Assembly: GCF_013004595.1 (NCBI RefSeq)
Contig: NZ_JABEMC010000008.1
Location: 62,001 to 107,349, forward strand
DNA: 45,349 nucleotides
Direction: 5' to 3'
Origin: Brevibacterium luteolum
Lineage (GTDB): Bacteria > Actinomycetota > Actinomycetes > Actinomycetales > Brevibacteriaceae
Shown: positions 1 to 45,349 of the stretch, piece by piece
Layout: each line of letters starts with the position of its first letter
How positions within the stretch are numbered: the stretch's first letter is position 1
Notes under the pieces: model-generated
Told to the model about the DNA's origin: nothing
Database searches by the model: none
What the model saw: the letters and a program-made list of their open reading frames with translations, nothing else
Position numbers and translations under genes: made by a program

Positions 1-77
1 CCGCCGGATCCGACGAAGACTCCGCACCGGCCCCGGCCAACCGGGCTGAGCGCCGCAAGGCCAAGAAGAAGCGCTGA
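1..77 (+). CDS. secA: 3' end of probable preprotein translocase SecA (partial)
   Basis: Frame 3 reads AGSDEDSAPAPANRAERRKAKKKR-stop (TGA 75-77). The basic NRAERR tail and the convergent Rv3235-family neighbour fit actinobacterial secA. Only 24 codons are visible. Confidence 0.55.
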   Translation, partial: AGSDEDSAPAPANRAERRKAKKKR

Positions 78-88
78 TCACCAGCTCG

Positions 89-133
89 TGATGGCGGTCT
101 GTCGGCAGCATCTGCTGCCGCAGGCCGCCATCA
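89..133. terminator. GC-rich hairpin between convergent genes, likely bidirectional terminator
   Basis: Imperfect inverted repeat tgatggcggtctgtcggcagca / tgctgccgcaggccgccatca. Confidence 0.65.
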
Positions 134-179
134 GCATTCACGGACGAATCGACGGTTGCCTCAGGCGGTCTCCAGCGGT

Positions 180-677
180 TCAGGCGGTTTCCAGCTGGGT
201 GACGAGCCACCGGTTGCGGATGTGCTCCAACCGCAGGGCGACCGCACGGTGGCGCCGGCCGGTGTTGACGACGACCGCCGCCTCGGCCACGCGCGGGCCG
301 ACAAGGCACACCCGCGGGTTGCCAGCAGAGAGCATCGCAGGACGCGGTGGTGCCGCCTTGGCCAGCTGCTGCCGGTATGCGGCATGCGCGCGGATCCGCT
401 CGAAGAGATCCGGGGCCACCCATTTGCCGACCGATGACGGGGCACGCGTGCCGCCGAAGATTTCGATGATCGCCACCGACAGTGACGACGCGGCCGCCTG
501 CAGCGCTTCGATGAGGTCCTGTTGCTCGGCCTCCGCTGCGCGGCTGGTCTCGGGTTCCGGTCGCCGCGTGGCAGCCGGAACTGGCGACGGTGCCTGTCTC
601 GGTGCAGTCTCGGCGCGCGGCCTGGGGCGGGTGAGGGTCAGTTCGCCGGGTGCGGCGTCGGTCATCATCGTGGTCAT
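180..677 (-). CDS. Rv3235-family protein
   Basis: C-terminal EAAVVV..GRR.RAVALRLE...NRWLVTQLE pattern; position downstream of secA. Confidence 0.8.
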   Translation of the reverse strand: MTTMMTDAAPGELTLTRPRPRAETAPRQAPSPVPAATRRPEPETSRAAEAEQQDLIEALQAAASSLSVAIIEIFGGTRAPSSVGKWVAPDLFERIRAHAAYRQQLAKAAPPRPAMLSAGNPRVCLVGPRVAEAAVVVNTGRRHRAVALRLEHIRNRWLVTQLETA

Positions 678-1468
678 GGCATCTCCAATCGCTGTCCAGG
701 CATGATGAGGTTCGGGTCGGCACCGATGATGTGCCGGTTGGCGTCGTGGATCGCATCAACGCGATCAATGAGCTCTGCGCTCTCGGCCCCGGCGTAGTGC
801 TCGGCGGCGATCGTCCAGAGGGAATCTCCTGCGCTCACCGTTGCAACGTCAGGCGAGGCCGGGGTTCTGTGATCATCTGAGTCCCTGCCGTGGTCCGTTC
901 CCGAGGTGCCGGGCTGCTGCGTGGGAGCGTCCGGATAGGGAGTGGTCGGGTCCTCGTCATCGGCAGTCGGTGACGTCGATTCCTCCGATGGCGGAGCCGG
1001 GCTGTCAGTCGGGCCGGCGGACGGTGAGTCCGGCGACCGGGTCGGCCAGCCAGGGGAGGAGGGCGCTGTCGTGCTCGACTCTGCAGGGCGGGTCGGCCAG
1101 CCGGGAGACGGCGCATCGGGTGCTGCCGCGGCGGCCGTCGCGAAGCCGGTGCCTGTCAGGATGAGGCCGGCACACGAGGCGGCGACAACACGCCGGAACC
1201 TGGCCGGGCTCATCGCAATCGCCGCCTGGGCGCAGCGGTCGGCAGCCACGTGACCGAACAGCCGAGCCGCATGGGCGAGACCACTGAGCACCGTGGCGCA
1301 CGTGAGACGCGCACCGGCGAGGACTGCTGCACTGCCGGCGATGAGCACCAGACCGGCGCCGATGTCACCTTGACCGAGCGCCACCATCAGCTCCGGGGCG
1401 CTGGCACACAGCCACAGGGTCATGACGATGTGTGTGAGGCTCAGCAGCCGTGTCAGCCAGATCAGCAT
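674..1468 (-). CDS. Membrane-associated LysM peptidoglycan-binding protein
   Basis: N-terminal hydrophobic segments, Pro/Ser/Thr-rich linker, C-terminal LysM (TVSAGDSLWTIA...IGADPNLIMPGQRLEMP). Start moved to ATG 1468, which has AGGAG upstream. The stop overlaps the next gene's start by 4 nt. Confidence 0.85.
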   Translation of the reverse strand: MLIWLTRLLSLTHIVMTLWLCASAPELMVALGQGDIGAGLVLIAGSAAVLAGARLTCATVLSGLAHAARLFGHVAADRCAQAAIAMSPARFRRVVAASCAGLILTGTGFATAAAAAPDAPSPGWPTRPAESSTTAPSSPGWPTRSPDSPSAGPTDSPAPPSEESTSPTADDEDPTTPYPDAPTQQPGTSGTDHGRDSDDHRTPASPDVATVSAGDSLWTIAAEHYAGAESAELIDRVDAIHDANRHIIGADPNLIMPGQRLEMP

Positions 1469-1633
1469 TTCAACTCCTATCAATGTGCTTATAAGAATGA
1501 CAAAGAACAGCAAACGAAGTCAATAGATACTAAAAAGTAGTATTGAGATTCGACTGGATTCGAATGACAGAGATTGAGCTGAGGTGTGTGCGGAACCCGT
1601 GCCCGGCGTTCGCTGTTCTGCGATCATGGGCTC

Positions 1634-2212
1634 ATGACTGAGCCGACATCACCGCGCGGAGACGACACCTCAGGTGCCGATCGCGTCGAGGCGCTCTTCG
1701 CCGACCTCGCCGCTGAGGAACAGGGGCGCACCGCTCATGAGCGGATGGGTGAGCTCGGGGATCTTGTCGCAGGAGAGTTCGCCGATCACGGTCTCGCCCA
1801 CCGGCTCGCCGGTGCTGTCGGCGCTCCGGTCGAGGTGCATGTCGCGCGCACATGGTTCGACGGCATCATCGATGCAGTGGGGCAGCAGTGGGTGCTGCTG
1901 CGCGGACGGGTGCCCGGCGCCCCACGGGCGCTGGTGAACCTGGCTCGGGTCGACCATCTGCGCATGCGCCGGGTCGCTCACGGCTCTGATGCCGTCATCT
2001 CCCGGCTGTCGATCCGCTCCCCGCTGCGCAGGTTCGGCGAAGGCCGACGCGAATGCCGGGTGTTCTGCGGATCCGACGGCCAGGTGTTGGAGGGAATGGT
2101 CGATGCCGTCGGCGCTGACTACCTGCAGATCCGCCGCGGAGCCGCCGTCGATCTTGTGCCGCTGCATGCGCTGGCAGCAGTGCAGGACCTCACGCCAGGT
2201 GACAGTGTCTGA
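1634..2212 (+). CDS. Conserved hypothetical protein with two internal beta-rich repeats
   Basis: High-GC codon usage; 'VEALFADL' N-terminus; repeats GIIDAVGQQWVLL and GMVDAVGADYLQI. Start uncertain (1586 or 1634). Confidence 0.7.
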   Translation: MTEPTSPRGDDTSGADRVEALFADLAAEEQGRTAHERMGELGDLVAGEFADHGLAHRLAGAVGAPVEVHVARTWFDGIIDAVGQQWVLLRGRVPGAPRALVNLARVDHLRMRRVAHGSDAVISRLSIRSPLRRFGEGRRECRVFCGSDGQVLEGMVDAVGADYLQIRRGAAVDLVPLHALAAVQDLTPGDSV

Positions 2213-2215
2213 CGC

Positions 2216-2437
2216 TCAGACGTCGACGCGGCCTTCCCGGATCTCCTGCTGAGTCTGGGAGTACATCCGCTGAATGTAGTCCTCCAGCTCAGCCTTCTCG
2301 ATCCGCCACTGCCCGCGGCCACCGACCTTGATGGCGCGCAGCTCACCGGAGCGCACAAGAGCGCGCGCCTGCGTGACGGTGACATTCAGGATCTCCGCGA
2401 CGTCGGTGAGGGGGAGGAAGCGGACTTCGGCAACCAT
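2216..2437 (-). CDS. Excisionase/BldC-like helix-turn-helix DNA-binding protein (73 aa)
   Basis: RFLPLTDVAEILNVT..QARALVRSGELRAIKVGGRGQWRI is an HTH_17-type pattern; AGGAG precedes ATG 2437. Confidence 0.85.
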   Translation of the reverse strand: MVAEVRFLPLTDVAEILNVTVTQARALVRSGELRAIKVGGRGQWRIEKAELEDYIQRMYSQTQQEIREGRVDV

Positions 2438-2554
2438 GATCGGCACTCCTTTGCAGCTGCGCACGCAGGCGCTCGCGCCCGGTGCTCTGCAGCTCATTGT
2501 GATCGCCTCCATCATAGACGACTTTGCTGTCAGATCGTGGCGTTCGCTGTGACT

Positions 2555-2577
2555 TGTGGACAGTGGTGTTGTCCACA
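2555..2577. promoter_or_regulatory. Inverted pair of DnaA-box-like 9-mers
   Basis: TTGTCCACA at 2569-2577 (+) and CTGTCCACA at 2563-2555 (-). Confidence 0.55.
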
Positions 2578-2676
2578 GCCCTGTTCCCATGCGTCGCCTT
2601 ATATGTAAGGTAGTCGGAGATGGCGGGCCGGCATCGACCGACCCGCCACTGCAGTCCCCTCGAGCAAAGGAGCTCC

Positions 2677-3309
2677 ATGTCCTTCCGCGAACCCAAGCGC
2701 GCCGAACGGCTGCGCCCACCGCGCTGGCGCGACCCCAAGCTCATCATCGGAGCGCTCATCGTCGCCGCCTCGATCCTCGGCACCTGGTTCATCGTCAACC
2801 AGGCAGCCAACACGATGACCGTCTGGACCGCCTCCCGCCCGCTCGTGCCCGGCCACGCCATCACCGCCGATGACCTCAGCGCCACAGAAGTGCGGATGAC
2901 CGAGGCGGAGGAGCACTACCTGCCGACCAGCGCAGAGATCCCCGCCGGAGCGACCGTGCTCTCCAGCATCGCCCCCGGCGAACTCATCCCGGCCTCCCAG
3001 GTCGGCACGGCCGACCAGCTGGCCGGCCGCGTCATCGCCCTCGATGTGCCAGGCGGACTGCCCGGTCAGGTCGACGCCGGGTCGACGATCGACCTGTGGG
3101 GCACCGACACCCGCATCGAAGACTCAGCACCCGAGCTCATCCTCAGCAGTGTCGCCGTCATCTCCGTCGATCGCGACAGCGGCGGGTTCGCCGGTGCGAA
3201 CACCAACCGGATCGAGGTCTTCGTCCCCACCGAGGACATCGACGCCGTGCTCACGGCCCTGGCCGGTGAGCATCACATCTCCGTCGCGGCAGTCCCGGAG
3301 CATGGATGA
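2677..3309 (+). CDS. SAF-domain / RcpC-CpaB-like membrane protein
   Basis: WRDPKL followed by a TM helix; SAF motif VWTASRPLVPGHAITADDL; C-terminal GSTIDLW; AAAGGAG before ATG 2677. Confidence 0.8.
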   Translation: MSFREPKRAERLRPPRWRDPKLIIGALIVAASILGTWFIVNQAANTMTVWTASRPLVPGHAITADDLSATEVRMTEAEEHYLPTSAEIPAGATVLSSIAPGELIPASQVGTADQLAGRVIALDVPGGLPGQVDAGSTIDLWGTDTRIEDSAPELILSSVAVISVDRDSGGFAGANTNRIEVFVPTEDIDAVLTALAGEHHISVAAVPEHG

Positions 3310-4601
3310 GCGCCCATCCGCCTGTGCCCACCGGCGTCATCGTCGCCGTCGACCGGGACCACGAACCGACCGTGACCGCACGGCTGAGCGACGCACCCGA
3401 TTTCACGATCGTGCGCCGCCCGGCCGATGAGGTCGAGCTGCTCGCCGCAGCCAGTGCGGGGATGGGCGCTGTTGTCGTGCTCGGCCGCGAATTCCCGGGT
3501 CTCGACGCCGAGGTGGTCCGCCGCCTCCATGGCACCGGCGCCCGCCTGCTGGGCCTCGGGGACGACGAGGAGCAGTTCCGCGCCTGGGGTGTGCGCAGCC
3601 ACGTCTCCCCGTGGGACCCGCCCGAGGTGTTCCTCGCCGCGGTGCGCGACTGCGCCCAGTCGGTGGCCGTCCCGCCCAGGCCTGCCGAACCACCGCGGGC
3701 TGCCCAGACCCGCGAACCCGGACCGGTCATCGCCGTGTGGGGAACCGGCTCAGCCCCGGGCCGCTCGACCGTAGCTGCCGGACTTGCGCATCTGCTCAGC
3801 AGCCAGGGCACCTCCGTCGTCCTCATCGACGCCGACACCGTCACCGCCGGACAGGCGGCCATGCTCGGCATCGTCGACGATGCCCCGCAGCTGGCAGCAC
3901 TGTGCCGCCGCGCAGCCAGCGGCGTCCTGACCCCGGAACTGTTCAGCCGGCACCTGACGGCGATCAGCCCGCGCCTGCATCTCGTCACCGGTCTCAGCCG
4001 CGCCAGCCGCTGGCCGGAAGTCCGCCCAGCGCTGCTGAGCACGATCCTCGATGCCGCAGCCGCCACCGCCGATGTCGTCATCGTCGACATCACCGATCGC
4101 ATCGACCCCGATGACGAATTCGCCGACCCGCACTACGACCGGCACGCCGCCACCCGGGCGGTCCTCGACCGCGCCGACCACACGCTGCTCATCGCCCAGG
4201 CCGACCCGCTGGGCATTCAGCGGCTGGTGCGGCTGCTGGAGACCGAGCGCGGTGAGGAGCTGCGCGAGACCGCCACGATCGTCATGAACAAGGCCCGCGC
4301 CTCAGCGGTCGGTGCTGACCCGCAGACGGCGATCGACGCGACACTGTCCCGGTTCCTCGGACTCGACGGCTGCCACTACCTGCCCGATGACCGAGCGAAT
4401 GTCGACGCTGCGGTGCTGGCCGGGCAGGCGATCACCGAACACTCCCCGCGCAGCCCGCTCAGCCGCGCGCTCGGTCAGCTTGCCGCAGCCCTGCCCGGGC
4501 TGCCCGAACCGCAGCTGCGCCGCCGCGACCGCAGCTCCAAGCCGGCGGCCGCGCGTCGGGTTCGCCTTCCGCGGCTGCGCCGGAGGACAATGGCCACATG
4601 A
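3306..4601 (+). CDS. CpaE/TadZ/MinD-like P-loop protein with degenerate receiver-like N-terminus
   Basis: VIAVWGTGSAPGRSTVA (deviant Walker A), VLIDAD, VVIVD; start overlaps the SAF gene stop. Confidence 0.8.
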   Translation: MSAHPPVPTGVIVAVDRDHEPTVTARLSDAPDFTIVRRPADEVELLAAASAGMGAVVVLGREFPGLDAEVVRRLHGTGARLLGLGDDEEQFRAWGVRSHVSPWDPPEVFLAAVRDCAQSVAVPPRPAEPPRAAQTREPGPVIAVWGTGSAPGRSTVAAGLAHLLSSQGTSVVLIDADTVTAGQAAMLGIVDDAPQLAALCRRAASGVLTPELFSRHLTAISPRLHLVTGLSRASRWPEVRPALLSTILDAAAATADVVIVDITDRIDPDDEFADPHYDRHAATRAVLDRADHTLLIAQADPLGIQRLVRLLETERGEELRETATIVMNKARASAVGADPQTAIDATLSRFLGLDGCHYLPDDRANVDAAVLAGQAITEHSPRSPLSRALGQLAAALPGLPEPQLRRRDRSSKPAAARRVRLPRLRRRTMAT

Positions 4602-5089
4602 GCTCATATGTGCGCGCATACGTCCCCGTGACCTCTCACCATCTCGTCTCCGCCTGGCCGGCGATCACCGATGTGCTCGCCTTCGCCCCTGACGCCAATG
4701 GGCGCGCACTGCGCTCTGATGCCGGTGAAGAAGCCGAATTCACCGCACAGATGACAGCCGCCGAAGCCTGCCTCGACGAGGCGTTGCGCACCGGCGGCTC
4801 CCGCGTCGTCATCGCCTGCGACATCCCGATACTCGGCACCCAGGTTCGCTCCGTCGGCGCCGGCCTGGAGGCCTTCGGCCCGTTCAGCGTCGACCGGAGC
4901 CGGGTTGTGAGCTTCCACATCGACGACCCCGAAGTCGTCGCGGCCCTGCCGGACGATCAGGAGGCGGCTGCTGCGCTGCTGCGGTCCTCGCCGCTGCTGT
5001 GGTTCGACGCCTCAGAGGTCGGCGATCTCCTCGAGGCGTTCGCCCAGCAGCCGTTCGACGGTCGGGACGATCGCGGCCTCGACAGCTGA
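4598..5089 (+). CDS. Conserved actinobacterial protein (DUF6912-like)
   Basis: RAYVP, EEAEF.A...AA, RVVIACD, SFHIDD, LLWFD motifs; overlaps the ATPase stop. Confidence 0.7.
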   Translation: MSSYVRAYVPVTSHHLVSAWPAITDVLAFAPDANGRALRSDAGEEAEFTAQMTAAEACLDEALRTGGSRVVIACDIPILGTQVRSVGAGLEAFGPFSVDRSRVVSFHIDDPEVVAALPDDQEAAAALLRSSPLLWFDASEVGDLLEAFAQQPFDGRDDRGLDS

Positions 5090-5500
5090 GCCGAACAGCG
5101 GAATCGACGAGGTCACCTCGGCGACAACGGAGATCTCGGTGCCCGAACCGCTGATATCGGCAGGATCGGCGGCAGCGAAGTCGATGACGGCGCTGACCGC
5201 GACCGGCACCCCGGGCACCTCGGTCGACTGCTGAGCCCGCGCTGAGGACGCATCGGCAGCGGTCGCCGGGAGTGAGAAGTCCTGTTCGATGCGCGCCGTG
5301 TCCGGCAGGAACCGGCGCGCGGAGTCCGGCACTTCGTCAGCCGGCAGCGGAGCCGAAGTGCGCACCTGCAGACCCTCGGCGACCGAACCGGTGACCGTCG
5401 CCTCGGCGGTGGCATGCTCCCATATCTCACGTGATTCCAGGCGAGCGAGAATACGGTGCAGCGGGGCGGTCGAACGGCGCTGTGCGGTGATCGTCTTCAT
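5012..5500 (-). CDS. DUF2505-like (SRPBCC-fold) protein
   Basis: VPDSARRFLP and EVTSSIPLFGSAVE motifs; start moved to ATG 5500. Confidence 0.65.
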   Translation of the reverse strand: MKTITAQRRSTAPLHRILARLESREIWEHATAEATVTGSVAEGLQVRTSAPLPADEVPDSARRFLPDTARIEQDFSLPATAADASSARAQQSTEVPGVPVAVSAVIDFAAADPADISGSGTEISVVAEVTSSIPLFGSAVEAAIVPTVERLLGERLEEIADL

Positions 5501-5640
5501 GGTGTCAGTCTGCCATGTCGGGTACTGGCGAGCCGACCCGGCTGCGGGCATGAAAACCGCCTCATTCGCGGTTAGGGTAGAGGCGGGCGGCGAGGACGCT
5601 GCCCATCGCCTCATGTACTGACCAATGAGAAGGTGACATA

Positions 5641-8600
5641 GTGACCGAGGTCCGCTCGACCGAGATTGCACAAGCGTGGACAGACCTGACGGGATCCATT
5701 CCTCCCGCCGACCTCATCCCCGCGTACTTCCCCCGCATCAGCGACGCCGAGTATGAGACCTACGGGCCCAAAGCCCTCGCCGCGTCCGCCGCCCGGCACT
5801 ACGACGTCGCCCGCGGCTTCGACGGCACCACCCCCGTCGTCTCCCTGACCAACCTCTCAGCCAGCGATGACGACTACGCCGGCAACCGCACCGTCATCAA
5901 CATCGTGCTGCCCGACACCCGCTACACGCTGTCGTCGATCATCTCCGAGCTCACCGGCGCCGGACACAACATCCGCGCAGTGCGCCACCCGATCATCGTC
6001 ACCGAGCGCGCCGGCGACCAGCTGCAGATCGTGCCCTCGGCCGAACTGTCCCGGACCACCACCTCGACCTCGGCGCTGCCGACCATCACCCCGGGGATGT
6101 CGTCGACGACCCGGGCGAAGGAGTCCTGGGTACACCTGGAGATCGACCAGGTGCCCGAGGAGCAGTTCGACGAGCTGCGCGCCCAGATCGCCCGCGTCCT
6201 CGAATACGTCATCGCCGCCGAAGCCGACCGCGAGCAGATGCGCTCACGCGCCCATGAACTGGCCGAACAGCTGCGCAGCACCCCACCGCGGCCCGAGCTG
6301 GCCGACGAAGCCGCCGAATCCGCCGAGCTGCTCGACTGGCTCTCCGGCCGGTTCGCCTTCCTCGGCTACCGGGAGTACTCGCTCGACACCACCGGCGAGC
6401 AACTCGCCCTGCACCCGATCGAGGGCACCGCGATGGGCATCTCCGCGCTGCGCCCGGCCCGGTCCTCGCAGCTGTCGAAGAACGTCGCCGCCCGCGCCGA
6501 AGAGTCGCGTGTGCTCGTGCTGACGAAGGCGAACTCGCGCTCGCACGTCATCCGCCGCAGCTACCTCGACTACCTCGGCGTCAAGACCTACGACGAGAAC
6601 GGGGCGGTCATCGGTGAGCGCCGCTTCGTCGGCCTCTACACCTCGGGCATGTACAACGCCTCCGTCCTCGACATCCCGGTCATCCGGCAGAAGGTCGCCT
6701 GGGTTCTGCGCGAATCCGGCGTCGAACGCGACACCCACTCCGGTGACGAGCTGCTCTCGATCCTGGAGACCTACCCGCGCGATGATCTCTTCCACGCCGA
6801 TGTCGAGGAGATCTTCGAGGTCGTCATGCAGGTCCTCGACCTGAAGGAGAAGCGCGAGTCCCGCGTCTTCATCCGCCGCGACCCCTACGCCCGTTACGTC
6901 TCCGTGCTCGTCTACGTCCCCCGCGACCTCTACGACACCGACTCGCGCCTGCGGGTGGAGAAGGTGCTGCGCGACGCCTACCAAGCCGACACCGTCGATT
7001 TCGATGTGCTGCTCAGTGAGTCGGCGCTCGCCCGCCTGCACTTCGTCGCCCGGGTCCCGCGCAACATCAGCCTGCCCGAGGTCGACGCGCACACCGTGTC
7101 CGAGCGGATCACCAGCGCGCTGCGCTCCTGGTCCGAGGACGTGTGGGAGTACCTCGCCCCGCACAACGCCCGCCACACCGCAGCAGAGCTCGACCGGGCG
7201 CGCACCTGGTCCGAGGCGTTCCCGCCGTCCTACATCGAATACAACACGCCGCAGGACGCCGTCGAGGACATCGCGCTGTTCGAAAAGCACGACAGCGATG
7301 ACGAACCGCTTGTCAAGATGGCCCGGCCCAGGGGAGTGCCGCGCAACCAGGCCCGCCTGTCGTTCTACCGGCTCAACCCGGCCGGGCTGTCGGAGATCCT
7401 GCCGTTCCTGTCGAACCTCGGCGCCTCCGTGATCGACGAGCGGCCCTACGTGATCGACCTGCCTGATGGCAGCTGCCGCTACATCTACGACTTCGGTCTC
7501 GAGTTCGAAGACGAGATCTCCTCCCAGGACTTCGAGCGGATCGAAGAGGCCTTCGCCGCCGGCTGGAAGGGGCTGCGCGAGACCGGCAGCATGGACCGGC
7601 TCATCGTCGCCGGCTTGCCGTGGCAGGACCTCGCCGTGCTGCGCGCCTTCACCCACTACCTGCGCCAGGCCGGCTTCTCCTACTCCGACAAGTACCTCGG
7701 CTCCGTGTTCACCTCGAACCCGGACCTCTCGGCGCTGCTGCTGGGCTACTTCCACGCGAAGTTCGACCCGGACCTGACCCCGGCCGTCGGCACGCGCGAC
7801 GAGCACATCTCCCAGATCCACGACCGCATCGAGCAGGCGCTGTCCGAGGTCACCAGCCTCGACGCCGACCGCGTGCTGCGCGCAGTGCTCTCACTCATCG
7901 ACGCCACCGTGCGCACCAACGTCTTCCAGCCCGAAGACGGCTCGCTGCCGCGGGCGGCGGTGTACAAGATCCTGCCCCCGCAGCTCGACTTCGTGCCCAA
8001 GCCGAAGCCGGCCTACGAGATGTGGGTGTACTCACCCGAGGTCGAAGGTGTGCACCTGCGCTTCGGCAAGGTCGCCCGCGGCGGCCTGCGCTGGTCGGAT
8101 CGCCGCGATGACTTCCGCACCGAGGTGCTCGGACTCGTCAAGGCGCAGATGGTGAAGAACGCACTCATCGTGCCCACCGGCGCCAAGGGCGGATTCGTGC
8201 CCAAGCAGCTGCCGGACCCGGCGCAGGACCGCGATGCGTGGCAGGCTGCCGGACAGGCCGCCTACGAGGTGTTCATCAACGCTCTGCTCGATGTCACCGA
8301 CAACCTCGAATACACCCCCGAAGGCAATGTCGTCGTCCAACCCGAGCGCACCGTCATCCACGATGACGACGACTCCTACCTCGTCGTCGCCGCCGACAAG
8401 GGCACCGCCCGGTTCTCCGACGTCGCCAACGGGATCGCCGCCAGCCGCGGCTTCTGGCTCGGCGACGCGTTCGCCTCCGGCGGCTCGGTCGGCTACGACC
8501 ACAAGGCGATGGCGATCACCTCCCGTGGTGCCTGGAAGTCCGTCGAACGGCACTTCCGCGAACTCGGCGTCAACACCGCCACCGACGACTTCACCGTCGT

Positions 8601-10527
8601 GGGTATCGGCGATATGAGCGGTGACGTGTTCGGCAACGGCATGCAGCGCAGCGAGCACATCAATCTCGTCGCCGCCTTCGACCACCGCGACATCTTCATC
8701 GATCCGGACCCGGATCCAGCCCAGTCGTTCGCCGAGCGGCGGCGGCTCTTCGAGCTGCCGCGCTCCTCCTGGCAGGACTACGACCCGGAGCTCATCTCCG
8801 CAGGCGGCGGCGTCTACCCCCGCTCTGCGAAGTCGGTGAAGCTCAGCGAGCAGGCCGCCAAGCGTCTCGGCATGAGCCCCGGCCAGTACCGGCCCAACGA
8901 CCTCATCCGCGGCATCCTTTGTGCCCCGGTCGACCTGCTGTACAACGGCGGCATCGGCACCTACATCAAATCTTCGCAGGAGACGGCCGCTGACGTCGGC
9001 GACAAGGCCAATGACGCCATCCGCGTCGATGGTGCTGAGCTGCGCGTGCGCGTCGTCGGAGAGGGCGGCAACCTCGGCGCCACCCAGCTCGGCCGCGTCG
9101 AGGCGGCACTCGGCGGCGTCAAGATCAACACCGATGCCGTCGACAACTCCGCCGGAGTCGACTCCTCTGACCAGGAAGTCAACATCAAGCTGCTGCTCGA
9201 CACCCTCATCAAGAACGGGGCGTTCAGCTCCGATGAGCGCGTCGACGTGCTGCTGTCGATGACCGACGAGGTCGCCGACAAGGTGCTGGCGAACAACTAC
9301 AGCCAGAACGTCCTGCTCGGCGAGGCCCGCGACGGAGCCGACGTCATGTCCGGCACCCACCGGCGCCTCATGCGCTACCTGGAGAGGAACGCCGACCTCG
9401 ACCGGGCTGTCGAGTTCCTGCCGACGACCAAGCAGCTGGCCAACCGCACCTCGACCGGCGGGGGCCTGACCTCGCCGGAACTGGCCGTGCTGCTGGCCTA
9501 CGTCAAGATGAACGCCGCTGATGCGATCCTCGACAGCGACGTGCCGGGCGAGGAGTGGATGAACGAGCACCTGCTCGCTTACTTCCCGGCCAGCCTCGCC
9601 GAGCGCTTCGGCGAGCACTTCGCCGAACATCCGCTGCGCCGCCAGATCGCCACCGCACGCCTCGTCAACCGGATGGTCGACCGCGGCGGACTGACGTACA
9701 TCTTCCGGATGGTCGAGGAGACTGGTGCGACGATCCCGCAGATCGCCCGCGTCTTCACCGTCGTCAGCGAAATCTTCGACCTCGACAGCCACTTCGACGA
9801 CATCTGCGCACTCGACAACGTCGTCGACTCCAGCGTCCAGGTCAAACTCCAGCACGGCTACGTGCGGCTGCTCGACCGCGCCTCCCGGTGGCTCGTCCAC
9901 CAGGCGCCGACGCACCTCGACGTGCCCTCGGGCATCGAGCGCTACGGCTCGATCCTCGAACAGCTGCGCCCGCAGGTCCCGCAGCTGCTCGAAGGCACCG
10001 ACGCCCGCGAGCTGGAGTCCAACGCCCAGGCGTTCATCGCCGAAGGCGTGCCGGAATCGGTCGCCTACCGGGCGGCGGCGCTGCTCGACGAGTTCGCGCT
10101 GCTCGACGTCGCCCAGATCGCCAACCGGCTCAGCATCCACGGCGAGGACGTCGCCGAGGTGTACTACCAGGTCACCGACCTGCTCTCCGGTGCCGAGCTG
10201 CTGCAGCTCATCGGCGAACTCGACCGCTCCGACCGCTGGTCGGCGCTGGCTCGCGGTGCGATGCGCGATGACTACTACCAGGCCGTCTTCGCCGTCGTGC
10301 TCACCGTGCTCTCGGCGACCGAGGCGGAGGGGGCGACCCCAGCCGAGCGCGCCCAGCACCGCATCGCCCAGTGGCGTGAGAACAACGAGGCATCGCTGGG
10401 CCAGGTGCTCGAGACGATCGATGAGATCCGTCAGCTCGACACCGTCACCCAGACGCCGCTGTCGGTGCTGCTGCGCATGATGCGCGGCATCGTCCGCTCG
10501 ACTGTCTGGCAGTCAGAGGAGAGCTGA
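5641..10527 (+). CDS. gdh: Large NAD-specific glutamate dehydrogenase
   Basis: 1628 aa; [56 protein letters not shown]. Confidence 0.97.
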   Translation: [1628 protein letters not shown]

Positions 10528-10543
10528 GACCGGGGAGAAGACG

Positions 10544-12049
10544 ATGCACCCGCACAGCGACATCGACGCCACTGAGCACTTCACCGACCAGCGGGATTTT
10601 GAGTGGCTCAGCACCCTCGTCGGCGACTGGCAGCTGTTGGCTGACCTGTCGTTCGCCGACCTGCTGCTGTGGGTTCCCGCCACCGAGGCGCCGGGCAGGT
10701 TCCGGGTGGCCGCCCACTGCCGGCCGACCACCGGGGCGACAGCCTACCCCGAGGACGTCGTCGGGCTCATCAGCGTCGGCATCGAAACAGAGCTCATGCA
10801 GCGGGCGTGGGACAGCCAGGAGATCATCATCGCTCCCGGCCAGGACGAGATCCACGATTCCAGCGCTCCGATCGCCGGTGCCGAGGTGGTGCCGGTCGTG
10901 CGCGAGGGCCGGGTCATCGCCGTGCTCACCCGGCACACTGAGGAGCTGCGCCGCAGCGTGTCCTCGCGGCTGGAACGCAACTACCGGGCATGCGCTTCGA
11001 TGCTGCTGACGATGATCGCCGAGGGCGACTACCCCAACCTCGACGACGATGCCGCCGGCCACCACGGCGACTCCCGCGTCGGCGACGGGATAGTCGTGCT
11101 CAACCGCGAGGGGCGGGTGCGCTATGCCTCGCCCAACGGCATCTCCGTCCTCCACCGCCTCGGCCACGATGACGAACTGGAGGGCCGTTACCTCAACGAG
11201 GTCGTCGCCGGCCTCGTCGAGCAGCTCCGGCCGGTCGATGAGACCCTCCCGGTTGTGCTGACCGGTCGCGCACCGTGGAGCACCGAAGTCGAATCCGGCA
11301 GCGTTATCGTGACCCTGCGCGCAATCCCGTTCACCCGTGCCGGCAACCGGATCGGGGCGGCGATCCTGCTGCGCGATGTGTCCGAGATCCGCCGGCGGGA
11401 CCGGCAGCTGCTCAGCCGTGACGCGATGATCCGTGAGATGCACCACCGGGTGAAGAACAATCTGCAGACGGTTGCGGCGCTCCTGCGCCTGCAGACCCGC
11501 CGCATCTCGTCGGCCGAGGCGAAGGGTGCGCTGGAGGAGGCGACGCGCCGCGTGTCGATCATCGCCGTCGTCCACGATGTGCTCAGTCAGGGCCTTGACA
11601 GCGAGGTCGATTTCGATGAGATCGTCGACAAGGGCCTCAAACTCACTCCCGAGCTCGCCAGCCCGCACGTCGAAATCACCCTGCAGCGCACCGGCAGCTT
11701 CGGCAAGATCTCCTCGGTCGATGCGACGTCCCTGGCACTGGCGCTCACCGAGCTGGTGACCAATGCCGTCGAGCACGGCTTCCCGCTCGATCTCAAGAAG
11801 CCCGCCACCGATGAGCGTCTGCAGGCCACCGTGTGGGTCGAACCCGAACGCGTCGGCAACCGGCTGCGTGTCACCGTCGCCGATGACGGCGTCGGCCTGC
11901 CGGAGGAACAGGGGCCCGGCAGCGGACTCGGCACCCAGATCGTCAAGACGCTCGTCTCCACCGATCTGGGCGGGGAGATCACCTGGCAGGCTCGCAAAGG
12001 AGGCGGCACCGCCGTCATCATCGACGTGCCGCTCGGCCGCGACCGCTGA
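10544..12049 (+). CDS. pdtaS: Cytoplasmic sensor histidine kinase, PdtaS type (GAF-PAS-HisKA_2-HATPase)
   Basis: WQLLADLSFADLLLW, REMHHRVKNNLQ, ELVTNAVEHG, DDGVG, GLGTQIV; adjacent to whiB1. Confidence 0.9.
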   Translation: MHPHSDIDATEHFTDQRDFEWLSTLVGDWQLLADLSFADLLLWVPATEAPGRFRVAAHCRPTTGATAYPEDVVGLISVGIETELMQRAWDSQEIIIAPGQDEIHDSSAPIAGAEVVPVVREGRVIAVLTRHTEELRRSVSSRLERNYRACASMLLTMIAEGDYPNLDDDAAGHHGDSRVGDGIVVLNREGRVRYASPNGISVLHRLGHDDELEGRYLNEVVAGLVEQLRPVDETLPVVLTGRAPWSTEVESGSVIVTLRAIPFTRAGNRIGAAILLRDVSEIRRRDRQLLSRDAMIREMHHRVKNNLQTVAALLRLQTRRISSAEAKGALEEATRRVSIIAVVHDVLSQGLDSEVDFDEIVDKGLKLTPELASPHVEITLQRTGSFGKISSVDATSLALALTELVTNAVEHGFPLDLKKPATDERLQATVWVEPERVGNRLRVTVADDGVGLPEEQGPGSGLGTQIVKTLVSTDLGGEITWQARKGGGTAVIIDVPLGRDR

Positions 12050-12057
12050 GTGAACAT

Positions 12058-12097
12058 ACAGCAGCGCCCGCCGTCGATGAACGGCGGGCGCTGCTGT
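12058..12097. terminator. Hairpin between convergent pdtaS and whiB1
   Basis: Perfect 17-bp stem acagcagcgcccgccgt / acggcgggcgctgctgt. Confidence 0.8.
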
Positions 12098-12138
12098 CAT
12101 GTCTGTCGAGGTGGCGGTTCTGACCGGCGGGCTGCGTG

Positions 12139-12387
12139 TCAGCCGGCGCGGCGGGCGCGAGCGGCACGGCGCTTGAGGGCGCGGCGCTCATCTTCGCTCA
12201 TGCCGCCCCAGACTCCGGCATCCTGGCCGGATTCGAGTGCCCACTGCAGGCAGATCTCGGCGACTTCGCAGCGGCGGCAGACACTTTTGGCCTCTTCGAT
12301 CTGCAGGAGCGCAGGGCCGGTGTTGCCGATGGGGAAGAAGAGTTCGGGATCCTCATTGAGGCAAGCCGCGCGATGGCGCCAATCCAT
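12139..12387 (-). CDS. whiB1: WhiB-family Fe-S transcriptional regulator (WhiB1/WblE)
   Basis: MDWRHRAAC..EDPELFFPIGNTGPA, four Cys, GVWGG, basic tail. Confidence 0.95.
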   Translation of the reverse strand: MDWRHRAACLNEDPELFFPIGNTGPALLQIEEAKSVCRRCEVAEICLQWALESGQDAGVWGGMSEDERRALKRRAARARRAG

Positions 12388-12629
12388 GGTGTCCTTTCCT
12401 GGAGCGGAGGTCGCCGGAGCCCGGGGAGCTGGTGGGCCCAGATCGGCACACAGCAGGCTGGCGACAGCAAGTGGTCGCTATGTCAACCAGATTCACATAT
12501 GAGACAGGACAGCACAAGAGGGTCGAAGTGTGAAATCACCGACAATCTTTTATTCTGCGGGGTCTGCCGCAGCATCGCAAATCGATCCTCAGCCTTGCCC
12601 GCTTCGCACCGTTCTGCTTGGCTGAGGAC

Positions 12630-13211
12630 ATGGAGAACATCAGCGACCTGCGCGACGTGCGCATCATTGCCATCGGCGATCTCAAGCCGCAGATCCACAC
12701 CACTGCCTTCGTCGCACCCGGCGTCACGCTCATCGGCGACGTCCGCCTCGGGGCCGGCAGCAGCATCTTCTACGGCACCGTGCTGCGCGCCGAATCGAGC
12801 CCTATCACGATCGGTGAGGGGACCAATGTGCAGGACAACTCGGTCATGCACTCCGATCCCGGCCGTCCGGTCACTGTCGGCGCCCGCGTGTCGGTCGGCC
12901 ACCGCGCGCTCGTGCACGGCTGCACGGTCGGCGACGACTGCCTCATCGGCATGGGCGCAACCCTGCTCAACGAATGCGTCATCGGCTCCGAGACCCTCGT
13001 GGCAGCCGGCGCTCTCGTCCTCGAAGGGATGGAGGTCCCCTCCGGCTCCCTGGTGGCAGGGATGCCGGCGAAGGTGCGCCGCGAGCTGACCGCGGAGAAT
13101 ATCGAGCACATCCGCACCAACGCCGCCTCCTACTCCGAACTGTCGGCCGCGCACCGACAACAGGGCCGCATCGTAGGTCCCGCAGACGTGCTCACCGAGG
13201 CGATCGGCTGA
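12630..13211 (+). CDS. Gamma carbonic anhydrase family (hexapeptide repeat) protein
   Basis: LIGDV, GTNVQDNSVMH, VGH..LVHGC, GMPAK..REL. Confidence 0.92.
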   Translation: MENISDLRDVRIIAIGDLKPQIHTTAFVAPGVTLIGDVRLGAGSSIFYGTVLRAESSPITIGEGTNVQDNSVMHSDPGRPVTVGARVSVGHRALVHGCTVGDDCLIGMGATLLNECVIGSETLVAAGALVLEGMEVPSGSLVAGMPAKVRRELTAENIEHIRTNAASYSELSAAHRQQGRIVGPADVLTEAIG

Positions 13212-13292
13212 ACCAGCCTCCCCCTTTTCCGGCGAACGAAGGTTGTCCACGCCTTCCTAGCCGCCCGCGGCGCCGTTGGGCATGATGGCCGT

Positions 13293-15167
13293 ATGGCTTT
13301 CATCCGTGCTCTGCGCCGCTACCCGCTCGCGGGGCTGGCCGTCGTCGCCTTGGCGACGACGCTCATCCTGCTCGCCTCAGGGTTGCCCGGCGTCGCCCAG
13401 ATCCTGGCGACGAGCGTCATCGGCATCGTCGTCCTCCTCACCGTCTGGGACATGATCAAGGACATCATGGCCGGCAAGTGGGGTCTCGACATCCTGGCCG
13501 TCGTCGCGATGGTCGCCACCGTGCTCGTCGGCGAATACGTCGCCGGCCTCATCATCGTGCTCATGCTCACCGGCGGCGAAGCGCTCGAGGAGATGGCCGC
13601 AGGCCGGGCCGGGCGCGAACTCGATGCGCTCATCAGCCGCGCCCCGCAGTTCGCCCACCGGGAGGGCGCTGACGGCCAGCTGACCCAGATCCCGGTCGAC
13701 GAGGTGGCCATCGGCGACATCCTCGCCGTCCGGCCGAATGAGACGCTGCCGGTCGACGGAACCCTGCTCGACGCATCGGCGACCATCGATGCCTCGGCGA
13801 TGACCGGCGAACCGCTGCCGGTGACCTTCAGGACCGGGGACACCCTCGCCTCGGGCACGGTCAACGAGACCCGCGCCTTCCGCATGCAGGCGACCGCCAC
13901 CTCGGCGGACTCCCAGTACGGCTCGATCGTCAAGCTCGTGCGCGAGGCCGTCGAATCCCAGGCCCCGATGGTGCGCCTCGCCGACCGCTATGCGGTGCCG
14001 TTCACGATCGTGTCCCTGGCGATCGCCGCCTTCGCCTGGTTCATCAGCGGCAACCCCACCCGGTTCGCCGAGGTCCTCGTCGTCGCCACCCCCTGCCCGC
14101 TGCTCATCGCCGCCCCGGTCGCATTCATGGGCGGGATGAGCCGGGCTGCGCAGATCGGCGTCATCATCAAGAACGGCGGCGCGCTCGAAACGCTCGCCCG
14201 CGTCCAGTCCGCCGCCCTCGACAAGACCGGCACGCTCACCCGCGGCAATCCTGAGGTCCGCCGCGTCATCCCCGGCACACACAGTGAAGACGAGCTCATC
14301 GCCCTGGCTGCCGCGGCCGAGCAATTCTCGCTGCACGCCTTCGCCCAGTCGATCGGCGCGGTGGCCAGCGAGCGCGGGCTGACCCTGCCCGAGGTGGCAG
14401 GCGCCGACGAGACAGCGACCAACGGCGTGCGCGCCTACCTGGCCGACGGCACCGAGGTGCGGGTCGGCAAGATCACCTACATCGAAGAGGTCGCAGGCCC
14501 CCTCGAACCGGCCGAGCTGGCACCCGGGGAGACCTTCGTCTACGTCTCCCACGGCAGCGACCTGGCCGGCATCATCATCCTCGCCGATGAGCTGCGCGCC
14601 ACCGCCGCCGGCACCGTCGCCCGGCTGCACGAGCTCGGCGTCACCGACATCGCGATGCTCACCGGCGACAACGCCGCCACCGCCCGGGCGATCGCCGGTG
14701 AGGTCGGCATCGACGAGATCGAAGCCGGCTGCACCCCGCAGACGAAGGTCGAGCACCTGGCCTCGATGCGCAACCGGCCGGTGCTCATGGTCGGCGACGG
14801 CGTCAACGACGCCCCGGTGCTCGCCGCCGCAGATGTCGGCATCGCGCTCGGTGCGCGCGGGGCGAGTGCGGCCAGCGAATCGGCCTCGGCGGTCATCACC
14901 CAGGACGATATCGCCAACGTCGCCTATGTCATCGAGATCTCCCAGCGCACCGTGCGCATCGCGCTGCAGAGCATCTGGCTGGGCATCGCGATCTCGATCG
15001 GGCTCATGATCGTCGCAGCCCTCGGCTACCTGCCCGCGGTCGTCGGCGCGATCCTGCAGGAGGGCGTCGACCTCGTCGCGATCCTCGGGGCCCTGCGGGC
15101 ACTGCGTGTCAGCCACACGCCCGTGCCCGAGGCGGTCGAGACTGCCGCGGGCCGCCAGGCCGCTTAG
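13293..15167 (+). CDS. Heavy-metal P1B-type ATPase (P1B-5-like signature)
   Basis: TGE, TPCP, DKTGT, TGD, GDGVND, QEGVD motifs. Confidence 0.92.
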   Translation: MAFIRALRRYPLAGLAVVALATTLILLASGLPGVAQILATSVIGIVVLLTVWDMIKDIMAGKWGLDILAVVAMVATVLVGEYVAGLIIVLMLTGGEALEEMAAGRAGRELDALISRAPQFAHREGADGQLTQIPVDEVAIGDILAVRPNETLPVDGTLLDASATIDASAMTGEPLPVTFRTGDTLASGTVNETRAFRMQATATSADSQYGSIVKLVREAVESQAPMVRLADRYAVPFTIVSLAIAAFAWFISGNPTRFAEVLVVATPCPLLIAAPVAFMGGMSRAAQIGVIIKNGGALETLARVQSAALDKTGTLTRGNPEVRRVIPGTHSEDELIALAAAAEQFSLHAFAQSIGAVASERGLTLPEVAGADETATNGVRAYLADGTEVRVGKITYIEEVAGPLEPAELAPGETFVYVSHGSDLAGIIILADELRATAAGTVARLHELGVTDIAMLTGDNAATARAIAGEVGIDEIEAGCTPQTKVEHLASMRNRPVLMVGDGVNDAPVLAAADVGIALGARGASAASESASAVITQDDIANVAYVIEISQRTVRIALQSIWLGIAISIGLMIVAALGYLPAVVGAILQEGVDLVAILGALRALRVSHTPVPEAVETAAGRQAA

Positions 15168-15271
15168 GGCAGCCGGTGGCCCAGCCACTAGGATGGGAAG
15201 CGAACGACAGGGCGGCCGCAGCGCCGCCGCTGTCATGCCATCGACTTGCCTGCCGCTGAGAGAATGAGACT

Positions 15272-16708
15272 GTGAAGAACGTACTTGATCCCTCCCAGAA
15301 CCGCGTCGTCATCATCGGCGGTGGTCCCGGCGGCTACGAGGCCGCACTCGTCGCCGGCCAGCTCGGCGCCGATGTCATGCTCATCGAACGCAACCGCTGC
15401 GGCGGATCTGCGGTGCTCACCGATGTCGTGCCGTCGAAGACCCTCATCGCCACCGCCGAGCTCATGGGCCAGATCGAGGTCTCCGGGCCGCTGGGCATCC
15501 GCCTGCGCGGCACCGAGGACGGTGAGCCCGCTGCGATCGAACGCGGCGCCGCCCGCGCCGACCTCGACACCATCAATAAGCGGATCAAGCACCTGGCCAA
15601 CGCTCAGGCGACCGACATCTACGACGGGCTTGTGGCCGCCGGCGTCAAGGCGATCAAGGGAACGGCCCGGATGTCGGGCCGGCACACCGTCCACGTCGTC
15701 GAGGAGGAGGGCAACGAGTACGAACTCGAAGCCGATGTCGTCCTCATCTGCGTCGGCGCGCACCCGCGCGAGCTGCCGAGCGCCCAGCCCGACGGTGAGC
15801 GGATCCTGACGTGGACGCAGCTCTACGACCTCGACGAGCTGCCTGAGCACCTCGTCGTCGTCGGCTCCGGTGTCACCGGTGCTGAGTTCGCCTCCGCCTA
15901 CCATGCTCTCGGTTCGAAGGTCACGCTCGTATCCTCCCGGGACCGGGTGCTGCCCGGCGAGGACAAGGATGCTGCCGATGTGCTGGAGAAGGCGTTCCGC
16001 TCCCGCGGCATGAACGTGCTCTCCCGTTCGCGTGCCGAATCGGTCACGCGCACCGACGATGGTGTGCTCGTCACCCTTGACGACGGGCGCAAGGTCAATG
16101 CCAGCCACTGCCTCATGGCCGTCGGCTCGATCCCGAACACCAAGGACCTCGGTCTCGAATCGGCCGGCGTGCAGCTGGAGGACTCCGGGCACGTCGTCGT
16201 CGACGGCGTCTCGCGCACCTCCCGGCCGGGCATCTACGCCGCCGGTGACTGCACCTCGGTCATGCCGCTGGCCTCGGTGGCCGCGATGCAGGGCCGAATC
16301 GCGATGTGGCACGCCCTCGGCGATGCCGTTGCTCCCCTCAAGCTGCGCAATGTCGCCTCGAACATCTTCACCAGCCCGGAGATCGCCACCGTCGGCTTCT
16401 CCCAGAAGGACTTCGAGGAGGACCGCAAGGAGATCGACTGCGTCACCCAGCCGCTGAGCACGAACGCACGGGCGAAGATGCAGGAGATCAGCGACGGCTT
16501 CGTCAAGATCTTCTCCCGCCGCGGCTCCGGTTCGATCCTCGGCGGTGTTGTCGTCGGTCCGAAGGCCAGTGAGCTCATCCTGCCGATCACCCTGGCCGTG
16601 GAGAACCGGCTGACCGTCGACCAGCTGGCCTCCAGCTTCACCGTCTACCCCTCGCTGTCGGGCTCCATCACCGAGGCGGCGCGCAAGCTGCATCACCACG
16701 CCAGCTGA
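15272..16708 (+). CDS. lpdA: NAD(P)H-quinone dehydrogenase, LpdA type (flavoprotein disulfide reductase family)
   Basis: GGGPGG, LTDVVPSK (no redox-active CxxxxC), GSGVTGAEFA, YAAGD, TVYPSLSGS. Confidence 0.88.
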   Translation: MKNVLDPSQNRVVIIGGGPGGYEAALVAGQLGADVMLIERNRCGGSAVLTDVVPSKTLIATAELMGQIEVSGPLGIRLRGTEDGEPAAIERGAARADLDTINKRIKHLANAQATDIYDGLVAAGVKAIKGTARMSGRHTVHVVEEEGNEYELEADVVLICVGAHPRELPSAQPDGERILTWTQLYDLDELPEHLVVVGSGVTGAEFASAYHALGSKVTLVSSRDRVLPGEDKDAADVLEKAFRSRGMNVLSRSRAESVTRTDDGVLVTLDDGRKVNASHCLMAVGSIPNTKDLGLESAGVQLEDSGHVVVDGVSRTSRPGIYAAGDCTSVMPLASVAAMQGRIAMWHALGDAVAPLKLRNVASNIFTSPEIATVGFSQKDFEEDRKEIDCVTQPLSTNARAKMQEISDGFVKIFSRRGSGSILGGVVVGPKASELILPITLAVENRLTVDQLASSFTVYPSLSGSITEAARKLHHHAS

Positions 16709-16761
16709 GCCAGCCGGCGCAGCCGGTGCCTGCCGGGCAGGACCGGCGGCTGAATACACGA

Positions 16762-16794
16762 CTGCGGGTGCACTCGATTCGAGTGCACCCGCAG
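16762..16794. terminator. Perfect palindrome between convergent lpdA and accA
   Basis: ctgcgggtgcactcga-t-tcgagtgcacccgcag (16-bp arms). Confidence 0.7.
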
Positions 16795-16944
16795 CTGTGT
16801 TTCGGGGGATCGGGAGCTGGCGTCACCGGCAGACTCACTGTCTCATGCGCACCGAGTCGGCACAATTGGACTTTGGTGCAGTCGACTACGACTTTCGTCT
16901 AGGTCTGCCTGAAGCCGGCCCGCTGACCTGCGGCTGTGCGCGGC

Positions 16945-18735
16945 TCAGTCCTCGAACTCGATGAGCACGGTGCCGGCCTTGACGGCCGAGCCGGCCTCGA
17001 CGGCGATCTTCGACACGGTGGCGGGACGCGACGCCTTGAGCGGCTGCTCCATCTTCATCGCCTCGATGACCGCCAGCGTGTCACCGGTCTCGACGACAGC
17101 ACCGGGCTCGACATCGACGGACACGATCGTGCCCTGCATCGGTGCGGTCAGCGCTGAGGCGTTGTCGGTGCGGCTGGAGCCGCGGCGGCGCAGCCGGCCC
17201 TTGCGGGGGCGGGCGCCGGCTTGCGCCGGGCGGGCCAGCTCGGCCGGCACCTTGACCGTCAGCCGGTGGCCTTCGACCTCGACGACGATGTCGATGACGT
17301 CGCTGCCGTCCTGCGTCTGCTGTGCCATGGGATCCTCCGGATCGTCGAATGTCGGCATGTATGTCTGCTGCAGCCAGTGGGTGGAGACGCTGAATTCCTC
17401 GGCGAAGGCCGGTTCGTTCACCAGCCGCCGGTGCAGCGGCAGCAGCGTCTTAACACCGTCGAGGGTGTACTCGCCGAGCGCACGGCGGGCGCGGGCGAGT
17501 GCGTGTGCGCGGTCCTCTCCGGTGACGATGAGCTTGGCGAGCATCGGGTCGAAGTCGACTCCGACCTCAATGCCGTGGTGCACGCCGGAGTCGACGCGCA
17601 CGCCGGGACCGGCCGGCTCGATGTAGCGGCCGATCCGCCCGGTGGCCGGGAAGAAGTTCAGGCGCGCGTCCTCAGCGTTGATGCGGAACTGGATCGAGTG
17701 ACCGCGCGGAGCCGGGAACTCCTCAGGCAGGCTCTCGCCGGCGGCGATGCGCAGCTGCCAGGCGAGCAGATCGACACCGGTGACCTCTTCGGTCACGGTG
17801 TGCTCGACCTGGATGCGGGCGTTGACCTCCATGAAGGTCAGCGTCCCGCCCTCGCCGAGCAGGAACTCACACGTCGCGGCCCCGACGTAGCCGACCTCGC
17901 TGAGGATGTCCTTCGAGGCCTGAGTGACCGTGGCGATCTGCTCGTCGGTGAGGAACGGCGCCGGGGCCTCTTCGATGATCTTCTGGTTGCGGCGCTGCAG
18001 CGTGCAGTCACGGGTCGAGGCGACGAGCACGCGGCCGTTGCCGTCGACCATGCACTGGGTCTCGATGTGGCGCGGATTGACGATCTGCTGCTCGAGCAGG
18101 CACTCACCGCGCCCGAACGCCGAGAGCGCCTCACGGGAAGCACCGGCGAGCGCATCGGGCAGCTCGGCCGCGCTGGCCGCCGTGCGGAAGCCGCGCCCGC
18201 CGCCGCCGTAGACGGCCTTGACCGCGATCGGGTAGCCGATCTTCTCAGCGATCGCCAGCGCGTCGTCGATGTCGTCGACGGCACCGTCGGAGCCCTTCGT
18301 GATCGGCGCGCCTGCCGCCTCGGCGACGGCACGGGCACCGGACTTGTCACCGAGCCGGTCGATGGCCTGCGGGGGAGGACCGACCCACACGAGACCGGCA
18401 TCGAGCACCGCCTGCGCGAAGTCCGGGCTCTCGGCGAGGTAACCGTAGCCGGGGTGGATGGCGTCGGCGCCGGCGCGTTGGGCGGCGTCGATCATCTTCT
18501 CGATGCTGAGGTACGTTTCGGCCGGGCCGGCGCCGTCGAGGGCCCAGGCGTCGTCGGCCAGGCGGACGAAATCGGCGTTGGCATCGGGCTTGGTGTACAC
18601 GGCGACGGCTTCGAGTCCGAGGTCGTGACAGGCGCGGATGATGCGCAGCGCGATCTCACCGCGGTTGGCGATGAAGACCCGCTCGATGGGGCGGTGCTCC
18701 ACGGTTGCGGAGTACTGCCGCATGGGCTCGGTCAT
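16945..18735 (-). CDS. accA: Acetyl/propionyl-CoA carboxylase alpha subunit (biotin carboxylase + BCCP)
   Basis: IANRGEIA, HPGYG, GGGGRG, EVNARIQVEH, EAMKM biotinylation motif. Confidence 0.95.
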   Translation of the reverse strand: MTEPMRQYSATVEHRPIERVFIANRGEIALRIIRACHDLGLEAVAVYTKPDANADFVRLADDAWALDGAGPAETYLSIEKMIDAAQRAGADAIHPGYGYLAESPDFAQAVLDAGLVWVGPPPQAIDRLGDKSGARAVAEAAGAPITKGSDGAVDDIDDALAIAEKIGYPIAVKAVYGGGGRGFRTAASAAELPDALAGASREALSAFGRGECLLEQQIVNPRHIETQCMVDGNGRVLVASTRDCTLQRRNQKIIEEAPAPFLTDEQIATVTQASKDILSEVGYVGAATCEFLLGEGGTLTFMEVNARIQVEHTVTEEVTGVDLLAWQLRIAAGESLPEEFPAPRGHSIQFRINAEDARLNFFPATGRIGRYIEPAGPGVRVDSGVHHGIEVGVDFDPMLAKLIVTGEDRAHALARARRALGEYTLDGVKTLLPLHRRLVNEPAFAEEFSVSTHWLQQTYMPTFDDPEDPMAQQTQDGSDVIDIVVEVEGHRLTVKVPAELARPAQAGARPRKGRLRRRGSSRTDNASALTAPMQGTIVSVDVEPGAVVETGDTLAVIEAMKMEQPLKASRPATVSKIAVEAGSAVKAGTVLIEFED

Positions 18736-18792
18736 CTGGTCTCCTGGGCATGAAACGGGTGAACGATATCAATCTAGAGACCAGTGCCAAAG

Positions 18793-18813
18793 CGTTGTGG
18801 ACTATCGACAAAA
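18793..18813. promoter_or_regulatory. Palindromic operator TTGT-N9-ACAA upstream of accA
   Basis: cgTTGT-ggactatcg-ACAAAA, 16 nt upstream of a candidate minus-strand -10 (TAGATT, 18776-18771). Confidence 0.45.
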
Positions 18814-18829
18814 TCGGTGGGCGAAATTC

Positions 18830-19540
18830 TCAACCGGCACCGGGCGCGTCGTCACCGGTGTGACCTGCGGCATCGGCGCTGACATCCCACAGCTCATGCC
18901 AGGCCAGCCCGAGCTCGCCGACAAGCGTGCGCGCCAAAGGGAGGCTGAGCCCGATGACGTTGTGGTGATCGCCTTCGATGCCGGTGACGAAGGCGCCGCC
19001 GAAACCGTCGATCGTCAGCGCGCCGGCGACCTCGAAAGGTTCGGCGGTGGCGATGTAGGCGTCGATCTCCGCATCGGACAGCGCTGCGGTGTGGATCGTC
19101 GTCGACGCCGTCTGTGCCCGTGTGCCGGCGACCTGCCAGCCGTCACCGGTCGGGTCGAGGCGGGCGAGGAAATGGCCGGTGTGCAGGTGCGCGGTGCGCC
19201 CGCCCATCTGCTGCCACACCTCGCGGGTGCGCTCAGGTGTGTGGGGCTTGCCGACCGGCTGGCCGTCGAGTTCGAGTATCGAATCGGCAGCGATGAGCAC
19301 CCGCGGCCGATCCGGCGCACCGGCGAGCAGCCCGGCGTTGCGTGCGGTGATGCGGCCCAGGACGTCACGGCCCTTGGCCTCGGCGAGCACGCCGGCCAGC
19401 TCCGCGACCGAGGCAGTGGGGTGCTGGTCCTGGACGGCCGCCTCGTCGACGTGGGAGACGATGACCTGCGGGGTGATGCCGGCCGTCGTCAGGGTCGCAT
19501 ACCGCGACGGGGATCCGGAGGCGAGAATGACAGCGCTCAC
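18830..19540 (-). CDS. maf: Maf family nucleotide pyrophosphatase
   Basis: ILASGSPSR, LAEAK, AADS, GKP, AGA, NVIGL. Confidence 0.93.
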   Translation of the reverse strand: MSAVILASGSPSRYATLTTAGITPQVIVSHVDEAAVQDQHPTASVAELAGVLAEAKGRDVLGRITARNAGLLAGAPDRPRVLIAADSILELDGQPVGKPHTPERTREVWQQMGGRTAHLHTGHFLARLDPTGDGWQVAGTRAQTASTTIHTAALSDAEIDAYIATAEPFEVAGALTIDGFGGAFVTGIEGDHHNVIGLSLPLARTLVGELGLAWHELWDVSADAAGHTGDDAPGAG

Positions 19541-20541
19541 GGGCGGTTCTCCTCGGTATTCGGGTTGGCAGCACTGGGCACAGCAGTCGGGGCAGCAGGC
19601 TGCTGCGGCTCGGTCTCCTCGTCCTCAGGACGCGGGTCGCCGTCGGTCAGCTCCGCCGGCCAGTGCGGGCGGGTCTCAGGATTCTCCTCGACATCATGGG
19701 GCAGGTCGAGGTCGACGGTGATGCGCTGGATGACAGCGGTGGCCAGCTGCGCGTAGCCGAGCGGGGTGGGGAAGCGGCCGTCGGAGCGGATGAGGGACTG
19801 CTTCGTCGTGCCCGACAGCACCGTGTTGAGCGACACCGGGATCGCCCCGGCGGAGACGGCGAGCATCCACTGCGAGCCGGCGAGCACGCGTGAGGAGCGG
19901 CGCAGCTGGGTGCGCAGCGGCTGCGGGATGCCTGGCAGGCTGCCGAGGTTGGGGCACGTGAGCACGATGACGGTGTAACCGCCTTCGCGCTGCAGCCGGT
20001 TGAGCGCGGTGGTGAGCACCGGCAGGCCGATCGAACCGGTGATCGGGTGGATGACATCGGCGCTGCCCATCGCGATGACGGCAAACCGCGGCGGCTGTTC
20101 GCCGATGCGTGAGCGGCGCAGCAGCGGATCGGCCAGGATCGAGTTGACCTGGGTGAGGATGTCATCGGCTCGCGCACCGGCCTGCGCGGTCGAGCGCAGC
20201 CGCACCGGCCGGCCGGTCAGGGCCGCCAGCCCGCGGGCGATGAGCATCGCTGGGGTGCGGCGGCGCCGGCCGACGGCAATGCCGGCCAGCCAGGAGTCGC
20301 CGATGACGGCCAGAGCCGGCAGATGCTCGGTGTCACCGTCGACGTCTTCGAGCGCCCGGCTGTGCGGAGCGCTCAGCTCGACGAGCCGGGACTGCTGGGG
20401 GACAGCGGCCGCGGCGACGTCGTCGTCGAAGGCCTGGCGCAGCCGCATCGACTGCAGCCGCATGAGTCCGTAGACACCGGCGGCGAAAGCCGTGGGCATG
20501 GCCAATCCAAACCCCAGTGCGGTCGCGGTTCGTCGCTGCAT
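19537..20541 (-). CDS. SGNH/GDSL hydrolase-fold protein (catalytic motifs degenerate)
   Basis: N-terminal TM; VIGDSW block I; AQAGAR block II; GSAD; DGRFP..LGY. Confidence 0.7.
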   Translation of the reverse strand: MQRRTATALGFGLAMPTAFAAGVYGLMRLQSMRLRQAFDDDVAAAAVPQQSRLVELSAPHSRALEDVDGDTEHLPALAVIGDSWLAGIAVGRRRRTPAMLIARGLAALTGRPVRLRSTAQAGARADDILTQVNSILADPLLRRSRIGEQPPRFAVIAMGSADVIHPITGSIGLPVLTTALNRLQREGGYTVIVLTCPNLGSLPGIPQPLRTQLRRSSRVLAGSQWMLAVSAGAIPVSLNTVLSGTTKQSLIRSDGRFPTPLGYAQLATAVIQRITVDLDLPHDVEENPETRPHWPAELTDGDPRPEDEETEPQQPAAPTAVPSAANPNTEENRP

Positions 20542-20645
20542 GAACTTCCTTCCCTCGTCCCGGACGAGTCTAGTGCCTCGAACCGATGGCAGAACTTCGG
20601 CCCAGATGCGCGCTGATTCAGCTGGTGAAGCGCTAAGCTGGCCTC

Positions 20646-22088
20646 ATGCCAGAGAACTCTCAGCAACGCATCCCCGGGCGGCTGCGCAACGCCTGGCAGG
20701 GATTCCGGTCCCGCCGCGAGCAGGCCGCGCAGACCCCGACGGGGTCCTTCACCGCGTCGCCGCCTGTCCCCGCCTACATCGAGGTGCCAGCCCACGAGCC
20801 CACCGAGGAGGAGAAGGGGCGCGGAGCGTACGAGCCGTTCGTGTCTCTGCCGATGCGCCTGGCCGCCGCCTGGTCGTGGCGGTTCCTCATCGTGCTGGCC
20901 GCGATCGGCGTCGCCTACTGGCTGCTGTCGAAGATCTCCGTCATCCTGCTGCCAGCCCTCATCGCGCTGCTCATCACCGCACTCATCTCGCCGTTGTCGA
21001 ACTTCCTCATGCGCCACGGCTGGAAGCGCGGGGCGGCAGCTGGTGTCACGTTCGTCGGCTTCATCGTCCTGGTGCTCGGCCTGCTGACGCTTGTCGGCCA
21101 GCAGATCGTCGTCGGCATGGGCGAGCTGACCGGGCAGGTCGTGGCCGGTATCCGCGCGATCGCCGACTGGCTGCAGCACAACCCGTTCGGCATCGACTCC
21201 TCGCGGATCTCTGTGGCCATCGACGACACCCTGAACAAGGGCATGGCGATGCTCGAAGAGCGCTCCGGCCAGATCCTCGGCGGCGTCGCCGGTGCCGCGA
21301 TGTCGGTCGGCAGCTTCTTCACCGGCCTCATCCTCACCCTGTTCACCGCCTTCTTCTTCCTCTACGACGGCCGCAAGATCTTCTCCTGGTTCATTGGGAT
21401 GCTCCCGCGCCGCGCCCGCGGCCGCGCTGAGGGCGCCGGCCTGCGCGGCTGGCAGTCGCTCGTGCAGTACGTCCGGGTGCAGGTGATCGTCGCCGGCGTC
21501 GACGCGATCGGCATCGGCATCGGTGCCTTCTTCATCGGCATCCCGCTCGTCTTCCCGCTCACGGTGCTCGTCTTCCTCGGCTCCTTCGTGCCGATCGTCG
21601 GTGCGGTCGTGACCGGCATCATCGCCGTCATCGTCGCACTCGTCTCCAAGGGCCTGGTCGCGGCGATCATCATGACGCTCGTCGTGCTGGCCGTCCAGCA
21701 GCTGGAGGGCAATGTGCTCCAGCCGTTCATCATGGGCAAGGCCGTCTCCGTCCACCCGCTGGCCGTCGTGCTCGCGGTGGCCGCCGGTGCGGCCCTGTAC
21801 GGCATCGTCGGGGCGCTCTTCGCCGTGCCGGTCATCGCCGTGCTCAACACGATCGTCCTCTACCTCGCAGGAGAAGACGTCTACGCCAAAGACGGCAAGG
21901 CCAAACAGGAACACCAACCCGACGATGAGGACGGCAGGACCTCCCCGCAGCTCGAACACGACGAAGAAGATTCGCCGCTGGCTCCCGACGTCTCCGAGGG
22001 CGACCCGACCGAGACCGCCGAGCCCTCCGGCCAGGCCAACGGGTCGACCGCCTCGGGCGCGGGCAATGAGCGGCGCACCGACGACTGA
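20646..22088 (+). CDS. AI-2E (UPF0118) family transporter
   Basis: Multiple TM helices; FVPIVG, QQLEGNVLQP, VHPLAV, GALFAVP. Confidence 0.93.
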   Translation: MPENSQQRIPGRLRNAWQGFRSRREQAAQTPTGSFTASPPVPAYIEVPAHEPTEEEKGRGAYEPFVSLPMRLAAAWSWRFLIVLAAIGVAYWLLSKISVILLPALIALLITALISPLSNFLMRHGWKRGAAAGVTFVGFIVLVLGLLTLVGQQIVVGMGELTGQVVAGIRAIADWLQHNPFGIDSSRISVAIDDTLNKGMAMLEERSGQILGGVAGAAMSVGSFFTGLILTLFTAFFFLYDGRKIFSWFIGMLPRRARGRAEGAGLRGWQSLVQYVRVQVIVAGVDAIGIGIGAFFIGIPLVFPLTVLVFLGSFVPIVGAVVTGIIAVIVALVSKGLVAAIIMTLVVLAVQQLEGNVLQPFIMGKAVSVHPLAVVLAVAAGAALYGIVGALFAVPVIAVLNTIVLYLAGEDVYAKDGKAKQEHQPDDEDGRTSPQLEHDEEDSPLAPDVSEGDPTETAEPSGQANGSTASGAGNERRTDD

Positions 22089-22121
22089 GCCTCCCGGCGC
22101 GGCACGGCTGCGGACATGAAG

Positions 22122-22156
22122 AAGGGGCGGGCCCGCTGCATGCGGGCCCGCCCCTT
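22122..22156. terminator. Bidirectional terminator hairpin
   Basis: aaggggcgggcccgc / gcgggcccgcccctt between convergent genes. Confidence 0.8.
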
Positions 22157-22174
22157 TGCATCAGCCGGGGTGGC

Positions 22175-22669
22175 TCAGCCGGTGTAGGCCTCCACACCGG
22201 TGACCTTGACGGTCATCTCCTTGCCGTTGGGCGCTTCGTAGGTGGCCTCGTCACCGACCTTGCAGCCGTTGACGGCAGCGCCGAGCGGGGACTGCTCGGA
22301 GAAGACGTTGATCGAGTCGTCCATCGCGATCTCGCGTGAGCCGAGCAGGAAGCGCATCTCCTTGCCGTTCATCTTCACGACGACGATCTTGCCGGGGGCC
22401 ACCTTCGTCGTGTCGGTGTCGGCCTCGCCGACCTTGGCATGGCGCAGCAGGTGCTCGAGCTGGCGGATGCGGGCCTCGTTCTTGCCCTGCTCCTCGCGAG
22501 CGGCGTGGTAACCGCCGTTCTCGCGCAGGTCGCCCTCATCGCGGGCAGCTTCGATGCGCTCGGCGATCTCGGCGCGACCGGGCCCGCTGAGGTGCTCGAG
22601 CTCCTCCGTCAGCCGGTCGAATGCCTCCTGGCTGAGCCAGGTCTCTTCGGCTGTGGTCTCCTCGGTCAT
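22175..22669 (-). CDS. greA: Transcription elongation factor GreA
   Basis: ARDEGDLRENGGYHAAREEQ, SPLG; AGGAG spacing favours ATG 22669. Confidence 0.97.
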   Translation of the reverse strand: MTEETTAEETWLSQEAFDRLTEELEHLSGPGRAEIAERIEAARDEGDLRENGGYHAAREEQGKNEARIRQLEHLLRHAKVGEADTDTTKVAPGKIVVVKMNGKEMRFLLGSREIAMDDSINVFSEQSPLGAAVNGCKVGDEATYEAPNGKEMTVKVTGVEAYTG

Positions 22670-22800
22670 ATTCATCTCCTCAACACGATGCCGCAGACGA
22701 ACCGGATGCCGTCAGCGGCGGATGCGTGCCCAACCGGGCACCGGACAATGAGAATTCCCGGACACCCGCAGGTGACCGGGAATCAGATTGACTGCCTATT

Positions 22801-23292
22801 TTAACTCACATACCAGCAGGATTCCACGTGTCCGCTGGCAGCAAGCTGGGTTGTGCGAATATCGACGTCGAGCTGCACCGGCTCCGAGGTCGAGGTCCCG
22901 GCGCGTGCCGGGATGGTCACCTCGCGGAACCCGACGACCGCTTCCTGCAGGTTCGTCGCCTGGACTGCGCATTCGATGTCACGGGACTCATCGGGCACGA
23001 TCGAGAACCGGGTGACGGTCAGGGAGGCGTCGACGACGTCGTAGCTGACGGTCTTCGGCGTGTCGGGCACACGGGCCGGGGCGAAGGCGAACCAGGCGGC
23101 CAGGCCGATCATGATGACGAGCGCTGCGGCCAGTGCGGCGATGATCCACGGCCGCTTCCCCCGGCCCGAGGCGGTGGCCGCGTGAGTGCCGTTGTGCGGC
23201 AGGCGTGAACGGGAACCGTAGCGGTCGGCGACGGCGGTGCGGCGGCCGACGGCGCCGGCTGGGCTGCCGGTGCCTCGGTGGTCCTGGGGCAT
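22801..23292 (-). CDS. DUF4307-like single-pass membrane protein
   Basis: DRYG, one TM helix, C-x-V-x-A...VVG..EV and terminal Cys; usual neighbour of greA and mca. Confidence 0.75.
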   Translation of the reverse strand: MPQDHRGTGSPAGAVGRRTAVADRYGSRSRLPHNGTHAATASGRGKRPWIIAALAAALVIMIGLAAWFAFAPARVPDTPKTVSYDVVDASLTVTRFSIVPDESRDIECAVQATNLQEAVVGFREVTIPARAGTSTSEPVQLDVDIRTTQLAASGHVESCWYVS

Positions 23293-23409
23293 GCGGTCCT
23301 TTCTGGCGGCCGGATTCGTCCCGAGCGGTCAGGGCTACTAACCTATAGTCTAGTCCGCACCCTGCCCGCGGCAGTGCCCCGGGCTGTCCTGTGAGAGGTT
23401 CCCACGTCT

Positions 23410-24429
23410 ATGTCCGTTTCGTCCGGTCGGCCCTTCCACGGCCTGCGCATGCTCGCCGTGCACGCGCATCCCGATGATGAGTCATCGAAGGGCGCTGCCA
23501 CCACCGCGCTGTACACCTCGCTCGGCGCCCGGGTGATGATCGCGACGATGACCGGCGGTGAAGCCGGCGACATCCTCAACCCCGCCCTGCTCAACAGCCC
23601 GGCCGCCCGCCGCGACATCGCCGGGCTGCGCCGCGATGAGATGGCCGCCGCCGCCGAGGAGCTGGGTGCTGAGCACCGCTGGATCGGGTTCGTCGACTCC
23701 GGCCTGCCCGAAGGCGACCCGGCCACCGAGACTCCGCACGGGTCGTTCTATCAGGTGCCCACCGATGTTGCGGCCCGTCCGCTCGTGCACCTCATCCGCA
23801 GCTTCCGCCCGCACGTGCTCACCACCTATGACGAGCGGGGCGGCTACCCGCATCCGGACCACATCAAGAACCACATCGTGTCGATGACTGCTGTCGAGCA
23901 GGCCGCCGACGCGGCGGTCAACCCCGAGCTCGGGGAGCCGTGGCAGGTGCAGAAGGTCTACTACAACATGGACCTCTCGCCGCGGAAGTGGCTGGCCATC
24001 CACGAGAAGATGACCGCCGAGGGTCATGATTCGCCGTTTGCGGACATGCTGGAGAAGTACCGCTCCCGCGATGGGGAGCGCAACAGCTGGCTGACCGCCC
24101 GGATCGCATGCGGGCAGATGCTGGAGCGCTCGGACCGGGCGCTGCTGTCGCATGCCACCCAGATCGACCCGAAGGGCGGCTTCTTCTCCGAGGCCCGGAA
24201 GATCGCCAAGACCTTCTGGCCGACCGAGGAGTTCGAACTCGCCATCGACAACACCGGCCGCGAGCCGCTGGACCGCGGCAGCGACTTCCTCGAATCCGAC
24301 CTGTTCGCAGGTGTCACCCGCGACGACGGCCGCCGCATCCCGGATGCGGGACTGCTGGAGCCCTACGTCGAAACCCGCGCAGCGGTGCCCAGTGCCGGGC
24401 AGACCCCGGCTGAGAAGGAGAACGTCTGA
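23410..24429 (+). CDS. mca: Mycothiol conjugate amidase
   Basis: AVHAHPDDESSKG, TGGEAG, GGYPHPDHI, HATQIDP. Confidence 0.95.
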   Translation: MSVSSGRPFHGLRMLAVHAHPDDESSKGAATTALYTSLGARVMIATMTGGEAGDILNPALLNSPAARRDIAGLRRDEMAAAAEELGAEHRWIGFVDSGLPEGDPATETPHGSFYQVPTDVAARPLVHLIRSFRPHVLTTYDERGGYPHPDHIKNHIVSMTAVEQAADAAVNPELGEPWQVQKVYYNMDLSPRKWLAIHEKMTAEGHDSPFADMLEKYRSRDGERNSWLTARIACGQMLERSDRALLSHATQIDPKGGFFSEARKIAKTFWPTEEFELAIDNTGREPLDRGSDFLESDLFAGVTRDDGRRIPDAGLLEPYVETRAAVPSAGQTPAEKENV

Positions 24430-24779
24430 TGCTCATGCTGCTGGCTGCCAGCCCCGCCCCGACCGAGGACGTCCGCTACCCGGATCCCTCGATCGTCACC
24501 CCGGGCACGATCGGCTTCCTGGCGGTCTTCGCCCTGGCAGTCGTGACGATCTTTCTCATCCGCGATGCGCTGCGCCGCGTGCGCCGGGTGCGTGCCAAGG
24601 ACCGGGCCGTGGACGCGTACCCGATCCCGATGGCCACGGACCAGAAGCGCCGCTACCAGCCGGAGACCCATACCGCAGAGGCCAATGACTCCTTCGTCAC
24701 CGAGGAGCCGGCCGCCGGTGAGACCGGCACCGCAGAGCCGGGAGCAGAGATGCCCGGCGAGGACACGTCACGCCCCTGA
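24429..24779 (+). CDS. Small membrane protein downstream of mca
   Basis: VTPGTIGFL TM segment followed by RRVRR; start overlaps the mca stop. Confidence 0.75.
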   Translation: MLMLLAASPAPTEDVRYPDPSIVTPGTIGFLAVFALAVVTIFLIRDALRRVRRVRAKDRAVDAYPIPMATDQKRRYQPETHTAEANDSFVTEEPAAGETGTAEPGAEMPGEDTSRP

Positions 24780-24813
24780 CCTGAACTCCGCCCGTGCCCC
24801 CGGCGCCAGAGCC

Positions 24814-24861
24814 CACCTCGGGAACGGGACCCGCACCTCGGGAACGGGACCCGCGCCTCGG
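24814..24861. repeat. 20-bp tandem repeat, about 2.4 copies
   Basis: cacctcgggaacgggacccg x2, then cgcctcgg. Confidence 0.9.
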
Positions 24862-24893
24862 CAGCGGGTGCGTGACCTCGCATCAGCGGCTGT

Positions 24894-25724
24894 TCAGCTG
24901 TGCAGTTCGGGGCTGGCGTTGACCGCGGCGATGAGCAGGGCGGCCAGGTGGCTGCCGAAGCCGAGCACCGTGAAGGTGTGGAAGATCTCGTGGAAGCCGA
25001 AAATGTGCGGCAGCGGGTTCGGCCGCTTGAGTGCGTAGATGATCGCCCCGGCGATGTAGCACAGGCCGCCGGAGACGATGAGGATGCCGACGGCCAGGTT
25101 GTGCTCCCAGATCGCCGGGATGTAGCCGATGCCGGCGACGCCGATGCCGATGTAGACCGGCACGAACAGCCAGCGCGGGGCCGTCGTCCACAGCACCCTG
25201 AACAGCACGCCGATGAGCGCACCGGACCACATGATCGACAGCAGGAGCACCCATTGGCGGGTCTCCAGGGTCAGAATCGCCAAGGGCGTGTAGGTGCCGG
25301 CGATGATGAGGAAGATGTTGGCGTGGTCGATGCGGCGCAGGATCAGGCGGATGCGCATCCGCCAACGGCCGCGATGGTAGAGCGCTGAGGTGCCGAAGAG
25401 CATCATGCCGGTGAGTGCGAAGATCGCTCCGCCTAAGCGCGAGACGATCGTCGGGGAGATGATGACCAGCGTCAGTCCGCCGAGCACGGCGAGCGGGAAG
25501 GCGCCTGCGTGGATCCAGCCGCGCCACGACGGGCGCACCTGGCCGGCGAGCTTGCCCAGTTCGTGGCGCAGCGCGCGGCCGCGACGGGAGAGGGCGAGCC
25601 GGTAGGCCCGTGACATCGGGTGGCTCGGGTCGAGACTGGTCGGCTGGGCTGTGCGCTTCGATGCATGACGGCGCGCCCCAGCATCGTGGTGCGGCTGGTC
25701 AGGTTCGGCAAGGCGTGACGTCAT
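24894..25724 (-). CDS. Hemolysin III / PAQR family membrane protein (TrhA-like)
   Basis: RGWIH, SALYH, RIDHANIFLIIAGTYTP, FGFHEIFH. Confidence 0.93.
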   Translation of the reverse strand: MTSRLAEPDQPHHDAGARRHASKRTAQPTSLDPSHPMSRAYRLALSRRGRALRHELGKLAGQVRPSWRGWIHAGAFPLAVLGGLTLVIISPTIVSRLGGAIFALTGMMLFGTSALYHRGRWRMRIRLILRRIDHANIFLIIAGTYTPLAILTLETRQWVLLLSIMWSGALIGVLFRVLWTTAPRWLFVPVYIGIGVAGIGYIPAIWEHNLAVGILIVSGGLCYIAGAIIYALKRPNPLPHIFGFHEIFHTFTVLGFGSHLAALLIAAVNASPELHS

Positions 25725-25886
25725 GCCTCAATGATAGTTCCCGCGGTTGGGAATTCGCCGGGCGGGAGCAGGCGAGGGCGGCGCGGGCAGACAGTTATGC
25801 TGGTGGCACGCGGGGGTGCCTGTCAGACACCGCCGCGCTGCCCCGACTGCGGGCAGCTGACCCCACGCAACACCTCAGGAGAGTCG

Positions 25887-26675
25887 ATGGCCGGATCCCC
25901 GCTCGGGTGGCTCTACCGCCTGTACGACCGCCGGGTCAAACGGCAGCTCGAGCACGGCGATGACGCTGCCGCGATCCCGCGTCACGTCGGGGTCATCACC
26001 GACGGCAACCGACGCTGGGCCAAGGAGTTCGGCAAGACCACCGCTGACGGACACCGGATGGGCGCAGGCAAGATCGTCGAATTCCTCGGCTGGTGCGAAG
26101 AGCTCGGCGTCGAGGTCGTCACTCTCTACGTGCTCTCGAAGGAGAACCTCGCCCGGTCTGCCGACGAGGTCGCGGCGCTGACCGAGATCATCTCCGACCT
26201 CGTCGACCAGATCGCCGGCAAGCCGAGCGTATCCGTCCAGCTCGTCGGCGACCTCGCCACCATCCCCGAACCCCTGCGCACCCGCCTGGCCGACGCGCAG
26301 GAGCGCTCAAACGCCGAGGGCCGCGACAAGCGCATGACCGTCAACGTCGCCGTCGGCTACGGTGGCCGGCAGGAGATCGTCAACGCCGTCAAGTGCCTGC
26401 TGCGCGAACACGCCGCAGCAGGGGAGAGCATCGAGGAGATCATCGAGGCGCTGAGCGAAGAGGAGATCTCCAAGCACCTCTACACCAAGGGCCAGCCGGA
26501 CCCCGACCTCATCATCCGCTCCTCAGGCGAACAGCGGCTGTCGGGCTTCATGATGTGGCAGTCGGCGTACTCGGAGTTCTACTTCTGCGAGGCCTACTGG
26601 CCCGACTTCCGCCGCACCGACTTCCTGCGCGCCGTGCGCGCCTACGGCAACCGCAACCGGCGCTTCGGGCGCTGA
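25887..26675 (+). CDS. cis-isoprenyl diphosphate synthase (UppS family, Rv1086-like)
   Basis: HVGVITDGNRRWA, YGGRQEI, PDLIIRSSGEQRLSGF, RRFG; AGGAG before ATG 25887. Confidence 0.93.
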   Translation: MAGSPLGWLYRLYDRRVKRQLEHGDDAAAIPRHVGVITDGNRRWAKEFGKTTADGHRMGAGKIVEFLGWCEELGVEVVTLYVLSKENLARSADEVAALTEIISDLVDQIAGKPSVSVQLVGDLATIPEPLRTRLADAQERSNAEGRDKRMTVNVAVGYGGRQEIVNAVKCLLREHAAAGESIEEIIEALSEEEISKHLYTKGQPDPDLIIRSSGEQRLSGFMMWQSAYSEFYFCEAYWPDFRRTDFLRAVRAYGNRNRRFGR

Positions 26676-26730
26676 GCTTCCACGCCGGGCCAACCACCGC
26701 CTCGGGCTCGGTGGCGACACCCGGCAGGTG

Positions 26731-26759
26731 GATTCATCTGAGATTCACCTCCGTATCAT
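26731..26759 (+). promoter_or_regulatory. 11-bp-period direct repeat (PHO-box-like) followed by -10 TATCAT
   Basis: gattcatctga / gattcacctcc at 26731 and 26742; TATCAT at 26754-26759. Confidence 0.45.
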
Positions 26760-26902
26760 GAGACGTCCGAGTGTCGGAGCGCACATCAGCGGCATCGGGT
26801 TCATAGATTGGAACCAGTTGGCTGACACCAACCCGGAGTGTTCGACTCGTCGGGGAAGGATTGAGCTGGGGCACTTCGGCACACGATGCATAGGGGAGCC
26901 CC

Positions 26903-28210
26903 ATGGCCGAGATAAGCGACACCCACACGTACGTGCTCGACACGTCGGTCCTGCTGTCTGACCCGCACGCAATGATGCGGTTCGCCGAGCACGAGGTGGT
27001 GATTCCGCTCATCGTCGTCAGCGAGCTCGAGGCCAAGCGCCATCACCCCGAACTCGGTGTCACTGCCCGGCGCGCGCTCAGCGTCCTCGATGAGCTGCGC
27101 GAGGACTTCGGGCGCCTCGACGAACCGCTGCCGATCGGCGATGACGGCGGATCGATCCGGGTCGAGCTCAACCACATCGACGCCTCGACGATGCCGGTGG
27201 GCTTCGACCGCACCGAGAACGACACCCGCATCCTCGCCGTCGCCCGGAACCTGCAGGCCGAAGGCGATGACGTCATCGTCATCACCAAGGACGTGCCGAT
27301 GCGCGTCAAAGCCGCAGCGGTCGGGCTCAAGACCGAGGAGTACCTTGCCGAGCAGGCCACCGAATCCGGGTTCACCGGGCTGAGCACGCTCGATCTTGAC
27401 GAAGCGCAGATGAACGAGCTGTTCGACTCCGGCGTCGTGCACACCGACGCGGTCGCCGACGAGATCGTCAACACCGGGCTTGTCATCTCCTCACCGCGCG
27501 GATCCGGGCTCGGGCGGGTCTCTGCGCCGAACACCGTCAAGCTCGTCCGCGGTGACCGCGATGCCTTCGGTCTGCACGGCCGTTCGGCTGAGCAGCGCAT
27601 CGCCTTGGACATGCTGCTTGACCCCGATGTCGGGATCGTGTCGCTGGGCGGCCGGGCCGGGACGGGCAAGTCGGCGATGGCGCTCATGGCCGGTCTGCAG
27701 TCGGTGATGGAGGAGCGCACGCATAAGAAGATCATGGTCTTCAGGCCGCTGTATGCCGTCGGCGGGCAGAACCTCGGCTACCTGCCCGGCGCCGAGGCGG
27801 AGAAGATGAATCCGTGGGCCGAGGCGGTCTTCGACACGCTCGGGGCGCTTGTCTCCAAGCACGTCATCGACGAGGTCATCGACCGCGGCATGCTGGAGAT
27901 CCTGCCGCTGACGCACATCCGCGGCCGGTCGCTGCACGACGCATTCGTCATCGTCGATGAGGCGCAGTCGCTGGAGCGCACGGTGCTGCTGACCGTGCTC
28001 TCACGCATCGGGCAGAACTCCCGTGTCGTCCTCACCCACGACGTCGCCCAGCGCGACAACCTGCGCGTCGGCCGCCATGACGGCATCGCCGCAGTCATCG
28101 AGCAGCTCAAGGGCCACCCGCTCTTCGGCCACATCACGCTCACCCGCGCTGAGCGCTCGGCGATCGCCGACCTCGTCACCGGAGTCCTGGAGGACTCCTA
28201 CGTCGCCTGA
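26903..28210 (+). CDS. phoH2: PIN-PhoH protein (PhoH2)
   Basis: PIN motif YVLDTSVLL; Walker [22 protein letters not shown]. Confidence 0.93.
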
Positions 28211-28222
28211 GCGACACACCCG

Positions 28223-28275
28223 AACGCGAGGGCCCGTCTCCTACCGCTGATTGCGGTGGAAGACGGGCCCGCGTT
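28223..28275. terminator. Hairpin between convergent phoH2 and fumC
   Basis: aacgcg-a-gggcccgtct ... agacgggccc-gcgtt with inner taccgc/gcggtg stem. Confidence 0.7.
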
Positions 28276-28302
28276 TGTGTCAGGTGGATGCGGGTTCCCG
28301 GC

Positions 28303-29706
28303 TCAGGTGTAGGAGCCGATCATCGTCGAGACGTCAAGCGCCTTGTCGAGGTCCTCTTCGCTGATCGAACCGTCCTTGACGAAGCCGAGGTCGATGGTGG
28401 CCTCCTTGACGGTCATCTTGTTGGCCACGGCGTGCTTGGCGATCTTGGCGGCGGCCTCGTAGCCGATGACCTTGTTCAGCGGGGTCACGATCGACGGGGA
28501 GGCCTCGGCGAGGAACCGGCAGCGCTCTTCGTTGGCGGTCAGCCCGTCGATCATCTTCTCGGCCATGACGGTCGAGATGTTGGCGATGAGGCGGATCGAC
28601 TCGAGCAGGTTGGCGGCCATGACCGGGATGCCGACGTTGAGCTCGAAGGCACCGTTGGTGCTCGACAGGGCAACGGTCGTGTCGTTGCCGATGACCTGGG
28701 CCATCGCCTGGATCGCGGCTTCGCAGATGACCGGGTTGACCTTGCCGGGCATGATCGACGAACCGGGCTGCAGGTCCGGGATGTGCAGCTCGCCCAGGCC
28801 GGTGTTCGGCCCCGAGCCCATCCAGCGCAGATCGTTGTTGATCTTCATGTAGGAGTAGGCGATCGTGCGCAGCTGACCGGAGACCTCGACGAGCCCGTCG
28901 CGGTTGGCCTGGGCCTCGAAGTGGTTGCGCGCCTCGGTGATCGGCAGGCCGGTCTGCTCAGCCAGCAGCTCGACGACCCGCGAGGAGAACCCGTCGGGGG
29001 TGTTGATGCCAGTGCCCACGGCGGTGCCGCCCTGCGGGACCTCGGCCACGCGCGGCAGTGAGGCCTCGATGCGCTCGATGCCGTAGCGCACCTGCGCCGC
29101 ATAGCCGCCGAACTCCTGGCCCAGGGTCACCGGGGTGGCGTCCATGAGGTGGGTGCGGCCGGACTTGACGATGTCCTTGAACTCCTTCGCCTTGGCCTCG
29201 ATGCTCGCGGCGAGCTTCTCCATCGCCGGCTTGAGTTCGTGGACCAGAGCGGAGGTTACAGCGACGTGGACGGAGGTGGGGAAGACGTCGTTGGAGGACT
29301 GCGAGGCGTTGACGTGGTCGTTGGGGTGGACCTCGACCCCGTCGCCCTTGAGCGCATTCGTCGCCAGGGTGGCGAGCACCTCGTTGGTGTTCATGTTCGA
29401 TGAGGTGCCCGAACCGGTCTGGAACACGTCGATGGGGAAGTGGTCGTCATGGTCGCCTGCGATGACCTCATCGGCAGCGGCCTGGATGGCCTTCGAGCGG
29501 GTCGCGTCGAGGACGTCGAGCTCCTCGTTGGCGCGCGCGGCGGCCTTCTTCACCTGCGCCAGGGCGGCGATGTGCTGGCGCTCAAGCGTCTTGCCCGAGA
29601 TCGGGAAGTTCTCCACTGCCCGCTGGGTCTGGGCGCGGTAGAGGGCGTCGGCGGGAACCTTGACCTCACCCATGGTGTCGTGTTCGATGCGGAACTCTTG
29701 TGCCAT
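28303..29706 (-). CDS. fumC: Class II fumarate hydratase
   Basis: [46 protein letters not shown] before ATG 29706. Confidence 0.96.
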
Positions 29707-29803
29707 CGTGTCTCCTTGTCTCATGTGCGCCCCTGGGCGGGGCTGGTCGGCCGTTCCCGAGGCGGTGGGCGCCCGGGCGGCGGCAGGTGCAGAATGCTGG
29801 CGG

Positions 29804-30469
29804 TTACTGGTTGTCGGCGTGGGCAGGGTCGGCGCGCGGGATGCGCGGGGGATGGGACCCCATGCGGCTGACGACTTTCACCCGTCCGTCGGCGAGGTGG
29901 TAGGTCAGGCCGAGCATGACGAGCCGGCCCTCTTCGACGGCGGTGCGCAGGATCGCCGAGCGCTGGTAGAGGCGCTTGACGGTGTCGACGGTGTTCTGCG
30001 CAACCGTGCTGTTGACGTCGGTGCGCCCGGCCGCGCGGGCGTGGACGACGGCGGGCAGCAGGCGGGCGACGACATCGGAGATGAACCCGTCTGGGGTCTG
30101 CCCTGAGTCGAAGGACTCGATCGTGGCGGTGATCGCCCCGCAGTTGTCGTGACCGAGTACGACGAGCAGGGGAGTGCCGAGGACTTCGACGCCGTATTCG
30201 AGGCTGCCGAGGGTGACCGAGTCGGTGACCTGGCCGGCGGTGCGCACGACGAACATGTCGCCGAGACCGACGTCGAAGATCATCTCGGCGGCCACACGCG
30301 AGTCCGAGCACCCGAACAGGGTGGCGAACGGCGCCTGGGCGGTCTTGAGGTCCTCACGGCGCACAACGTCCTGATTCGGGTGCTGCGGGGTGCCGGCAAC
30401 GAAGCGCTCGTTGCCGTCCATGAGTCTGAGGAACGCGGCGGCCGGTGAGTTGTATTCGCTCTGGGGCAT
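29804..30469 (-). CDS. Beta carbonic anhydrase
   Basis: [19 protein letters not shown] zinc ligands. Confidence 0.93.
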
Positions 30470-31596
30470 CAGACCAGCCCCCGGCGTGCTGCCTCTTCGG
30501 CGGCCTCCACGTAGGAGTCCATCTTCGCCATCTTGTGCTCGGCGTTGACGGTGCGCACGGTGCCGGAGCGTGAGCGCATGACGAGTGAGTGGGTCAGCAC
30601 GTGCTGGCCGGTGTAGCGCACACCGTCGAGCAGGTCGCCTTCGGTGATGCCGGTGGCGACGAAGTAGGTGTTGTCACCGGTGACGAGCTCGTCGGTGTTG
30701 AGCACCGCATCGGGGTCGAGGCCGGCGGCGACGGCGTTCTGCCGCTCCTGTTCGGACTGCGGCCACAGGCGGCCCTGGATGACACCTCCCATCGCCTTGA
30801 TCGCACACGCGGTGATGATGCCCTCGGGGGTGCCGCCGATGCCCATGAGCATGTCGATGCCGGTGCCCGGGCGGGAGGCGGCGATGGCGCCGGCGACGTC
30901 GCCGTCGCTGATGAGGCGGATGCGCGCGCCTGCCTGGCGGACCTCTTCGATGAGGCGCTCGTGGCGGGGCCGGTCGAGGATGACGACGGTGACCGAGGAG
31001 TTGTCCTTGCCTTTGCCCTTGGCCTTGGCCACACGGCGGATGTTCTCGGCCACCGGCAGGCGCAGGTCAACGAAGTCAGCGGCCTCAGGTCCGGTGACGA
31101 GCTTCTCCATGTAGAAGACGGCAGACGGGTCGTACATGGCTCCGCCTTCGCTGACGGCCATGACGGAGATGGCATTCGGCATGCCCTTGGCGGTCAGGGT
31201 GGTGCCGTCGATCGGGTCGACGGCGACATCGACGCGCGGCCCCCGGCCGCTGCCGACGGGTTCGCCGTTGTAGAGCATCGGCGCTTCGTCCTTCTCGCCC
31301 TCGCCGATGACGACGGTGCCGGTCATCGAGACGGTGGAGATGACATTGCGCATCGCGGCCACGGCTGCACCGTCGGCTGCGTTCTTGTCCCCGCGGCCCA
31401 CCCACGGGGCGGCAGCGAGAGCGGCTGCCTCGGTGACGCGGACGAGCTCAAGGGCGAGGTTGCGGTCGGGGCCGCCCTCATCCTGCTGGAGCCGGCGGGA
31501 CCATTCATCGGTCACAGCCACCGGCGGGGTCTCTGCCCGGCCTCCGGAGTGGTGGGCTTTTTCCTCTGTCGGATTCTCAGACGGGGTCTCAGTCAT
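30469..31596 (-). CDS. glpX: Class II fructose-1,6-bisphosphatase
   Basis: [37 protein letters not shown]. Confidence 0.96.
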
Positions 31597-31724
31597 GTCT
31601 TCATTGTGCCATTAGTGGCCGCGCACAGAAGGCGCGGGTAACGGGCTGTCTGCGGTTTTGTCCCCGGGCGCGGGCCGGGGGACAATGGATCGGCTGACAA
31701 TCGTGTTCGACATCAGGTGAGGCA

Positions 31725-32300
31725 GTGACACAGCAACAGACGCAACCACCCCGCAGCGAGAACGTCCGGGCTCTCAAGCTCAGTTCGAACTGGGTCAATA
31801 TGGTCATTGCGCTCGGGGCCTGCCTCGCCGTCGTTCTCATCGGCCTGGCATTCGTGCCCGAGCCCAAAGAGGGTCAGTTCGAACGCGAAGTCGACTACGA
31901 GACGATCGCCGAATCGGTCAAGACTCGTGCTGAGTTCCCTGTCGTCGTGCCGAAGCTGCCAGAGGGCTGGGTGGCCAATGAGGCGATGTTCAAGCCGATG
32001 GGTGCACCTGCCTATGACACCTGGTACCTCTCCTCGGTCGGACCGCAGCGGGGCTGGATGACCCTGCGCCAGGCCGATGGCGACGAGCGCTGGGTGGAAT
32101 CAGAGCTCGATGACTTCGTCGAGGTCAGCACCAATGACATCGACGGTGTCACCTTCACCTCCTATGACGGGTCTGACGGCAAGCAGGCGATGGTCGGCCA
32201 GCTCGATGGCAGCACCGCGGTGCTCATCGGCCGTGCCGATCCGCAGACGTATGAGTTCTTCGCCAAGCAGGCCGTCGAACAGGCCGGCAAGCAGGGCTGA
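31725..32300 (+). CDS. DUF4245-like membrane-anchored protein
   Basis: NMVIAL plus TM helix; P.LPEGW.AN; usual position between glpX and xseB. Confidence 0.75.
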   Translation: MTQQQTQPPRSENVRALKLSSNWVNMVIALGACLAVVLIGLAFVPEPKEGQFEREVDYETIAESVKTRAEFPVVVPKLPEGWVANEAMFKPMGAPAYDTWYLSSVGPQRGWMTLRQADGDERWVESELDDFVEVSTNDIDGVTFTSYDGSDGKQAMVGQLDGSTAVLIGRADPQTYEFFAKQAVEQAGKQG

Positions 32301-32341
32301 CTTACCCAGACCAGTCCGGGATCTTCCCGAGCAGCCGGGGC

Positions 32342-32599
32342 TTATTCCTCGGCTTTCTCCTCACGGGCGGCCTGTGCCTGCTCCAGCTTCTTGCGGGCTC
32401 CATCGAGCCACGCCTGGCAGTGATCGGCCAGCGCTTCTCCGCGCTCCCACAGTCGCAGCGACTCCTCCAGCGGCAGGTTTCCCGCTTCCAGTGAGCGCAC
32501 CGTGGTGACGAGCTCTTCGCGCGCCTGCTCATAGGACAGCCCGGAAACGTCGAGGTGCTCGGCGGTGGCCTCTGCGGTGGTCGTCTTCTTCTCTGCCAT
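32342..32599 (-). CDS. xseB: Exodeoxyribonuclease VII small subunit
   Basis: LSYEQAREEL...LE.G..PLEESL.LWERG. Confidence 0.95.
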   Translation of the reverse strand: MAEKKTTTAEATAEHLDVSGLSYEQAREELVTTVRSLEAGNLPLEESLRLWERGEALADHCQAWLDGARKKLEQAQAAREEKAEE

Positions 32600-32657
32600 T
32601 GCGGTCCTTTCAGGATGCTTCGTCAGTCAGGGTGCGGTCTGCCGCACGAGGGTCATC

Positions 32658-33962
32658 TCAGTCGAGGGTGTCGGGTCCGGGTGCGTCTGCGTGGATGGTG
32701 GTGACATCGGCGTCGAAGCGGCCGCGGGCCAGGCGCACATGGACGCCGTCGCCGGTGGATAGCTCAGCGGCATCACGCACAGCCGAACCGTCTGCGGTCT
32801 GCACGACGGCGTAGCCGCGCTCCAGGGTGCTCAAAGGTGAGAGCGCGCGCACCTGGGCGCGCAGGTGCTCGACTTGGGCGGCGCCATGGGTCAGGGCGCT
32901 GCGCTGGGCCTGCCGGGCGCGGGTGATGAGGGCCGTGAGCTCCTCCTCACGCGCACTCACCATCGTCATCGGCTGGGCCATGACCGGCCGGGAGCGGACA
33001 CTGTCGAGCCCTGCCTGCTCGCTGCGCAGCAGGCGGTCGAGCGCGCCGTCGAGGCTGGCGCGCGCCTGGAGTAAGTCCATGCGCTCTTCGTGGATATCGG
33101 GCACCAGGCGCTTGGCCGCGTCGGTCGGGGTGGAGGCGCGCAGATCGGCGACATCGTCGAGGATCGGCCGGTCGGCCTCATGCCCGATCGCGGAGACCAC
33201 TGGGGTGCGGGCGGCGAACACGGCGCGGATGAGCGACTCGTTCGAAAACGGCAGCAGATCCTCCAGGCTGCCGCCGCCGCGGGCGATGACGATGACATCG
33301 ACAGCCGGGTCGGCATCGAGCTCAGCCAGGGCGGCACGCACCTGCGGGACCGCGTCCGGGCCCTGGACTGCGGTGTTGCGGATCTCGAACTCGGCAGCCG
33401 GCCAGCGCAGGTGGGCGTTGCGTACCACGTCCTTCTCCGCATCGGAATTGCGGCCGGTGATGAGCCCGATCCGGTTCGGCAGGAACGGCAACGGCTGCTT
33501 GAGGTCCGGGTCGAAGAGCCCCTCCTCAGCCAGGGTGCGGCGCAGCTTCTCCAGCCGGGCGAGCAGCTCACCGAGGCCGACGGGCCTGATGTCATTGGCG
33601 CGCATCATCATCCGTCCGGCCTTGAGCCAGAAGTCGGCCTTGACGTTGACGACGACGCGCGAGCCCTCGCTCAGGGGTGTCTCGACCCGGTCGAGGACGT
33701 TGCTGAACACCTGGACCGGCAGCGACATCTCCTCATCGGTGTCGCGCAGGGTGAGGTAGCTGGCCTTGCCGCGGCGGTTGAACTCGATGACCTGCGCCTC
33801 GATCCACACCGCCGACATCCGGTCGATGTAGCTCTTGATGTTGCGGCTGAGCAGGCTGAGCGGCCACGGGTTGTCCGGGGTCGTCTCGGCTGCCTTGCGC
33901 GGCAGCTCCTCGATCGGTTTCTGGCCGAGGGTGCCGGGGGTGCCGCTGATCCGCTGTGCCAC
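32658..33962 (-). CDS. xseA: Exodeoxyribonuclease VII large subunit
   Basis: ARGGGSLEDL, SAIGHE, ASTPTDAA, TLERGY; GTG 33962 with GGAAGGAG upstream. Confidence 0.95.
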   Translation of the reverse strand: MAQRISGTPGTLGQKPIEELPRKAAETTPDNPWPLSLLSRNIKSYIDRMSAVWIEAQVIEFNRRGKASYLTLRDTDEEMSLPVQVFSNVLDRVETPLSEGSRVVVNVKADFWLKAGRMMMRANDIRPVGLGELLARLEKLRRTLAEEGLFDPDLKQPLPFLPNRIGLITGRNSDAEKDVVRNAHLRWPAAEFEIRNTAVQGPDAVPQVRAALAELDADPAVDVIVIARGGGSLEDLLPFSNESLIRAVFAARTPVVSAIGHEADRPILDDVADLRASTPTDAAKRLVPDIHEERMDLLQARASLDGALDRLLRSEQAGLDSVRSRPVMAQPMTMVSAREEELTALITRARQAQRSALTHGAAQVEHLRAQVRALSPLSTLERGYAVVQTADGSAVRDAAELSTGDGVHVRLARGRFDADVTTIHADAPGPDTLD

Positions 33963-34080
33963 GCCGGGACTCCTTCCATGTACTGCTGTGCAGTCTAACG
34001 GGAGGGACGGACACCGCCTCAGGTGAAGGGCAGTGCGGCCTTTGTGGTGGTGTTCAGCCAAGCCGCCTACCATGGGAGAC

Positions 34081-35160
34081 GTGACTACTGCAGTGAATCT
34101 CCCGGTCCCGTCCGTTCCTCGTGTGCGCAAGGATCCGTCTGAGATCCGCCAGCCGGCAGGCGAGAAGAAGGTGCTGCTGGCCGCCCCGCGCGGCTACTGC
34201 GCCGGCGTCGATCGCGCCGTCATCGCCGTCGAACGCGCCCTCGAGCACTACGGTGCCCCGATCTACGTGCGCAAGGAGATCGTGCACAACCGCCACGTCG
34301 TCGACACGCTCGCCGAACGCGGCGCGATCTTCGTTGACGAGACCTCCGAGGTGCCCGAGGGCGCGCGTGTCGTGTTCTCCGCTCACGGCGTGTCCCCGCA
34401 GGTCCACGCTGAGGCCGCCGAACGCAGCCTCGACACCATCGATGCGACCTGCCCACTGGTGACCAAGGTCCACCGCGAGGCGATCCGGTTCGCCCGCGAC
34501 GGCTACTCGATCCTGCTCGTCGGCCACGCCGGGCACGAAGAGGTCGAGGGCACGATGGGCGAGGCACCTGATCACATCACCCTCATCCAGAATCCCGAGG
34601 AGGCCCGCACCCTCGACATCCCGGAATCGGACAAGATGGTGTGGATCTCGCAGACCACGCTCAGCGTCGACGAGACGATGGAGACCGTCGACATCCTCAA
34701 GGAGCGCTTCCCGCAGCTCATCGCGCCCCCGAGCGACGACATCTGCTACGCCACCCAGAACCGCCAGGTCGCGGTCAAGAAGATCGCCCCGGACGCTGAC
34801 CTCGTCATCGTCGTCGGCTCGGCGAACTCCTCGAACTCCGTGCGTCTTGTCGAAGTCGCCCTCGAGCACGGCGCGAAGGCCGCCTACCGCGTCGACTTCG
34901 CCCGCGAGGTCGACGAGGAGTGGTTCAACGACGTCGCCACCGTCGGCGTCACCTCCGGCGCCTCGGTTCCGGAGACACTGGTCGAGGACGTGCTCAAGCT
35001 CCTGGCCGAATACGGCTACGGCGAGGTCGACGAGGTCCGCACCGCAGAGGAGGACCTGATGTTCTCGCTGCCGCGCGAGCTGCGCAAGGACCTCAAGGCC
35101 GCCGGACAGAAGACCTCGAACAAGCGCGACGGCGCTGACCGCCAGCACGAGATCGTCTGA
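34081..35160 (+). CDS. ispH: 4-hydroxy-3-methylbut-2-enyl diphosphate reductase
   Basis: [36 protein letters not shown]. Confidence 0.97.
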
Positions 35161-35178
35161 CCCGTCTGCGCCCTCGGC

Positions 35179-36324
35179 TCAGCCGAGATAGCCCGGTGCG
35201 AAGATCCCCACGAGGATGAGCAGCGCACCGATGAACGCGAACACCGCCGCCGAGGCGGCCAGCCCCTTGGCAGGCTTCCGCTCGCCTCTGTCTGGGCGCA
35301 CCTGATCGACCTGCGTCGGTGCGAATCCCGGGGCGGGGCCGCTGCCGAGCACCGGAGCCGCGTGCGCTGCCTGCGCAGCGGGCTGACTGCCCGGCTGGCT
35401 GCCCGGCTGCGGTGGCCCACCTGAAGGGGAGCGCCGGAAGTCGACCTGCGTCGGATCGGCCTGGGGCACGAGAATGAGTGTGGGTGCCGGATCCTGGGGA
35501 AGGGCCGGTGAAGCGATCTCACGCTGCGGATGCCACGGCGTGCCATCAGCGAAATGGAACGGCCCGCGCAGACCCAGCCGGCTGAGTGCTGCCGCCGCGA
35601 TCTCCGGACTCGGCCGCTTGCGGGCATCAGCGGCAGTGAGGTCATCGAGCAGGTGGACGAGGCCCTGGGTGAGCGGATCAGCGCTGGCGCGCACCGCCTC
35701 GGCGACGGCGTCATCGTCCATCCCGAGCATCCGCTTGCCGATCTGCCCGGTCGCCCACACATCCTGAGCAGGGGAGATGTCCCCGCCCATCATGATCTCC
35801 GGGGCGACGAAGCCCGGCGTGCCGTGGACGATGCCCGACTGCGTCAGGCGCGGGGCGTTCGTGTCGACGGCGATGCCGAAGTCGGCGAGCAGCAGGTGCA
35901 GATCCGGCTGCTCAGCATCGATCATGATGTTCGCCGGTTTGATGTCACGGTGGATCCAGCCGGCGGCATGCACGGCGGTGAGTCCGTCGAGGATCTGGCG
36001 GACCGCCTCGGCCGTGGCTGCAGCTGAGAACCGGCGCCCCGAGCGCAGGATGTCAGCCAGCGTCCCGCCGGTCACCAGCGGCATCGCGATGACGACGTGG
36101 GCATCCTCAGCCGCCCACGCATACGGGGCGAGCACGTGCGGATGATTCAGGCGCACCGTGTTCTCGCGCACGAAGCGCAGCAGGTCACCCGAATCGCGCT
36201 GGCGCAGCACCTTGGCCGCGCACAGATTGCCGAAGCGCTCATCGCGGGCGATCCACACAGTGCCCGAACCACCGCTGGCGATGGGATCGAGCAGCGTGAA
36301 CCGGCCTGCGATAGTGTCACTCAT
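35179..36324 (-). CDS. Hanks-type Ser/Thr protein kinase with C-terminal TM helix
   Basis: SGGSGTV, AAK, HRDIKPAN, DFG, GTPGFVAPE, DVW. Confidence 0.93.
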   Translation of the reverse strand: MSDTIAGRFTLLDPIASGGSGTVWIARDERFGNLCAAKVLRQRDSGDLLRFVRENTVRLNHPHVLAPYAWAAEDAHVVIAMPLVTGGTLADILRSGRRFSAAATAEAVRQILDGLTAVHAAGWIHRDIKPANIMIDAEQPDLHLLLADFGIAVDTNAPRLTQSGIVHGTPGFVAPEIMMGGDISPAQDVWATGQIGKRMLGMDDDAVAEAVRASADPLTQGLVHLLDDLTAADARKRPSPEIAAAALSRLGLRGPFHFADGTPWHPQREIASPALPQDPAPTLILVPQADPTQVDFRRSPSGGPPQPGSQPGSQPAAQAAHAAPVLGSGPAPGFAPTQVDQVRPDRGERKPAKGLAASAAVFAFIGALLILVGIFAPGYLG

Positions 36325-36428
36325 GGTGCCTACTGTAGCCAGAACCCGGCCGGCCAGTCGTGTCCTGCTCAGGGCGCCAGCTGAGACGACGGACACCTGC
36401 CGCCAGGAGCACCGAGTAGGGGACAGGC

Positions 36429-37754
36429 ATGACACGCGCACCGCTGGCACAGCGGCTGGCAGCAGGCATCGCCAGCGCCGGCCTCGTCGCCGTGCTCGCC
36501 CTGGCAGGCGGGACGACCCTGCCGGCCCCGGCGCTCGCCACTGAGCGTGGTGAGCCCGGCGGCACCGAGGTCACCGGCGGCAACAGTGTCGATGATGCCG
36601 CTGAGATCGAACCGGGCAGCTACGCCGATGAGATCAGCTACGAAGACGTGGACTTCGGGGAGAACCATCCGGCCAGCACCTACCGGATCAGCCTCGAAGA
36701 CGGCCAGTCCGGTTATGTGTCAGCGAGCATGCTCCGGCCCGAGGACGCAGGCAGCGACGCCTTCGGTGCTGCGGAGCTGGAGATCACGGTTGCCGCGCCG
36801 GCGGACCCGTCCTGCTCGGTCAGCCAGAGCAGCCGGGTCTCCGGCAATGAGACCGGCCCGGTGTCGGTGTCCATCAGCACTGGAGTGCTCGATGGCAACA
36901 ACCCCAACGACTCCTGCTTCCAGCGCGGCGGCAGCTTCATCGTCTCCGTCGCCTGGTCCGAGACCTATGACGGGCTGCCTCAGACCCTGCCGCTGGAGCT
37001 GCAGTACGTGCGCCAGGCAGCGACTGTTTGGTCGCAGCTGCCTGAACCCGAGGAGAATCCGGCGCTCGCTGAGTTCCTTCCCGAATCCCGCGGAGAGGCC
37101 GAAACGCTCAGTCCCGGCTGGAGCTTCAACACCGCCACCGAACTCACCGAAGCCGACGCCATCGTCGACGCCGAGGTCGGCCGGCCGCTGTTCTTCCGCG
37201 CCCCGCTGTCGACCGGCCAGCAGCTGAGCCTGCGCGCCCGCGCTGCCAGCCCGGCAGACCACACGCTCACCCTGCGGGTCTTCGACCCGAACCTGCGCCC
37301 GGTCGCAGTCGCCCGGCCCGGTGATGAAGGTGCACCAGCCTCGGATATGCCCGATACCAACGGCACCGGCACGGATGCCTCCATCTCGATCGCCGACAGC
37401 GGCGGCACGACTGCGCTCACGACCCGCTACCCGGTCAACCCGCGCCACGAGTTCGTCGAGTTCGACGACGCCAAGGCCTCCTCGATCGCAGGCGACTACT
37501 ACATTGTCGTCACCATCGAGCCACCCCTCATCGACGCCCCTGCCACGGGAACGCACCAGGTGCGCCTGTCCTGGGAGTCCCAAGGCGAGCCCTTCGACTC
37601 CGCGCCCGAGGTGGAAGGCGCCGGGGCAGCCCCGTCCTACCTGGGCATGGAGCTCGGGACGTGGGTGCGCATCGGCGGTCTGGGCCTGGGTTCGGTGTTC
37701 CTCGCGATCGCCGGGCTGCTTGCGATTCTGGCCATCCGCCGCGCCCGTCGCTGA
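36429..37754 (+). CDS. Exported protein with signal peptide and C-terminal membrane anchor
   Basis: N-terminal hydrophobic signal ending ALA; acidic beta-rich body; C-terminal TM followed by RRARR. Confidence 0.75.
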   Translation: MTRAPLAQRLAAGIASAGLVAVLALAGGTTLPAPALATERGEPGGTEVTGGNSVDDAAEIEPGSYADEISYEDVDFGENHPASTYRISLEDGQSGYVSASMLRPEDAGSDAFGAAELEITVAAPADPSCSVSQSSRVSGNETGPVSVSISTGVLDGNNPNDSCFQRGGSFIVSVAWSETYDGLPQTLPLELQYVRQAATVWSQLPEPEENPALAEFLPESRGEAETLSPGWSFNTATELTEADAIVDAEVGRPLFFRAPLSTGQQLSLRARAASPADHTLTLRVFDPNLRPVAVARPGDEGAPASDMPDTNGTGTDASISIADSGGTTALTTRYPVNPRHEFVEFDDAKASSIAGDYYIVVTIEPPLIDAPATGTHQVRLSWESQGEPFDSAPEVEGAGAAPSYLGMELGTWVRIGGLGLGSVFLAIAGLLAILAIRRARR

Positions 37755-37758
37755 CCTG

Positions 37759-38877
37759 TCACGTGTCCCGTCGCTGCACCTCCTGGAACTCGGGTGCCGT
37801 CAGACTGCGGGCATAGGCATCGAGCGGTTCGGCGACGGGGATCTCCGTGGCGCCGGCGCCCATGTCGGTCAGCCGGCGGGCGGTGACGAGCAGGCGGCTC
37901 TCAACAGAGCCGACGAACCGGTTGTAGTCCTCCACACTGCGATTCATCGACTTGCCCAGCTGCACGATATGACCGGCCATCGTGCCGATGCGCCCATGCA
38001 GCTCCTGCGCGGTGGCCAGCAGCTCACGTGCTGAGCGGGCGAGCTCGTACTGACGCCAGCCAAGAGCGACTGTGCGCAGCAGAGCGACAAGGGTGGCCGG
38101 GGAAGCCGGGATGACGTCGACGGCGAAAGCCTCATCGAACAACCGCGGGTCCTCCTGCAGTGCCGCTGAGAGCGCGCCCTCATTCGGGACGAAGCAGACA
38201 ACGAAGTCCGGTGTCTGTTCGAAGGCGTTCCAGTATGCCTTCGAGGCCAGCGTGCGGATGTGGGAGCGCAGCCGTCCTGCCGGACCGGAGCCGTTGCCGG
38301 CACTGGTGTCCTGGCCGGGGTCGAGCGGGGCCTTGGCGTCGATGACGATCTGCCGGTCACCGGGGAGATGGACGACCATATCCGGGCGCAACCGCTCGCC
38401 GTTGCGGCCCTGGACGGTGACCTGGGAGTCGAAGTCGACGTGTTCGAGCATCCCGGCGGCCTCGACGACGCGTGTGAGCTGCAGCTCACCCCACGACCCG
38501 CGGGTGCCTGAGGCATTGAGCGCGGTCAGCAGGTTCGACGTCGAGGCCTGCAGCTGCGCATCGACCTGGCTCATATGCCCGAGCCGGGCATCGAGACGGG
38601 CGAACTGGTCGGTGCGCTCGCGCTCGAAGCCGGTGACATCGCTGTGCAGGCGATTCACCTGGGCGGCCAAGGGACCCATGAGTTCGGCGAGCTCATGCGT
38701 CATCCCGGCATCGGCCTCCAGGGCCTGGACGCGCTCGGAGTGCAGCCGCTCAGCCGTCTGCGCCTGCGCGAGGGCTGCTGCCATGCGCGAACGCGCCACT
38801 GTCGCACCGAGGAAGAAGCCTGCGACCGCTCCGATGAGGAGGACGAGGACGGTGATGAAGATCGTGGGTGCATCCAT
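37759..38877 (-). CDS. rmuC: DNA recombination protein RmuC
   Basis: N-terminal TM, coiled coil, RGSWGE.QL, RPD, IDAK.P, L..K.Y, FVP.E. Confidence 0.92.
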   Translation of the reverse strand: MDAPTIFITVLVLLIGAVAGFFLGATVARSRMAAALAQAQTAERLHSERVQALEADAGMTHELAELMGPLAAQVNRLHSDVTGFERERTDQFARLDARLGHMSQVDAQLQASTSNLLTALNASGTRGSWGELQLTRVVEAAGMLEHVDFDSQVTVQGRNGERLRPDMVVHLPGDRQIVIDAKAPLDPGQDTSAGNGSGPAGRLRSHIRTLASKAYWNAFEQTPDFVVCFVPNEGALSAALQEDPRLFDEAFAVDVIPASPATLVALLRTVALGWRQYELARSARELLATAQELHGRIGTMAGHIVQLGKSMNRSVEDYNRFVGSVESRLLVTARRLTDMGAGATEIPVAEPLDAYARSLTAPEFQEVQRRDT

Positions 38878-38997
38878 GCTCACAGTCAACCAGGAGCCAC
38901 GGACAACGGTGCCCGGTCACGGCTGCCGGCCACCGCCTCGGGCACGGGGGACTGGCCGGCATGCTGGCACCCAGGCCAGCGGCTACACTGGGGGATC

Positions 38998-40101
38998 GTG
39001 GCTTTAACTATCGGAATCGTCGGACTGCCCAATGTCGGCAAGTCGACCATGTTCAATGCATTGACCAAGAACCAGGTGCTGGCAGCGAACTACCCGTTCG
39101 CGACGATCGAGCCGAACATCGGCGTCGTCGAACTGCCCGACGAGCGGCTGACCCGGCTGGCCGAGATCTTCGGCTCAGCGAAGATCCTGCCGGCAACGGT
39201 GAACTTCGTCGACATCGCCGGCATCGTCCGCGGCGCCTCGGAGGGTGAGGGACTGGGCAACCAGTTCCTGGCCAACATCCGCGAAGCCGACGCGATCTGC
39301 CAGGTGATCCGCGGATTCAGTGATTCCGACGTCGTCCACGTTGACGGCAAGGTCAACCCGGCTGATGACATCGACACGATCAACACCGAGCTCATCCTCG
39401 CTGACCTGCAGACCCTGGAGAAGGCGCTGCCGCGCATCGAGAAGGAGGTCAAGCAGAAGCGGGCTGAACCCGAGGTGCTGGCCGCGATGCAGGGGGCACA
39501 CGGGATCCTGGAGGAAGGGCGCACCCTCTACCAGGCGATGCAGGCCGATGGGTTCGACGCCGCGCCGCTGCGCGAGCTGCAGCTCATGACGACCAAACCG
39601 TTCCTCTACGTCTTCAACGTCGATGACGATGTGCTGGCCGATGAGGCGAAGAAGGACGAGATGCGCGCACTCGTCGCCCCGGTCGAAGCGATCTTCCTCG
39701 ATGCGAAGTTCGAGTCCGAGCTCGCGGAGCTCGACGACGAGGAAGCCGCAGAGATGCTCGAGATGAGCGGACAGGACGAGGCCGGCCTCGACCAGCTCGC
39801 CCGCGTCGGCTTCAACACGCTCGGTCTGCAGACCTACCTGACTGCCGGGCCGAAGGAGGCGCGCGCGTGGACGATCCGCAAGGGTTGGACCGCGCCCGAG
39901 GCCGCCGGCGTCATCCACACTGATTTCCAGAAGGGCTTCATCAAGGCTGAGATCGTCTCCTTCGAGGACCTCGATGCGCTCGGTTCGATGGCCGAAGCGC
40001 GCGCGGCCGGCAAGGTGCGCATGGAGGGCAAGGACTATGTCATGGCCGACGGCGACGTCGTCGAGTTCCGAACTGGGCTAACGTCTGGAGGTAAAAAGTG
40101 A
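38998..40101 (+). CDS. ychF: Ribosome-binding ATPase YchF (Obg family) with atypical C-terminal tail
   Basis: GIVGLPNVGKST, NYPFATIEPN, DIAG, AGVIHTDF, EGKDYVMADGDVVEFR; GTG start at 38998. Confidence 0.97.
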   Translation: MALTIGIVGLPNVGKSTMFNALTKNQVLAANYPFATIEPNIGVVELPDERLTRLAEIFGSAKILPATVNFVDIAGIVRGASEGEGLGNQFLANIREADAICQVIRGFSDSDVVHVDGKVNPADDIDTINTELILADLQTLEKALPRIEKEVKQKRAEPEVLAAMQGAHGILEEGRTLYQAMQADGFDAAPLRELQLMTTKPFLYVFNVDDDVLADEAKKDEMRALVAPVEAIFLDAKFESELAELDDEEAAEMLEMSGQDEAGLDQLARVGFNTLGLQTYLTAGPKEARAWTIRKGWTAPEAAGVIHTDFQKGFIKAEIVSFEDLDALGSMAEARAAGKVRMEGKDYVMADGDVVEFRTGLTSGGKK

Positions 40102-40189
40102 CAAAATCACGCAACCTGCACGCCAGGGTCCGCAACTTCATCGACGGAGAGGTCAGCCACATATGGGCGTGTGAGCTGGGGGCTCCTCG

Positions 40190-41977
40190 ATGATCAAATC
40201 TGCCAACCAGTATCCGGTGCACACGCTGTTCAGTCACGAAGGCAACGTGCTTTACCGGATCCCGCCCTACCAGCGCGAGTACTCCTGGTATAAGTCCCAC
40301 TGGGAAGACCTGTTCGAAGATCTCATCGAGGCCGAGGGCGCGCACTTCCTGGGCACCATCATCACGCTCGACCAGACCACGGACACGCTCGAGGGCAACA
40401 TCCTGCAGGTCATCGATGGGCAGCAGCGACTGACGACGCTCACCTTGTTGTTGGCCGCCGTCTATTCGGTACTCAAGGAACACTTCGACGATCTCGACGA
40501 GGACACACGAACGGACGTCATCAACCTCGGTCGGCAGTTGGTGCGGAAAGCAGACCAGCAGCCGAGGGTGACACCGCAGAAACAGGGCCACAACCTCTCC
40601 GACTTCCGCAAGGTGCTCGAGGAAGCCGGCTTGCCGGTGGAGGGAGAATGGAAGCCGTACTTCCCCAGCCGCAGGATTGCCAAGTGCTACCGCTACTTCC
40701 GCTCCGCGATCCAGAGGCTCGCCGAGACTGAGGAGATCACACAGCCGGAGGCGGCCCTGCGGGTGCATGAGGCGGCCCTACAGGCGGTGATCGTGAAGAT
40801 TGAGGTGGCCAACCACGCCGACGCCTTCGTGCTGTTCGAGTCCCTGAACAACCGCGGGATGCCCCTCTCGCCGGTGGACCTGATCAAGAACCACCTTCTC
40901 GCCGAGTCGGAGAAGAAGCAGATCATGGACGTCGACGAGGCGTTCAAACACTGGAACGACATGCTGACCAGCCTCGGTGACAGCTACTCCACCCAGGAGC
41001 GCTTCCTCCGCCAGTACTACAACGCGTTCAAGTCAGAGCTGCCCGAAGTCTCAAACGCCTCGGTCGCCACGAAGTCCAACCTGATCAGGGTCTACGAGAA
41101 GATTCTCGAGCAGGGCCTCAAACGCGTCGTCGATTCGCTGGTGACGGCGAGCAAGATCTACGGGCGAATCAACTGCGTCGTTGAACTCGATCAGCCGACA
41201 ACCCTTGACAGGTCGTTCCAGCGCCTGATGCGCGCTCAGGGCGCGCCGTCCTACGTGCTCCTCATGTGGCTGATATCGAAGCAGTCCGATCTGGCTCTGA
41301 CAGATGCACACATCGAGACGGTCGTAGACCGCCTCACGAGCTTCTTTGTCCGACGCAACCTAACGGGATACCCGCAGACGTATGCACTGGCGAAGCTGTT
41401 TATGACGACCATCGACGCTGTGGGTGATGCCCGAGGTGACGAGGTGGTGGTGATCGTCGAGGAGAAGCTAAGTGCGGCCTCAGTGTCCGACGAGGAGTTC
41501 CGCACCCGCCTCCTGGGGCGAATCTACGAGGAGAACAGCGACGTCGCCCGGTTCGTCCTCGCGACGCTGGCCGAGGACGCCATGACCAAGGAGACGCGCA
41601 TCGACCTGTGGCGCCAGGAAAAGAACCGTTTCGTTTGGACGATCGAGCACATCCTCCCGCAGGGCGAGAACCTTCCGGCTGAGTGGCAGGAGATGCTCGG
41701 GGGTGAGGAGGTCGCTGCCCAGGTTCAGGAGGAGCACAAGCATAGGCTCGGCAACCTCACCATTACCGCGTATAACAGCAACCTCAGCAACAAGTCTTTC
41801 CTTGAGAAGCGCGACCGCCAGGACTCGAAGGGCAGGCGTATCGGCTATCGAAACGGCCTGTCACTGAACGCTGACCTGGCCACGAGGGAGTCTTGGACCC
41901 CTAATGACATCGAGAATCGCACCGAAGAATTGGCGGAACGGGTGATACAGCGCTTCCCACTGGCCATTGTCAGATAA
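40190..41977 (+). CDS. DUF262 + DUF1524(HNH) protein, GmrSD/SspE-like putative defence nuclease
   Basis: IPPYQREYSW, IDGQQRLTT, FESLNNRG (DUF262); IEHILPQ, LGNLT, NSNLSNKSF (DUF1524/HNH). Confidence 0.9.
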   Translation: MIKSANQYPVHTLFSHEGNVLYRIPPYQREYSWYKSHWEDLFEDLIEAEGAHFLGTIITLDQTTDTLEGNILQVIDGQQRLTTLTLLLAAVYSVLKEHFDDLDEDTRTDVINLGRQLVRKADQQPRVTPQKQGHNLSDFRKVLEEAGLPVEGEWKPYFPSRRIAKCYRYFRSAIQRLAETEEITQPEAALRVHEAALQAVIVKIEVANHADAFVLFESLNNRGMPLSPVDLIKNHLLAESEKKQIMDVDEAFKHWNDMLTSLGDSYSTQERFLRQYYNAFKSELPEVSNASVATKSNLIRVYEKILEQGLKRVVDSLVTASKIYGRINCVVELDQPTTLDRSFQRLMRAQGAPSYVLLMWLISKQSDLALTDAHIETVVDRLTSFFVRRNLTGYPQTYALAKLFMTTIDAVGDARGDEVVVIVEEKLSAASVSDEEFRTRLLGRIYEENSDVARFVLATLAEDAMTKETRIDLWRQEKNRFVWTIEHILPQGENLPAEWQEMLGGEEVAAQVQEEHKHRLGNLTITAYNSNLSNKSFLEKRDRQDSKGRRIGYRNGLSLNADLATRESWTPNDIENRTEELAERVIQRFPLAIVR

Positions 41978-41983
41978 AGTATC

Positions 41984-42019
41984 AATGGTGACGCGGTTGA
42001 GTTCAGGTTTAACGTGTAG
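41984..42019 (+). repeat. Displaced copy of the ychF 3' end (att-like site)
   Basis: aat ggt gac gcg gtt gag ttc agg ttt aac gtg tag = NGDAVEFRFNV-stop; aligns to ychF 40048-40071 (DGDVVEFR). Confidence 0.85.
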
Positions 42020-42060
42020 CGTTATTGACGCTGTGCGTTATTGGTGGGTATGGTTAAGTT
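42018..42060 (+). promoter_or_regulatory. higBA promoter and putative operator
   Basis: TTGACG (42025-30), 18-nt spacer, TATGGT (42049-54), 6 nt to GTG; palindrome AGCGT-N5-ACGCT (42018-32); gcgttattg repeated twice. Confidence 0.6.
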
Positions 42061-42342
42061 GTGATCCAGTCATTCGCCGACAAGGACACCGAGCGACTTT
42101 GGAATCGAGAGCGGGCGCGTTCAATCGATTCCCGAATCCACTCAGTGGCGTTGAGGAAACTGCGCCAGCTCGGTTACGCGCAGAGTCTCGAAGATTTGCG
42201 GATTCCGCCAGGTAACCGTCTCGAAACACTTAAGGGCGATCGCGCGGGTCAGCACAGTATCCGTATCAACGACCAGTGGCGGATTTGCTTTCGGTGGACC
42301 GTTGCTGGGCCAGAGGAGGTTGAGATCGTTGACTACCACTGA
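42061..42342 (+). CDS. higB: HigB (RelE/ParE superfamily) toxin
   Basis: MIQSFADK.TE, LRIPPGNRLE.LKGDR.GQHSIRINDQWRICF, VDYH. Confidence 0.95.
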   Translation: MIQSFADKDTERLWNRERARSIDSRIHSVALRKLRQLGYAQSLEDLRIPPGNRLETLKGDRAGQHSIRINDQWRICFRWTVAGPEEVEIVDYH

Positions 42343-42631
42343 CAAGCTCCCTCCGGTTCATCCCGGAGAAGTCCTCATGGAGGACTTTCTTAAAGACATG
42401 GGTATTACACAGCACAAGCTCGCCGTCTCCATCGGAGTTCCGCCTCGCAGGATCAACGAGATCGTCCATGGTAAGCGTGCGATCACCGCTGACACTGCAC
42501 TTCGGTTGGCGAAGTTCTTTGGTATAAGCCCGCAGTTCTGGCTTGGGCTGCAGACTCAGTACGACCTTGATGTGGCAGAAGACAAGATCTTTCCCGAAAT
42601 CGAGCAGATTCAAACCATCGAAGTTGCCTGA
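42329..42631 (+). CDS. higA: HigA antitoxin
   Basis: PVHPGEVL.EDFL, RINEIVHGKRAITADTALRL, FWLGLQ; TTG start with GGAGGT, overlapping the higB 3' end. Confidence 0.93.
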   Translation: MTTTDKLPPVHPGEVLMEDFLKDMGITQHKLAVSIGVPPRRINEIVHGKRAITADTALRLAKFFGISPQFWLGLQTQYDLDVAEDKIFPEIEQIQTIEVA

Positions 42632-42671
42632 ATAAGAAACAGGCGATCCCACTCGGCGAGATCGAGGAGTT

Positions 42672-42713
42672 GACGGAGGTGCCGAGAATGTCAAACTTGG
42701 CGACTACCACTGA
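42672..42713 (+). pseudogene. 3' remnant of a second higB toxin
   Basis: gac gga ggt gcc gag aat gtc aaa ctt ggc gac tac cac tga = DGGAENVKLGDYH-stop, paralleling AGPEEVEIVDYH-stop of the intact HigB. Confidence 0.65.
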
Positions 42714-43008
42714 AGCCGATGTGATCGAGCCGATTCATCCGGGCGAGGTCCTCATGGCGGACTTCATCAAGGGGCTCGGAATCACGCAGAACAGGCTTGC
42801 CGTCTCGATCGGTGTTCCGCCTCGTCGAATCAATGAGATCGTGCACGGAAAGCGTGGAATCACTGCCGATACTGCAATTCGTTTGGCGCGATACTTCAGG
42901 ACTTCCGACGAATTCTGGATGAACCTGCAGTTGAACTACGAGTTGAGGCGCGGGCGTCTTGCGCTGCGTGATCAGGTTGCCGAGACCAAACCCCTTGAAC
43001 TTGCCTGA
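42688..43008 (+). CDS. higA: Second (orphan) HigA antitoxin
   Basis: EPIHPGEVL, SIGVPPRRINEIVHGKRGITADTAIRL, FWMNLQ; GGAGGT before ATG 42688. Confidence 0.9.
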   Translation: MSNLATTTEADVIEPIHPGEVLMADFIKGLGITQNRLAVSIGVPPRRINEIVHGKRGITADTAIRLARYFRTSDEFWMNLQLNYELRRGRLALRDQVAETKPLELA

Positions 43009-43114
43009 CGATAGGTTCGAGTGAGATCGTTCGACGATGGTCGTGGTCGCTTTGCCAGAACTGCGAGTCATCATGCTCATTGCAGTGTCAGCTGCTCGGT
43101 CTGATACTTGAGCC

Positions 43115-43427
43115 ATGACGATCGGGAAAGTGTCCGACGACCGGTTTGATCGGCACACGACTCAAGACCTTGCTTACCGCGTCCGAGTGCGCGTCATCAC
43201 GCCGAACGCGCTGGACTGCGTGGGCGCGCATCGTTGAAGAATACGGTTCTGACGGTGAGGGCGTTGTGCCCATCGGCGGGGCCGCGCTCATTCGAGTGAA
43301 TGACTGCGAGGCCGAAGCCATCAGCGGGGGAGAAGACGCTCTTGACTCGCTCGAGTGGGCGGTCAATGACGTCCTCGGGGAACCCCACCCTTCGACTAAA
43401 CCCCTCAGAAGGTCCTGTGGGTGTTGA
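43115..43427 (+). pseudogene. Possible frameshifted small hypothetical gene
   Basis: ATG 43115 follows a GATACT -10-like hexamer and reads 40 codons. A second frame continues with protein-like acidic sequence (WARIVEEY...LEWAVNDVLG). No family recognised. Confidence 0.25.
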
Positions 43428-43570
43428 GATCACAGCGGTAGACCACCTCGTGTTCAAACTGCTCCGACGTCCGTTCCACTGCCGAGTGGTACCAACGCGC
43501 CCTCGGCGTCGAGGTTGAAACTCACGATGACCCTTGCCTCCAGCTGGGTCGGTGGCTGACTGCTCTCTAA
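43417..43570 (+). pseudogene. Frameshifted, truncated VOC/glyoxalase-family gene
   Basis: VEITAVDHLVF then, after removing one A in ttcaaactgc, NCSDVRSTAEWYQRALGVEV, a typical VOC N-terminal motif. Confidence 0.6.
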
Positions 43571-43915
43571 GTTGGGCGCGAAGGTCGTCATCATCTCCGG
43601 TGCCGCGGTCACGACCGCAGGCCTCCTCTTTCTCCAGGGGCTGGCAGTGGACTCGTCTTACACCGCCGTACTCTTTCCCGCGCTGATCCTTGTCGGTTTC
43701 GGCATGGGTACAGTCTTCACAGCGGCAATCGCGACGGCAACGACGGGTGTCGACCTCGCCGACGTCGGCGTCGCCTCAGCGACCGTCAACATGGTCCAGC
43801 AGATCGGCGGCTCTATCGGCATCGCCCTATTCATTGGCCTTTATGCCTCCGCCGTGGCGCGACGCATCGCAGCGACGGGAGCCGGCGCCGCAGAGGCAAC
43901 TGTCCATGGCTACTA
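43560..43915 (+). pseudogene. C-terminal fragment of a DHA2/EmrB-QacA-like MFS transporter
   Basis: Hydrophobic helices with GFGMG, GVASATVN..QQIGGSIG and VHGY; no N-terminal half. Confidence 0.75.
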
Positions 43916-44148
43916 TTTCCCGCCCTGCGGGGAGACGCCGAATACAACGCGATCAGCAACATCATGGACCCGCTCATGGGGCCTGCGGCTATTTCACTGG
44001 CCACAAGCAACATCGGGTTCGTGGCTGAGCGATTTCCGTCTCTTTCCACATGGTCAAAATAGACCTCATCAGCCGGTCAGAACCAAGGCTCTGAAAATGA
44101 ACGCAGTGTCAAGCCCCGGGTTTCGTAGAGGCTCCTTTTCTTGGTTTC

Positions 44149-45072
44149 CTAAGCGGCCGCGAGTTCTGTCGTGGACTGGTTGATCCATTCGGAATGGACC
44201 TCGAACGGTGGTCGGTGCCCGATCGCTGAGTGCAGTCGGGTCTGGTTGTACCAAGCCACCCACTTCGACGTCTCCGCCATCACCTCAATCAACCCCGACC
44301 ACGCTTTCCGGTCGATAAGCTCGGCCTTGTAGACCGAGTTCAGCGCCTCCGCCATGGCGTTGTCATACGAGTCCCCACGCGACCCCACAGATGCCACGAC
44401 CTTGGACTCCGCCAGGGTCTCGCCATAGCGAATCGACCGGAATTGCACCCCGCGATCCGAGTGGTGGACGAGCCCGGAGACGTCTTCGCCGGCCCGGTAT
44501 TTCGCAGCCAGAGCCATGGTGAGTGCGTCCCGGGCCAGGGACTCTCGCATATGGTTCGTCACCTGCCAGCCGACGATCTCCCGGTGGAAGACATCGAGGA
44601 TGAATGTCGTGTACACCCACCCAGCAGACGTCGGAACATAGGTGATGTCCGCGACCCATAAGCAATTGGGTGCCGGTGCCGCGAACTCACGCTCGACAAG
44701 ATCATCCGGACACTCCTCAGCCCTAGCCGAAGCCGTCTTCGGGCGCTTCCTCCTGCGTCGGATCCCGTCGATGCCTAACAGGCGCATCAACCGCTCCACC
44801 GTGCAGCGGGCCACCGGACCGAACTGATCGGCGTACTCGCGGTTGATCGCCTTCCACATCTTCCGCACCCCATAACAGGAATAGTTCGCCTCATAGACAT
44901 CCTGGATGATCACCATCAGCGCCTGGTCCCGGCGGGCTCTGGCTGATGGTTGACGCTTCTTGTAGGCGTAATACGAGCTCACAGCAATCCGTGCCGCAGT
45001 CCCGGACAGGGCGCGCACGATTGGCTCGACTCCGAACTCGTGACGATTGTCATCAATGAAGGCGACAATCAC
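44149..45072 (-). CDS. IS3-family transposase OrfB (DDE)
   Basis: YGVRKMW, WVADITY, HHSDRG.Q, DNAMAE..N..YK.E, WYN..RLHS. Confidence 0.95.
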   Translation of the reverse strand: MIVAFIDDNRHEFGVEPIVRALSGTAARIAVSSYYAYKKRQPSARARRDQALMVIIQDVYEANYSCYGVRKMWKAINREYADQFGPVARCTVERLMRLLGIDGIRRRRKRPKTASARAEECPDDLVEREFAAPAPNCLWVADITYVPTSAGWVYTTFILDVFHREIVGWQVTNHMRESLARDALTMALAAKYRAGEDVSGLVHHSDRGVQFRSIRYGETLAESKVVASVGSRGDSYDNAMAEALNSVYKAELIDRKAWSGLIEVMAETSKWVAWYNQTRLHSAIGHRPPFEVHSEWINQSTTELAAA

Positions 45073-45221
45073 TTCGATGGGCGGTCGAGCTCCGCCGCGA
45101 AGAAAGCCGACGCTCTCTTCAAGATCTCGTTGGCCCGTTTCGCTTCGGCCAGCTCAGCCCGCAAACGGCGATTCTCCGCTTCCAAATCCACGGATTCAGT
45201 CGGTGTGGCCTTACCGGAGTC
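45069..45221 (-). pseudogene. C-terminal part of IS3 OrfA
   Basis: DSGKATPTESVDLEAENRRLRAELAEAKRANEILKRASAFFAAELDRPSK-stop; TGA overlaps the OrfB GTG (-1 frame). Confidence 0.88.
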
Positions 45222-45222
45222 C

Positions 45223-45349
45223 GGGACTGCTGAAGGTTTGGTTGACTCTGGGGTTTATGCCGCCAGGGCGACGGCCTTGTGGTGAACCAGCTCGTATTCG
45301 ATCGGGGTCAGTTTACCTAAGCGCCGTTGCCGACGCTTCTGGTGATAGG
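45223..45349 (-). mobile_element. Right end of a second IS3-family element (OrfB C-terminus 45349-45255)
   Basis: Minus strand reads YHQKRRQRRLGKLTPIEYELVHHKAVALAA-stop, followed by putative end gtcaaccaaaccttcagcagtccc abutting OrfA of the first IS. Confidence 0.8.

Follow-up and report, generated by a model that had tools for sequence, protein, structure and literature searches.

Recombinase-free cassettes at the 3' end of ychF in Brevibacterium luteolum and their probable link to a large serine recombinase

The window analysed here, a 45,349-nt stretch of Brevibacterium luteolum DNA that runs to the end of contig C20, carries ychF at positions 38998-40101 (+ strand; Pfam YchF-GTPase_C, TIGR00092 above cut-off), and a peptide resembling the last YchF residues is encoded again among the genes that follow. 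The locus raises the question of whether the end of ychF is a place where gene cassettes enter and leave, and by which enzyme. A sequence-only reading had taken it for an array of single-gene defence and toxin-antitoxin (TA) cassettes inserted one after another at ychF, much like an integron. The cassette-array part of that reading was supported overall, with only two sites in the window. We consider it probable that the ychF 3' end is the attachment site of a large serine recombinase (LSR) and that the recombinase-free cassettes lying there are mobile.

The ychF product ends in DGDVVEFR-TGLTSGGKK and a stop codon, as had been noted. This end forms an attL-like site (site 1, 40030-40101, + strand) with a ychF left arm, a central GT at 40060-40061 and a long right arm, which has its outer motif AACGTCT at 40080-40086 and encodes the tail TGLTSGGKK-stop. 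Its core score, 33.6, was the highest in a matrix scan of the genome, and its arm class is also that of LSR-bearing elements. Tails vary between relatives, and the ychF sequence 3' of the GT is contributed by the first cassette. Cassette 1 is a recombinase-free unit of 1,936 bp on the + strand; the ends first proposed for it, 40070 and 42005, are corrected to 40062 and 41997. It carries the gene for a 595-aa GmrSD-family (DUF262 + DUF1524) nuclease (40190-41977, + strand; Pfam GmrSD_N and GmrSD_C), which matches the PADLOC profiles Orf5, HEC-06, SspE and type IV REase, and for which anti-phage defence is the likely role judging from these matches. The scan found no terminator on the + strand between ychF and gmrSD, in agreement with the earlier observation.

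The second site (site 2, attR-like, 41966-42019, + strand; central GT at 41996-41997) has a degenerate left arm overlapping the end of gmrSD and a short right arm, with AACGTGT at 42011-42017, that encodes VEFRFNV-stop. The peptide NGDAVEFRFNV-stop had been correctly placed at 41984-42019, 6 nt 3' of the gmrSD stop. Site 2 exceeds chance, in that the full site scored 46.6 against 20.1 for the next-best of 5,929,044 genome positions, site 2 itself being among the 25 training sites of the matrix. It falls exactly on homology boundaries with relatives: its left arm is common to genome G048, and its right arm is identical to that of site 4 of G072. A promoter-like TTGACG-18-TATGGT (42025-42054, + strand, consensus scan) follows as the start of the higBA module; the match is weak alone (1 match versus 1.1 expected), and the same start motif was counted by regular expression 3' of 33 sites in the genus. 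The cargo of cassette 2 (42061-42631, + strand) consists of higB (42061-42342) and higA (about 42329-42631; Pfam HigB-like_toxin and HTH_3, TIGR02607). Homology of this cassette to modules of other genomes begins at site 2, and 41991-42829 is 96% identical to G072; its right-hand site is not preserved.

A third site claimed near 42654 did not withstand scrutiny. The 14/18 match is real at 42653-42670 (counted by eye), yet it is at chance level: the ychF 18-mer at 40051-40068 has 1,168 genome matches with four or fewer mismatches. The in-register stretch reads CG instead of GT and scores -63, and no site was found in 42030-45300, where the best matrix score was -10.2. What lies in this region is all that is left of a second higB, its 3' part (ending ENVKLGDYH-stop) before higA2, and this remnant is a deletion junction. 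The second higBA remnant (42672-43008, + strand), with no attachment site before it, comprises the last higB codons and an intact-looking higA. Gene integrity does fall with distance in the descriptive sense proposed, from an intact GmrSD gene through an intact higBA to a higB remnant with higA, and the decay continues through distal debris (43146-43916, + strand), made up of an unknown 93-aa ORF that has relatives at the ychF locus of both G061 and G080, a short fragment and a C-terminal MFS fragment, to an IS3-type transposase at the contig end (44149-45349, - strand; Pfam rve and HTH_21). The window reaches the contig end beside this transposase, and the array may continue on another contig. 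Related IS copies lie at other contig ends of the assembly, and contig C3 is where the flank seen in the closest relative aligns; the matrix scan found no further convincing sites elsewhere in the genome, nor the continuation of the array. The statement that all downstream genes lie on the ychF strand holds in the window up to the IS and only partly in relatives, where the proportion of Pfam-positive genes on that strand is 21/27 for modules of at most 2.5 kb and 27/47 for larger ones.

Comparison with relatives sets the GmrSD unit apart from its surroundings. It is 95.7% identical over its full length to the G048 unit of the same length, and the homology stops at site 2, beyond which the right flanks are unrelated. 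The body of the unit is 96-98% identical to G048, while ychF is 81-89% identical; the unit is missing from the ychF loci of the three closest relatives (G047, G057 and G072). The first arms differ strongly between this genome and G048, which itself has two nearly identical arms. In G181 the homologue (86% protein identity) has DNA homology confined to the gene and was not behind ychF in the 20 kb examined, indicating that the gene exists outside a cassette too. The GmrSD cassette may be immobile at present, since the left arm of site 2 is weak (core score 13.5 versus 33.6 for site 1) and the circle junction predicted for it has poor symmetry. When the assembled contigs of four sequencing runs were compared, those of one run contained the whole stretch in one piece, and no circle junction was among those listed. 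A metagenome contig connects 39971 with 41985, but its 31-letter side, at 88% likeness, is too weak to be taken as an empty site.

The anatomy of the sites bears on how modules are exchanged. The sites have dyad symmetry about a central GT, which is present in 400 of the 416 distinct ones. The left motif ends at -19 in 152/315 cassette arms and 57/101 ychF arms, and the right motif lies at +15 in 246/317 FNV arms and at +20 in 11/20 long arms, so that the outer motif is offset by 5 bp between the two arm types. A dyad with a 2-bp crossover and an outer motif shifted by 5 bp is thus present, as for LSR integrative elements, and the offset fits the serine-integrase attP/attB model in the text cited from PMC3783163. 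Where near-identical module starts have different left neighbours (15 pairs), mismatches numbered 75/180 at -12 to -1 and 12/150 at +2 to +11; pairs with a common left side often differ at +2. Variation in the arms (8% versus 2% in module bodies) exceeds the prediction for a clean 2-bp exchange, and ychF third positions just left of the GT differ at 17/56 as against about 10% upstream. Some arrays contain ychF duplicates of 150-450 bp, which suggests that homologous recombination acts too. One could envisage that homologous or microhomology recombination over the 25-30-bp repeats and ychF shuffles the modules, an LSR seeding the first site only; the surplus variation on either side of the GT, the long duplicates, the two nearly identical arms of G048 and the greater likeness of cores within arrays (0.69 versus 0.60 permuted, kin not being independent) would all fit. 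However, identity changes sharply at the GT, non-coding left arms retain the fixed-spacing dyad, and modules have been transferred between genera in which YchF shares only about 70-87% identity with the present protein. We therefore regard this explanation as unlikely.

Across the genus, 37 of the 47 loci that were read over 10 kb or more had 2-8 same-strand sites, and 31/47 had at least three, rather than a single copy flanking an ordinary island. Opposite-strand sites were absent from 39 loci, and ychF lay on the site strand in all 47 pattern loci holding ychF. The sample comprised 69 genomes, 9 of them outside the locus counts; L045 (G006, with a multiplied ychF), L241 (no ychF) and 7 weak or false matrix matches were dropped beforehand, and the pairs and loci counted are not independent. 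Because FNV-type sites served to train both the matrix and the pattern, motif counts lean toward that type. The TGLTSGGKK-type tail, as opposed to FNV, occurred in 17/59 loci. Long-arm sites inside arrays are rare (one in the array set, plus L327), and a search for conversion of long-arm into short-arm modules found no module starts in common. In the class as a whole, the strict pattern matched 12/401 genomes with patchy breadth (control 0), a lower bound because this genome itself fails the pattern.

Several expectations of the sequence-only reading were borne out in these loci: motif copies recur where variable gene content begins or ends, cassette content and order both differ between genomes, and near-identical cassettes occur in distant genera. 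G010, Thermocrispum and Microbacterium share a recombinase-free higBA + hydrolase module of 1,471 bp that is 98.7-99.0% identical from one site to the next, with a flank identity of 0.17-0.33, and 243 distinct modules yielded 12 full-length pairs at 90% or more. The median cassette size is 1,479 bp. Long-arm modules are large, with a median of 8.5 kb, and these, together with LSR stubs adjoining cassette arms (L085, L091, L158 and L218) and the distal decay in the window, could be read as accretion and decay only, with successive LSR islands eroding at ychF and leaving small modules as non-mobile remnants. That account is very unlikely, given that a recombinase-free module remains 99% identical between its two sites in three genera where the flanks are unrelated, that higBA-type modules start at array positions 1, 2, 3, 4 and 7, and that modules were precisely gained or lost internally between L046 and L047 and between L035 and L219. 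These internal events also qualify the proposal of insertion one after another at ychF. The cargo, which includes GNAT, NUDIX, glyoxalase and TA genes, is much wider than defence and TA, and a cassette is not always one gene or one strand.

The candidate enzyme, which has Resolvase and Recombinase domains, is linked to the att sites. Among 107 loci of this LSR clade fetched by alignment, 80 had a site and 58 had ychF, and none of the 43 distinct ychF-adjacent arms was plain FNV-stop. On phage contig L370 (tape measure, RecT and RuvC genes), a near-perfect GT dyad beside the LSR (z -3.4) is a free attP. As proposed, the 1.9-kb unit has no recombinase and arrays mostly lack one (full-length LSR in 0/134 pattern loci). 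Nor was the clade LSR found in this assembly of 21 contigs (tblastn, a 16-sequence HMM and PF07508), the two LSRs of which show 27% and 23% identity; only 12/69 genus genomes have it. There was no match among plasmids and only 29-33% matches in named phages, and a single-protein viral scan gave nothing, while the LSR alignment did match viral sequence.

The comparisons themselves establish the sites, the module boundaries, where the crossover falls, the passage of discrete modules from genus to genus and the association of the LSR clade with the site. We propose that the ychF 3' end serves as the chromosomal attachment site of one LSR clade in Actinomycetia, strand exchange taking place at the GT with which the Val codon of VEFR begins. 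LSR-encoding phages and integrative elements would carry a symmetric attP and swap the ychF tail for the long TGLTSGGKK type. Small recombinase-free cassettes with the same arms would go in and out as circles when such an LSR, acting in trans, is present in the cell; every cassette would restore a ychF tail and leave one hybrid site per junction, and the array would grow mostly at the ychF end. Here, the GmrSD cassette (long arm) would have entered between ychF and the older higBA cassette (short FNV arm). Spacing of the attP type is found in three of four half-sites (ychF-left, cassette-left and long right arm) and attB spacing only in the FNV arm, an arrangement that predicts a reversible reaction requiring no directionality factor. 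Direct recombination of two FNV-type sites seems slightly favoured, and a requirement that each reaction pair a long-arm with a short-arm site is conceivable, if less expected. More broadly, and tentatively, the system may be a widespread Actinomycetia analogue of integrons built from serine chemistry, in which one- and two-gene cassettes that cross orders are actively and reversibly shuffled at the last ychF codons by an enzyme lent by phages or islands, with three-plus-one half-sites and no directionality factor. On this reading, the cassettes cover defence and TA functions along with enzymes for detoxification and of the resistance type.

Actinobacterial genera, food-associated ones among them, would thereby have a defined route for exchanging small genes of the defence, stress and resistance types, and the att motif, by pinpointing cassettes exactly, can be used at once as a catalogue of candidate defence genes. 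Throughout a whole class, the LSR target is the end of a conserved gene, and with attP, attB and crossover mapped, the LSR lends itself to testing as a tool for integration. A direct prediction on direction control by serine integrases follows from the hybrid chromosomal site. Exchange of the YchF C-terminus is a further side effect that can be tested, since it concerns a conserved ATPase that binds ribosomes.

Integrons and CALINs consist of small cassettes arrayed in a single orientation, each with one site, and apparently grow at one end; their attC sites are single-strand hairpins with R and L boxes, and GNAT, NUDIX, glyoxalase and TA genes are typical cargo. The ychF system resembles them in its small one-orientation cassettes, one site per junction, similar cargo and apparent one-end growth, and differs in having neither IntI nor an attC hairpin, in its protein-coding site and in its probable serine chemistry. 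The idea that the array is driven by a true integron or CALIN, or by a XerC/D-like tyrosine recombinase of the host, would account for the cassette median of 1,479 bp, the single orientation, one site per junction and the cargo, but is extremely improbable in view of the 2-bp centre, the serine recombinase that tracks the site, the lack of an attC-like hairpin at site 2 (z -0.95 and -1.76; site 2 and one typical cassette site folded no better than shuffles) and the absence of tyrosine recombinases from 188 ORFs of 19 loci, the genome's four (PF00589) lying off this contig on C1, C16 and C17.

Phage serine integrases likewise have a central dinucleotide and an attB-type motif 5 bp nearer the centre (LI/A118 model, in the cited part of PMC3783163), and a symmetric attP on phage contigs; the ychF chromosomal site differs in being a hybrid, with attP spacing in the left arm and attB spacing in the right. 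ychF has been named as the integration site of LSR-encoding Actinomycetota pipolins in the text available from 10.1101/2024.05.22.595293 / PMC11551731; the text of PMC11551731 naming ychF gives no att sequence, arrays or LSR-free cassettes, and the part of its supplement covered does not name ychF. No scanned window ORF had a Pfam match to a primer-independent PolB, the contig end cutting the locus. GInts were rejected as a ychF-targeting system, the portion of PMC5385486 consulted naming other targets, and eight supplements of PMC10083194 do not name ychF. Thus ychF as an LSR target is already published, while ychF cassette arrays were not found described in the literature within reach, which excluded bioRxiv supplements and subscription papers.

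The closest parallels are SCC/SCCmec, including tandem SCC-like cassettes at rlmH (passages of PMC11470126 and PMC13739063), and the Enterococcus cassette chromosome (PMC6222049, likewise in part), which also use LSRs. As far as those passages go, their site, too, falls within the final codons of a housekeeping gene, and they share a 2-bp centre, tandem att sites and recombinase-free att-bounded tandem cassettes with defence cargo. Three SCC half-sites are alike and the fourth lies in the target gene's coding frame (PMC13739063, in the relevant passage), the same pattern as here, and Ccr enzymes excise tandem recombinase-free cassettes in all combinations according to the corresponding passage of PMC11470126. 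The SCC target, in contrast, is the rlmH 3' end with core TATCATAA, whereas here it is ychF with core GTGGAGTTCCG. The ychF system occurs in Actinomycetota with a single LSR, which scored 29-68 bits against Ccr cut-offs of 700-900 (68, 36 and 35 bits versus 900, 700 and 900 for the individual profiles), and this LSR resides on phages and varied elements and is usually missing from the array. Its cassettes are about 1.5 kb, with one or two genes, as against the 17-26 kb given for SCC in the passages cited. Since the enzyme is most likely an LSR, the chemistry would be SCC-like and not integron-like, which revises the likeness first drawn. By analogy, the ychF array is best viewed as resembling tandem staphylococcal SCC at integron scale; it is neither an integron nor SCC.

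The ychF gene of the window ends in VVEFR-TGLTSGGKK-stop, as the sequence-only reading had it, and the second ychF-tail copy that it described (GDAVEFRFNV-stop) is real, lying 1,936 bp downstream of the first and unique in the genome. These are sites 1 and 2, att-like dyads centred on GT at 40060-61 and 41996-97. The proposed third site is a chance match, because 1,168 such matches occur genome-wide and the central GT is absent there. Between the two tails a GmrSD-family nuclease is encoded, whose frame is closed by a TAA 18 bases before the GT of site 2; this unit is followed by higBA, then by the terminal codons of another higB together with its higA, by debris and, where the contig stops, by an IS3-type element. 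The window sits at the terminus of contig C20 of a 2.97-Mb, 67% GC genome, and its GC content drops from 0.62-0.74 upstream to 0.54-0.63. The YchF protein shares 86-87% identity with named Brevibacterium records, against a maximum of 79% for other genera; rmuC (37759-38889, minus strand) is divergent from ychF.

The two sites delimit the GmrSD unit. In a compared genome, G048, a 1,936-bp unit that is 95.7% identical also lies behind ychF and is followed by a different module. The unit bodies are 96-98% identical vs 81-89% for ychF, which indicates horizontal transfer of the unit. It is absent from the ychF loci of the three closest relatives: in G047 and G057, ychF-FNV is followed directly by a higBA-type start, and in G072 the higBA module of the window occupies the fourth site, whose right arm matches that of window site 2 exactly. 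At the G048 locus (L211), the gmrSD frame passes through site 2 and its stop is supplied by the arm of the next module, as for ychF; the first ORF of another locus, L035, likewise continues through its site.

Array modules appear to act as separate units that are mobile. Copies of a 1,471-bp module of higBA and a hydrolase gene match at 99% over the whole stretch between their sites in G010, Thermocrispum and Microbacterium, with unrelated flanks on both sides, and a 638-bp module is common to G072 and two Corynebacterium records (97-98%), there along with 1.4 kb of upstream DNA. Modules with higBA-type starts occupy array positions 1, 2, 3, 4 and 7. Junctions sharing their right side outnumbered those sharing the cassette on the left (59 pairs vs 10 of 38 listed pairs, counted by eye, the pairs not being independent), which fits array growth mainly at the ychF end; precise gains or losses occur at internal sites too (locus pairs L046/L047 and L035/L219).

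DNA downstream of ychF, up to 20 kb each, was read in 60 of the 69 genus genomes, and 59 were counted. Of the 47 loci where 10 kb or more was read, 37 carried at least two sites and 31 at least three, with a maximum of eight; arrays are the rule within the genus. No opposite-strand site was found among 39 loci. One locus excluded from the counts (L045; G006, contig C3) contains more than one identical copy of ychF, in both orientations and with a higBA-type start after every copy, reflecting either an assembly artefact or amplification. The strict site pattern matched at least 134 stretches of the species collection; among 80 matches listed, all were titled Actinomycetia save one MAG label. 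Class-wide the pattern was patchy (12 of 401 genomes). ychF was present in 46 of the 72 pattern loci with sufficient upstream DNA, and ychF and site shared a strand in 47 of 47. The median short-arm module is 1,479 bp long, and 167 of 220 do not exceed 2.5 kb. Array cargo includes HigBA, GNAT, NUDIX, glyoxalase, hydrolases, regulator-oxidoreductase pairs, MFS and metal pumps, restriction and OLD-type nucleases, and aminoglycoside-nucleotidyltransferase-family and beta-lactamase-fold proteins.

The site centre is GT in 400 of 416 distinct sites, as scored with matrices trained on FNV-type sites, and is flanked by an inner dyad (CGGAAC…GTTCCG) and an outer motif. The left outer motif ends at -19 whether the arm belongs to a cassette or to ychF; the right one begins at +20 in long tails and +15 in FNV tails, and this 5-bp shift is what PMC3783163 describes for attP versus attB arms. 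The geometry is of the serine-integrase type. In 15 near-identical module pairs, mismatches fall from 75/180 on the immediate left of the GT to 12/150 on its immediate right, so TGLTSGG and FNV would be two spellings of one predicted recombinase-binding arm that is also obliged to end a protein. An intermediate arm, FNVT-stop (L272, L358, L361-L364), has its outer motif at +20 and is followed by a large serine recombinase (LSR) gene; it may connect the long and short arm types. Downstream of many sites, 10-25 bases past FNV-stop arms, there is a recurrent motif that resembles CTGACCAGGG or its complement.

A protein with Resolvase and Recombinase domains was found in two loci, in one of which its start adjoins a site, within an element that also encodes a relaxase and a helicase. 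This LSR clade occurs in 12 of 69 genus genomes; a search of the whole B. luteolum assembly found no member. Two other LSRs of that genome (C7:17053-20821 and C18:145252-147600) are only distantly related to the ychF clade, and the former, judged by eye, adjoins a relaxase-like ORF. In other families, ychF or a site lay within the fetched DNA for six of seven homologues at 42% or more. Among 107 metagenome and viral loci fetched by LSR alignment, some redundant and some of the viral matches distant, 80 had a site and 58 had ychF, and none of 43 distinct ychF-adjacent arms was plain FNV-stop. In three contigs with tail and recombination genes, the LSR adjoins an unsplit site, which in L370 forms an almost perfect dyad centred on GT. 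No full-length LSR was present in 134 pattern loci; LSR stubs adjoin cassette arms there, which suggests that cassettes arise through internal deletion of LSR elements. In many elements (L308, L311, L313, L318, L336 and similar) the LSR gene starts directly after the new ychF stop (TGLTSKK-stop), so integration may put it under ychF transcription.

We propose that LSR elements would integrate a symmetric attP at ychF, which would thereby gain a long tail. Because the ychF left arm has attP spacing, products would resemble substrates and the reaction is predicted to be reversible. Cassettes devoid of a recombinase would rely on a visiting LSR. Window sites 1 and 2 form a long-arm/short-arm pair that should be excisable provided that the weak left arm of site 2 still works. 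Cassettes that start with FNV would need either recombination between two like sites, which Ccr enzymes permit according to PMC11470126, or an LSR element directly downstream, an arrangement seen once (L327). In L327, a first-position cassette of the FAL-stop type (1149-2081), upstream of an LSR element, encodes a protein matching an abortive-infection family.

No cassette movement was seen in the assembled contigs examined, and a clean 2-bp exchange does not account for the variability of arms, about four times that of module bodies, or of the ychF codons immediately left of the GT, about three times that of upstream codons. At the end of some modules (L043, L049, L205, L206, L222), a 150-450-bp duplicate of the ychF 3' region takes the place of a cassette arm; these long duplicates suggest that homologous recombination also acts in arrays. 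Right arms within one array are also more similar than permuted ones (0.69 vs 0.60; e.g. sites 1 and 2 of L211 and sites 1-4 of L239), which suggests gene conversion between sites of one array.

The ychF cassette array is real, and ychF was already known as an LSR target in Actinomycetota from the pipolin paper (10.1101/2024.05.22.595293; PMC11551731); our literature searches found no description of ychF arrays, their att anatomy or cassettes. The integron-like character first proposed does not extend to membership, because no IntI was found in the loci scanned and the sites that were folded gave no attC-like hairpin. Its mode of working would resemble that of staphylococcal tandem SCC-like cassettes, and the three-plus-one half-site arrangement reported for SCC in PMC13739063 is common to the ychF site, but enzyme and target differ, so the array is not an SCC either.
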